The position numbers and the translations under genes were made by a program. The notes beneath the pieces were generated by a model. The model was given only the letters and a program-made list of their open reading frames with translations. It made no database searches and had not been told where the DNA came from. A DNA stretch of 64,000 bases from Ascidiella aspersa. Lineage: Eukaryota. The stretch lies in the NCBI GenBank assembly GCA_963924565.1, contig OZ004607.1:12276001-12340000 (forward strand), written 5' to 3'. Positions 1 through 64,000 of this stretch are shown piece after piece (positions within the stretch are counted from its first letter, which is position 1; each line of letters opens with the position of its first letter).

Positions 1-134
1 AATACCGGCAAGCGTCCAACCAGCAGCCCGACGCTCTTGAGGTCGACGAAAATAGCAAGAAGAGATTTCCGGCCTACAAAGGAGTTTACCAGCCTCCGTT
101 CAGGCGCCAAGCGCTCCAGCAAGGCAACAGATGA
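1..134 (+). CDS. 3' end of a putative alternative terminal coding exon of the KIF1 gene (KIF1B-alpha/KIF1C-like), partial
   Basis: GC-rich frame 3-134 reads YRQASNQQPDALEVDENSKKRFPAYKGVYQPPFRRQALQQGNR-TGA, then switches abruptly to AT-rich UTR-like sequence; lies in the intron just before the [13 protein letters not shown] exon. Confidence 0.55.
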   Translation, partial: YRQASNQQPDALEVDENSKKRFPAYKGVYQPPFRRQALQQGNR

Positions 135-2430
135 GATCAGAAAAATGATCCATTTTCTGTAGAACTATTTTTTTCTTTTGCTGGATTCTTAAAAAATTGT
201 GTCACTTTAAATAATTTAGTTAATTATCACGGCGGAATGTTTCAGGCCGTTTTCTTAATGGTTGCTTTAGCAGTGTTTTTTTATAATTAAAGCTACTAGC
301 GTTATTTGAACGTTTATCAGCATCATTTTACGTATAATTTCTAAATGTACAGAGCATATATGTAGATAATGGTTCTCCACTGTGGGAAGTAGTGCCCAGT
401 TCTTCAAGCTGTGTTTTAAAAATTTGACGACGAAGTAATTACAGTTGCCAAATGCGATTTCACGCTTTCCATAAGTTCTTGCATTTAGACAATTTGTTTC
501 GTTCCAACTTATAACGTATGATTTTCGTATTTTTGCGATAGTAGAAAGCTCAATATTGTAAGTAAATGATTGCTAAGAAAGCAATTCTGAGCCCCTTGAG
601 ATAAAATCTAAATAAATTGAACTGAAATAATATCTACTAATTTTTCCGAATAATAGATTTACAACGTCAAACATTAGGAAAATACGAAAACGCTTAGGTT
701 AATTTACCGACCTTGATCCAGTTTTGAGTTTAATCGTCATTTTGTCGTGCGCTATTCGTGCCAGTTAAGTTCGTTTTTATCTTCGGATTTTACCTGGAAA
801 TTTCCCCGGCCTTACCGTACAACAGCTTTCGTAAGAACTGAATAAATTATTAAAAGCCTCATGTAGGAAAGTCATCCCCTCAGCGTTTAAGTGTATTTCT
901 GTGTTTTATACGCGCCATTTTGCCTCGCCTGCACGTCGAATATAAGTTTTACAACAACAATGCACCATAAGCAAGTGTGCGCTTATCTGCCATAACTCTT
1001 TGAGTCAAGGCTCAGGCAAAAATTTATTTAGAGGTGAAAATTGCGCAAAAATATTTAGTAAAATGTTATAAACGAGGTTGGTTGAGCGGTATTTGAGATG
1101 ATATTGGATTCCCACATATGTTCTTGGCTGCTGTTTTGAAATATTCACCTGCCAAAATTTGCTCCAAAATCGTCTCAATCTCAAACATAGTCGTAGAAAA
1201 AGTGTTGGAACATGACATACCATAGAAAGCCATGAAACGGACGCTGTAAGGTAACAGTTAATGGTTTTAAATTATTTGATTATTTTTAGGAAATTCAATA
1301 TTGACGTCCGTAAAAAAATGAAACTAGTCGAATAGCAGCCTTTTTCCTGCTTAATTTCATTGTGTAAATACAAATTTTGATTGCCTATATTGCCTCTTAT
1401 CACTGTATAAGGAATTTAAAGAACAACGTGTAGTACAAACAGTTGTTCACAAGTCGACAAATAATAAATTGACAAATCCATTCAAGTCATACACTTTTTG
1501 TTATTAAAAATAGCTTTTTTAAATCAAGTGTACAAGTTTTCGGCGTTTCTTTGATTTTGAAGCAGTAGAATCCGCAATGAATAATAAACACGCAAGGATA
1601 ACCCAAAACTCCTAAATCTCTCTGTACCGAACTAAATTATTTATGTCTAGTTTAGAACTTCAACAAAAGCACTATAAAGTCGTCATTCCGATCCCAGTAA
1701 TACCGTACACATTTACTTGCTTATATGAGTCATGTGCTCAGCTCGGCAGCTTAATGACTAAACACCTCAATAAGAATGGATTCTATCGTGTTAGAAATAT
1801 TCGTAAATGGGTTCTTTCTGGTGCAATTTTAATTATTGATCTATACATTGTTCATCTTTGTTTAGATTTGTTAAGCAGCTTCTAGTCCTACAGTGCCAAC
1901 ATTTGGGATAGCAACTTGTATGCACTTATACTTCGGGTATTGTTTCGCCTAACAAAGCAAATTGCCGTGCGTTGCAAAAACTCTACGTTTTGGCCAACAG
2001 TTTCTTTAAATAATGCGACTATGGATATTTTGGAATTCGTTTTTGATTTTTGGCATAATTTTTCACTACGTAACACTTTTTGTTCGAATTACAAGCCAAA
2101 ACAAAGACCAATCCGCTCAATAGTTTTTTTAACAATCTGACTTCTGCCGAGTAACGGCTTCGAAATGCAAAAATCAAGGCGATATACTAAGTGATTATAT
2201 AAATGAAAAGTTGTTCTAAACAATTTCGAATTTTGCCAACGAATTCTCAAGACTTGTCCGGCATTAAGGGAGTAACACGTCGTTGTATGTTTTAGTTTTG
2301 AGGTTTTTTTTTACATTGACCGCAGCGCCGTGCGTTATTAACAAAAATGCGACTGTTTTTTTGACGTTTTAATCCGTCCAAAATCGAAACAACGGACCTG
2401 CGTTTTAAGGCGTAAGTTTGCTTCTGACAG

Positions 2431-2515
2431 GAATACGAGCACAGGCTGGAGGTGCTACAGCAACAAATGGAAACACAAGCTCTCGCCCCCAGCGACACAC
2501 ACAACCAGTTGGCAG
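2431..2515 (+). CDS. KIF1A: KIF1 exon [28 protein letters not shown]
   Basis: ctgacag| acceptor, |gtggg donor; resembles the KIF1A/B DYESKL-type coiled coil. Confidence 0.85.
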
Positions 2516-5500
2516 GTGGGATGCAAATTTACGTTAGTTCGTTTATTTTGCTTCGACCGTTGTGCCTGTGAGGGGCTGCTGATAGTATTTAGTTGTTTTT
2601 TACCCTTAAAATACGTTTGGTGGCTTGAAACTTCTGGTTAACATTAAGGCCATAAGCGTTTGTCCCTCACCCTATATCATCCTTGTTCGTTTTATTTGCA
2701 AAATAATACATTTTGATTATGGTGTTTCTGTCAACTTTTGCGCATACGTTCACTTTGTAGGGATAAAGTGTTAATGTCAAAGGTTCATAAACGATGGGAT
2801 AAGGACTGTAGTTGTTTACGTTTTTTACTTAGCGCGACCAAGCTATTTTGAAAAATAGTGACGCAACATCCTGTAAATCGCGCGTTAACGACAAACCTAC
2901 ATCCCAACACGGCGTCCGTAAACCGCCGTTAAGTGCGGCTCCCCGATAATACATTAGCGTTTTACAATAAAGCAATAAGCAATAAACGTCGTCTCCACAC
3001 GGCTGCTCTGCCGACCAAAGCGCCAACCAGCTATATAGTAATCGAAAAACCAGTTGTCGTCTGTCGGGCTTCGACACGCTCGACCTTAACGTCGCCATCG
3101 ATCCGTTCCAGACTCGGGCCGCTCCTATTTTGACGAAGAGGAGGATGAGAAAGAAAAGGAGCAGTGGAGTGAGAGGGAGCACTCGCTGGCGCGCTGGGCC
3201 TGGGACAAGTGGGCCAACTACCAGTTCACCTCGCTACGGGACGACCTCTGGGGCAACGCCATCTTTCTCAAGGAGGCCAACGCCATCAGCGTCGAACTAA
3301 AGAAGCAGGTGCGAGATGGCCAGAAGCCGAATTGTTAGACAACCAATAGAGCAGAGAGTAGGCTTGTATCGATTTCGTTACGGTACCTGTTATGACGGGC
3401 GCTTCGGCCACCGAACAGCTTGGCAATTTGCAACATCCCGTACATTACGTTAGTCGTTATGTGCATGGGACATTTATTTAGATTACATACTCAATACATG
3501 TGAAAAGGGTAGCGTAAAAACTCTTTAAGGTCTGTATAACCATTGGTATGATGTTTTATATATAGTGCATTTATATAAATAGGGACTAAATCTTTAACCA
3601 ACGTATAAATAATAGCTATCGATTTTCTGTTTTAAATTTAAGAATGCGTTTCACATGTGTGTTGTTTCAATTTCTTTATAGTAACATCGCAGTAAAACCA
3701 CCAAGCGAAAATTCTTAAAAAGCGTGCCGCGGACCAATCATTTTTAATGTAAGGTCCCGTAACCCCCAAAAGATGGAAACGGGATTTCTAGTTCGTTTAT
3801 TCCAGACAATAGCGATGTCTTTTTTACAATTTTACTGACTTTTTAAAATGTTTTATACGAACTTATTAGCACAGGATGTTTTTCCAGTCTAACACATTTA
3901 AACTTGTGTTGCCCAACTAAATGGTTTACCCGTCGCTGTTTAAAGTAAATTGTGACGTCATCGCAGGTGATCTTCCAGTTTATTCTCCTCACCGACACGC
4001 TCTACTCCCCTCTACCGGCCGATCTGCTGCCCACCGAGGCAGCGAGCAAGCGTGGTCCTTACAACAAAACGGTTGTGGCCGTGAAGGTGTGCGACCACAA
4101 GAACGGGGCAACGCACTTCTGGTCGCTGCAGAAACTGAGGTATAAGATGTCGTGATCCAGCGCTGAAATCTTCTTGGTATTCTATCTTCGTTGAATGCGC
4201 TTCTGACGTTTCCTTATGTTACTTACGTCCGCAACAATTCTAGTAACTGTATCGACCGTATGCCTTGTTGCCAGCCCGACTTTAACACGCAATACGTTTA
4301 TCTGGAATTTAAACGTTAATTAATTATTATTGCCCTGGCATTTTCCCCTAATTGTAGAGCACGTTTAGCAGATGTTTGTAGATTTTATCACGTCTATTGT
4401 AGGAAAACACCTGAGTGCTACGTCACGCGTAAACTCAAATTTACCTTACTTATTACAAAAACTACTTAATCTTTAAAACGAAGTCTACTCTTTGTGGTTT
4501 GACGTTATAGGTTTGCTTTTAGCCACTTTGTCGTGTTTAATTCTCATAAAAGGATTTACTTTAATATATTATCTGGTTTGGACAGATAGTGCCTTTTTTC
4601 ACTGACTACACCTAAGCCAGCAAGGCAAACCTTTTTGTTATATAGGTTAAAAAGAGACCTTAATCTATGAAAAAACACAAGTTGGCCATGCCTTAAATTA
4701 CATTGATATTTGTAAAAAATTGTACAACTTATTCCTGCATGTTAAGTATTTTAGGTTTAATTTCAAGGTTTGGCAGGAAGCTTCACTCTACAAGGATTAT
4801 ATTTTTAGCATAGTCGGTGGATTACAAATGTTGTTAAAACACTTATTCATTGATCAAATATTTATTTGGGATTTGGTATTACAAAATATATATATAAGTG
4901 GGTCAATAACATTTTTTGCTGGGTTACTTGGTTACCTTACCCAAAAAAACAAAAACAAAACGGCTGTGCCGTTTTGTAATAGCCCCGGAACACAATCTAG
5001 TTATTCTTAATTATGACGAATTTTGCAAATCAATTTTTGAGAAATGACACCCAAGAAGAAATTTCATTGCTGGCGTTAAGAAGTCTCGAATTTTTTATCT
5101 GGAAAATAATTCCATCCCCAGGCAACGTCTCGAGCTTATGCGAAAGATGTACGACCAGGTGTGCGATTGCCCGCGGGAGCCGGGCACGCCAGTCAATCAC
5201 CAGCAGGACCCACTTAAGGACAGACTGGCTTGGGTGAAAATGCTCGGCAGGTAATGTCACAGCTGTTCGCGAAAAAAATATATGTAGATTTCGCACGACA
5301 CAACATAGTTACACCCACCACCTTTTGTAACGAATATTATATGATCGTTTTCTAAAGTAAAACGGCAAAGCTAAATAAACCGTTTGCTGTTTTTAAGAAA
5401 TATTATCCTACCATATTTTTATTTGAAAATGTTCTCGTTTCGTTGTTGGCAAATTAATTAAATTTTAGTTTTAAAGATTTTGTAATTTATTTAAAACTTA

Positions 5501-8500
5501 CCTTGTGTGTGTTGTTTTACTTTTTTGCCAACCTTATTTGACGGATGGGTACGCATTTTTATTTTTGGCTGTTATATCGCAACTGCAACAATTGCATGCA
5601 ACGAATCATTCTGCTATAATGCATGTAACTCACTACCTCCACCTGCTGTAACTGCCGTTTGAAATTGCGATATTTTTCTAACTCGCAAAAAACAAACTTG
5701 AAACACGGTTTTAACTCGTTGCTCGACTTGGTTTTCCGACTGTACCAATCTGGTCTTGTAAATTTGGCTTAACATTATGACAATGCTTGACGTTTATCGC
5801 CTGCGAAAACAAAAAATGTTTTTAAAAAATTAAATTAAAATCCAATTTTTTTGTAAATTAAAATAACATTAATGTGGCAAATGCAAAATATATTTAAAAA
5901 TTCTTCTGAATTATTTTTTTCCTTTTTAACGTGTTTGGCTTAATGACTAAACCCTGACTGTTCGTTGCTTCGCGCGCTCACCCCGAAAACCACCCCGCCT
6001 CATTGGGGTACAAAGGCACTTTAGCCCCCCGAATTTCCACCTTTCCTGCATACGTCACGACCCCAACGACGCAACGCCCCCGTGCGGAAACACCCCCCTT
6101 AACAGTCCCGTCCCCGATTCCAGGTTAACTGGGGCCCCAGGTTCCACCATGCCCCACTCCACGTCAGAGAACAACTTTCTGGGTACCAGGAGCCCCACCC
6201 TGGGTGCTTTCCCGGCTTCCAGTTCACCCCCTTCCCCGGTGACGGTGCACAAATCCTGCTCCATGTCCAACCTCGAGTATGAGTCAGCGATTTACGCGCT
6301 GCTGAGTCAGCAGGATCCCTTTTACGATCGCACGCCCTGGTTTAGCATTGTCGGCAGGTTGGTGATTGGCTGCTGCTACCAGTAGTGATGTTGCTGTTTT
6401 ATTGTGATTCTATAAATGATACGCAGTGATTGGCATGGTTTTGCTGATGCATGAATCTTTGGATTGCGACCAGATTTACCATGACTTTGTTTTGCGGCTT
6501 TAAAGCAGGCTGCGGAGTCGGAGTCAGACTCGGGACTCGGGACTCGAGTAAGACCTTGTAAAACTACCCGAGTCCCGAATCCCGAGTCCGACATGCGCAT
6601 GCGCAGTACCGAATTTTAAAATTGATATGCCGCCAAATGGAAATTGTAAAGGTGGAATATTATATGGCGGATTTTTTTCCGACCTTGTATTGTGAGTGAA
6701 TGAATTATACGACCCCCCATAAGTGGATTGCTGAATATCCACGTTATTTTAGTTACGTAAATTGGTGAAATACAGGCTGTAGTGTCCGGGCTGGACTCGG
6801 GACTCGACAAAAGTCCAACTCGGGTTATTTTTAACCGACTCCGCAGCCCTGCTTTGAAGTACGAACTTTGGCATTTTAGTGATTTACAATTAAATATGAA
6901 CGAAATTGTTGACCACATTTAACACACTCTAACTATACCGCAAAATAAATGACTGCTTTTATTACACTTTCGGATGTTTTTTTAATTCATAACCCGTCTT
7001 CCTATAAAATATGCCAAAATGGCTTTAAACTTAAAAAAAGTGATCTTTTACCCTATAAAAAATAATTAATAAAGTTACATTTTTAATTTATAAGTTGTTT
7101 TTAATATTTGCTATATTGTTCTTTTGATATTTCGTTCATTTGGTAAATATATGTTGTAAATAGTTACCTTTATTAATCCTTATAATTGCTTGTACACACC
7201 TAGGGGTTTCGTGTACCTGAGCAACCTGCTGATGCCCGTCCCTCTTGTCCACAAGATGGCGGTGGTGAGCGACACCGGGGAAATTCGGGGATTTCTGAGG
7301 GTCGCCGTTCAACCCATACTGGGTAAGCACAAGCTATTTGCATATAGGTGTTGTTATATGTGATTTAACTTTTACTGTAGCTCTTTTTTTTCAACGGAGT
7401 TAGCTAACCCTTAAAATGCAAATACATTTTAATTCTTCTTCGAAATTAGCTTCTTTATTAAGTATAAATGCACACGTTGCAATTAATCAGATATGTATTT
7501 TATAAATTAGGGAAAAATATATTTTATTTTGTAGCTTTTTGTAGTTTTTCCAACGTTTAATGTGGCATTTTTCTGTAAATATATAATAGCATCGTTTTGC
7601 AGCGCTTTAGTGGTACAATTCAGCCAGTGCCTTTGTTAGTCTAAAAGCTAGAGTGTATAGAACTAAATCTACCCGCCTACAATACAATTATTTTGATTGA
7701 TAGGTTTTAATTAGTTTTCCAGCATAATGAAGTAACGTTAAATTACTCCAGGCACAAAGGGAAACCGCAACGACGCATGGAACAACACAGCGATGCAGTA
7801 CACGAGCAGGCGACAGTCCGCCACCGCCCACATAAAGTTCGACGAGCTCAGCGTCAACGTATGTGCTGGTTACGCTTTAAAGATATGTAGCAGGCCCTGT
7901 TATATAACCGATGCTTAGCGCGAAACATTTTAAATTGACGGGCGCACACCTTTTAATTGGGCCTTTAGGTTTGATCCAACAAGGCGGACTTAAGAATGGC
8001 GCATTATTGAAAAATATCACCGCTCTATCTTGCATTACACAATAAATATATTTTACTCCTATAAGCATCATCAGCTTACAGAAAACAAATATATTTATCG
8101 TGTAAAATCCCAAGAAATAGATTTTCGGTTTACCTATAGTTTTGTACTTTCTGACTATTTCGTTCTATCTAACATAGCGTATTTAATGCTTACACGTATT
8201 ACTCGATATAAGCTTTCCAAACATTGAACTTTATGTCTGGAGTGATGACCTATTTTTTTCAACTAGACTGGAAACCAATTTACAAAACCGACACTTGTTT
8301 TCAGTTTTAAGACAAATACAGCTTTAACCGAGTTGCAACACAACACTGAAGCCTGTTTTCCTTTAAAGAACGCAATGTCCTACCGGCTGCAAATATAAAA
8401 CATTTACTTTAGCTGGAGGAGCTCGCTTCCGAGTCCGGGTGTGACGTGAGTGAGGACTTCGACACGCGAGTGGTGGAGGGACGGGGAGACAGCTCGGCCG

Positions 8501-11500
8501 AGAATTCCATCATCGAGAGCAAGGAGGACAAGGACGACCCCGGCAAGTTGTCGGCCGACGACTCCGGCACATTCGACGCATCTGGATGCGAAGGTGGGCG
8601 AGAGGAATATCAGTAGAGAAGTTTTTGAGAAAGTTTTTGGGCCATGTCTTGATACTCGGGTGTACATAGGGCAACCACTTAGGGTCGCGCTATAACGCTT
8701 ATGTATGATAACTTTTTTGAAACTGTTATGATTCGTCTAGTTATGCGAATTTGTTTCGGATATCTAACGTATTGCCATTATGTTTTTACGGAATTATATC
8801 ACGCCATACTTTCTGAATAATCCAAAACTCGTGGAAGCTGTTTCTAGATGGTTGTTTTGCTAACCTTTTTTTAGCGTTTTAGAAGAAAACGTTTTTAAAA
8901 TCCTTAAATTAAAAAATATTGTATCCCTGCCTGTAGTGTAAAGAACAAGTGGGAATATGACCGCTTCATGTGAACTACAGTTACCGGTTTGTAATTTTAA
9001 AATCTACCAAGGCTGTGTGCCTTGTTTAAAAACTAGTTTTAATGGATACAATAAACTTAATTAAAGACTTCACTAAAGTCGATTTGTTCAGTGAGAGGTG
9101 TGGCGCGAAGTTTTGATTAGGAAACTGATTGCATATAGTTATTAATATCTTTTTTATGTAAAATTGCGGGGCTGCAAGCGTTTAGAACTAGGAAGGCTTA
9201 AGTTCCGTTATACAATTAAAGCCTGGTTATACAAAAACCTGCATATTAACACACTACACCCAAATATTACCATTAAATTAAACATTAAAAAACAAAATCA
9301 AATTAGGAGAGAAACAGAAAATACATATTTTATACTTAAACGACCATGTATATTTCAATCAGGAAAACTGAGGCGTTCGCCTTAAAAATTATAATATTTA
9401 ATAAATACCCAACCTCGCTTTAAAAATTACATATTTTTATGCTTGGTTTTAATTTTATATTCACGTTTCTTTCACCAGTCTTCAGCGAGCAGAATACGTT
9501 GGGCGACCTTGCAAATCACCTTGAAATCGGTTCGGAATTTCACTTTCGCGTCACGATTCTCGACGCCGTGGGAATTTCCACAAAGTACGCCGACATCTTC
9601 TGTCAATTCAAGTAAGTGCGACATCACAAGTACCTGTTGTTGTGTTTCTGGGAATACCACTATTTCAGTGGTTCTCAACCTTTTTTTTGGCGGCCCATTT
9701 TCGTTGCATAAAAATTATGTGGCCCAATGAATTTTTGTGAATGGACAAACTATAAAAAGGTTTAGAACAAAATATAGCGGAGCATATAACAATAAATTAC
9801 ATTTCATTTACATTCATACTCAATTCCTCCCCAAGGCATTATTCCTCTAAAAGTTAGGTATAGTGAAACAAATGGAACTAAATTCTTCAATAAATCTAGC
9901 TTTTCAAAATTGGTCTGTGGCCCATCTAGAAAGTTTCCATGGCCCACTGGTTGAGAACCGCTGCATTGTAAGCGCAAAGAAGCCCTTTTAAATAAATTAC
10001 TGTTTTGCGACCCTTCAGGTTTTAAAGGAGTAAACAAAACAGTTTTGCTCTGCCTAATCACGCATTCTACAGAGCATCTCAATCTAGAATTGTAGTTTGC
10101 ATGGTTTTACCATTTGGGTATTTACCTTTTATTCGGTTGTAACCCATTGTGTAAAAATAAAATCAAACAGTCAATACTCGCGGCCACCAAAACGCTTTCG
10201 GCATACTGTTAATTGTTAATTCCTTAATTTTCTTATTATTAGATGGTTTCTATCGCTTAATAGTTCGAATGTTCATGGGTTTTTATATTTTTAAACATTC
10301 CAATCGCGACTTACTTCAAAATACAAAGTATTGCTCGCAGTAGGAACAAAACACAGCTCCAAACGAGTCGGCACGTCTCTCGTTCTTGAGAACGATGCGG
10401 TCATTAATTATTCACCATGCACCTGACGCTTATTTTGTCTATGACGTCACAATGCCCACTGTTGTTTTCAGCTTTCTGCATCGACACGACGAGGCATTTT
10501 CCACCGAGCCGCTGAAAAACACAGGCAAAGGCGCGCCCCTCGGATTCTATCACGTGCAGAACGTAAGCCTTTTTTGCCAGCGTGACGTCATTCAGGGACC
10601 TAACTTTTTGTGACGTAATAACTGACGCGACGGTTTTTCCCGATACCGATCGCCCGGGACAAAATCGATGCATTTCAATCCATTCCACAAAAACTATATG
10701 CCAGTGTTATGTGACTTGCTTCGAATCTTCTACTGTCCGCTGTTAACCACAAATCGTTTAATTACGTTCGCCACGGTTGGCGACTTTCTTCTATTAACCG
10801 ATCAAGTGATGGAAATTGAATAATTACTTTTAGATTTAACTGTATCGGAGGATCATAGTAATTAAGCGAAATTTCTTAATAAAGATGCTACTGTTACTCT
10901 AAATACAAACATTTATGGTTTTTCAGTTGTTATTTTTTTGGTGCTACTCTTTTAAGTATATAGTTCAGTCTGTTTTAAAGCTGGTAATAAATATATGATT
11001 GTAATTCGGTAAAGCCACAAGTGTTTACTTTGTACCTCCATTTAAATATATGATTAAATTGAACCTAACGATATCACCAGAATAAGGTAATGATGACTGT
11101 GCCATAAAGTCCGATTATCCAACTCACGTGTTTGCTTGTCCTTTCAGTTTTGCGTCAAGGTCACACCACGCTTCATCGACTACATCCGCTCGCAGCCAAT
11201 CATATTCGAGATATTCGGCCACTTTTCCCATCATCCTTTGCACGAAGACAGCAAAGACATGGAAAGGTGGGCGATGATAAAGATATTTGTTTTTGAACTG
11301 TTGAGGAAATGATTTTTATTGATAAAGTGATTTGCTTGCCATTCTGCAGCTTTTACCTTCCGACGTCCGATGCGTCGTATTGTAATCATGCGATAAAACC
11401 TGATATTTTATGCAAAGTTATTTTGACTTGCAAGGAAACAACTGGTAGTGCTTTCTTAAATTTAGGCAGACTTTTAGGTGATTGAAATAACTTGTCCTCT

Positions 11501-14500
11501 AAACAAACTGCGCCCTTTAATTGCCATATAAACATATACTGTATCGTCACATACTCGAGAACACTAACTGGTATTGGGAATCAATTCCTCACCGATTTTT
11601 TTAAGACCTCCCTGGTTTCAATCCCAAGCTAACTAGATTTAATTTATAAAATATGCTGTTGTTACCAGTCATAGCAAACTAAAAAGAAGCTGAAAATCCC
11701 CCTCTTTGTCGTTTCACTTCGCGTGGTATTGCTACATTTCCTGATGAAGGCATCCTTCTTAGGAAACCGTAACATTATATAAAAATTAATAAATACCGGA
11801 AGAGCTTCTTTTTAGTAGAAGGTACATTACTGTGTTTAACGATGTTAATGTTAATAGTTTGTTGATGAGTCGACGCCCTGCCTCTATGACCCTGGCTCCA
11901 CTTTCCAAACCAGGTGAGTGCCTATATCATTTTTTCGGACTGAAACCGATACCCGATTTTTTAAGTCAAACGACTGATGTTTTTATTAACTTGCGATATG
12001 GTAAATATTCAAGTTAATTTAAAATATATAGTTCAAATAACCTTTCAGTATATTTACTTATATCTATTTAACTTTATTTGCATATTAATTTTGCATGATT
12101 CTGAATGAATTATTAGTTTTTACCAAAAAAATGAAAAAATTGTTTGTTTTTCAGGTAAAGCCATATATGTTTTTCTTTTGTAACTTCAAGGCCCATAAGT
12201 TTTTTGGTTCGTTGCAGTGCCGGCGACGAGCATTAGCGACCACTACACCTTTCCCACCAGTGGAGGGAGCCAGTGCACGTACGACTTCATGGTTTGGTTC
12301 GAGATTTGCGAGTTGGAACCACAGGGAGAGTAAGTGTAACTCAATGTTAACATAACGACAATGGCTCGTCAATGGCAGACTGTTGTGTGTAAAGGTTTAT
12401 GCTGATGTTGCCAATTTGTTGGGAATCTTTCGAAACTTAAATTTTCCACGAAAAAAAATTTTGGCAATATTTTTATTTGATATTCAACTTTGGCTAATAA
12501 ATGCGTTGGTAACCAAGAATTCCCAAAGAGTACAATAATGTATTTTTAACCAGTCTAATTGATTAATTTTTTTAAACCACATGGTTAGTAAATGTTTTAT
12601 TTTCTTTATATATTTTTAAAGCGGCAATATGACCTAAATTTATTTTTGGAATGTTTGTTGGTGAAAAAACGAAGTTTGGGGCTACTTTTAAGGTATTAAT
12701 ATAACTTTTTTGTTTGAAAACAATCCGAAACCAAACACCAAACTAGTTAATACTCATCAAATCGAATAAAGTCGAAGATTATTGCTTTTAACATTTCAAG
12801 AAGAGTTTATATTTTATTTTTAACATCTTGTAGTGTATTCTGTTTGAGTGAGTATCGTTTAAAATACTGTACAAATTACGAACATTGCTATAGGTTGGCC
12901 GTTATGTTACATTCCATATCCTCGTACTACATCCGTTAGCATTCCTTAATAACAAACCGTCCTATTTGCGCAGTTACACGGCTACTACAGTGGACCACCA
13001 TGGCGACATCGCAAGCAACAGCGGCGTGTTTCTGCTCCACCAGGGCATACAGCGCCGCATAGCGGTCACGATTGTACACGAGCACGCTCCCGAGCTGATC
13101 TGGAAAGACGTCAAGGAAGTCGTTGTCGGTGAGTGAGTCTAAAACTTTGAAAACATGAATTTTTTTATGGGGTGTGCTGAAAATTACTAAAATACAATAA
13201 AAACTTAAGCCCTGTAATTCGTCCACTTGTTGCACAAATGTATTCGTTAACGAAAATCTTTGTTGGTTACCGCATTTGATTAATTTCATATCTGTAAATC
13301 AACAGGAACTGTTGAACCATAATTTATTTTGGAAAGCAACAATACAATTTGTCGTTTAACAGTGCTACTGCTACCTTATCTCCAGGTATATAAACATGTG
13401 TGCGTATAACGACTCCGTAACTTAATATAACACCACCAATTAGGTTGGGACTAGGGATGCTCAAAGTAGAATATCGAATCCTTGGATTCGAATCCAGATG
13501 GGATTCGAATCCAATTCTGCCGTTTATTTCGGGTAATTGGAACCGATATCATTTAATGTTTTACCGCGGATTGTTGCGCCTAATTGCACAAACTCGTGTG
13601 GTAAGTTGGCCTGTCGCCGCGGCGACCAATTTACAGTGCTTGCTTTAAATGTAACCTTGTAGTGCACTGTCAGCGTTTTTTCGGGCGACCAATTACCGCG
13701 TCTCGCGATAACGTTCGTCTAATAATTAAGTGTCAATCAAGCGTTATTGGGCGAGCGATCAACGTGTAGTTTCTGGTGTGGAGTTTGCAATTTCCCTAAA
13801 TGCGTTAAGTTGCAAAAGTAACATAGCGTTGCAAAACGTGCTGGCCGTCCACAAAATGCGCTATGGGGTTACTTAAAGTCAACTTTAGGCCAATATTCAG
13901 GGAAGTTATGCAGTTATGCACCACGTAATTGTCAAGAATTCGTTATGTCAATAATAACTTTGTATTCTTTGCAGTACATCATATGACTGCATAGCAGATC
14001 ATGTTAGTCAAAAAAGAAGCAATAATACTTAATAATGCTTTCAAAATCAGGACCGAATTGCTTAAGACTTTTATGTGCAGTGTTGCATTTGCTCACTTTT
14101 GGCAAAAATATAAGTTTTGGACACAACCTGGGCAGTTGACATATTACAGTTTACAGAACGGCTTAAGATGACAGAACTTTGTTAAGAATGTTAAACATAT
14201 GAGAGAGTTTTTTTATTATAATGTTCACATGTTAGAAAATTGTTTGGGCTATTTTTTGCTGTGATTGTGGGCCCTGTAGGGTAGATTAAGATTAATCCCT
14301 TCCCCAAACAAAATCGAGGATAAATAATTTAATAAAAATATATTAGGATTCGCTATTCTGGATTCGTTATTCTAGATTCGAAACCTATTATTCTAGAATA
14401 CCTTGGGATTCTACTTTGAACATCCCTAGTTGGGACTAACCGAAATCGACTGTGCTGTAAGTCACATCAATAAATATATGTCTTAACTCTCAGGAGAAGT

Positions 14501-17500
14501 GTAATGTGTAAATAATTTTATTTTGTATTACATAATTTGCCTTACTTTATTGAAACGTGATGCCAGGCATAAATAAGCAATTTACTATTATCTTATTTTG
14601 GGCCTTGTTTTTTTATATATTAGCAGTTCGTTCTTGTAACTATATGCATCTAATAACCGCAGGCCGAATCCGCAAAAAGCAGAAAGCCGAAGATTGTCCC
14701 AACTCAACCGACAACATTCTCTCCCTAAGCTTACTTCCTGGTCATTACGTCTATCCGCCCATTGACGACAGGTGAGTGCAACTATATATTGTATTTATCC
14801 TTTGTTAAAAGGAAGATTTAGCTAAGCCATTTGTCAGACCCTATTGTATAGACATGCCAAGGAGTTGAGCTAACCCCCTATTAGTAACTTCACGTAATAG
14901 TAAATAGTTTTAGCTTTTATGTATTTATGTATTTAATGTTAATTTCACTTTTGTTATCGTGTATTTTATGTTGTATTACTTTTACTTTTCAGAATCTCCT
15001 ATGGAAGAGATACAAGGTAAGTTTTTATGTATTTCTAGATAATATTTAAATACATGGCCATGCCCACTGCGTATGTAATGACCTATTACAAAACTGTAAA
15101 AATAGATATTTTTTCTGTTGACTGTAAATTAAAAAATATTAATGATATGGGCATTGGGCCGGTGTAATTAATGGCGAGGTACTGCTTTACCTTAAAAGCA
15201 AAAATTAAATTTTCTAAAACATTTCAACGTAATCTAAAAACCACATGGAAACCCATTGGAAACGCAACCGTACGTTTTTTACTGGTATTGTCGCAGAACA
15301 TTTTATCGCTTCGAATCGTCTTGGGACAGCTCGCTGCACAATTCCCAGCTTCTCAACCGGGTAACCCCCTCCAGCGAGAAGGTCTACATCACTCTCACCG
15401 TTTATTTGGAAGTGAGTGAAAACTGATAAACCTTGGACTGTACGTCCTATTGGCGCTGCGTATGATTATTCTGTGCTGCCTGCATAAACAACTACCGAAA
15501 CTAACTGTTAGATTTAAAATAAGAGGTCTACATCACTCTCGCTGTTTATTTGGAAGTGAGTGAAAAGTGAACTCCAGACTGTCCTTCTTATAGTCGCGGC
15601 GGCGTGTTGTTATTCTGTTCTGCCTGCATAAACATTAAACAACTACCGCATCTTACTGTCAGATTTGATATAAGCTGTGTGCGAAATCACAATACTGATG
15701 GTTAAGTTAAATTGCGATTAGAAACTGTATTTATTAGGTTCCCAGTTTTCACGCTTTTTGAAAGCTAAATTTTTTTTCCAAAACCTGAAAAGTTTGACAA
15801 CCACTGTCTTAGACCAACGATCAAAAAAATCCAATGTGAAAAGAACGAAAAATTAAATATTTACTTCGAAATTTTAATTCCCGGCGCCCAAGGATTTAAA
15901 TTTGTCCACCCGAAGTGCCTGAAATATGCAATACCTATCTACACGTCTGTAGACGGTTGTACTAAAAATGTCGAAATCTCAATCTTTCAGCATGTGTTTT
16001 CTGCTTGCTTTCACAGCTGGACAACTGCGTGGTGCCCGTTGTTATCTCCAAGGACCTGTGCCTGATGGTTTGCAACCGGGACGCCAAGCTCCGGACTCCT
16101 CGCACCCTAAGGAGCTTTTTCAGCGGATCATACAGATCGCCTGACAGGTGACTTCGCAAATTCGAATATTTTTTTCGCAAAACAATTTGTTCATATTCTT
16201 TGGACTTTTCTGTCTTAGTCAAAGTCTGTCATTATTAAGTTCTAGTTATTTAACTTTGGAACACAATACACGGGTTTCTTTAATAATTTCAATAAAAATA
16301 TCAAGCCATAATATTCGATAAAAACGACACAAAAAATAGCAGCAAAAAAAAGGCGATGTATGAGTACACCCCATGACCCGTACATCGCTTTTTTTCGCTG
16401 CTATTTTTTGTCCATTTTTTCTTTCTTTTTACGTCTTATCGCTTTTGTCTTCACTTGATTTTTTACACTGATGATGGCATGAGTTATTGCTGAAACGTCT
16501 GTAAATTGCAAAATGTCGTTTTTATCGAATATAATGCCTTTGATATTTTTATTGAAATTACTAAATTTTGCAAAAAGGTTCCAATTGAATAAGAGACTGA
16601 TGATGACTTATTTTGTGGCGAAATATATTTCTCATTTAAGTAACTAGTACTTTCAGTTTGTCAGCAATTTGTGTGTTCTTTTTTTGTGCTGATTGCCCCG
16701 GTTCGAATTGGCACCCGCTTGACAGCGTCTTTAATGCATTTTTTGTATTTTTTGGAACCTATAGGCAAAAACTTGCTCATGTAACGAGCCTTGCTCCATT
16801 TAATAGTTCGAAATATCACAGATAGTTTGCTCGCCCTAAAGCGGCATAAGGCTGTTTAAGTTTTAGCGAGCAAAAAAATACCGCTATGTGCAGTTTTAAA
16901 AGTGCTGCTAATAAATGACTCAAAAACAAATACTAACTCGGCCTACTTTATATTGTGAGATAAGGATGTTCGATACTTGACATTCCATTCTCATACCGAT
17001 ACCCGATATTTTGGACAATTAAATTACTCGGATCGGCTCCGATAGGTATCGGATCGGCACCGATACTAACCTAGTATCGGAGGAATACTGATACAACCAC
17101 TTGGTATCGTTCGGATCCGATATTAACGTCAAACCTATCATCTGTTTTATTTTATTCAACCTTACGAAAGCGACTTGTCGCCGAAACGTTGTATAACGAA
17201 TACAGTAACCTGAGAAGCATTTTTTATTGATCTGTTTCAATTGTTATAAGGCGTTTACTAATTTGTTTGAGACTCTTAATTTGATTGAAACCAGTATAAA
17301 AAATGTAATCATGTAACTAACCATTTTTGCTATTCATTTTTAGAACTTTGTTTTTCTAAAAATGCTGGCATAAATGTCATCGTTTATTGATAAAATGACC
17401 TGCCTGTTTCCCTCGCCTCTGCTTGGGTTCATTTTATCATCGATTTCAAATAATTCTTTTTGTGGCTGTTTCGATTTTTCTCAATCAATCGTGACCTACC

Positions 17501-20500
17501 GAATTGGAAATCTTTTTGTCCTTGAGGCTCCAAACCCAATTCATGAATATTTTATTGTGTATTTTCGTTCGCCTCTGAGCATACTTCTATATTAAAACGA
17601 CTGGGGTCGAACGAATTCGAACGCCATACAATTTTCTCATTCGCTGGCGTCTGAAGAAAATGTTATTCTAAAAATAAGAGTAATTTAAATGACAGTCAAA
17701 ATTAAAAAAAGCTTTAGCGCTGCTTATTTGTAATCACTAAATTAAAACAATTTTGGACAGCCTAAACAGTATCATTTTACTTTATATATTTTATTTTTTT
17801 TTTGTAACTTTACCTTTATCCTATCACCGGGGCAGGTATTAATTTACCTTAAAAATGAGACATTTTGACCTTTAAATTTACAATTTTTGGGCCTGGATGC
17901 AGATCGTACAAGAACTCGGTAAATATTTTATTTATGCATTTGAAGTTCAATCGTTCAAATCGTAAGAAATCCAAATTTACATCTAAAACGTCGTATATAA
18001 ACGGAATCTCACGCTGAAAATAAAATAAAATCATTTGGGTTCGAATCAGTTGATATTTATTCTGTTTAGTAAAAATCGGTATTAAAAATAGATATTTTAT
18101 ATTGCGAAATACAATTTTTTTTTAATTTAAAGAACGGATTATATGCTTTTTTTACTTTTTTGTTTTTGTTTTTGCTAAACAGTCTAAATTTCCATAATTA
18201 TATCACTAAACTTTTAATGTCTACAGCAATCGCGTGAGTGGCGTTTACGAGCTGTCGCTCAAGTACAACGACACAGGAGTTGGAAGTCCGGGGTCGCGTC
18301 GACGCCTGAGGCGCGTCATCGACACGTCATCAACCTACGTCAGAGGGGAAGAGAACCTCGCCGGGTGGCGCCCCAGAGGCGACAGCTTGATACTGGAGCA
18401 CCAGTGGCAGTTGGACCGATTCCACAAAGTGCTCGAGGTGCTTTAAAAAAGTCAAACATATAACCATCGGCAGCGATACTTGTCGTAAAATGTCAAAAAC
18501 ACTGTTTTTTTTAAGAAATTAGGCTACACCTAAGTATAAAGTTTGGTTATGACTTCTCAATCTTTTTTAAACCTACCTGTTTATTATTTTTGTCTACCCC
18601 TACTTTACGATTAAATTACCAAGTGTAAAACAGTTTTTGTAGAAATATTCTGAATTGACTTGTTTATTTCTTTAATAACTAAATTGTGAAGTACTTCTAA
18701 AATGTAACTTAGGTTTTAAAAAATGGGGTTTGAAATATATCTACCTTATTTTTACAACACTTATAGACTAGTATATACAACTGCTGCCAGGCCTTTAAAA
18801 GTAGTACTGACCAATAATAACGGCTCACATTTCATAGTACACCTTAACCCATTTAAAGGCTTCCGGTGTAACCTAATCATTAGAACTAATCGTACAGGGA
18901 AAATTTTCCGAATAAAACGCTTTGTATGGTACCAGCGCCTTTTGCCCAAATTATTTTTTAATCTTGCTTCTCGGTCGTTCAGGTTGAAAAGACTCGTCAC
19001 ATTCTGCTTCTGCAAGACACCATCAGCGCCGACCGAGCCGCCTCTTCCGTCAACCAATCAGGTCGCAGCTACGAACCCGTAGGAAAAGAGGAAGCAGCGG
19101 TCACGCTCGAGTGCGCACCCGAGCCACGTGACCAAGACGAACACCAATCCGACGAAACAAAAGCACTGCCTTTCAAGTATGCGCCGTACTGTATTTTAAT
19201 CAAAATGATTTGAGTGTACTCTACTTAACCAACTTCACAACCACAAAACCAATAAAATTTTATTATTGGTGCGAGTCGTTATTATATCTAAAAAATATAG
19301 AGCTGGTGTGAGCAAATTGCGGCTCGCTCACAGGTTTTGGTGTCTTAACAGTAATAGAAATGTTCACTTTTTGGATTGACACTACTGATTTTGCGGCTCG
19401 CTTGGGTTTGTTTCGTATTACCCTTTGATTGACCAAGTTGTTCCACGCTTAACATAGACCAGGGGTTCTTAAACTGGGGTCCATGTACTCCTTGGGGGTC
19501 CGTGAACGAGTTTAAGGGGTCCATGAAGGCCTTATTGAAATATTAGTCTATATTTAAAGTCCTAAATTAGCAGGTTTATGAAGTCTATATGTATTGTGAC
19601 GTTGATTATGACGTCATTTTTATTTTTTTGCCTCCCGTGGTCCACGGGAAGCAAAAAAAAAATTAGGGTCCGCGGTAAAAAATGTAAGAACCCCTGATGG
19701 CTGATATAGACTATTGAGTTATTCGACAGTTATAAAAAATATGGTATTAAATACTTCATCTGTTTTATTTTACCTTCCTCGGAGTTGACATCTTTAACTT
19801 TTGCTTTTTTTTTTTTTAGGATGTCGTCTCTGACAACCTTTGACAACTTCGGTGACGTCATGGCTCGCGACCTTCCCTCGAAAGTGCGCAAGAGCGCCAC
19901 CACTGGTTGTTTGACCAGACCTCGTGACCTACCATCGCCTCTTAACGGCGATAAAGAACTCGCTCGAAAGGTATTTTTTAATAATTGACAAAAATTGAAT
20001 GACAGTTCAGTTTACAATACTGTCAATAATACTTGTTGAAAACTTGAACTCCGTGACAAAGCAGTTGTTGGTAAATTCATTATTTCCATGCAAGTGTAGT
20101 GTGCCAACTATTTTTCCCCTAAAGTTTAAGTTTATCATTTTTTCAATTTTTTCCCTGTTTTCTGCAGTAGGTTCTCCTTGTATTTTTCGTTACCAATGAT
20201 AGCATATTATCGTTAGTGAGTTGGTAACCAGTTTGCCCTAGATTTGAATCGACTGCAAAATAGGTAATTAAAAATGATACGGCAGCCGTTTGGCTACTGA
20301 GGTATTCCTCAAGTTGTATAGCTAAACGACCACTATACTCCGATAGTGACATATTTGCGTTCGCCCCTCGTTTTAATAATTTTTATTAATGTAATATTCA
20401 TAAATGTCACTGGTCCACATCTAAACTGTTCAAAAAAAACGAGACATTTCAACATTATTGCACGTTATTCCTAATAACCACCATACCTAATAAAGCTTTT

Positions 20501-23500
20501 CCATACGCTGTATCCTGTTTGTAAACTTTTATTATTTTGATAATAATCCTTAACACTTTTTTATCTTAGTGCGTACAGCTGATGCGATACCGAATACCAA
20601 GCATATTCGATTTCCACGATCCTCTTCAGGTGTGTTGGGCAAAATTGTTTAGAGCCGATGCTTCAGTATTTGATATGCGACCGTTGACAAGTTTCATCTA
20701 TAACCATAAATACGATATCAAAAAGTTGTTGGATATATATAAAATAAATTGCTGATCTTTCCTACTGGAGGTAAAATATTGTTTCATCTTAAATGCGTAA
20801 ATAGTCTCAAATGCATATTTATAACGATACTAACCACAACAAAATCTGGAAATCAGGTTGCACCTGCATAACAATAATTGTATTATTTGTTATACTGTTG
20901 ACAAACTTGCGAACAAATGAACAGATGAAGCACGGTTGTGCGAAAGCCTTTCAATATTATAATACAATTGTTTAAAAATGGACCAATACCGCTGTAAGCA
21001 AAAATAAAACAGATTAACGAAATGGTTGTCTGCAAAATAATAAGCAACTAAAGTTCTGTGAGACTTTGTCACCTAAAACCTCACCCTTTTTCACTTAGCT
21101 TGCGGAAGCTCACAACGAGAGCGGCATAGTAGCGGACGACATCGGCTTTCCTACTTCGCAATCTCGTCACAACATTGTTCAAAGCAACAGCATCATATTT
21201 CCACATGACGTCAGCGAAACCGCCAGGTGATGTGGTTTGTGATTTTGCGCTTTAGCTCGAAAGCCGGCAAATTTTTGGTCATGGTAGATTCGGAAAACTG
21301 ATGTTCAAGCTATCTCGCAGACAGAACTGTGTATACCTATCTCAAAACCTACGTTTGAGTTGAAAGTCAATACGTGCACCTTTTTAATTATTTACACGCA
21401 AAGTCTTTTTTAAATCAGGGAAGGTCTTTGTATTGTCAAAACATCCTGTAATAAACAGTTTTGAACGCTTTGAGTGTTTGTCTATATCTTCTTTGATTTG
21501 ATACTGTTGCTTAATTTTATTGGTTCTTAATATTCATGCGAATCACATTTTTTGCTGAAAAATACAACAGCTAGTTTAACAATAATTCTACCAGGTGATT
21601 TAATGTATGACCTATTTTTGTATTTTCAATGGATAACGGCCTGATTAGTGACCCACGCAATAAGAAAGATTCGCTATCCCTGCTGTAGTAACACACGACG
21701 TTAGCATTGTATGGCCAATGTTATTTTGTTGTCTCACCGCCTTCAAAATTAAAACCGCCTAAAAGAGCAAATAGCATTTAGCCATAATTTTCTTCGAGTT
21801 TTCCCCTTAAAGTTTAATGGCGCTTCAAAATTGTGACGTCGTTGCATTTGCGTTCCAGCAGTGGGCGCCCTTCGGTGGGGCGACTCGATCTCCAATCGCT
21901 CCTCTCATCGGATAGCACCCCCACGGGCAGCGGTTCGACGACCCCCGATTACAGCGAACCAGCATCGTGGAAAACCTCGCGCTACATTCCTTGGGTGGCC
22001 GAGATTAGAGTCAGGTTGGTTGAGGCTTGTGTTAATTACGATTTTTTTGTGTTTTTTTCTCTGATATTTTTTTTGTGGGAACGGGAATTTAAAATTTGAC
22101 AAAATGCATCAGCAAAATTATCTAAAAAACAGCCAAATTTTACAGTCGTTTGCCGTTTTGTACAGATTGTGGCTACAACTTTAATTTTGAGCTAAGTTAC
22201 GTTGGTTATTTCGTATCAATTTCAGCCATTCGAGATAACCAAGTTTGGCCATGTTTCTATACTTAACCTTAAGTTGTTGTACAAGATTTTAAATTAGAAA
22301 ATAAAGTCACACTGGTAAAAATAGTTTTACCCAAGAAACATGTCGTAAGTTTGTTGCTAAAGGCGCGTGTAAGTATAAAATATCGCTGCCATACACATTA
22401 GACAAGGAACTAAAGTATATGTGTATGGTTCTTTCCCAAACGTATGGCCCACTACTATATCATTTATTCAAAACAAAACTAAAATCGTTTTATGACTTTG
22501 GTTTCAAATAGGGATTAAAGTTGGTAAACAAAACATGGTCAACATTGTCATTTAATTTCCCCCAAAACTGCCTCATTATCAATTAGTGCCTAACATCGTT
22601 CGTTGTCAGCACTAAACATTTCCTGTTTCGCTCTCGCAGCCCTGTGGTGTCGCGCCGAGGCTACCTGAACCTGCTCGAGCCTGGCCTGACTTGTTGGATG
22701 AAGCGTTGGGTGGTGGTGCGTCGGCCCTACGTGTTCCTCTACAACCACCATAAGGACCCGGTCGAGCGCGGCATGTTCAACCTCGCCAGCACCGTTGTGG
22801 AATGCTCGCAGGAGCACCCCACGCAGGTCAGAGGGGCTTGTTGTATTGTAAGTCTTAAGTATTGTAAGTCTTACTGCAAGTTTTCGGCTTATTACTTGTC
22901 GGATCGTGTTTTGCCACCATAATTTGCATTTCAGACAATTTGGGTCTCAACCAAGGCAATTAAGCTAAAACCGCTTTGGTTATGAAGGAACTAAACGTTC
23001 CTTGATCAAGATTCCTATATTTTAAAAATCTTATAAAATCAAGCTGTGTATGTGGTATTTTCGGCGATTACTAAACAAACGCGTTGAATAAATTTGCATT
23101 GCACTTTACCTGACCGTACTGTTTAAATTTTTAAATTAACTGTGTGAAATATATTTTGTTTGTTTTCAGTTGGGAAACATTTTTTGTTTTACAAATTGTT
23201 ACAAAGAAATACCGTTTGATTTTGCAGACTAAACTATCAAACATAGCAAATGTAACATTGGGGCGCCGATTGCCCCAGCTTGTAAGAGATATACTTCCAC
23301 ACTATTTTAACTCGAAACCTCGTTTTTTCAGAACAATTTCAGCTTTGCAGTTTGCACCCAGCACCGGGGCTTCGTGCTTCAGGCAAGCAACGAAGTTGAT
23401 ATGCACGGCTGGCTTTACGCTTTCAACCCTCTGCTAGCGGGTTCCATCAGGTATACCCACGCCGCGTCCTACCACGTACCGGTTTAACAGCGCCCCCTAA

Positions 23501-24154
23501 CGTGTACTGGTGCCTCAATAGACTGCTGCCAGGGGTTCAGTGAGCCGGTTAATAGAATATTGCGCTTAATATAAAGCAATATCGTGTTTATTTACGTTCG
23601 CGTAAATGACTGCGTGCTCAGGCAAAACAGTTTAAAAGTAGAGCAGAAAAAATTGGGGAAAACTTGACCTTTTTTAAATAAATTAATCGTCAAAAGATAA
23701 CCTTTTTAACGTGACGAATAAAAACACCCTCGATCAAAAAGACCGAAAATAGAACAACATTACCGGCAGAATCAAAAACAGTTAAAAATAAAACCAAAAT
23801 AGGACTAATAGCCAATAGTCTGAAAGATAACCTAATTAGGAACAAGAACTGAAGATATTACTGCTCATTTGGTTTTATATTGTCGCTGGTCTTGATACGA
23901 TTGCATACAGATAAATTACCTTTATATATTGTTTTTTGAAGGTCCTATCGTGTGTTCCTATATAAATGTATCACAGCCGTGATAATACAACCGCAAAAAA
24001 GCTGTACTGCATCCTATTGAGCCCACTGTTGTCGAGAACTGTGTAAAACGTCTTGGTGCCCCATTGCCGAATCTTCTTTTCGCGCGTTTTTATTTGTGTC
24101 TATATTTTCAGCAGATCCAAACTGGCGCGAAAAAGGCAAACCGTCGAGACTTGA
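2431..24154 (+). CDS. KIF1A: Kinesin-3 KIF1A/KIF1B (unc-104) ortholog, 3' half (stalk, KIF1B/DUF3694 regions, PH domain); motor/FHA exons lie upstream of the window
   Basis: Phase-consistent GT-AG exon chain: 2431-2515, 3112-3308, 3967-4139, 5122-5250, 6025(or 6016)-6357, 7204-7322, 7752-7858, 8413-8593, 9479-9611, 10472-10562, 11148-11266, 11858-11913, 12218-12329, 12974-13128, 14663-14771, 14993-15016, 15297-15411, 16017-16147, 18227-18437, 18983-19176, 19820-19970, 20570-20629, 21099-21226, 21859-22014, 22640-22826, 23332-23450, 24115-24154. Diagnostic peptides: [108 protein letters not shown]. Confidence 0.96.
3112..3308 (+). CDS. KIF1A: KIF1 exon ...[38 protein letters not shown]
   Basis: ttccag|...cag|gtgcg; highly conserved unc-104 motif. 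Confidence 0.95.
3967..4139 (+). CDS. KIF1A: KIF1 exon [17 protein letters not shown]...[13 protein letters not shown]
   Basis: cgcag|...ag|gtata; conserved motif. Confidence 0.95.
5122..5250 (+). CDS. KIF1A: KIF1 exon [13 protein letters not shown]...[15 protein letters not shown]
   Basis: ccccag|...ag|gtaatg; phase 2-2. Confidence 0.92.
6025..6357 (+). CDS. KIF1A: KIF1 cassette exon SPPNFHLSC...RSPTLG...[16 protein letters not shown] (alternative acceptor at 6016)
   Basis: Open frame; 333 nt (342 from the upstream AG), symmetric phase 2-2; ends in DPFYDR motif, donor |gttggt. Confidence 0.85.
6506..6851. mobile_element. Non-autonomous hAT-type MITE with GGACTCG subterminal arrays
   Basis: TIRs CAGGCTGCGGAGTCGG / CCGACTCCGCAGCCCTG; flanks ctttaaag / ctttgaag (7/8 TSD). 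Confidence 0.85.
7204..7322 (+). CDS. KIF1A: KIF1 exon [39 protein letters not shown]
   Basis: cctag|...g|gtaag; conserved motif. Confidence 0.95.
7752..7858 (+). CDS. KIF1A: KIF1 exon ...[17 protein letters not shown]
   Basis: tccag|...|gtatgt; RQSxTAxIxFD motif. Confidence 0.88.
8413..8593 (+). CDS. KIF1A: KIF1 exon LEELASES...[11 protein letters not shown]...GCE
   Basis: ctttag|...g|gtggg; RVVEG motif; phase fits neighbours. Confidence 0.85.
9479..9611 (+). CDS. KIF1A: KIF1 exon ...[32 protein letters not shown]
   Basis: caccag|...aa|gtaag. Confidence 0.95.
9666..9963. mobile_element. hAT-Charlie-type MITE
   Basis: TIRs CAGTGGTTCTCAACC / GGTTGAGAACCGCTG; TSD degenerate. Confidence 0.8.
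10472..10562 (+). CDS. KIF1A: KIF1 exon [30 protein letters not shown]
   Basis: tttcag|...|gtaag. Confidence 0.96.
11148..11266 (+). CDS. KIF1A: KIF1 exon [39 protein letters not shown]
   Basis: tttcag|...ag|gtggg. Confidence 0.93.
11858..11913 (+). CDS. KIF1A: KIF1 exon [18 protein letters not shown]
   Basis: aatag|...g|gtgag; PLSKPV motif spans the junction. Confidence 0.85.
12218..12329 (+). CDS. KIF1A: KIF1 exon VPATS...[16 protein letters not shown]
   Basis: ttgcag|...ga|gtaag. Confidence 0.94.
12974..13128 (+). CDS. KIF1A: KIF1 exon ...[20 protein letters not shown]...WKDVKEVVV
   Basis: gcgcag|...g|gtgag; DUF3694 motif. Confidence 0.95.
13452..14428. mobile_element. Non-autonomous hAT (Ac-like TAGGGATG ends) element, ~977 bp
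   Basis: TIRs TAGGGATGCTCAAAGTAGAAT / ATTCTACTTTGAACATCCCTA, perfect 8-bp TSD GTTGGGAC (13444-13451, 14429-14436), GGATTCG subterminal repeats. Confidence 0.92.
14663..14771 (+). CDS. KIF1A: KIF1 exon GRIRKK...[20 protein letters not shown]
   Basis: ccgcag|...ag|gtgag. Confidence 0.92.
14993..15016 (+). CDS. KIF1A: KIF1 24-nt microexon (ISYGRDTR)
   Basis: Long U-rich tract, ttttcag|AATCTCCTATGGAAGAGATACAAG|gtaagt; symmetric phase 2-2, in frame, no stop. Confidence 0.75.
15297..15411 (+). CDS. KIF1A: KIF1 exon [38 protein letters not shown]
   Basis: tcgcag|...|gtgagt; WDSSLHNS motif. Confidence 0.96.
15380..15674 (+). repeat. Diverged tandem duplication (~145 bp x2) covering an exon end and its 5' splice site
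   Basis: AGGTCTACATCACTCTC..TTTATTTGGAAGTGAGTGAAAA at 15380 and 15524; shared CTGCCTGCATAAAC..AACTACCG..AGATTT. Confidence 0.9.
16017..16147 (+). CDS. KIF1A: KIF1 exon [25 protein letters not shown]...
   Basis: tcacag|...ag|gtgac. Confidence 0.93.
16284..16560. mobile_element. Penelope-like element remnant: inverted pLTR-like fragments around a hammerhead motif
   Basis: 16284-16329 is the reverse complement of 16514-16560, and 16329-16360 of 16381-16411; hammerhead core in the right arm. Confidence 0.65.
16462..16505 (+). ncRNA. Minimal type-I hammerhead ribozyme motif
   Basis: UUUACA-CUGAUGA-U-GGCA..UGCU-GAAA-CG-UC^-UGUAAA: intact core, 6-bp stem I, short stem II, palindromic ACGU in place of stem III. 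Confidence 0.7.
16961..17122. mobile_element. Left end of a degenerate hAT-type element with CCGATA/TATCGG subterminal repeats
   Basis: TAAGGATGTTCGATAC (TAGGGATG-like) followed by clustered ccgatac/gtatcgg/gatcgg; partner end not found. Confidence 0.5.
18227..18437 (+). CDS. KIF1A: KIF1 exon [11 protein letters not shown]...[24 protein letters not shown]...LE
   Basis: ctacag|...|gtgct. Confidence 0.96.
18983..19176 (+). CDS. KIF1A: KIF1 exon [12 protein letters not shown]...
   Basis: gttcag|...aa|gtatgc; VEKTRH motif. Confidence 0.88.
19460..19696. mobile_element. hAT-Charlie-type MITE
   Basis: TIRs CAGGGGTTCTTA / TAAGAACCCCTG; internal GGGGTCC repeats; target-like acatagac / atatagac nearby. 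Confidence 0.8.
19820..19970 (+). CDS. KIF1A: KIF1 exon [10 protein letters not shown]...DKELARK
   Basis: poly-T tag|...|gtatt; ELAxK|C junction. Confidence 0.85.
20570..20629 (+). CDS. KIF1A: KIF1 exon [20 protein letters not shown]
   Basis: tcttag|...|gtgtg; 60 nt, phase 0-0. Confidence 0.8.
21099..21226 (+). CDS. KIF1A: KIF1 exon LAEAHNESG...SETA
   Basis: acttag|...ag|gtgat; phase fits; low-conservation linker. Confidence 0.75.
21859..22014 (+). CDS. KIF1A: KIF1 exon SGRPSVG...[11 protein letters not shown]
   Basis: ttccag|cag tandem acceptor; EIRVS|P junction into the PH domain. Confidence 0.88.
22640..22826 (+). CDS. KIF1A: KIF1 PH-domain exon [14 protein letters not shown]...[12 protein letters not shown]...NLAST
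   Basis: tcgcag|...|gtcag; KIF1-type PH domain. Confidence 0.96.
23332..23450 (+). CDS. KIF1A: KIF1 PH-domain exon [39 protein letters not shown]
   Basis: tttcag|...ag|gtata. Confidence 0.96.
24115..24154 (+). CDS. KIF1A: KIF1 last coding exon [13 protein letters not shown]-stop
   Basis: ttcagcag| acceptor, TGA at 24152-24154; RSKL C-terminus; U-rich 3'UTR with AATAAA near 24755 and 25091. Confidence 0.92.
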
Positions 24155-27100
24155 TGACGTCATTCCCCTGGCAACCAATTCGCACCGCCGCCTTCGCCAT
24201 AGTAACAGACGCAAAAAGTCTCTGCATGAATAAGTTATATCGTGTTGATCGATGTGCAAAGATACCGTTCGCCAGTCTAAGCTTATTGACGTGCAATGGC
24301 CGTATAGAGTATTAGATTTTTTTCTCATATAGAGTGCAGCAAATGTTACCTGTTTATTTTTCACCGTCAGTATTGTAGATTTGCGCGCAGTTTTCGGGAA
24401 AGTCAGTGTCTAATTTTGTTCGACAAAAGCGATTTGTGTTAATTCAGTCCACCGAATGATCGTGTAATGCAGTCTATACCTAATCCAGTAGATTCCAACC
24501 ACAATCTTTTTGTTAAAAGCATTTAACAGAAAGTATGCCTTTAATCTTTTTGTGTTTAGTGTGTTAAATATTTCACAAGATTTAAAATATTTGTCCATTG
24601 AATTTTTCGCAAAAATTGCAGATAACCTTATCCTTCTTGATATTTTTCTTTATTGAGTCGAGATTTATTGAGTAGTACGCAATCGAATTTAGTTTAAAGT
24701 TTATTGAAAGCATGCCCCTGTTTGATAGTATTACGTATCCACCTTCAATGCAGCAATAAACGTCGTAACAATCGTATTGCAAGTTGAGCGTTCTTGTATC
24801 TATTCGTCACTCTATCTTCATTAATTTTGCAGAGTATTTACGCACACTGGCTGTACGATAGCGTCATGTGGCGTAGCCCAAACTATATTTTGACATCTTT
24901 GATTCGTTCACATTAGCATGTATTTATTTATTTTCCCACCGATATATCATTATTTTTCATAAATCCTTTTCTTACGTTTTTTCTTTTGTATTTACTCCCC
25001 GCTGTTTTGTCGCTCACTAACTAGCTCACACTTTTGTTTATATTGTTTTTTTACTTTACCTTTGAACACAATCATAGCTGTCCAGTTAATAATAAAAGTT
25101 ACTGATAATATAAAAGCAAAAAAATTCTATATTGCGATGTGCGGTCCTGCCAATTGCCCAAACTTAACCACTGCCAACGCCACTGTACGTTCCACCATAC
25201 GACTAACATCCTCTCAACAATATTACTACCAACGCTATACTGTGAACTCAGCAGACCGCAAAAATAATGCAGTGCAATTTTTGGTTCCTTGTTCTTTAGT
25301 TTATTTTTCTACGTTCTTCATCAGTGTTCATTTTTTTCTTCATTGCAGTACTGCCAGCATACGCTCGAACTCGGTAAAAACTCGCTTATTTATCAAATCA
25401 GATAATAACTTGTGGGATATAATTTAACCAACCTTTTTGGTTGTTGCATTTGCAATTCCGCTTATTCTGGTGCTATTTGTGATTTTGTTGTTTCCAATTG
25501 TAAGTTTTGTCATCCATCTCTAAATTCTCTAAACACTTTCATGTGTAATCAAGTCTGGACAATTTACCAGTATTAAATCGTATCTTGGTGGTCGGAGGTT
25601 GAATTAGGACGAAAGGCCAACATTTATCGTGTGCTTACTATAAGTGTGAATTGCATGTTGAACAATATTCTTTGTAAATGGCCGTATTTGTCTAATTCTA
25701 AATTAGGGTAATCAGGTGGCAGTATATAACGACAAATCGTATTGAATCTTGACTTACAATTTGTCTAGAGATTTCAATACAATTTGTTTCTATATAGTGC
25801 CACCTGATTACCTTCTGTTTAATAAGTTGACGTCCTGACTGGTAAGTGACCATTGCTGTATCGTGTTGCGGAATCGCCTTCGCCCATTTGTGTCGTAGAT
25901 TTCGTGACCGCATTTGTCGGATGTGGTAATTTGGTTCTTCTGTCGTAAGAATAGAGTTTATCGGTGTATGGCAAGTGGTCACATATTCATTACTTATTCA
26001 GGTATTCAAAACCAGGCTTAAAGGTCAGAACGGAACGAATTATTTTTGTTTTCAAAATCGAAAATATTTGAGACACTGTCGGTGTCGGCATTGGTGAAAG
26101 TGTGACAGCTTTCCAGGTAAAAACAACCGTAAACACTGGGAAATGTCATAGTAATGAATTTACTTGAAACCAACATTGGTGGCAAATGCATTCTTGTTTT
26201 CAGAGACTGGCTATGCCATTATAAACAATGTATGTATGCCTACATATATATTTGACCCTTTAATCTACATACGATTCGATATTATTTTCAACATCTTTAA
26301 AATACTCCAGAATGCATTCGACCCGACCATCGCCTACTTATTGCCAATACAGGAAACAATTAATTCGTGCCATGCTTTTCGCTACTGCTACAAAAACCAA
26401 GGGTCATGTACTATGTGGGCTATATTTATGCACTGATCGGTAATAATCATTTTCTGGAGAAGGGGGTAGGCTAGGCAGCTATCTACCGTAATTTTTGAAT
26501 TATAAACTGTAAAACAACTCTTCAAAAATATTCAGACTTAGTAAAAGACCAAGATAAGTTTCAGGGTTTACCTAAAGAATGATTTCCAGTTGAGAGCAAT
26601 CTAGAATTTTGTTAAGAACAAGAAATAATATGTAGTAGGCTATATTCCATCGTTGACATTTCGACCGCAAAAAGCATTCAAAAATAACTCCTGCCATTTA
26701 AAGTTGAATGGGTATCAAATAAATTAGAAATCCTTTAGAAAAAATTGGTGGTTGCAAAATTTTCCTGTTTGAAAAAAATGTTAGAAAATGATTACATACA
26801 TAATATTTATGTTTTCACTAAATCCGTTTTTACAGTCGTAAAACGAACTAGTCCACGCCACTGCGCTTTACGCAGGTTTCATGAGGGACGAAGTGACAAT
26901 TTTTTTGGTTGCTGCCCAATCCAACATTTTCAACACTTAGGCAGAAAGACGGGGATTTTTGTACATGCTGAATATGTAGCTGACTTAAAGATGCCCGGTT
27001 ATAGCGGATTGCGGCTGATTTACAGATGCCCGGTTACGGAAGACAGGTTGATGGCAAACACCGAGCAAAGGTGTAACATCCACTGCGCAAATGTCATGGC

Positions 27101-28676
27101 GAAGCCGCTGGATTGTGGCGTGTTTGTTCTCAAACATATTTCGTCAGAGCTTGCGCGAAGCGGGACCTTATTAAACTTACAAGGGCCAAGAGGCCTTTTT
27201 CGTAGGCAAAGGTTAAGCTAGCATTTTGAACTTTTTAATAGTGCTGAACTCCTTTGGTTCGTGTACGGTAGCACTGTAAAAACGTTATTTTCATCAAGGG
27301 TTCAAAGTCTAATCCTTTAAAAACTTTTACCCTTCAATAAACCTCGTGTGGGCTAAATTATTTTAACGTTTTGACCTGGTTCTAAAACAATGTTCTTATT
27401 TTTAACTAGATCTACATGATATATTTGTTCAAAGCGAAAAAAAAAATTAATACATTTTTTTAGTTCATACCCTGGGCACGCGTGTGCGCCTTTAAGATTC
27501 ATCTTAACCCCTGCGCCAACGATCGCATAATAAGTTTTTATTTCGACCCCTGCGCACGAGGTCGCATTTTATCTTCTTGTTTAGTCTCGCGGTCGGCGCG
27601 CTTAGCCCGGCAGAAAAAGGCCGGCGAGTCTGGTATTGTTCGGAGGCCTGCAGCGCAGTTTTGCTCGCTCAATGCTGCAAAGGTGGCCCTGATTTGGCGA
27701 CGAAAATGCCAGCGTTTAATGTTGGTGCTTAAACGTAAGTTTCAGTCATGTTAAGGACTTTTGATCTGCTGATAGGTAGTCTCAACCGACGCTACGCGAC
27801 GAACGCAGAAAGCCGCAGTGGCAACTGTTAGTTGTGAGTAATTATTTTGCGGTTGTGTTTCTTATTGCAATTTCTGAATATTTGCTTTAACAACCTGTTA
27901 GTATCTCCACTTTTAAAACTTCAAGGCAGTCGAAACAGCACGGAATACTACTACGTAAGCACTATAAAAGAAGTCCTTAGTGTTCAGTAGTAAGGGAGTA
28001 AAGCAAGTACAATACTTTTAGGTTAATAAATGGCACTACCTTAAGAAAGTTTTTGTTGGTGGTCTATGAACCAACCAGTCTATAAAAAGCTGAAACACTA
28101 ACAGGCAGTTTCATTAGGTTGTTGGCCAGACATGCTTCTAGCGTAGCAACGCGTTATGCGTAATTTCTAATCGGTATCGTAATCTGTAAAGTTCTTGTAT
28201 TGCCTGAAAGTTCTTCCACATTACACCGTGTCGTTTATATGTACAGCGAAAAGGCCTTGTGTACAGCCGCTTGTTGTCGGATGTGTATTGCACGGCGAAG
28301 CTTGTAGGCTAAAACGACATCGCATCTGCTAAAAGCCAGCGGCGGCCCGACAGCCTTCTTTCCTCGGCAGATTCCCCGTCTCAGACCTCGACAGCACTTG
28401 CGGTCCCACTTTTGCCGGGCGCCAATTTGAAGGATTACTCTGTGATGAAAAGGCGGTAGCTCAAGTTGGCCCGTAACAGTTCACCGGACATATAAAGTAG
28501 AAACGCCAGACCCAAAAGTGTGTCTTGACTGTGCTGCTTCATTGAACAGAAATTACTGTAAGAACCAAATCAGTCATCGGCTAAACCCTTTAAAGGGAAA
28601 ATGCAAGCCTGATCGAGAAACGGAAACTGAGGAAAGCGGACTGTCACTCACACAGACCTGTGCCCAATTTAAAACG

Positions 28677-28860
28677 ATGAATTTAAGGACCTGTCAAACT
28701 GGGATACCGATCTCGCGGCAAATAAGCGCTTTGATCATTGTTGGGCTTTTATTAGGAATAACAGTTGGCGCCAGAACAACCAAAGTCAAGTTGGAAAGTC
28801 GTCCGATCAAGTTTGAAACAAAGGAGCACTTGGAATCAAATCTGCAAAGTCAAGTAGCAG
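28677..28860 (+). CDS. ADAMTS7/12: ADAMTS exon 1: signal peptide MNLRTCQ...[15 protein letters not shown]
   Basis: ATG at 28677, hydrophobic core, donor g|gtcagt, phase 1 matches the next exon. Confidence 0.8.
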
Positions 28861-31800
28861 GTCAGTGACTTCGTGAGGGTTGAATGTCCTGGTGTCGCAG
28901 TGCGTTTTCCCGTTTTATTTGTCGAACCAACGCGACGTAGGTTTTCCGCAGGCAATTGTGTTTTGTTTGAGCACTTGTAACCTTTTGGAATGTAGTGGCG
29001 TATTGAACGGGGACCCAAGGTTGTCGTCGACATTTATAACGTTTTAAAGAAGAACCAACAGATTTAACGTGGCTTGTTTTAGGTGTTCCACACACTCACG
29101 TTTTCCAGAAGCGCTATTGGGTTTACCAAGGGAAAACGTTAACTTAAAAATGTGTTTGACGAGATAAAAGTACATATTCGAATGTATGCTGTAAATCCTT
29201 AATCGATATCCTTTTCTTAGATACCCATGGCATAGGTATTAAGCAAATAATGTATTGACCTGAACGGATCCTTAGGCATAACTGCTAATCTCAGTCCACA
29301 TTTGTTGATTTTGGCACTTGCTTGAATGCGGCAGCCTGGGGCCTCGCAGACAAAGATGGCCGCCGAGCGCACGTGGACTTCTGTGTTGTCTGGAGCCGCG
29401 GGTTTATTTATAGGGCAAGCGTGCGACCGGCTTAGCGATAAAAGGTGTAGCAGACCGTCTCTGCATTAGCGTGGTTAAAGCGGTTTGATCGTACGTCTGA
29501 TCGAAGCCAAAATTGCAAGCTGTTCCTGAAGTTTTTGTCCTGAGCTACTTTCGTTAGCCTGCTCTGTTTTTCACGCTTCATAAAGAGCTGTACGCTTGGC
29601 GGTTTAGATCTTGTCTGTGGCGCAATAATGTGAAAATAATTGCGGTTAAACTGAGATGAGCTTAGTTCGAAACTTGCATCTTTATTTCGCCCTCATTCCT
29701 TACTTAACCTCGCTATCAAAGCGTCCACACAAAGTTACGGTTTGCATTATTTACGGCTAATAAACGTTTTTGTTAGAAGTTGTTTAGGTGAAACACTTGT
29801 GATTAATAATGCCTTACACCTAAAAAATACTTTTAACCGTTAGAATTTTCCTGAAATAAGGGTAATTTTTTCCAAAGCCTAAAATTAGGTTTTTTAATTT
29901 TGTTTAGTTTAGCGATAGTTTTGTCACAAACTTAAATTAAATAAATAAATAAGTAAATTTCGATATTAAAATTGCTTAAGTACAATTGGCAAAAGGGTAA
30001 ACACAAATTTTAATTAAAAAATGCAATAGGTTTAAATGGGAGGCATGTTTGGTTCGCAAAGTAAACATTTATATGTTACGAGGGCAAGCATAAATCTGCT
30101 GTGCTTGCTTGAGTCATAACTCCCGACACCCGATTGACAGATCTTGCGTCGTTGTTCGGATCAGCTGACAGCAAATCGAAGCAGGATGCCGAAGAATTTG
30201 ACATCACTCATCCGACGAGAGTAAATCACGTGGGCGATTTTATATCTCATCGAGTCAAGTTTGACTATGAAGAAGAAAAATCTCGGCGGAAACGCGACGT
30301 TGATGACGCCGGTGCCGATGGAAGACGACGAAACGACAATGTTTATTTTAAACTCCATGTTGGCAAAGGAGAAGTTACTGTCAACGTCACGCAAAATAGG
30401 TAATCTTTTGGTTACATCTATTTGTTAAATGGCGCAGTTTGATTTTCTGCTCGTAAAAATGTGCATAAAATTCTGTCTCGGTTGTTGTTTTCAACTATAT
30501 ACACGATTATTTCTAAGCAAGTAAAAGTGTTCTTATAGCGAAACTCAATACCTAAACTATCCAATCACTATATTTCTCCTTACTGTATCTATCCAATTTA
30601 CCCTTATAAATTTAACACTTTTTTATCTCAAACACCATTATTTTTCATTTTACTTCCCTTTCTAGAAGACAAACTTTCTTTTTTTCAGGAAATTGATCCA
30701 CCCCAATTTTGTAGTGGAGCGTGTCCACGACATCGAAAGAGCCGAACACGATTTTGACGAAGAAGATGACGCCATCATGCAAAGGTCCTCTCTTCAGCGG
30801 GGCACCAACTGGCCGTGTCACTACAGAGGTCACGTGATCGGCCACGACCAATCAAAAGTCGCCATCTCAACTTGTGATGGATTGGTGAGTTTGTATAAAG
30901 TCAATAAATTGTAAAATTTATTTGCCGGGAAGCATTGCGCAAGTGCAGCACAAATTGTTAATTTATCACTAGTGGCACCCTTCACAATATAAGAATCTCT
31001 AGCTCTAGAAATACTATATTATGAATTGTAACGAACAAATATTTTTGGATCGGTCTGCTTTTTTTACAAAATGATCCATGTTAAAGTGGAACTATTGCCC
31101 ATTGCTTATGGAATATTGGGATATTGCTTATCAAAAAACTGTGAGGCTGAAGTTTTTTAGCTTGATTGGCGTAAATTATCAAGGTGCAGATGCATGCTAG
31201 GACTGAACCCACTTTAAAATGCATACATCACCGTTATTATGTGTGTATCATATGCAAAGAGAGTTCTTGGGTTTACCTATGGGAAAAGTGCAGAGATATT
31301 TCACGAATGCATTTAATTTTAAATTTCGACCCAAAATAATATTTCCGGTATCTGATTCCGACTCGTTCCATCTTATTTAAGTGTTTTACCCTCACCCTTT
31401 GTTTAAACCGCATTCACTAGGTATTAAGTTTCAATTCACAGGGATAGTAAAATATATTTTTTCTCGCTTCCCATGCAAAATTCCCGTGGATTTGCCGACA
31501 TTGACCGATCTCGTCGCAAAAGTGTCCGCCACAAACTCATTGTCCTGTACGGATTCCTTGAGGTTTCAGTTACCTTTTTGTCACCCAGCTTGAAAACTGA
31601 TACCATAATTAGAACGTCAATCCTGGTTAAAGCCCGTCCCAAAGTTGTGTTGGTTCAACAAACACTGCACAGACCTTTGGGAGAGGTTAAAAACCGTCCC
31701 TAGAAGGGGTCCTAAAATTTTGAAATATGCCCAGGGTGCGGCGACCCACGCACTGCTAGAACAATTCTTTATTGCTATAAATAGAGTTATATCTAAAAAG

Positions 31801-34800
31801 AGGGGATAATCATTTACAACCGTGAGAAAATTCCTCGCAGGCACCCTCACTTGAGTGTACAAGTCTGCGAACCCGACTTTTTACGGTTTGCCACGCCAGA
31901 CCTTAAATTGACGCGTGATGGTCCTGGTTTACTTTCGAGTCACTTTAGACACAACTCGTCCTTAAATCTGTTGTTTTAGTGACTAAGGTTACCAGGGGCT
32001 ACTTGAACTTAGCCGCCGAACCCTGTGCTCAATCTCCTTATAAGGAGTTGCGCAACGCCACCTCATGAGCAATGCCAACTCAACGTTTCTATGCTGTTTC
32101 TACGCTTTTGTTTACACCAACGCATTCTTGCATTATAGGGGTATAATAGTGGAGAAATCTTAGAATAGATGTGTGAAATCTAACGCTAAAAATCTCTTAA
32201 AGTAGCCACGTTTGAAAACGTGTCGTCATTTTACACACAACAGTCTATAGGCCAGTTTAGACCACTTGTAGCACGCAAGTTAGTTTTTTGCGATTTCGTG
32301 AAACCGTCTCACTTTGTTTATCTTGTTCTCTTGCAATTTTCACAACCAGCGTACGTTTGCAGTCAGTTACCTGAACAAGTGTATTTCTTTAAATTTTATT
32401 GATGTATTGTACACTCAGATGACCGCGTTGGCCGCGCGTTATTATCTCGAAAAAGTTTTTTTTAATTGGTATATACTTTTGATTTATTACAACTTAAACC
32501 AGGTGTCCACATTCCCATGTGTACTGGTCTTGAATACAGGTGTCTGAGAGTAAAAATAGGAATTCACGGCATATTTCTTTTCTCAAGTGTCTTGCTAAGC
32601 TTATAATTAGCTTGACTCAATTTGTAGCGCGGCGCCCAATTGGTCCTTGTGGTTCAAGCGATCGCGGGTGGTCAAGGAGTTTTTCAAAAACTCTGTATAA
32701 TTGGTTTGAAAATAAACCTGCTTTCCCTTGGCCCACTTCTTTAATATAACTAGTGGGCCAATATAGATTTATTCAATAAATAAAGTGGCAAATGGACATC
32801 TTGTTCTACGTGTTGTGTAATATATGTTTCTGCGAAAACTCCTGATTTGGTAACTCCTAAAATACATGTGGATCCCGTTGGGCCAATGTAGTGTGTAGTT
32901 GATTGAATAATAGCTTGGTATGTTTTGCAGCGCAAGCTTTTGAGTAATGTTACATACTGTTAAACTCCCCATGGCGATGAATACATAGAAGCTTGTTTCA
33001 GATTGTAAAAATTGATTTAAAAGAATTCCTTATTTATCTCTTATGTTTCATTTTATATTTTCAAATTCACACTTTTACACGAACTGCACCTGCCTAAATT
33101 TAAACCATTAATTTTCGTGTCAATCAGACACAAAGTGGTGCAATTTTCAGTTTCAAACTACAATTGCATTAAATTTGAAATAGGGCGTGCACGGCGTTTG
33201 TCGAATTTCATGCTGACGTGATAATATTCATTGCCACACTTATAAATACACGTTCGTGACCGCAGCTTACATTTGGACTGTGTTCTAACGAAACAAATAT
33301 CACGTGCAATCTGTTATGTAATTGCGGCCTTGGAGGTTTTCCTTGAAACACTTATATGTGAAAATCAGTCAAACAAAAATTCCATGTCATGGATTGTGGC
33401 GTATTGACGCTATTCATAGTCGATTAGTCGTAAGCTGTTGTTTCGCGAAGCACACCCTTTTCGCGAATGCAACCTTGAGAGCGTATAATTGTTGCTAATG
33501 AGCTGGAATGCAAAACTCTCCCAAAATTACGTAGGCGGCTTGTTTGTTGCCAATCCTGCTTCTCTCAAAGGGCTTTAAACAAAAATAAATCGGCATTTGG
33601 AGCTTAAAACTTCTTTTCATATTTCATATGGTTAGCTGTGTTTATTTATATCCTCTTTGATAAAGCTGGTTAAGTTTATGTGGTTGTTGTTTCAATACAT
33701 TTGGTGTTACAACTGAACTTTCACTACTCCAAGTGTAAGTCTCAAATGCATTCAAAACCAAAGAACGCACGGTATAGGTAGTTTTCCATTGGTCGCCATC
33801 GGTTTTTAATACACAATTACTAAAGAGAATTTCACTTGCTAAATGCGCCGCTTTTATACATTCCAAAAGTCTTGCCTTGGGCTCGAGGAACATAGCTCGG
33901 CAGCCAACCTTTTGTTTATTATGACTGTTCGAGAAAAGGTGAAAAGAAAGTGCGTCTAGGCAGAGATGTTAACGTGAAGTGACTGGTAGTTAATTGGTTA
34001 TACTCAAACAGCCTTCCAGATTTTAAATAAACGTTTCGGCGTATCCGTTACCTAAAAAGTTCCCTGCCAATGCAAAACGCTTCGGGAGCCTTGGGATAGG
34101 GATAGAATCGTAGATGGACTGCGTCGTGTCTTCTATATAGGAAACCGTCCGACACTTTTAGCGGCTGCTAGCCCACTTTTAGCTGCTGATGCTCAGGTGA
34201 TCAAACACTTCTATTTTTTGTCTGTTTAAACGAAACCTGTTTAGCGACTTATCCTTTCAAAAACCCCTACTTCACATCTAATGCGATTTGCTTATAGCTT
34301 AGCGTATTTTGAAACCTAATAAAGTCTTATTTTTAGTACTTTTATTTCATATTTACATAGCCTATTAGGTTTAAAATAAATCTGTGGAGATTCGATATAT
34401 TGAGCCCCAATGCCTTAACGTCTAATATAAAATCACTTTTTGGTACAAACTAAACAAAACAAACATGTCGAATGGTCAATGGATAACATTCGTCCCTCGC
34501 GCGTTTTGAAGCACCAGTTAATCTTATTAGCCACCGTAAACCTTTTGTAGAAGAGAAATATGCGTCAAGCGTGCTTAAAGGCGTAAGTACCTAAACTTAT
34601 AAACTTTAAAGCCATCTCTTAAGAATATTTGCGTAGCCTAGATTGGACAGCTAAGCAGGGTAGCCTGATCTCCACGCTTAACTTTATGTACTTTAAAACC
34701 TGCTGACAATTGCGTAGGGGGCGTAATGTATTTAGCTGAGACATAGGCCTAAATATCTTCCGATATGCTAAACCAAAAGCACAACAATGTGAAACGGGGG

Positions 34801-37800
34801 GTTGCACTTAAAGATGTTTACAATAAAATGCTTAATGTAAAGGCGAAACATTTTATTTCTTCAACAAAGTTAATTTTATGGTTCGCTTGTTTAATAACAA
34901 ATATGCACCTTTATAAAAAAATTACGTGTAAAATATGATTAGCCACTTCTATTTAAAATACTAGTTCTTCTTGTTTAAACCAGGCCAAAAACTAAGTAAA
35001 TCTAGTTTTTTTAGGTCTGCTTTTGAAATTACTTTAACGCTAACTTTAAATTACACATTACACTTGTCAATAAAATTGCTTTGTTTTGCCTGTTTGACGA
35101 TACGATCTATTTTGAAGTCTAGAAGGTAAGGACTTAAACAGAAAGGAAAGTCAACTAACAAAACGTTTTTTAAGGTTATTTCAAATTTAGCACAAAATGA
35201 TTTTTCTTGAAAAAACGATATAGCTCTCACTATACGTGAGGAACATTTACGGTGGCATATCCACCCGTAGAAAAGCTTGCAAAATCTGCATCCTAAAACA
35301 GCTACTAATGCTTCCGCGAAATCGTTAACTTTCGTACGTTTGCTCTTGGATTTTACGACCGAACCTCTTCCACAGTGATCACATTCACAGACTGACCACA
35401 AACCTACGCGATGGGGGAATCCGTTGATCTATATCAATGCTTAAACACTAGTTTTATGACTTTCTCGGGCAGCTTAGCCAAACCGCAAGACACACAAGCC
35501 GTTATCACATGAAATATTCGTCCATTCTTCTTGGCTGGTGACACATCTGTCTTCTCTAGAGTTTAAAGTAAAACTTTCGAGTTTAATGTTAGGTGTAAAA
35601 TATATTACGACGATTTTATGAAACAATTCGAGATTTATCTACGATTACATTCCATTGACGACTGCCACTGCGTTTCTGAAATGTTAACATGTTAAATTGT
35701 GTATTTGAGTATCCAATCGGCACAGATCCTATGATATTGGTTTGGTAAATCAAAACAACTGATATCGAGCACTGTATTTCTTGCCACGCACCAAGCGAAA
35801 GGAATTTCACCAATTTTCTTTTTTTTTCGAAAGCACATGTCAGGAGATAATAAAAGCGGTAAACATTTTATTTCCGCAATTAAGTATATAGATACGAGAG
35901 GGAATCATTGTTTGAGGCCCTTGGTGAAATAACAACGGTGCACCAAGGCGCACAGTTTGAGAAGCTGTGACCTAAATAATCTATTTTTGAAAACGAACCA
36001 TTTCTGCTAAAACATTTTAACCTGACCCCACAATCCCTCTCCCCAGAAAGTTAACCTCAAAAGCGAAGTTTATCCTAACACAATTTAAGATTGGGCTGAG
36101 CTTGAGTTATTGAAGCCACATGAGCAAGATGTACATCCCCAAAATCTTGCGGCAGCCCTTCAAGATTTCGTCTCTCTTTTTTAGGAAACCCTATTTGTGA
36201 GTCATGTCTGGTTTATAAGGTTAGCGGTTCTATTGACAATTCTGTTCAATTCAGGAAATGGCAGCTCAGGCTATCAATTTTATTAGCCCTGTACGAACCG
36301 AAAAATCTATGTTGCTTCACTCGGAAATATAATCACGAGTGAAATAAAACATATGACGTTTTTTGTTTATTTAGAAAATTTCGTTCATTTTTTTTAAATA
36401 GAGATTTCAAAAAAATATTTCGGATGGTTAAATAACATTTTTGGGTGCGGATTTTGGTGATTTAAGACAAAACCTAAAGCTATACTGTATACATTAATTT
36501 TAGATCATACTATTTGATGTGGATATAGACGTACATAAATTTATTAAAATCATAAATGTTGATTCAAATTAAGTATTAAGCTAATCGTCAAATTCGATCC
36601 TTTGCAATTGTTTGAATAAACTTGGCATTACATAATATTCTCCTTTGTCGACCATCTACACCACATCCCAAAAGTCAAACAAAAGCGGTGGGCCTAACCT
36701 TCTAGAATACCTTAGAGTCAAGTCAAGCGGATAAATTGACATATAGCACGTGTATAATAGTCTGGGATCATAACAGACCGGGTAAATAAGAGAATACTGC
36801 TAAACTGTCACCACTTTTGTCAATTGTGGTTTAGATCTGTCGACTGTCTCCTAAACCTTGCCAACATGGGCTCATGCGAGTCCCGCAGTTTCAAGTTTAA
36901 ATCTAGTGTTGAAAAAGTAATTCGTTTTAAACTATTGTTTTACTAATTTCAGTTCATGTTTTTATTATAACTGCGTTTTCGTATAACTTAAAAGGAAAAT
37001 ATAATATTTCAACCGAATATTGTATGGTTGACCGCGGCCGTAATTTGCTCAATTTGATGATAATTCTGTTTCTAATCAAGTTCCGTTTGTGAAAAAAAAA
37101 ATACGGTTTGACTTATCGAAAATTTTTGCCTTCACATTAAGGGTTCTGTTTTACGCCAACAGTTTGGGATGTAAGTATAGGTTTCTCTACTTCAAACCTT
37201 TGCCTTTGTTGGTTGCAAAAGAAAAACTGTACCATTTTTAATCGATCAAGATGTAAAATTTTGCATTTTAATAGTCGCTTGACGTCTGTCAAAGCAGGAA
37301 AATTTTAAAACAAAAATGTACAACTCTATCTCGTACGTCCGAAGTGCGCGCCTGTCATTTTATGCATCGCTGCACTCGCCATGTACAACAACGTCCGGCT
37401 AATTTCGCGTGTATATTTCTCCCGATGCGACATCAAACGCCGCACCCACCTGACGCTATTGTGTCAAAGTGACAATTTATTTAAATCTGGGGTCGGCCGA
37501 ATGGCAGTCTTAGACTTGACCTATTTGTTCTTTCGGGTTTTTGGCGTGGGAACCGGAAATATTTGACGTCAAACCACGTGATTTTTTCATCATGTTTGCG
37601 GTGATTTAGACTTTTATTAAAAAATCCGCTCACCGTTTCACATTTATGGAAGGAATGGCCATTTAATAGCAATATAAATTATATTTTTGACCCCATTTTT
37701 TTAAATCGAGCCTGGCGTCGAATTGTTTTTTACAAAAAACGTTTTTAGCCTTCATGTGTTTTTTAATTCTTCCATGCCTTAACGATTTGAACAGTCAATA

Positions 37801-40800
37801 ATGTAATAAATTTTAGCCGATATACATGTTATACGTAAACATTCACCGGTTTACAAAAATTGTCTTGGGAATCCAATCGATATAGAGGGTACAAAAATAT
37901 CGAGATAGTCTATTGCGTTCTGTTGAAATTAATATTTACTTTACTTGGAATGAGGTGTGTATGTACAAAATAAAAAGCGCTAAGTTGCCGGGCGTAGTTA
38001 ACCCGATCAAATATTTACACTTCGTTAGTTGGTAAAGTAGTAAAAGTAAAGCACACACACACATTATTTCGTTCTACTTAGTGCTTGACAAAGACAATGT
38101 GAATTTAGAAGGCTCTCCCGTGAATTTCTCGTAGCGGCCTGATAAACGTAACAATGAGTTATTGTTAGGATATTGACGAAAATGCGGTCTTCCAAATCGC
38201 GGTAACGGAAATTGCAATGCACGAAATCAAGTAACTATTCATACGATCATACATACGCCCACCTTTTGCGGAGAACTGACTCACAAACTCGCAATTTTTT
38301 CAACTCACAAGTCACAATACATTTTTTTTAATTTAGCAAACTCGGAATCTACTATAGGACGTACCAAATGTCCTCATGCCTTAAAAATGTAGGTCATGTC
38401 TTTCTTAGATGTTTGCTAATAACCTGTGGACCGCGAACCATGTTTTTTAAGGTGGATGCACAACTCTTAAAAAATGCTTATAAGCTATAGTAAATACTTT
38501 TGGCGTATCAAAAAGACAAACAGCCATAGAAACTCCCAAGAAAACAAGACGCATGTTTTTTTAAAACAAACTCGTGAAAAGATTGCCTAGAATTGCTAAA
38601 ATTAACAAGGACCTGTCATATTATCGAAACAGGAAATGGGATAATTACATATCAGCACCGAAAAAATACACAGCAAATACTGCTCTGTCCAAGTCGGAGA
38701 TAGCACAAATCTAAAGCAAAATTGATGTTCGAGCTAAACCTAATGCGATTAACCAGGCTTGCGTGGTTTATTCTACCGGCTCGGGTATACCTTAGTTTGC
38801 ATCAAAGAATACATAATACGGTTGCAATGTTGTTGATTGTAATTCAAAATTTATTATTGATCACCTTTTTTGCAAGGTTAAAAAAATAATCGCCCTGGTC
38901 ATAACGTATCTATAGTTGAACTCTCGCAAAAAGGCACGAAACCGATTTTCAACTTTTATCAAACTACCGAGTCACGTTATTTTCCCACCGCTCTTACCCC
39001 TTATCACCCACCTGGGTCTTATATTTGCCCCATCCTGTTGAACGCCAAGCTCTAAACCGTTTATTTGTTACGCCACAGACGGGATTAATTCGACTACGCG
39101 GAGGCGATTATTTCGTTGAGCCGATGACGCGACATCACGTGCCTTCTGACGGCCAATCAGCGCAGCCGCACAAGGTCTATAGACGTGACGTCAGTCAACA
39201 GCAGCGGCGAAGATCAAAGCACGGAGGTTTGTTACGTCATAGAGGCTATGTTGGCGGCTGACTTGCTGATGTACGGCGCGGGGCAAATGGTAGATTAACA
39301 AGGTTAACTTCTTGGCGCTGAGCAGAACCTCTAATCTCGCTGCAGTCAAGTGGGTTTGGCTGCGTTGAAACGCTATAACGACGAACGGTGACGTAAAGCT
39401 ACATTTGTAGATGGTAGGATGTGCCATGACCGCGTGTAGTACTCTGGTGTGATTCCGCTGCAGATCGGCCACCAACAATCCAAAATTGTCTTTCTAGTTA
39501 GATTAATGGTGCTCAAAGTGGGTGTGTGGACCCCTGGGGTTTAAGGAAGTTTTAAAGGTTTTTCATAACATATTTTAAATTCATTAATTGTTAAAAAATA
39601 ATTAGCCAGAGCATATCCTTTTCATTGTGGTTAAAAAGTAATAATATTTCTTATAATTCGATTATTACAATATGATTCTTTTGGTACCTTTACAATAAGT
39701 AATATGCGAAGTAGTGATTTGTAAGTATTGTGCTTTTCGATCTTACTTTTATTTTAAATAGTTCGTAACCCTTTGTTATATCAAGGTAGCAAAAGAGTTC
39801 CGCCAGGTAAAATATTTTAACACCACTGGTCTAGATCAATTGGTCGCACATAAATCGTCGATAAAGTTCTCTCCTAAACTTTATATCATACCATAAAACC
39901 GGAAATTTACCAAATTAAACAAAACTGCGTTTTAAAGCATGACCCAAGACTGTAGGCTATGCGTTTTAAGGAAAGCAGAAAACAAAATCTAGTTTATACA
40001 GGTGAAATATGTGGCTCAAGTGAAAGCATCTTTTACACGCAGGGCTGAATCCCAAGTTAGCCATTGTGAGCCACGTGGCTATCTCTTTAATATATAAGAA
40101 AACCAGTCCGTCCAGTGTGACGTCAAAATCGACTTCGTTTACCTGTCCTGATATGATTTGGCTTAATTGAGCTTTTTCGCTTTCACAGTAAAATGCCATT
40201 ACCCAGATATTTTACCGTTGGAGCGGCCACAAAAACCTTACCTCCGGTAGTAAGGCTTTGGAGAAACGTCTTTATACACCGGCACACATCCTTCACATTC
40301 CACCAACTCCCGATTCGCCTGCACGCATTTTTCTTCTGTTAGCTATATGGGCGTCGCTTTTCGAAAAATGCGTGAGAACTAAGCGCAATAGCGTTTGTGA
40401 TTTCATCAGGCCACCACTCGAAAGCTGGTGTGCGTCAGTGCAAGGCATCACCTTGGGACTTTCGCAACCTCAAATATTCGACCTTGAATCTGGCGTTTCT
40501 CCAAACGCGCGACGAGTGTTGTGCATTGCAAGGTGTGCAAACATGCCGGTGTACAAGAACTTCGCAAATCTACAGTGTAATATTTGCCTATGCGGCCAAT
40601 TCCATGTCTGTGTCTCAAGGCCGATTGACAGATTGCCTCGTTTGTATCGTTTTGGCAAATAGCGCCCGATAACACTTTTCGTTTAACGAGCTTTTAATTA
40701 AAACCCATGATTTTTCATTTTTGGAAAATTTGTTGTGGGGCAATTTTCTTAGATACCGCGAACCAATAACAGAAACGTGATGTGACAGAATTTAATTTAA

Positions 40801-43800
40801 TGTCGATATAAACTTACAACAAACATTAGACACTCTTTACTGTTTTGCCATGCGAAGCGAAGCGTTCATTCTGAGGACAGCTGTATTGTTGACAAACGTA
40901 GAACAGCAAGGCCGAAATCAAGTTACGACTTTTTCGGAGTAATGTGTTCATTACAGTTCGTCGAAATATTCAAGATATCACAACAAACCTTGCTTTTAGT
41001 TTGATCGATCCATTACTCGAGAATGTGACTTTGTGATGAACATTGGAGGTTTAAATTGGTTATGGTACTTTTTTGCGGGGTTGTGATTAAAGGGAAATTT
41101 CCAACCCTTGTTTTTGTTTTTCAATCCCTTACTTATGACTAAATTGCGTTACCACATAACAACACGGAAAACATTAAATCATCACCATATTATATTATGT
41201 AACTAAAACATTTGGCAAAACGAAGTCTAGAACGCGTTAAACTAAGATCCTATTATCAATTCGTAAAATAACTGAATGATAATAAGAACTCTTGTATAGC
41301 AATTGATTGGTGTTTATAATGTGTTAGTAAACACATAACATTGGCGTTGAAATTGGTTTTACAAAAATAAACCTAGGTTGTTCATAACAAAGCAAACTAA
41401 TAAATTTTAAGCGGGTCACAGGATAAAAATTAAAATCTGTTAACAAAATCTCGCATTACATTTTTTGGTCTGTGCGCTTACCTTCCCCGTAACCACTTGT
41501 CCATGCTTTTGTTGGTTCAGACATATCATGATTGCTAAACAACAAGTTTAGATATCTTTCTATCGCGTTTGTTAGAGTTAGAAAACCCGATTAATTGGAG
41601 AACCCTTACCCTTTTTAGAGGAATATTCCATTAAAGTGTTTTTTTATGAGTGAATGAAAGTCAGGCTGCTAACGAACAAGTTATTTAGTCTATCACAAGG
41701 TCACCAACAGTTTTTTTTTTGTTTTTTTTTTAAGGTTTGGTTCGGGTGGCCGCTAAGTATAGTTTTAAGAGACCGCAAGTGTTTCATTTAAATACCAAAA
41801 AGTTGCAAGTCCAAAATTTGGGAAACCGCTGGAGAAATCAAAACACCTTAAAAAAACACTGGTCACCAATACTGAACGGTCCGCGGGTTATTTCCGGCTA
41901 GCTGGGTTAATTAGTTTGACCCGTCGAATACTTTCTTTATAAGAATTTCCATCCTAAAGACACAGTTAAAATGTTTTGGGATGCAATTCAAAACATAGTT
42001 TCGATGTATTTTGACTAAGGCTCGGTACAGTTTTTATTACATAGTTATTTATATTCCGTTTGTTTAACGATGATTTAGTTCATAAAGTTCGACAAACAGT
42101 AATATCCGGCCCGCTATCGTAAATATGATCGTAAACAGTTATCTTGCCCATGCCTCACAGTCATCTCCTTTATGAAAACATCTTGATGACCTCTGTTCTA
42201 TCGTATAGTCTATGCGTCGTTATTTGACTAATATTTTACAAAAAGTCACCGCTCCAAAAACATATTGATTAAAAAACGACCGCAAACCTTTATTTACGTT
42301 ACAGTCGCAGCGAACACGGCTGACGCAAATGCTGAGCAAAGTTCAAACAACCGCAGCAACTCTTCCAAACGTCCTGACGCCGATTTCTGTGGTGTGCGAG
42401 GTAAGTAACGCTCTGGTAATGAAACGTGACGATACGTTTCTGTAAAACGTGGGTTTCTTTGATTGAGGTACGTAAAAGTAGCAACGGCACGCTTGCATAA
42501 TTTTAGTGCAAATTGTTACCCTTAAGTATGCTATACGTTGCTTTGTTTTACGAGTAAGCCACGTAACTTTTGTGTGCTGTATAATCTACGTAACTTTTAT
42601 GTGTTCCGCGTAATCGGTTTTCGTTTATGTTCGTACGTAATTTGTAAAGTCTTACGCGGCGTTTGCATAATGTTACGTTACGTTTGTACACACAACGAGT
42701 AAGTTTTTTAAGTGCCACGTTACGCTAATGCTCACAAAGTTCATTGTTGTACCTTTCATGCTAAGTACGCTACGTTAGATTTACCCACGAGAAAGGTACT
42801 CTATCTGTACAAGCAATTCTTAAAATCAAACAAACTTTTTTCTAGACACAAAATTGCGCTACCGCAGCCAACTCCGCGCTCGCGAGCGCTGGGAGTCCCG
42901 ACGTCACCGCGACTTCGCCGACGTGACGTCATCGCAACGTCGACGTCATCGGGTGCGACGTCAGTCGTGGAGCCTTGAGCAGTGGATCGAGGTGATGGTA
43001 GTGGTGGATAAGAAGATGGTCGAATACTACGAGGCATTTCACCACGGACAAGTGGAGAAGTACGCGCTCACTATCGTCAATATGGTGAGTATACAGCGCC
43101 TAAATTGAGTGTGCCAAATTGCCTGGCCTTGGTCGGGCAAGTAAGATTTGATAAATTGTAACAGGATTTTGCAAACATGTTTTCTAGGTTATAGTTGTCC
43201 ATACCCAGGCTTATTAGCTAAAGCGAAGCTGCGTTCATACTTTTTTTTTACAGATTTACTGTTTGAACTTAAAAGAGTGAAGCCTTCTAATTATTTTGTT
43301 TATATAATTGTCTTTCGTGAGATGCGTGTTTAAAAAAGTAAATTTTTATGTTTAGTAATTGAGTGTTATACAATTGTAGTATCTCATCTGATGAACCACT
43401 GATCTTTCTTACTAAGCGTTTACTTGAAAAGTGTGTCAAACTTTTCTGGTCCATAAGCGTATATAGGGATTGTTAAAAAAATAGTAATAGTATCGATTAA
43501 CATCAATAAATTAACGTGGGGCAAAAATCTTTGCCGCTATACATTTTAATCCCGACGCTGCTAACTATGTATATCTTCTAGCATGAGCGTTGACTTGTCA
43601 CACATTGCGGCGCTTTAAGTTTGTGGGTCTGCGAAAAGAATTGGTTACAACTAGAAAGAAAATATTCGGCTAGTTACTTTTTTCAAAAAGCGTGGTCAAA
43701 GGGCTTCTCATCCATATTATCGTAACAAAATAAGTTAACCCCGAGCTACCGGATCAGCATGGTTTTCAATAAAATTAGTTTTAATATTATTTATTTAGCA

Positions 43801-46800
43801 TAATAAAGGCTTTTCCGACATTTTATTTTTTCTTTTCCATCAAATGAACCTCCAAGCAATATTATAAAAGTTTTGAAAAAGGTTTACTCATTTTAAGTGT
43901 TTCCGGGCCCATATTTAGCGCAGAAGTTTCGATTATAATGGCATTTCCGTTGGACCGGTAGTTGTTGAGGCGGGGATCGAACTCAGCACGTTCGGAACAA
44001 AACTATTGATGTGGTAAGCAAGTCTGGGCGGGCCGAAGTTTGGATATTGATCCTGTCAAATGTTTCGATTTACTGCTTCCAGAAACCTTGAAAGGCCTTT
44101 GCTCGTTTCCGCGTAAGGCCCGCATGTTGAAGGGATCCAGATACACCATTCGACGACATACGCGATCAAGCCACACACTTTTGGTGGGCCGTTAAAAGTC
44201 GAAAAAGATTATTCCTGAATAACCTGCTTTGCCAATTAAGATCAACCGGGTTATAAAGACGCGTAACGGCTCGCTTTTTTGACAGGTCGCCGAGCTGTTT
44301 CACGACGAAAGTATAGGAAACCTGCTTCACGTCACTCTCATACGCCTTATTGTTTTGGAAGGAGAGGAGGTAACCAATTTATCACATTTACTCCACTTAT
44401 TTGCGTATTTAACAAAGTTTATCCTTTACTGTGTGTCTGTTTATTTACCCAGGATCCTTTACAAACGTGACAAAAGGGCGATAGAGCTTATGTACGCCAG
44501 TTAAGAAAAACACAAAAGCGTGTTTTCATTATTCATTTCTGACCATACCCATTCGGGAACACTCTTCTCTAATTTTATTCCTCTGCTTTTAAACAGTTAT
44601 GGCGCCGCTAGTTTAAAAAAAAGAAGACATAAATAAATTAGAACTAATTGCTAACCGACCTCTATAATAATTTGGCTATTTAAACTTTTCTTCTGTTTCT
44701 GCGAAATAGTTGATATGTATTTATTGACGCTTAGGCCAAACAAGGGCGACACAGTATGTTTAAAAGTGCTCCATCCATTAGAGCAAAATTAGAGCAATAT
44801 CAACGATGGAATAAAACATAGTTCGGAATAAGATCAAAATAGGACTAATACATAGTCGGTAAAACATTTAGATCGGAATACTTTACCTAAATCCGTCGGA
44901 ATATGACCTAAATGGCCAGAATAAGGCCCTATATACAGTATTTTACATCACTAACTGCCTTGATAATTTCAACCCTAAATAAAGTTCTAACCCCACCCGT
45001 ACCCGACCTAACTCTAACCCAAACAATCCGGCGCTGGGCCTTCTGTGTTTCCTTTATATAGGCGTTCGATACTAACGAAAAACATGTAAACCAAAACATG
45101 AGACAGTAACCGAATAAGAATTTGGATACTTTTTGTTCACAAACTAAGATTCTTGTTGATTACTTATAATAGTGAATAAAGCTTCAATGGAACTAAAACG
45201 CCTTGATATACCTATACAAGCGTTACATACAAAAACACTGCAAAAACGAATGTATAACTGTAAATCGTATATTGGTGCAATTTCAAAGATGTTATGGCAA
45301 TGCAAAATCCGTTGGGTTTGCACAATTTGTACCAGTGCAGCAGACAGTAGTTTGAACCCCCTCTTTGCTGGGCATCGTTAACCCACCTTTGTCTCCCCGT
45401 AAATTGGCGAAACTAAGTCACCTGTCTACTGTGTTGTGTTAAAATCTTACATCGGGAATTTTCTTACGTATCTTGTTAGAGCAGGTAACGCCAATACGAT
45501 CTGACCAAACCAACAGAGATCTAACTATTGTATTGCGCTTAAATTATGTAGAAAAGAAAAACGTAATTTAATTACCATCGTATTTTAATATCTGATAAAT
45601 TGATAATAATGAATAATACAGATTTCCTTTCAGCTAAACTGCAAAACAACGACAAATGTAAGTACACTAGGCCTTTTAAGAAATATATAATTAAAGTGAA
45701 AACGGAATAAAGTTTCACAAAGTAAAAAATAACATGATGAAGCATATAGACTCAAAAGCCAATATGTTTGATCTTTATTTTTTAATCTTACACATTTGAT
45801 GGCATGAGGAATCAGTTAAATTTGATGAAACGTGACGATTTTAACGTTTTAGCTTTCTTGTAAAACGCCTTTATGTCAAATATGCACAACATGTAAATCC
45901 CGAACGTGTTACCTCGGGCAATCAGGTGCCGATATCTCTGTTGCAGACATATTTGCGGCTTGCAGAACAACGGCAAAAGAAGCTAAATTGATACGCGCAA
46001 ACGTGCCGGAGTAATTGGTGCGTGTAAAACCAGGCATAACGGTGTCAAATGTGCTTCTTGCCTTGCCAGTGACCCCTGACCCGTCGATAGCTAATCGCGT
46101 CTGGTCTCAACTGAGTGAGGAATGTTCTGGGACTTGTTGCAAAACTATATGCTGTGGCTTTGCAAACTTTATCATATTTGCAGAGTTTAACATTAATATA
46201 ATAGGGCATACAAATATAATGAATTTAGATTTTCTTGGACAATCAAAAAAACATGGTCAGAATAAAACGGTTAGTAAAAATTTCTGTTTCGGCGATATTG
46301 CCAGTTATATTGCCATATAATGTTTTTTGCCCAAAGTGCAGCAATAAAATTATTTATCCAACAGTTTAAATGACTTTTTGTAATACGCCTGGTTTTTATT
46401 TTGCAACAAACGCATGTTGAAAACAGTCCTGGTTGAAAAACATTTTCGAAATTGCGACACGCTCGATTCGGTTTTGTCCCCTGGGGAATTCCCGAGCCCT
46501 GAGTGTCGCAAATGTTGGAGGCCAGCAAGTCGGTCTGGCTCCCTGCGGAATGATGGGTGTATTTGTGTGCGCTAATGCGTCCTTGCAACTCGCGCGGTTT
46601 AAGAGCAAGAGGGGAAAATGAAGAGAATAAAGAAGAGAAAGGATATGCAAATACACTCTATAATTGGACGTTACCGATTCATCTTAATGCAGTGGATATG
46701 AAGCAACTGTGTCTGAGCTGATATATATATCATTTACAATTACTTGCAATACTGCATCAAAACAGACGAGATTGTGATAAGGAACGCAACTGTTTTAATA

Positions 46801-49800
46801 ATATGGCATTCTATTTTATTTGCAAATTGGTTACGGGTTAGAAATCGCGCAGCAGAAATTGGGCAAAACCAGACTCTAAATATTATTTAACATCGTTTGT
46901 GACTTATATTCGAACGCCCAAATAAATAATCAGCTTTGTGCGAACATTTAGCACAAAGCTTTGTTTAAAATTGAATAATGTTAGAAAAAATTACCAAAAT
47001 GCGCTTATACGTCTGTATTGGGTCTGATGTAATTTGCAAAACAATCTACGCCGTTATACGATCCACAATAATTACGTTTTATTTATTAACAAAATTCTTC
47101 TAAAATTGCCAAAAGTTGGCTAGTTCACCGAATATTTTTTTTGTCTGAAACCACTTCCCGTGTTTCGTTTCTTCCTAATGTTCGTTTACGGTTAAAGTTG
47201 CTCATCAAGCTTAACGCGAAAATGAGGAAACACGGTGTTGGATGTCTGACTATTTTAGCGCAAACGTAGCGTCTTCCGCGAATAGCCAAGAGAGATATGA
47301 TGATTGATTGTGATCGTCTTATACGTGCGGATAATCGCGGAGACATTAAAACCTGTCTTATAACGGTGAAGAATAAAAAGGCTTATCTTGCCTTTGCTGA
47401 ATTTGAATTACAAGATTGTTTCTCACTATAGTAAGTTGTTTTCCCCTTGAATTCAACTTTTTAATGAAAAACCTTAAAACATAAAAGTTTGTTGTAGGAA
47501 TTGCTTTGTGGTTGTAGGTTTGCTATGTAAAGTTTTTTCAAGTCATCGTTTTAATTTAACCTTTGTGTGTTGCAATGAGAAATTTGAACCACTAATTTCG
47601 TACATGTTGATGAAGCAAATGGGAGTTAAAACAGCAAGCTACGGGCTTATAGTGTGCATAAATGATGAACAATGAACACACTTGGTGGGTGGGCCAAAAT
47701 CGCAACAACGTATCGGATGTATCTTGGGAGTATGTCTGAACGTCTGAGTATAATTTAGTCTCACCAATTTGCCACCTTTTATTCGGACAGGATTAGACAA
47801 GGCGACAAGCAGAATTCACATTGGCAAATTTATAAAAAACTGAATGAGTGTATAAAATAAATTTATTAAGAATGATTCAAGCTATGAGTAAAGGCAACAA
47901 TATGCGTGATTAACCGTGTTAGCATCTACAGTGCTTATCGACGTTATTACTAATCGTGTTGACATAGAGTCAACATTGACCGTTCTAGACAACCCTTCAC
48001 CTCTCTAATCCGCTGAGCTTGCGAAGATGGTGCAACACAAACGTCAAACTATGAACGCGTGTTGGTCCATAGACCATCCAGTCGCCACCATTGATAAACA
48101 ACCTGCTGGCTATGTTGTATTTTGTTAGATGTCAGGTCGTGGACCTTGTCCTTCTAGCCACATATACACCGACCAGCTGAGCGTACAATCAATCTGGGAT
48201 AAGTCAAATTGGGTTAGGACGTAAAAATAACAATACAGTAAATATTAGCTTTGCATATTTAGAAAGGTGCAATGGTAGCAGCGTATTACTATAACCAGTT
48301 TTCATTTAAGACTTTTCGTGTTTCTAGACTCGCGTTATAGAGATCCCTCTGTGTAAAACATCCTGTGAACATTTTCCAATGATTAAACTTACATCATATT
48401 AGAAAAAAATGAAAGTCAATTGCCTAGACCAGGGGTCATTAAACTAGGTCCCGCCGGCCAGATGTGGCTTGTTAACTATATCTTTTGACCCTTGTCATAT
48501 CGCCCCGTTGAAGATAAACTGAGGGTGAAATGTGGTCGGATGCCAATCCAGATTCAATTTTATTGAAATGTTAGCTGGACGAGGGTTTCACAAAGCTCAC
48601 TGTGGACTTTTTAATTCTATTTACTAAATTAATCAGGTTATTAAAGTTCGACCAAAATTTTAAATCCAGTCCCTAATTGTCAGCCCTTACGGTTATTTGT
48701 TTTCCTATAAAAAAAAGCTTGGCGCTCCCTGCTGGTTAGACTAACACTCCAGCCCCCAACATTGTAAACTCAACCTTGACAAGGCGGTTGCACGGCAGCC
48801 GCGTTACTTCCTCGTTTTGCCGTTCAGCAACATGTTGCACGTTCAAGTATACAAAATGTATTCGGTTTCCTCTTTACAGAAAGCGCTCAAGATCAGTCAG
48901 CACGCGGAAAAGACCCTGGACAGCTTTTGCCGCTGGGCGAAGCGAATGAATCCGAGGAGCGACACGCACGCTAATCACCACGACGTGGCTGTCCTGCTCA
49001 CCAGGTATTCATTTGACATCTATAGCTTTTGTGTAAATGGGTCGCCTTTTTAATATATTGCAGTTTGAAAGTAATACGCGGTTTTTAAAACCTGCCGCGA
49101 ACGTGCTTACATCTATGTTTGTCTGAATGTCTGGGTTGTTTTAATATCAAGCATTGTTATAAAACCATATCATAAACGCGAAAGCAATAGTTTTAATTTG
49201 ATTTTTTTCTTTTTCGCAGTAAGGTTCTACAGTATATTACTGCTTTATCAAACTCAATAAATTTGTAAAAAAAGTGTTGATTTTAACTTCGTACGACTTT
49301 TTGTGTAGTGATCAACGATCAAACAAAATGTGTGGAGACGTTCGCTTTTAGAGCATGTTTTTACATGTGTAATATCGGGTAGTTTGAACCAATTTAAAAA
49401 GAATAACAAAAAGGAGGGCGGGGGGAGACTGTTCTTTTTATTCGTGTAGACATTCTTGGAGACGAAACTTTTTTTTAAATTGTTTTCTTTGCAGGCGAAA
49501 TATATGTAGCCGCTCGAACAAAAGCTGTGAGACTCTCGGGCTCGCCCACGTGGCAGGAATGTGCCAGCCTCACCGAAGTTGCAACGTGAACCAGGACACC
49601 GGGCTCAGCGTGGCATTCACGGTGGCCCATGAACTGGGGCATAAGTAAGTTCCGTCGCGTATACTTTGATTATTATAGCTGTTCGAAACGAGTGTAATGG
49701 GCATTGGATTCTTAGCAAAATATAAAAAATTCCAATCCCTTGTTTCTTGCATTGTTTTTTTTTACTTTGTTCTTTAAAAAAATTTAATTTGCCGGTTGGG

Positions 49801-52800
49801 CCATTAAACAAATGGCATTTTCTTTTAGGCAAAGTTTTGACCACATCGATAAAGCAAACAATAAAACATCGTGCAGTGCATTTTATTTGAAGCACAAGAT
49901 GCAGTAAAACTGTAAAGTTCTGTCATATTTTAATTTGTTTTGAATGCTTTCGCAAAGAACTGACCTTGGCGCTGACCTTGGACAACCGCCACGCCGCAGA
50001 CGGTTGAACTCTGACGTGCCGGTTCTCAGGTCAACCCCGCTTAGGGATTGTTGACTTAAGAAGGTTTAGCTTAGCGCTTCTAACCCGGATTATGATATGT
50101 AAATCATACTATATCTACAAACTGTCCGCTTAGGCCTCGATGGTTATCGGATACAGAGCCTACTCGATCTTCTATTTTGTATGAAGAGCTCGCTCTTGGT
50201 GATATGTTGTACTTGTACTACACGATCCGTCTCAAAAGCCTAAGATATGATTTGCTGGATGTCTAGAGTAGCTGAGTAAACTAACAAGACTGTGTTTAAC
50301 GTAGTATGAATGGTGCATGGTTGACTGTTTGTGCAAATGTGAAACTTGCTAAACCTTATGTAATATCCAAACTCGAATTAAAAATATTTTCTTTATTAAA
50401 AAAAAATATTTTTTTTGTCATATTTTCCTCGTTGGGTTCATGAAAAACGCAGGTTTAAATAGCTTGTTGGAATAAAAAAAATCGTAAGGGTGAATTATTT
50501 GTAATGGGCTGACGGCTTCCATTTAATGTTTTGCCAATTTTACATGAGATCGATTTTTCCGTTTTTCGAATATTATCCTGCAGCAGAAAGTAAACTGTAT
50601 ATATACATAGTCAAGGTGACAAAAAAGGTTAGTCAATCCATATTATTTTCTTCAAACGAAACTGAGTTATGAAGTGTGACGAGAAAAAGTCGCTGTTAAT
50701 TTTTATCAAGCGTTCTAATTTTTCGCCTTGGTGTTTCTTTTCCAAAATCACTTCATTAACCGCTTATGATTGTCCCAACTGACATTGATTGTAGTGACCT
50801 TGCTTTCACGTCATATTATTTCCTATAATTATTGGTACATCTGTGAACGATTGGACAACCATAATACTTAGCGCAAGTTTAGCGAAAGGTCAGCCTGCTC
50901 TCCACAACATATTTAGCACATTTTTTATTTTTATATATTTTATTTTATTAAACCTCAAAACAACTTGAGTTGGACAAACGACTTTGAGGGTTTCTTACGG
51001 ATGTGGTTCGCATCCTGCGTTTCAGCAACTCTCGATCGTGATTGATTGTGAGATATATTGTCAGCCTAAGGTGGAAGGTTATTTTGCTTGACACCTTAGC
51101 TTGCGTTAGTCGATATAGTTGCGTTTTTATTGGCATGAGCTGAAAAACTGTATCGCGCCGGTTTCCTGTGTGTTTTATTGAGTTGAACTATCGCTGGAAG
51201 CCCGTTTTTAAATCGATTTTAGACTAATATTATTTCAATTAAAACCAGAAATACTTATAACTTTACATTGGCCTGTCAAACTTTGTTTACATTTATGGTG
51301 TTAAATAAGTTTTAAAGTGTATAGGTGTAAGGCCATGCCATGACAAAATGTTTTCTAAGTTTTCTGCAAACAGACACTTGAAATTGTCAGACTGAAAAAT
51401 TTGAAACGAATAATGACGAACTAATGTAAAAATGCGTTATAGATTAGGGGCAATGTGTACATAACGTGAGTTGCCAACGTTGTCACCAGAGCAAACTTGA
51501 CGACTCACTCTGGGTAAAGGGGACACGTTTCCGTCGTCTGGCAAAAATGTATAATGCATTATTAATTGGATTTCGTCTGCGGTCGCACCGACAAAGGGTG
51601 CATTGCCTTTAAAGGAAGCAGTCCATATGCTACAGAACATCGTTTTAAGCAAACGGGAAACGGGCTTCCGACAGGCCTGTTATCTATGGGTATACATTAT
51701 ACAACTGTCGGTGCGACTTGACGTTTTGTACATATAGTACACGTCTTCAACTAATCTTGTGTTTCAAGAAAACCTAAAAGTGCACACGCACTACTATTTT
51801 TCCACTTTGCCAGTTCCAATATGTTGGCTTAATTTCCTTTCTTTGGAAAGTATTCCGGTTGTCGTGAATGTGCAAATGCAAAGTTGTTGTGGCAGTTGTG
51901 TCGTTAATATTGAATGAACGAAGTTTTTTTATCTTTATGTATATTTATCGTTTAAAAAATAGGAATCATTCGATGGAAGTTTGTTTTTCGATTCAAGTTT
52001 TTTTTTTTAATGGTTAGATAAAGCTTAAGATACGCGAAATACAGGTAATCAAGCGATAATCGTGGCTCAGTCGAGCATATTATCTGGAGAACTTATGCAA
52101 TATATAAAATTTTGAGGACCCGGCTAATCGACGTAAGCAAATAAAAAACACCCACTCATTTTACAAAATCTTACAGAGAACAATAAGAGGCCCAACCCCT
52201 TCAAAGAAGACAAAATAGCCAAATATAAACGCGACTTATTTTAAATAAGGTAACCTGAAACTGCAACACTTATCCCGTACTTGCGTACAGTATTTCCAAC
52301 ATTCCATTTAAATACCCCACATTGTTAAATATACCGCACGGTTCGATTTTATATATCACGATCACGATTTTATATGCACGATCACGTTTTCATTAATAAC
52401 CTCCAAGCGGAACATAAAAGGCTTGTCGTGTTTGGACGTGGCTGCCATAAAACCTTAGCAGACCTATCCTATTTTACTGCTCTTCTCAAAGCGCTTTGAA
52501 CGATATCCGAATTAATTCTATTCGGTCGGGTCGTTTGGAGGAAATATATCCGACAGTCGAACGCCAAAGCGGCTTTGTGTGCTGATCGTGATAAACTGGA
52601 AAGTAATCGGGCGCATTTTTGCTGCTCTCGCTGCAACTACCTGCAAAGTGCGCCCTGCTATGCGCAGTGTTCGTTCATACATTCATTGTGATGGATCGTT
52701 TCTATGGGCAAGGCCACCAAAAATTGGACGGCACGTCTTGCTGGTGCATACCCTAAAAGTACCGTTTTTAGGGGAAGACAACTGGGTAATCTTTCGAATT

Positions 52801-55800
52801 TAAGCAAACTTTATCGACCTGTGAGACCACCCAACTAGATTTTCACTAAATCAACTTAAAAAAGTAACCTTTAGGAGAGCTGTAAATTTAGCTTTCGATG
52901 TTTCTGTTTCCTGTGCAGGCACGTTACGACGAACCTGTTACAGATTTCTACAGCGATGTTTAACACCGATAGTACCACAAGGTTGATCTCAATGGGTCTG
53001 TGGGCGTCGCAAGCGTTTGGCTAAATGTACAGCTTGTTATCTGTTGTAGAATCTTAACGAAATTGCTCCATCTCACAGATCTACAGACTTTACCCGGTTA
53101 ATCCTAAATTGGTATACCAAACTCTTAACGATACATTTTCTCGCCATCGGTAAATTTCTTGAGAAACGTTTTGATTATACCAGGTTTGTATTATGAATAG
53201 GAAGATCTATTACCGGTTTACAGAGTGGTGTTGAAAAACGACTGGTTTGCGGTAAGCTACGAATCCCAAAAGACCGTCTGATTTCGCTTGGTCTGCCCGA
53301 AGGTTTTCAAAACACTATTTAGTCTAGGACAGTGATTCCCAACCTTTTTGCTGTCGCGACTCCCTTTCCAGTTTTTAAAAACCTACGCGACCCCCCAATT
53401 TTGGTGTGTAGCAGACCAGAGTTGGATCAATTGTAATTTGTAATTGGAATTGATGTAATTAGTTGCAGTTTTTAAAGTAATTGTACCACTGGTTGGAAAA
53501 CACTGGTCTAGGAAAATTGCGTTAACCAAATTGTTTGCAAAATCACATAAATATCGATAAAATGTCTTACTGTTACTATTTACTTGCAGTTTTGCGATGC
53601 ATCACGATGGTCAACTTAACAGCTGCTCCCCCAACGAAAAGTACCCCCGAGTGATGGCGCCCCACCTGACCTCGAATAACCTTCCCATGAGGTGGAGCAC
53701 GTGCAGCAGGCGATACGTCACCAGATTTTTGGAGTAAGACAGCTGTCATTTTAATGTATAGAATTGTATATTAAAAAGTAAATTTTGACAGAATCGACGT
53801 TAAAATGCGCCTGGAATCTTTAGGTAAAATGTTAGCTAGTCTTAACATAACTCGTGGTTGTTCCCCCTTTCACACACAAAAAAATATTAAAATCATTATA
53901 TTAACAAATGACTGATTTTGATATTTCAGTTTAGTCCAAAGCACTTGCTGACCACTGAATAGAAATCAACGTAACCCTTTAGATCAGGGGTGTCCAACAA
54001 GCGGCACACGTGCCAAATGTGGCACGCGACCTAATAAAAAATGGCCCGCGAGCCCTCCCCCCAAAATACTAAAATTGTTATTTAGCCAATTGCCAAAAAA
54101 GCTCAATTTGTTATTCAGCCAATTGTCAGAAAATACTAAGTTGTTTGCCATTGTTTGTTCACAATATAAAACAATCGCGGCAATCACGACAACCAACAAT
54201 TACTTTTCATATAGTAACATTGTACTGTGTGGAGCCTAGCATTTACATAATATTATATAGCTTGGTGTGAAGAAACGAAAGCTCACCGTGAGACACTGTG
54301 ATGTAGTGATGCGCATTTCTACTAGACAGGTTTTTATCAAGTTTAAATAAACGTTCTTATTTTTGGTAAAAAGCTTTTATGATTAAAAAGAATTGGTTCG
54401 GTTACGAAACTTTGGCACGGGAAGAAGTTATCAGATAAAAATTGGCACGCCGGCATGTTTGAGTTGGACACCCCTGCTTTAGATTCTGGTGTGGTTGCCG
54501 TTATATCCGAACAACTTAAAACATTACTCAAGATTTTGGGAGGCTGCTGCTGCTGCTGTCCGAGAATTAGATTTTATTTTGATTGCTAAGTGCGATTAAG
54601 GAACACACGATCGCTCGCTAGAAGACTCGACTGGCCCTTCTTTGAAATCAAGATCGCGTCTAATTTGCGGGCGGCTCTTTTTACACTAATCCACCCTTCG
54701 GACTCGGATAGGTTGCGTTTGTAATCGTCCACATCAATCGTGGTGGTTTTAAGTTACCAACTCTCGAATGGCGCGCCGCACAACTGAAGTGGCTCGAATC
54801 GGCTTTGGCGCCCGCGGAATCTTCGCAGATTCTTCAATATCGAACCCGCTAAGACACCAGACACACGTAGGCACTTGAACTTGACGAAGAGGTACACACG
54901 ATCTTGCGACTGCACTGGTGACGTCTGGTGTCAGTATAAATACGCCTAGATATGTTTCCCGTCTTGTCTATTTATGTTGATGGTGATTTAGTTTTTCTGA
55001 TATTTTTGAAAAAACTACAGTTTTGGTTTTTCTGAATATTTGTGAAACAACTATAGTTCAAACTCAAAACAAAGCGGGCCTATAGCTGATTGGGGACAGG
55101 CTCATTAGTGTTTGTATACATTCAATAAACAACGAGAAGAAGGCTCAAAATTTTAAAAAGCAATTTGGAGTCTTATTCTCTGTTACATATAACAGGGAGT
55201 TCTGCTTGGTGTACCAATTACAACGGTGCTGTTACAATAAATAGCGATGGATGTGTATAGTTAATCAAAACAGTTACTTTTGTTTGAAACTGTTAACCTA
55301 TGTGTTTATGTCGGTTCATTTTGATCAGCCAAATATTTAAGTGTGGTCTATAACAGTTTTGGCAAACAAAATGCAATTATTGAACCAGTTCGATTTATAA
55401 AAAGCGTTTGCAATCATATTTCTTAGTTTTTCTAACGTTGAACTTTCGGGCATATATGTATTACATGGAGGTTTTAGCTATTTTTACTGGTTACATATAA
55501 GAGTTTGCGCATTATACTTTTTGTTCGACTAAAAATTAGGTTTATGTTTAACTATCACTGTACCGGAACACACAGCTTTAACCAGAGACTTTAGTCGAAT
55601 AAACCGCAAATATGCCCGTCAAACTCTAAGGCAAATACGGTGCTTGCTCATAACGTGAAACCATCAAAGGCAATCGACCCCGTAACCCCAAAACGTCGTA
55701 ATTTGGTGGTACCACAATATACATGAGGAGAGAGAGAGCTAGAACAAATGATCCGTGGCGGTACGGTACTTCTTGTCGCGGTTTAAAGTCAAGTTGCGAG

Positions 55801-58800
55801 AGCTTATAGAACGGCCGCAAAAATGCCAGCAGCAGAAAAGTGGTGGTTTCGTGGAAAAGTGGCGCGTTGGCTCTGTGTTTAATATGGAAATATCTAAGTT
55901 TTCAGCAATTTTAGGCTAGCCTACATCTTTTGACTCATAAACATGTGGATAGTTGTAATTGAATCTTTCTTTTAGGACGTATCTTGTCGTAAGCGACTCA
56001 TTTGTTGTGGGTGATTTAATTGGTCCAGCTGATTTAACTCTTATACAGCCCCACAAATATACTGCTAGCATTGCCAAAAATAGTACTGGGAGAAAGCGTA
56101 TGGGTTGACTGAAACAAGCTTATATATACGAATTACAATTCAATAATTATTTGATACATTTTTTGACCAACAGTTTAGGTTTAACGCAACTTATATTGAA
56201 CCCAAACTCCTAACCGAAACCAGAACAAAACCGAATTCTGAAAAAAAAAACTTAACCCAGAATCGAACCCGAACCGCAAACGACAAACGGTTCAACTAAC
56301 TGGTTTAAATTTTCCAAAAAATATTAATTTGTGTATGTTAAATTTATTATTCAAGTCACTTTTGAAAGCAAGCAAAAAAGGCAAAAATCTGGGGTTAAAA
56401 ACATTAGAATTTATATTGTCCAAACTATATATATATGACGAAATACATAAATTGCGTAAGATCGGACAGCCAACATTTTTGCTCAATGTATCAAAAATCC
56501 TCATCGTATGTATTAGGCCGAAACGGGCTGGAAAGGCACTATTTTTTTGTTCAGGCCATTTTTTTTCACCAGGTCATTCCGCTTTTTACTTGTTTTAGAC
56601 GTCTTGTTGTGATGTAACTTTGTGACGTCACATCAGATAACTTTCATTTGATCCGGTAAGAAAATTGTTCTGTTTTCAGCCCTAAGTCAAACACGTTGTT
56701 TTGAACTTACCTATTCCAAATGCATCACTTGTTTATTTTACCCTTTTACTCTTTTCAGTCGGAACTGGGGCAGGTGCCTGGTGGACCAGCCCTCCCCCGA
56801 ACAGGACACTTTCGTTTACCCCCCTGAACTTCCGGGGGTGCTTTACAACGCCAACCACCAATGTCGTCTCATGTTTGGTCCCGGATCGCGTCACTGCAGA
56901 GGAATAGACGTGCGTGGCTTAAATTATGGATATGTGATTTGTTTATATATGCTATCATGCGATACCGAAAGGATGCGCATTGAACTTTTCATTGAGATTT
57001 TATAATTAAAAAAAATGGCACATTTATCTAACTGACTGCGTGTATTATACGGTAATTTTTACTAACTTTTAAATAAGACTAAAAACTTTGTATTATTATT
57101 ATTCCTGAAGGACGAAATAGTTTTAATTTAATGGTGGCTTTGTTCACATTTGCTTTCCACTTTTGTTTTTAAATACATTTAGTAATTCACTTATGTTTGG
57201 AACGCTTCATTATTTTGCATAACGTCATTGATATACGTAAGGCTGTACAAAGCACGTCACGATACACTGCTAAGGCATTTGATTGCGAATTGATTTTCGT
57301 TCAACTATTCCAGAACATTTGCAACCGGCTGTGGTGTGTGAGCCAAGGAACTTGTAGGTCTCGTCTTCATGCTGCAGCTGCAGGAACCAAGTGCGGCAAA
57401 GGACGGGTAATTGAATCTTGATTTTCCGTTTATTAAATATTGTGCTGTATACATTTTGACCCTTGGGAGCCCATTGGTTCTTCTTTACTCCTTTTGTTGA
57501 AGAAACTTGAAATTGTGAATATTGCATTTCGTTTGTAAATATAATTAATAAACCCTCTGGTGCTATAGTATGTTTTATATTATGTATGCAACTTGCTTTA
57601 AAAATTTATCTACGGAGTACTGTTTTGATAATTGACAAGTTGGATTTTTGAACAAACGTGAATGTGATATTTCTAATTTGTTGAACCTGGCCGAATTTTA
57701 ATGTACTAAAGTCTCCTTCTGTGTATGTAAAGCACAATGCAAAGCCTTCAAAGGATTTGGGCTATATGTTTACCTGATGGCGTCTTTTATATATTTTATC
57801 TAATCCACCGTAACTAAAATTATTATCTGAAACATTGATACACACAATGTTTATAATCTGTGATCAAGCCCGTCTGGCGTCGTACTGACTAACAATAACG
57901 GCACACGAGTTAAACTTCACGGAAGACTAGTTGTGTTTTTGTCCGTAAAACGTGTCAAAAAGTCTGGAAAGTCTGGAAAGTCTGGAAAGTCTGGCCAAGC
58001 TTGCACGAAAATCCTGATTAGACTGACTAGTTTCGGTAAGCCTTTCCGGTGGCCTCTTCCGTACTAAAACCATCACCAATTGCTATCGTTAAGTTAGGCT
58101 ATAATAATAGGTCTGTTGTAGAGTTAATTTTGAAGAGCCCTTCAAAGAGACAAAACAGCAAACTAATTTACGTCTGTTTATCTTCCGTTTGTATTTTATT
58201 TACCTTAGTAAAAGTTTCCAATAGATTTGGGATTAATTATTGGGGCAAAAAACAACATGTAAAGCACAAATATGACATGTATTGCGCGATTTTCATTACT
58301 GTCGCGCAAACATTTTTCAAATTACTAAACACATAATTTTCTTTTTCTCTCATTTAGTGGTGTTTTGGCGGGGCCTGCGTGCTGGTGGGAAAGCGACCTC
58401 TAGCGGTAAACGGGGCATGGAGTTCTTGGTCAGTGTGGAGCAAGTGCTCCAGGACCTGCGGCGTCGGTATAACGTCATCAGTACGTCACTGCGACAAGCC
58501 TACACCCCGAAACGGCGGCCGGTATTGCCTGGGGGAGAGAAAGCGCTACAGGACGTGCAATGTTTGGGTAAGCGTATAAACAGCCGTGAATGTGATTTAA
58601 AGGAATTTTCATGAGAAAGTTTTGTGTTTTTAATATTAGACTCAAAACTACCGTTTGAAGTCACACAAATTTATAACGGCGCAGCTAGAATGTGGCAAAG
58701 CTTATGATCTTTTCATGATTCAATTTCCAATTTAAAAATCTAAAGAAAGCATTATATTAGTTTTCTTTATTTAATCTACGTAAATTTCTCATTATTTAAA

Positions 58801-60890
58801 ATACGTAAGAGTCAAGGTTTCCGCACATTGTGAAATTTATTGACATTCTGGTAGAATCTTTTTGGCCGAAAAACGAAAAGCTATTTTTTTTTGTTTTATG
58901 CGTTACTTTATAACTAAATTTTGTGATGTCATTTCAAAGAAATGCATTCGTCCCTACTTTTTTTTAAAGACTCCTTTTTATTTCGGATTGCGCCACTGAA
59001 TGTATCTGTGTTAAATCCGCATTTGAGAGTATAATTAATTTATCGCATCTTAATGTTTAAACCAATTTTATCGCATGGAAACTTAACAACGAGGTCAGCT
59101 GTTCTTTAAAAAACTACAAACCAGAACGTAGGCTTTGTCTTCTTTCAGGGCTGAATTTTGTGACGTCATTTCAAAGAAATGCATTCGTCCTGATATTTTG
59201 CAAGACTCTTTTTATTTCTGATTGAGCCACTGAAAGTATTTATGTTAAATCCATTTGAATAACAATATAATTAAATTATCACGTCTCAATGTTTAAAGTT
59301 AAACCAATTTTATAGCGTGAAAAAAACACTTAACAATGAGGTCAACTGTTCTGTAACAAATTAAAACCAACAAGTAGACTGTGTCTTATTTCAGGGCTGT
59401 CCAGACAAGAGTAGCAACTTGCGTTTCCGTCACGAGCAGTGCGCAGAGTTCAACAACGTCCCGTACAGGAACAACACCTACTCGTGGTTGCCGGTAGATA
59501 GCGCTAGTGAGTAAAATGTTTAGAACGTGTTTGTGGCGAACACATTAAACTTTTATCTTGAAAGGCCGGATAACTGTTAGGACTTTTGATCGCGGTTAAA
59601 AAAAAACAGTTTTATGTCGAACTTTCCTAACTTAATTTTCGATAACGAAGGAAATGTATTACTATGCAAACAAAAACTGTAGTGAGCTGAATCGTCGTTT
59701 AGTTTAAAATCCCTTAATTTGGAATGACATTGGACAACATTACAACTGTAGTTATCTTTATTAAGAGAATATTTTTCAGGCCTAGATAATTATCTCTGCT
59801 GGCCGTATTTGGCCGCTGGTCGTAATTTGGTGACTACTTTATTAGTGCAACGTAGCATTGACAACCATATTTCTGTTCAGTCTACCCTTGCGAACTTCAC
59901 TGTTACACGAAAGCTGGTAAACGGACGTTCGCCGACCGGTTACGCGATAAGGTCGTGGATGGAACCAAGTGCTACAGCAACGCGGACGACATCTGCGTCG
60001 ATGGTGTTTGTAAGGTATGATCTTTTTAGAAAATAGGTAGAATGGTATAGGTAATATTTGCAATATCAGACTTGATTTCCGTTAATTTATGTTACTTATT
60101 TCTAATGGAAAATTTTGTGCTTTCGCCAAATTATTTGGCTTTATTTCTCCTTATTAACAATGTTATGTGCAATAACTTTTTCATGATGCTGGCGAAGCTG
60201 ATTTATTGTGTTAAACGCATTGTTTCTTGTTGTCGCACCATAAGTTGTTGTATCATGTACAACAATAAAATATTTCACAGTAAAAAATAACGTTTTTTTC
60301 TGTTTTTGTAGCGTTTAGGTTGTGACCAACGCATCGACTCCTTTGCGCGCGAAGATAGGTGTGGGGTGTGCAGGGGAGATGCCACGTCATGCAGTGACGT
60401 CACCAAGACATTTAACCGCACACGCGGCGAAGGTATGGCGATAAAAAATATATTTATTCAAAATACATAATTATACAGATGTTTTCATTAAACTGCTTTA
60501 GAGACAAATTAATTGTTTAAGTGAAAGTTCTTTAGAGGCTTATTTTTAAGTGTTCGTCGTTCTCTTATTTTACCTTTATTTGTTGTTTACGTCTATCTGG
60601 GTTTTAGTTTATTCCGAAAGTCCGACTTTTTAACAATGTTTTTTACTTTTAAAATAAAATTTGTTAATAAAGGTATAAAAATAGCTGAGGCGGAGGTCGA
60701 ATATTTTAGTTTTACTATGTACACTTCTAATTCGTGTTTGTGCGCTACAGCATATGTGAGTGTCGGAATCCTGCCAATGGGAGCCCGCAACATTAAAGTA
60801 CACGAAGTTAACGCTTCGGAGAACTTTCTCGCCCTCAAGAATCCAAACAAAGATGGAGAGTATTACCTGAACGGAGATTACAAGATAAGG
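28677..60890 (+). CDS. ADAMTS7/12: ADAMTS7/12-like secreted metalloprotease, 5' part (continues beyond the window)
   Basis: Phase-consistent exons: 28677-28860, 30141-30399, 30689-30884, 39079-39226, 42305-42400, 42846-43084, 44286-44369, 48880-49004, 49495-49644, 53590-53733, 56759-56909, 57314-57406, 58358-58567, 59395-59506, 59881-60014, 60312-60432, 60751-60890. Signal peptide, prodomain, furin site [23 protein letters not shown] (ADAMTS7/12-type), HELGHNFAMHHD, Met-turn [22 protein letters not shown], Cys-rich and spacer regions. Confidence 0.95.
30141..30399 (+). CDS. ADAMTS7/12: ADAMTS prodomain exon ([14 protein letters not shown]...RRKRD...VYFKL)
   Basis: gacag|...ag|gtaat; Pep_M12B propeptide motifs. 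Confidence 0.92.
30689..30884 (+). CDS. ADAMTS7/12: ADAMTS prodomain exon ([10 protein letters not shown]...CHYRGHV...VAISTCDGL)
   Basis: tttcag|...|gtgag. Confidence 0.95.
39079..39226 (+). CDS. ADAMTS7/12: ADAMTS prodomain exon ([16 protein letters not shown]...HKVYRR)
   Basis: ccacag|...g|gtttg. Confidence 0.92.
39504..39828. mobile_element. Degenerate hAT-Charlie-type MITE
   Basis: TAATGGTGCTCAAA ... TTTAACACCACTG flanked by agttagat / gtctagat. Confidence 0.5.
42305..42400 (+). CDS. ADAMTS7/12: ADAMTS prodomain exon ending FCGVR
   Basis: ttacag|...g|gtaag; cysteine-switch-like CGV. Confidence 0.85.
42846..43084 (+). CDS. ADAMTS7/12: ADAMTS exon with furin site RVRR and start of the catalytic domain ([16 protein letters not shown]...LTIVNM)
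   Basis: ttctag|...|gtgag. Confidence 0.94.
44286..44369 (+). CDS. ADAMTS7/12: ADAMTS catalytic exon [28 protein letters not shown]
   Basis: tgacag|...|gtaac. Confidence 0.95.
44820..45021. repeat. Interspersed repeat with TCGGAATA units and a TAACCC-like tail (possible non-autonomous Helitron/Helentron-type)
   Basis: Repeated tcggaata/gtcgg units, then aaccct/ctaaccc tract; shares CAAAATAGGACTAATA with ~23795-23810. Confidence 0.4.
48430..48731. mobile_element. Degenerate hAT-Charlie-type MITE
   Basis: CAGGGGTCATTAAACT..GGCCAGATGTGGC left end after gcctagac; AAGCTTGGCGCTCCCTG right end. Confidence 0.55.
48880..49004 (+). CDS. ADAMTS7/12: ADAMTS catalytic exon [19 protein letters not shown]...[10 protein letters not shown]
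   Basis: ttacag|...ag|gtatt. Confidence 0.96.
49495..49644 (+). CDS. ADAMTS7/12: ADAMTS catalytic exon ...[40 protein letters not shown]
   Basis: ttgcag|...aa|gtaag; HExxH. Confidence 0.97.
53330..53505. mobile_element. hAT-Charlie-type MITE with an internal GTAATT-repeat fragment
   Basis: TIRs CAGTGATTCCCAACC / GGTTGGAAAACACTG; perfect TSD GTCTAGGA. Confidence 0.88.
53590..53733 (+). CDS. ADAMTS7/12: ADAMTS catalytic exon [12 protein letters not shown]...VMAP...[14 protein letters not shown]
   Basis: ttgcag|...ga|gtaag; third His and Met-turn. Confidence 0.96.
53985..54476. mobile_element. hAT-Charlie-type MITE
   Basis: TIRs CAGGGGTGTCCAAC / GTTGGACACCCCTG; perfect TSD CTTTAGAT; GGCACG subterminal repeats. 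Confidence 0.92.
56759..56909 (+). CDS. ADAMTS7/12: ADAMTS exon CLVDQP...[17 protein letters not shown] (disintegrin-like)
   Basis: tttcag|...|gtgcgt. Confidence 0.95.
57314..57406 (+). CDS. ADAMTS7/12: ADAMTS exon NICNRLWC...[11 protein letters not shown]
   Basis: ttccag|...|gtaat. Confidence 0.94.
57959..57994. repeat. 9-bp minisatellite (AAAGTCTGG)x4
   Basis: Read directly from the sequence. Confidence 0.9.
58358..58567 (+). CDS. ADAMTS7/12: ADAMTS central thrombospondin type-1 repeat exon
   Basis: atttag|WCFGGAC...[17 protein letters not shown]...[16 protein letters not shown]|gtaag. Confidence 0.97.
58917..59399 (+). repeat. Diverged tandem duplication (~240 bp x2) ending in the 3' splice site
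   Basis: AATTTTGTGA(T/C)GTCATTTCAAAGAAATGCATTCGTCC starts both copies; both end TGTCTT(C/A)TTTCAGGGCTG. Confidence 0.9.
59395..59506 (+). CDS. ADAMTS7/12: ADAMTS Cys-rich exon [20 protein letters not shown]...
   Basis: tttcag|...a|gtgag. Confidence 0.93.
59881..60014 (+). CDS. ADAMTS7/12: ADAMTS Cys-rich exon PCELHC...KVVDGTKC...ICVDGVCK
   Basis: gttcag|...|gtatg. Confidence 0.95.
60312..60432 (+). CDS. ADAMTS7/12: ADAMTS exon [27 protein letters not shown]...
   Basis: ttgtag|...g|gtatg. Confidence 0.95.
60751..60890 (+). CDS. ADAMTS7/12: ADAMTS spacer exon [19 protein letters not shown]...NFLALK...YYLNGDYKI
   Basis: ctacag|...|gtaagt; spacer incomplete, so the gene must continue past 64000. 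Confidence 0.95.
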
Positions 60891-61344
60891 GTAAGTTACA
60901 GGCTAAATTTCGCATCGTTCCATTACAGGACTTGCAACAGGACTCTACGTGAACACCTTGACAATTTCGAGTTTCCTTGTTGTCTTAAAAAGTTCAATAT
61001 ACGAATAAATATATTTTAGAATCGCATATAATGCTGTCATAAAGTAAAAGGGTAACATTTATACATTTGAATCATGTAGCTGAGGTCCCAAGTTTAAATT
61101 TCAATATCTCATAGTCTCTTGAAGGATTCCGATGCTGGGTGGTACGAGTCACGTTATCGTTGGTCAAAAGGACGGCTTCTCAAGTGATATATTGCCGTTG
61201 TTGTTCATGTAGGACATGTGTGTGTGTGTGTGTTTTATCGACTTGATGCAGTACTGCAGACCTTATTCAGTATAGAGTTGTTTGTACTAACAGGATGCGG
61301 CAGGCAATGTTGTCAAAGTTGGTTGTCCACTTGCTCCCCACCAA

Positions 61345-61421
61345 GCGCCCGTAGCTCAGTTATAAAAGCGACTGTCCCGGTATAGAACCGGAGGTTGTGA
61401 GCTCAAACCTAACCGCAGGCT
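61345..61421 (+). mobile_element. tRNA-derived SINE head / tRNA pseudogene
   Basis: A-box-like GTAGCTCAGTTA and B-box-like GAGCTCAAACC at tRNA spacing; acceptor and anticodon arms do not pair properly. Confidence 0.6.
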
Positions 61422-61686
61422 AGATTTTTCTCGCCTGGCCTACTTTAACATACCCATCAGCGTGCTTAATGGTATATAATATTTTTTGACTATATAAAGA
61501 TGTGTTCAATATTTTTCGTATAGTCTTTTTATAAATACTAAAAAACAACATGAGGAATGCATCATCTAGTTCACATGTTTTTTATTTCTAAACTTAAACC
61601 GTCATTATATTTATTAGTTTAGTTTGCCTATTTACTATAATGAAAAGAAGGCCATGATTAAAGTGATCTTCTTTTTTTATTATTGC

Positions 61687-62109
61687 ACATGATACAACAA
61701 CTTTAAAGTGCGACATCAGAAATCAATAAATTTTAGTTTAACACTATAAATTACAAAAACAAAAAATCAGCAATTATCATGAAAAAGGTATAAAAAACGA
61801 CAAAGAAAGATAGAAGGCAAAATCACGAAGTTTCTTCTACGAGGATCAAATAACACAATTGAAATGCAAGTAAATTGGAAGCTTTTTTCAACATGATACA
61901 ACAACTTGCGATATCAAAAATAAATAAATTTGCACTTAACGCAATGAACTACAAACACAAAAAATAAACACAATAAATCAGCAAACATCATGGGAAAAAG
62001 TTAAAACACTTGAAGAGAGAAAAGAAGGCAATAAATTCGGCGAAGGCGCAAAATTTACCACGAGAATCATGTAACACAACCTAACGTCAATTAAAGCCTG
62101 CAAGTAAAT
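61687..62109. repeat. Diverged tandem duplication (~190-220 bp x2)
   Basis: ACATGATACAACAACTT at 61687 and 61891; shared AATCAGCAA, AGAAGGCAA, TAACACAA, TGCAAGTAAAT. Confidence 0.85.
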
Positions 62110-62477
62110 AGGTGGCGTTTTTAGACATCGCTTGACAGGGTTAAGCGGTTGTCCGACAGAATTATACCGGGAGGAATTCAGCCCTGCGTAGATTTTTGTC
62201 TCGTATCGTACTTTGATGACCCCGGCTTGTTTCGCTTGGGATGCAGTGGCGGCTTGTGCATCGCAACTTTCACCTTAGATTGCGGTTCGACCTTTGGCGT
62301 AATAGTTGTTGCCGCTTTTACGCACTTCAACAGGTTTACGTGGTTCCGGTGGCCCGGGCTTCAAACCGGCGTTGTCGGCAACGCGCTCCTTCAAGGATCT
62401 GCGACGCACGGTTCTGCCGTGATTCCGTGCAACGATATCGGCTGCGGCGATTTTTTGCTGCACATCAGCTCTTTCGC

Positions 62478-63787
62478 TCAACGTAACGCCGACTGCTTCA
62501 GTGGATTTTGATGCATGGAAAAGACTGGCGCGTGCTGTAGAGGTTCTTTCACTCTTGAAGTGTTGCTGTTTAGCAACACTGGATCTCGGTAATGGTCATT
62601 CTTGCTACGTTGGCCTGTTCTAGTTAGAGTGCCATTTTGAAAAGCGTATTCATCCTCTTGGTTGTTGGGTCTCTGGGAAGATCCTCTGTTGGATGATTGC
62701 ATTTTTTGAGCAGCAGAAATGTTCCCGATTTGCTTTGGCGGCACAGGTTCCTTTTGAATTATTTCAACGGTTACTTTACATTGTTGAATTGGTGAAAGAA
62801 CATTTAAGTTGGCTTCTCGACTTTTTTTTGTTGTACCGCATAATATCTGCGCAGACTGTCGGTTGGCAATTCGCCTCATTCGCGCTGCTGAAAACTTGTT
62901 GCCTTGCTTGGGTGGTGTGGGCGCAACGATATACTTAGTGGATGATGATATTTGTTCTGTTTGAAGCGGTGAACGCGAGGTATGCTTGGTAGATTTCACC
63001 GTTTCTTTACAAATCTGCCCTCTATTTGTAGTGCGCGTTTTGTGCTGGGCAAAACCAAGTTTGCTTTGCCTAATTGAAGCAGATTCCTGGTGGTTTAAAA
63101 CGTTTGCAGAGGGAGATGTTGCGTATTTATTTTGCGTAGTTCCATTTGTGTTTTCTTTCAACAAAGATTGACGCTTTAAAATTCGTCTTTTCCGAGCTGC
63201 AGACATTTCCCTGTCTTGCGTTGGTGGTCTGGGTTCTTTGTATTGCTTAACGACACTCGCTGCTGAATATTTCTCGCTTTGAACTTTAGCTGGATTAACT
63301 TCTGTGATTTCCTGTTTTTTGCATAAGTTGAGTTCAGATTGGCGCTTGAGAATTCGTCTTTTGCGTGCTGCAGATAAATTCCCTTCGTGACTTGGTGGGA
63401 CAGGGGCCATCATCGGACCACAAATAGTTGTTTGCCGACGCGCACTTTGAATTCTCTTGAACTTTTTCGCAACACACGATTCATTACTTGTTTTTAACGT
63501 GGCCGTTGGAGGCTTATAGCTGAAGAGAGTGTTGTCCTTAGAGAGGCAGGTTTTAATTTTGTGAGGTGTTTGAGTCTGACAAGGCTTGGAGTTAAGCTTA
63601 ACAAGCTGGTCAACAGTTTGCGGTTTTAAAGCAGCGTTGTTTGCTTTCTTCGATGCAGTGTCTTTTGATGACAGTGGTTTGACATTTGGGATGGTGGAGC
63701 TTTCCTTGACTTTCTCAGGAGAAACTTGGATGGTTTTCAAACACTTCGGCGCTAATCTTTTCTTTATAACCACCAGTGGATTTATAT
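62478..63787 (-). CDS. Large coding exon of an uncharacterised basic, K/S/T/Q/P-rich repeat protein nested antisense in an ADAMTS intron; 5' exon(s) probably outside the window
   Basis: More than 430 open codons in an AT-rich genome; minus-strand acceptor ttttattcacag| at 63788-63790, phase 1; four internal PxPP-x4/5-SAAR(K)RRI(L)KRQS-like repeats; AT-rich 3'UTR-like sequence further downstream. Confidence 0.75.
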
Positions 63788-64000
63788 CTGTGAATAAAAT
63801 TTGCCAATTTTAGCAGAGTAACGACAAATCCAGATATTTGTGACATTCCGATTGGCACTAAATGAAAACTGCTAGCGAATATTTTTTTCGTAAACGGACA
63901 ATATTTAGTTAAATATTTCAGGAATTTGTGCACCAAATGATTGACAGCTGTTTCACTGAATTAAGATACATCAAGCTGCTGGCACAGCAGGACATATAAA

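What the first reader, a model, noticed from the sequence alone, without database searches (positions are those of the whole stretch)
62478..63787. Nested antisense gene in an ADAMTS intron encoding an unrecognised protein with a repeated PxPP...SAARKRRILKRQS module
Seen: more than 430 open codons on the minus strand, inside the intron after the first ADAMTS spacer exon, with a good acceptor (ttttattcacag|) and no ATG at its start, so it looks like the last exon of a spliced gene. The protein is basic and low-complexity but has four spaced copies of a ~24-aa module: APVPPSHEGNLSAARKRRILKRQS (aa123-146), EPRPPTQDREMSAARKRRILKRQS (180-203), APTPPKQGNKFSAARMRRIANRQS (284-307), EPVPPKQIGNISAAQKMQSSNRGS (342-365). 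SAARKRRILKRQS is identical in copies 1 and 2 while the linkers are unrelated, which suggests selection on the motif. I do not recognise the family. Inference: a Pro-rich hinge plus a basic amphipathic helix ending in an RQS kinase site would fit a phospho-regulated microtubule-, calmodulin- or nucleic-acid-binding repeat, perhaps in sperm or cilia. This is the best candidate for an undescribed system in the window.
Basis: partly seen in the sequence, partly recalled or inferred. Interest (0 to 1): 0.75.

Follow-up and report, generated by a model that had tools for sequence, protein, structure and literature searches.

The report
Kinase tail exon inside ADAMTS intron
The long minus-strand open frame is real and transcribed, but it is not a separate unknown gene: it is the last exon, a basic repeat-bearing tail, of a 16-exon protein kinase gene lying backwards inside an ADAMTS intron.

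Summary
Observation confirmed. The open frame, the acceptor at 63787 and the four PxPP...SAARKRRILKRQS modules are all there. Stranded RNA reads splice into 63787 from the minus strand (30 reads).

Interpretation partly right. The gene is antisense and nested. ADAMTS spacer hits lie on both sides, and the arrangement recurs in three tandem ADAMTS copies. It is not an unrecognised stand-alone protein. Fifteen upstream coding exons, beyond the window end, encode a Ser/Thr kinase domain and a conserved ~190-aa middle domain with no Pfam or PDB match. All exons keep phase into the tail: 1170 codons in the reference, 1271 to the ancestral stop.

The reference copy carries a +2 and a -2 indel, which cause the stop at 62478. 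The -2 is absent from 8 of 15 RNA reads and from the DNA contigs of two other runs.

Module cores evolve at dN/dS 0.11-0.16 against 0.66-0.70 for the linkers. Strong module matches occur only at six paralogous loci, within a family matched at 32 places, about 28 loci. Outside this genome, only unnamed metagenome ORFs match the middle domain.

It is not a transposon. Module function is untested. Other readers of this scan noted the same stretch, and similar giant kinases elsewhere in this genome.

The parts
62181..63787 (-). Terminal exon (tail exon) of the kinase gene. The part laid with reads starts at 62181; transcription continues below it into the 3' UTR.
   Evidence: joint L021 1607>1944 (CT..AC on +, which is GT..AG on -) in 30 reads. 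Depth per 200-nt bin from L021 1 to 1600 is 17.3, 3.9, 7.5, 17.6, 46.2, 32.5, 40.3, 50.2. Nearly all first mates lie on +. Window coordinate = L021 position + 62180.
62478..63785 (-). Open frame of the tail in the reference allele (436 codons from the exon's first full codon, including the TGA at 62478-62480).
   Evidence: frame f2 of the exon; 2206 nt of upstream coding exons plus 1304 nt gives 1170 codons.
63336..63410 (-). Module 1 (MAPVPPSHEGNLSAARKRRILKRQS)
   Evidence: L001 2356-2430; E 4.1e-13.
63165..63239 (-). Module 2 (KEPRPPTQDREMSAARKRRILKRQS)
   Evidence: L001 2185-2259; E 2.3e-11.
62853..62927 (-). Module 3 (VAPTPPKQGNKFSAARMRRIANRQS)
   Evidence: L001 1873-1947; E 1.3e-12.
62679..62753 (-). 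Module 4, degenerate in this copy (KEPVPPKQIGNISAAQKMQSSNRGS). Paralogs keep SAARKMRIANRRS or SAARKRRTSRRRS.
   Evidence: E 1.8e-10.
62579..62580 (-). Two extra bases (+2) relative to paralogs B, C and D. This shifts the frame and produces the stop at 62478.
   Evidence: An X1 contig covering this place has 4 gap letters and 3 paralog-like substitutions, so that allele may lack the +2. This was not shown directly.
62307..62308 (-). Two bases missing (-2) relative to B, C and D. The site is polymorphic.
   Evidence: 'AG put in behind' L021 127 in 8 of 15 RNA reads and in all X1 and X2 contig depth.
62383..62430 (-). Conserved C-terminal basic motif (ARNHGRTVRRRSLKER). It lies out of frame in the reference allele but in the homologous frame of the paralogs. 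More distant family members have a related motif in the same position.
62178..62180 (-). Ancestral stop codon of the tail, shared in position with B and C.
   Evidence: 1271 codons.
60744..60953 (+). Host gene: first ADAMTS spacer exon, the upstream boundary of the intron that holds the kinase gene.
   Evidence: 44.7 bits, model 11-80; E 9.5e-12.

Best explanation
Shown: window 62181-63787 (-) is the 3'-terminal coding exon of a 16-coding-exon gene on the minus strand. The gene runs from its ATG at window-equivalent 68298 (C1:12344298) to its stop. It lies wholly inside the roughly 8.1-kb intron that splits the spacer domain of a plus-strand ADAMTS gene.

The protein has four parts:
- a divergent basophilic-type Ser/Thr kinase domain (exons 1-6);
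- a conserved ~190-aa middle domain of unknown fold (exon 8);
- short Lys-rich linker exons;

The tail is built from old, diverged ~60-aa repeats. Each repeat keeps a 25-aa module: a K/A-x-P-x-P-P hinge, an invariant Ser that may cap a helix, an A-A-R-K-R-R-I-x-x-R-Q stretch, and a final Ser/Thr.

The gene was duplicated at the DNA level as a whole gene with its introns and flanks. It was then triplicated together with its ADAMTS host.

Inferred (about 0.3-0.4): each module ends in hydrophobic(-5)-x-K(-3)-R(-2)-x-S. That is the consensus of PKA and CAMK-type basophilic kinases, and it overlaps an RKRR nuclear-localisation-like cluster. The modules most likely act as a multisite phospho-switch. 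The kinase itself or PKA would phosphorylate the terminal Ser and weaken the basic helix's binding to an acidic partner such as importin, nucleic acid, tubulin tails or calmodulin. Alternatively, the modules may act as tethered pseudosubstrates.

Whether the tail is included appears to depend on removal of a 353-nt intron in exon 9. That intron is largely retained in the RNA sample examined.
For: Structure of the gene:
- Similarity between paralogs extends about 5 kb upstream of the ORF, and the upstream ORF pieces are kinase-like.
- Pfam Pkinase scores 33.7 and 57.8 bits on two exons, against a cut-off of 31.7.
- RNA reads give 14 GT..AG (minus-strand) joints, with first mates on +.
- Every exon is open in the frame required by the previous one, and the arithmetic closes at 1170 or 1271 codons.
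- For the internal intron, exon 9a+9b is 257/251/257/260/293 nt in five copies, all 2 mod 3. The intron lengths are 353/348/348/375/367 nt and vary mod 3.

Nesting.

Coding constraint on the tail:
- The frame is open for 543 codons in B, C and D and for 421 in E.
- Tail dN/dS is 0.43-0.66.
- Module cores are at 0.11-0.16 and linkers at 0.66-0.70, with equal dS. Fisher p = 2e-5 and 9e-6.
- The two identical cores differ at 5 nucleotides.

Module distribution: all 24 matches at E <= 4.8e-5 lie in the six loci A, B, C, D, E and P.

Tail pI is 10.2-10.5.
Against: - The splice that removes the 353-nt intron is not among the 14 joints shown (4 more were hidden). Depth inside that intron is 10.4, about the same as the neighbouring exons (10.9-18.7). 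Other introns show 1.1-1.2.
- In this sample, therefore, many transcripts would stop 44-64 codons into exon 9 and would not translate the tail.
- The reference allele has two frameshifts and a degenerate fourth module.
- The functional reading of the module rests on motif consensus recalled from general knowledge, not on any test.
- The tissue of the RNA run is unknown.
Confidence: 0.85

Rival explanations
1. The tail is made mainly as a separate product, or not at all. Transcripts retain the stop-bearing 353-nt intron, so the kinase protein ends after the middle domain. The tail would then be 3' UTR, or be translated from an internal start or a shorter transcript. This is closest to the reader's picture of an independent protein.
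For:: depth in the intron (10.4) is about equal to the flanking exons, and no joint for it is listed. 19 loose-end reads from copy C also run into it. The retained form stops after 44-64 codons in all five copies.
Against: The spliced exon sum is 2 mod 3 in all five copies while intron length varies. The donor is conserved in A, B, C, D and P and the acceptor in all six. Phases close to the tail. The only in-frame ATG in the block is absent from D and E (alignment). Selection on the tail shows that it is translated.
Confidence: 0.08
2. The window copy is a decaying duplicate. Its reference allele is a truncation, or a pseudogene in the making, for the last ~100 residues. The intact function would reside in paralogs B, C and D.
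For:: +2 and -2 indels in the reference; module 4 has lost its basic core in A only; another copy (C3:22020036) is already a pseudogene with 10 stops.
Against: The A-specific part of the tail is only about 82% identical to B and C, yet it is transcribed at depth 4-18 by reads at least 95% alike. The -2 is absent from 8 of 15 RNA reads and from both other runs' contigs. A-B dN/dS is 0.52 and A-D is 0.58, no higher than B-D at 0.62. All 15 upstream exons are open.
Confidence: 0.15
3. The ORF belongs to a transposable element that inserted into the ADAMTS intron.
For: Several copies exist in the genome.
Against: The ORF has no Pfam hit. The upstream conserved pieces that were scanned match only kinase families. 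The copies are whole multi-intron genes. Similarity ends about 300 bp upstream of the ATG and about 600 bp past the stop. There are only six copies of the tail. The three on C1 are explained by tandem duplication of the host.
Confidence: 0.02

Closest known systems
CAMK-like (CAMKL) Ser/Thr kinases: MARK1-4, BRSK, SIK, AMPK, CIPK
   Same: These are among the nearest solved chains for the kinase pieces. MARK3 scores E 3e-13 on a 164-aa piece, MARK3 is top for the N-lobe exon, and MARK1 and CIPK23 are near the top for the catalytic-loop exon. The gene has the VAIK Lys, an H-R-D-L-K-P-D-N catalytic loop, an APE motif, and an acidic residue at the position that favours basic substrates.
   Different: Greatwall (an AGC kinase) scores as well or better, because of DLKPDN. 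No UBA or KA1 domain is present. DFG is replaced by DLG. Matches are weak: the 164-aa piece scores at best E 3.9e-14. A ~190-aa middle domain without Pfam or PDB relatives follows the kinase.
TSSK (testis-specific Ser/Thr kinases)
   Same: Other first readers of this scan called the gene TSSK-like. From my own memory of TSSK sequences, the C-lobe and the stretch after the VAIK Lys do look similar. This is recalled, not tested.
   Different: TSSKs are short (about 270-370 aa) and have neither this middle domain nor this tail. No TSSK chain appeared among the PDB hits listed (best 60 of 780, 8, 27 and 1), and the word search found no named relative. Membership is therefore open.
Nested (intron-hosted) antisense genes
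   Same: A complete gene with its own promoter region lies on the opposite strand inside one intron of a host gene. It was co-duplicated with the host.
   Different: Nesting is not ancestral to the kinase gene. Paralogs on C3 and C9 have no ADAMTS spacer or TSP1_ADAMTS hit nearby.
Basophilic kinase phospho-acceptor sites and classical monopartite nuclear-localisation signals
   Same: The module core has K-R-x-S with a hydrophobic residue at -5, and an R-K-R-R cluster. The consensus is recalled from general knowledge.
   Different: Here the site sits in a fixed 25-aa module with a PxPP hinge and an invariant upstream Ser, repeated 4-5 times in the kinase's own tail. The motif strings were found in 0 papers.

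Membership tests
Protein kinase superfamily (Pfam PF00069) | Profile match above the curated cut-off | tested here: met
   33.7 and 57.8 bits on two exons (cut-off 31.7). The last kinase exon scores 15.4 bits, below the cut-off on its own.
Protein kinase superfamily (Pfam PF00069) | Catalytic motifs: Gly-rich loop, VAIK Lys, HRD..N loop, DFG, APE | tested here: met
   GGGATG, AIK, AHR|DLKPDN (split by an intron) and APE are present. DFG reads DLG, a known variant (recalled).
TSSK subfamily | Closest named relatives are TSSKs in a kinase tree or best-hit list | tested here: inconclusive
   no TSSK chain among the PDB hits listed (the bank may hold none); only 2 unnamed metagenome ORFs. No named kinase set was available for a tree.
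MARK/AMPK-related (CAMKL) kinases | UBA or autoinhibitory domain after the kinase, and/or a C-terminal KA1 domain | tested here: not met
   Pfam finds nothing in the middle domain or in the tail.
Transposable-element ORF | Transposase, RT or integrase domain; terminal repeats; many dispersed copies | tested here: not met
   no such domain in the pieces scanned; six loci; the unit is a gene with flanks. Terminal repeats were not searched for explicitly.
Nested gene in an ADAMTS intron | Host exons of one domain on both sides, on the opposite strand | tested here: met
   spacer model positions 11-80 at window 60744-60953 and positions 57-100 at C1:12345102-12345233, both on +. The kinase gene spans C1:12338178-12344298 on -. 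The host splice across this intron was not seen in reads; plus-strand RNA depth was about 0.
Known RNA family for the conserved intronic block | Rfam match or conserved secondary structure | tested here: not met
   0 Rfam matches at E <= 1; consensus energy -1.51 kcal/mol, 6 pairs.

The most novel reading that the evidence does not exclude
This genome may hold a family of about 28 loci encoding giant kinases of an undescribed type. The type would combine a divergent CAMK/TSSK-like catalytic domain, a ~190-aa domain with no known relatives, and a tail of ~60-aa repeats carrying a PxPP-basic helix-Ser phospho-switch module. Tail inclusion would be gated by a detained intron. That intron carries a ~200-nt primary-sequence element conserved across the family, better than most of the coding sequence.
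Probability: 0.2. Interest if true: 0.6.

Novelty: new variant of a known kind. Interest (0 to 1): 0.35.

Why it matters
The 'orphan' ORF now has an explanation. That removes a candidate for a wholly unknown system. It also shows how a tool-less reading of a window edge can miss the catalytic half of a gene.

What remains is of moderate interest:
- A kinase family matched at 32 places in this genome, with a conserved middle domain. Outside this genome, that domain has only six detectable relatives among 1.84 billion representative proteins, all unnamed metagenome ORFs.
- A short linear module under strong purifying selection inside an otherwise nearly neutral tail.
- A possible splicing gate, a retained intron with a family-wide conserved element, that decides whether the tail is made.

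All three can be tested with ordinary experiments.

Tried and rejected
Searches that gave nothing:
- Pfam on the tail at E <= 10: nothing.
- Tandem Repeats Finder: 0 rows.
- Word search of the intact paralog's tail against 5.8 billion clusters: none at E <= 0.001 among 8000 candidates scored.
- Word search with a 164-aa kinase piece: 2 unnamed ORFs out of 18 candidates, which says nothing about subfamily.
For the stored homologue P0001 it gave only scores of 0.87, below the useful range.
- Middle domain against PDB (profile, E <= 10) and Pfam: nothing.
- Rfam and RNAalifold on the conserved intronic block: nothing.

Reading the intronic block as coding was rejected. The open frame through it in the C9 copy corresponds to a different frame from that in the C3:20.09 Mb-type copies, and copies A-D have stops (my reading of the translations).

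Positive selection was rejected as the cause of the divergent second half of A's tail. dS is also raised there (0.316 against 0.089), with dN/dS 0.52 in both parts. The identity mosaic fits gene conversion.

Papers: three searches. I saw listings and abstract starts only and read no paper. The motif strings occur in 0 papers. I did not ask for any supplementary files. I built no joined spliced protein. All searches were done exon by exon, and phase closure was checked by length arithmetic only.
Full report
OBSERVATION. The minus strand of the window carries an open frame from 62478 upward. The ORF listing gives 431 aa from a GTG at 63773, and the stop-to-stop frame is 443 codons. There is no ATG near its 5' end, and the sequence 'ttttattcacag|AT' sits at 63788/63787. 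Pfam finds nothing in the frame at E <= 10. Tandem Repeats Finder finds no DNA-level repeat.

IT IS THE LAST EXON OF A KINASE GENE. A six-frame search of the window's own genome (308.6 Mb, 75 contigs) found paralogs:
- two on the same chromosome, 38.5 and 70.9 kb further on (83% and 80% identity; copies B and C);
- one on C3 (58%; copy D);
- a stop-ridden copy on C3 (copy P);
- one on C9 (36-39%; copy E).

In B, C and D the frame is open for 543 codons. blastn of 20-kb stretches showed that similarity between copies runs about 5 kb upstream of the ORF on the gene strand. In the most distant copy that upstream part is better conserved than the ORF itself. The conserved upstream ORF pieces read as a protein kinase. 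Pfam Pkinase scores 33.7 and 57.8 bits on two of them, against a cut-off of 31.7. I reached this before looking at earlier notes of the scan. Those notes, read as titles only, also speak of a giant 'TSSK-like' kinase whose kinase domain and 'orphan ORF' splice together.

RNA EVIDENCE. One RNA run of the same species label (X3, raw reads, about 6% of the run read) and two runs kept as contigs (X1, X2) were laid on C1:12338181-12344180.
- 1002 RNA reads lay on it, and almost all first mates are on the + strand.
- All 14 RNA-supported joints read CT..AC on +, which is GT..AG on the minus strand. This confirms minus-strand transcription independently of the library type. A fifteenth listed joint (CT..TC) has no RNA reads and comes from one X2 contig.
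- Five small exons (84, 89, 71, 60 and 66 nt) precede the tail. Upstream of these are a 608-nt segment, the 578-nt middle exon, and the kinase exons.
- Loose-end consensus letters at six places were searched in the copies. Five match copies B and/or C; one (L021 2699) matched none. So B and C are expressed too, and some depth on A comes from them where identity is high.
- The second half of A's tail is only about 82% identical to B and C. Depth there is 4-18 from reads at least 95% alike, so copy A itself is transcribed.

READING FRAME. Translating each exon separately, every exon is open in the frame demanded by the one before it. The exception is the 608-nt segment, which has stops in all frames.
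- That segment contains a 353-nt intron with a CAG|GTATTTAC donor and a CACTTTCAG| acceptor. The donor is conserved in copies A, B, C, D and P, and the acceptor in all six.
- With the intron removed, the two exon halves sum to 257/251/257/260/293 nt in A, B, C, D and E. All are 2 mod 3.
- The intron lengths are 353/348/348/375/367 nt and vary mod 3, as expected of a true intron. The E donor picked by my pattern is not GT, so the E numbers are approximate.
- By length arithmetic alone, the ATG at window-equivalent 68298 is followed by 2206 nt in 15 exons. Adding the tail gives 1170 codons to the reference stop, or 1271 to the ancestral stop, in 16 coding exons.
All searches were exon by exon.

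A CAVEAT ON THAT INTRON. The joint that removes it is not among the 14 shown (4 more were hidden). Depth inside it is 10.4, against 10.9-18.7 in the adjacent exons and 1.1-1.2 in other introns. Much of the RNA in this sample therefore retains it, and the frame then stops after 44-64 codons.

Inside this intron, a block of about 200 nt is conserved in all tail-bearing copies. nhmmer detects it in 13 of 14 family loci tested: E 2e-12 or better in 12, 2.5e-4 in L028, none in L029. It has no Rfam match and no consensus structure. The frames in which it happens to be open differ between paralogs, so I read it as a non-coding primary-sequence element, possibly regulating intron detention. That reading is speculation.

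THE REFERENCE STOP IS ALLELE-SPECIFIC. Aligned with B, C and D, copy A has two extra bases at about 62579-62580 and lacks two bases after 62307. The +2 moves the homologous reading into another frame, so the original frame soon hits the TGA at 62478. After the -2 the homologous frame returns and ends at 62178-62180.

The two missing bases are present in 8 of 15 RNA reads and in all contig depth of X1 and X2. An X1 contig across the first site has four gap letters and three paralog-like substitutions. This suggests, but does not prove, that this allele also lacks the +2.

NESTING.
- The ORF at window 60636-61019 (+) matches ADAMTS_spacer1 positions 11-80 (E 9.5e-12).
- Positions 57-100 match at C1:12345102-12345233 (+), 5.1 kb past the window end (the ORF is).
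- TSP1_ADAMTS repeats follow.
- The kinase gene (C1:12338178-12344298, -) lies between the two spacer hits.
- The same order recurs in copies B and C, so the ADAMTS-kinase unit was tandemly triplicated.
- No spacer or TSP1_ADAMTS hit lies near the C3 or C9 copies, so nesting is not ancestral to the kinase gene.
- The host's own splice across the intron was not observed. Plus-strand RNA depth was about zero.

SELECTION AND THE MODULE.
- Nei-Gojobori dN/dS for whole tails is 0.43-0.66.
- When the sites are partitioned, the cores of modules 1-3 give 0.11-0.16, the hinges 0.21, and the remaining 445 codons 0.66-0.70, all at the same dS. Fisher p for non-synonymous differences, core against rest, is 2e-5 (B-D) and 9e-6 (A-D).
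- Within copy A, the identical cores of modules 1 and 2 differ at 5 of 39 nucleotides.
- An alignment of 15 modules gives the consensus K-x-P-x-P-P-K-Q-x4-S-A-A-R-K-R-R-I-x-x-R-Q-S. The first hinge Pro, the first Ser and the Arg at -2 from the end are invariant. The last residue is Ser or Thr in 12 of 15.
- A profile of the module finds 24 matches at E <= 4.8e-5, all in the six loci (4, 4, 4, 4, 5 and 3 in A, B, C, D, E and P). Nine weaker matches have E 0.02 to 6.3. One is in P, and two lie in the tail exons of more distant family members.
- Those distant members have 190-430-aa tail ORFs with degenerate PRPPKQ-basic modules and a shared C-terminal basic motif.
- Module spacing is 60-67 aa in E. 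It is 57, 104 and 58 aa in A, so the tail is an old array of ~60-aa repeats.
- The raised A-B divergence in the tail's second half comes with raised dS (0.316 against 0.089) and unchanged dN/dS of 0.52. Together with the identity mosaic, this points to gene conversion elsewhere, not to positive selection here.

FAMILY AND RELATIVES.
- The 191-aa middle exon is 54-96% identical among the five intact copies.
- A profile of it finds 32 matches, about 28 loci, in this genome. A kinase exon lies about 1 kb upstream at the loci where one search also reports a match.
- Against 1.84 billion representative proteins it finds only six hits, with E from 2.6e-14 to 2.5e-4. All are unnamed ORFs from ENA or JGI metagenome assemblies.
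- Metagenome contigs fetched with the best of these hits carry the same exon layout in another eukaryote, with GC 0.41-0.43 and longer introns. Their 384-aa downstream ORF is acidic and lacks the module.
- The middle domain has no Pfam or PDB relative.
- For the kinase pieces, the nearest solved chains are Greatwall, MARK1-4, CaMKK2, CIPK23, RSK, SGK and phosphorylase kinase.
- I recall that the C-lobe resembles TSSKs. No call could test that, so subfamily membership is left open.

MECHANISM (INFERENCE). The tail is basic (pI 10.2-10.5, 80-110 Lys+Arg) and of low hydrophobicity. Each module ends in a site with a hydrophobic residue at -5, Lys at -3 and Arg at -2. This is the recalled consensus of PKA and CAMK-type kinases, and it overlaps an RKRR cluster of the nuclear-localisation type. 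The catalytic loop keeps an acidic residue (DLKPDN) at the position that favours basic substrates (also recalled).

My best guess, at about 0.3-0.4, is a multisite phospho-switch or tethered pseudosubstrate in the kinase's own tail.

VERDICT. It is a new variant of a known kind: a protein kinase with an undescribed middle domain and tail module. Interest is moderate to low for the finding as stated. The family-wide features noted in passing are the more interesting part.

Noticed in passing
L021 2913-3265 (C1:12341093-12341445; window-equivalent 65093-65445, beyond the window end): A 353-nt intron inside exon 9 of the kinase gene is largely retained in RNA (depth 10.4 against about 1.1 in other introns). 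It holds a ~200-nt block conserved at the nucleotide level across 13 of 14 family loci tested. The block has no Rfam match and no consensus structure. The retained form truncates the protein before the tail.
   Followed up: partly
G000:C1:12336744-12421016: The ADAMTS gene and its nested kinase gene are tandemly triplicated, with units about 38.5 and 32.4 kb apart. Identity between copies is a mosaic, from 100% down to about 60% in 200-nt windows, which suggests gene conversion.
   Followed up: partly
G000: e.g. C3:12099432-12134469 (5 tandem copies), C7:8740831-9047821, C1:10197271-10821700, C6:20728750-20911050: About 28 loci pair a divergent kinase exon with the same ~190-aa middle domain. 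That domain has no Pfam or PDB relative and only six unnamed metagenome relatives outside this genome.
   Followed up: partly
G000:C3:22019939-22024635 (L005, L007): A pseudogene copy of the tail-bearing kinase. It has 10 stops in the tail match, 12 in the middle exon and 1 in the catalytic-loop exon.
   Followed up: no
L030-L035 (metagenome contigs Ga0210059_1001159, Ga0210059_1004783, JGI24159J19872_10020124 and others): Another, unidentified eukaryote in JGI metagenomes has the same kinase plus middle-domain gene with the same exon layout, but with an acidic 384-aa downstream ORF in place of the basic modular tail.
   Followed up: partly
G000:C3:33862291-33871959: A single 3380-aa open frame carrying many TSP1 repeats turned up among the TSP1_ADAMTS hits.
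   Followed up: no
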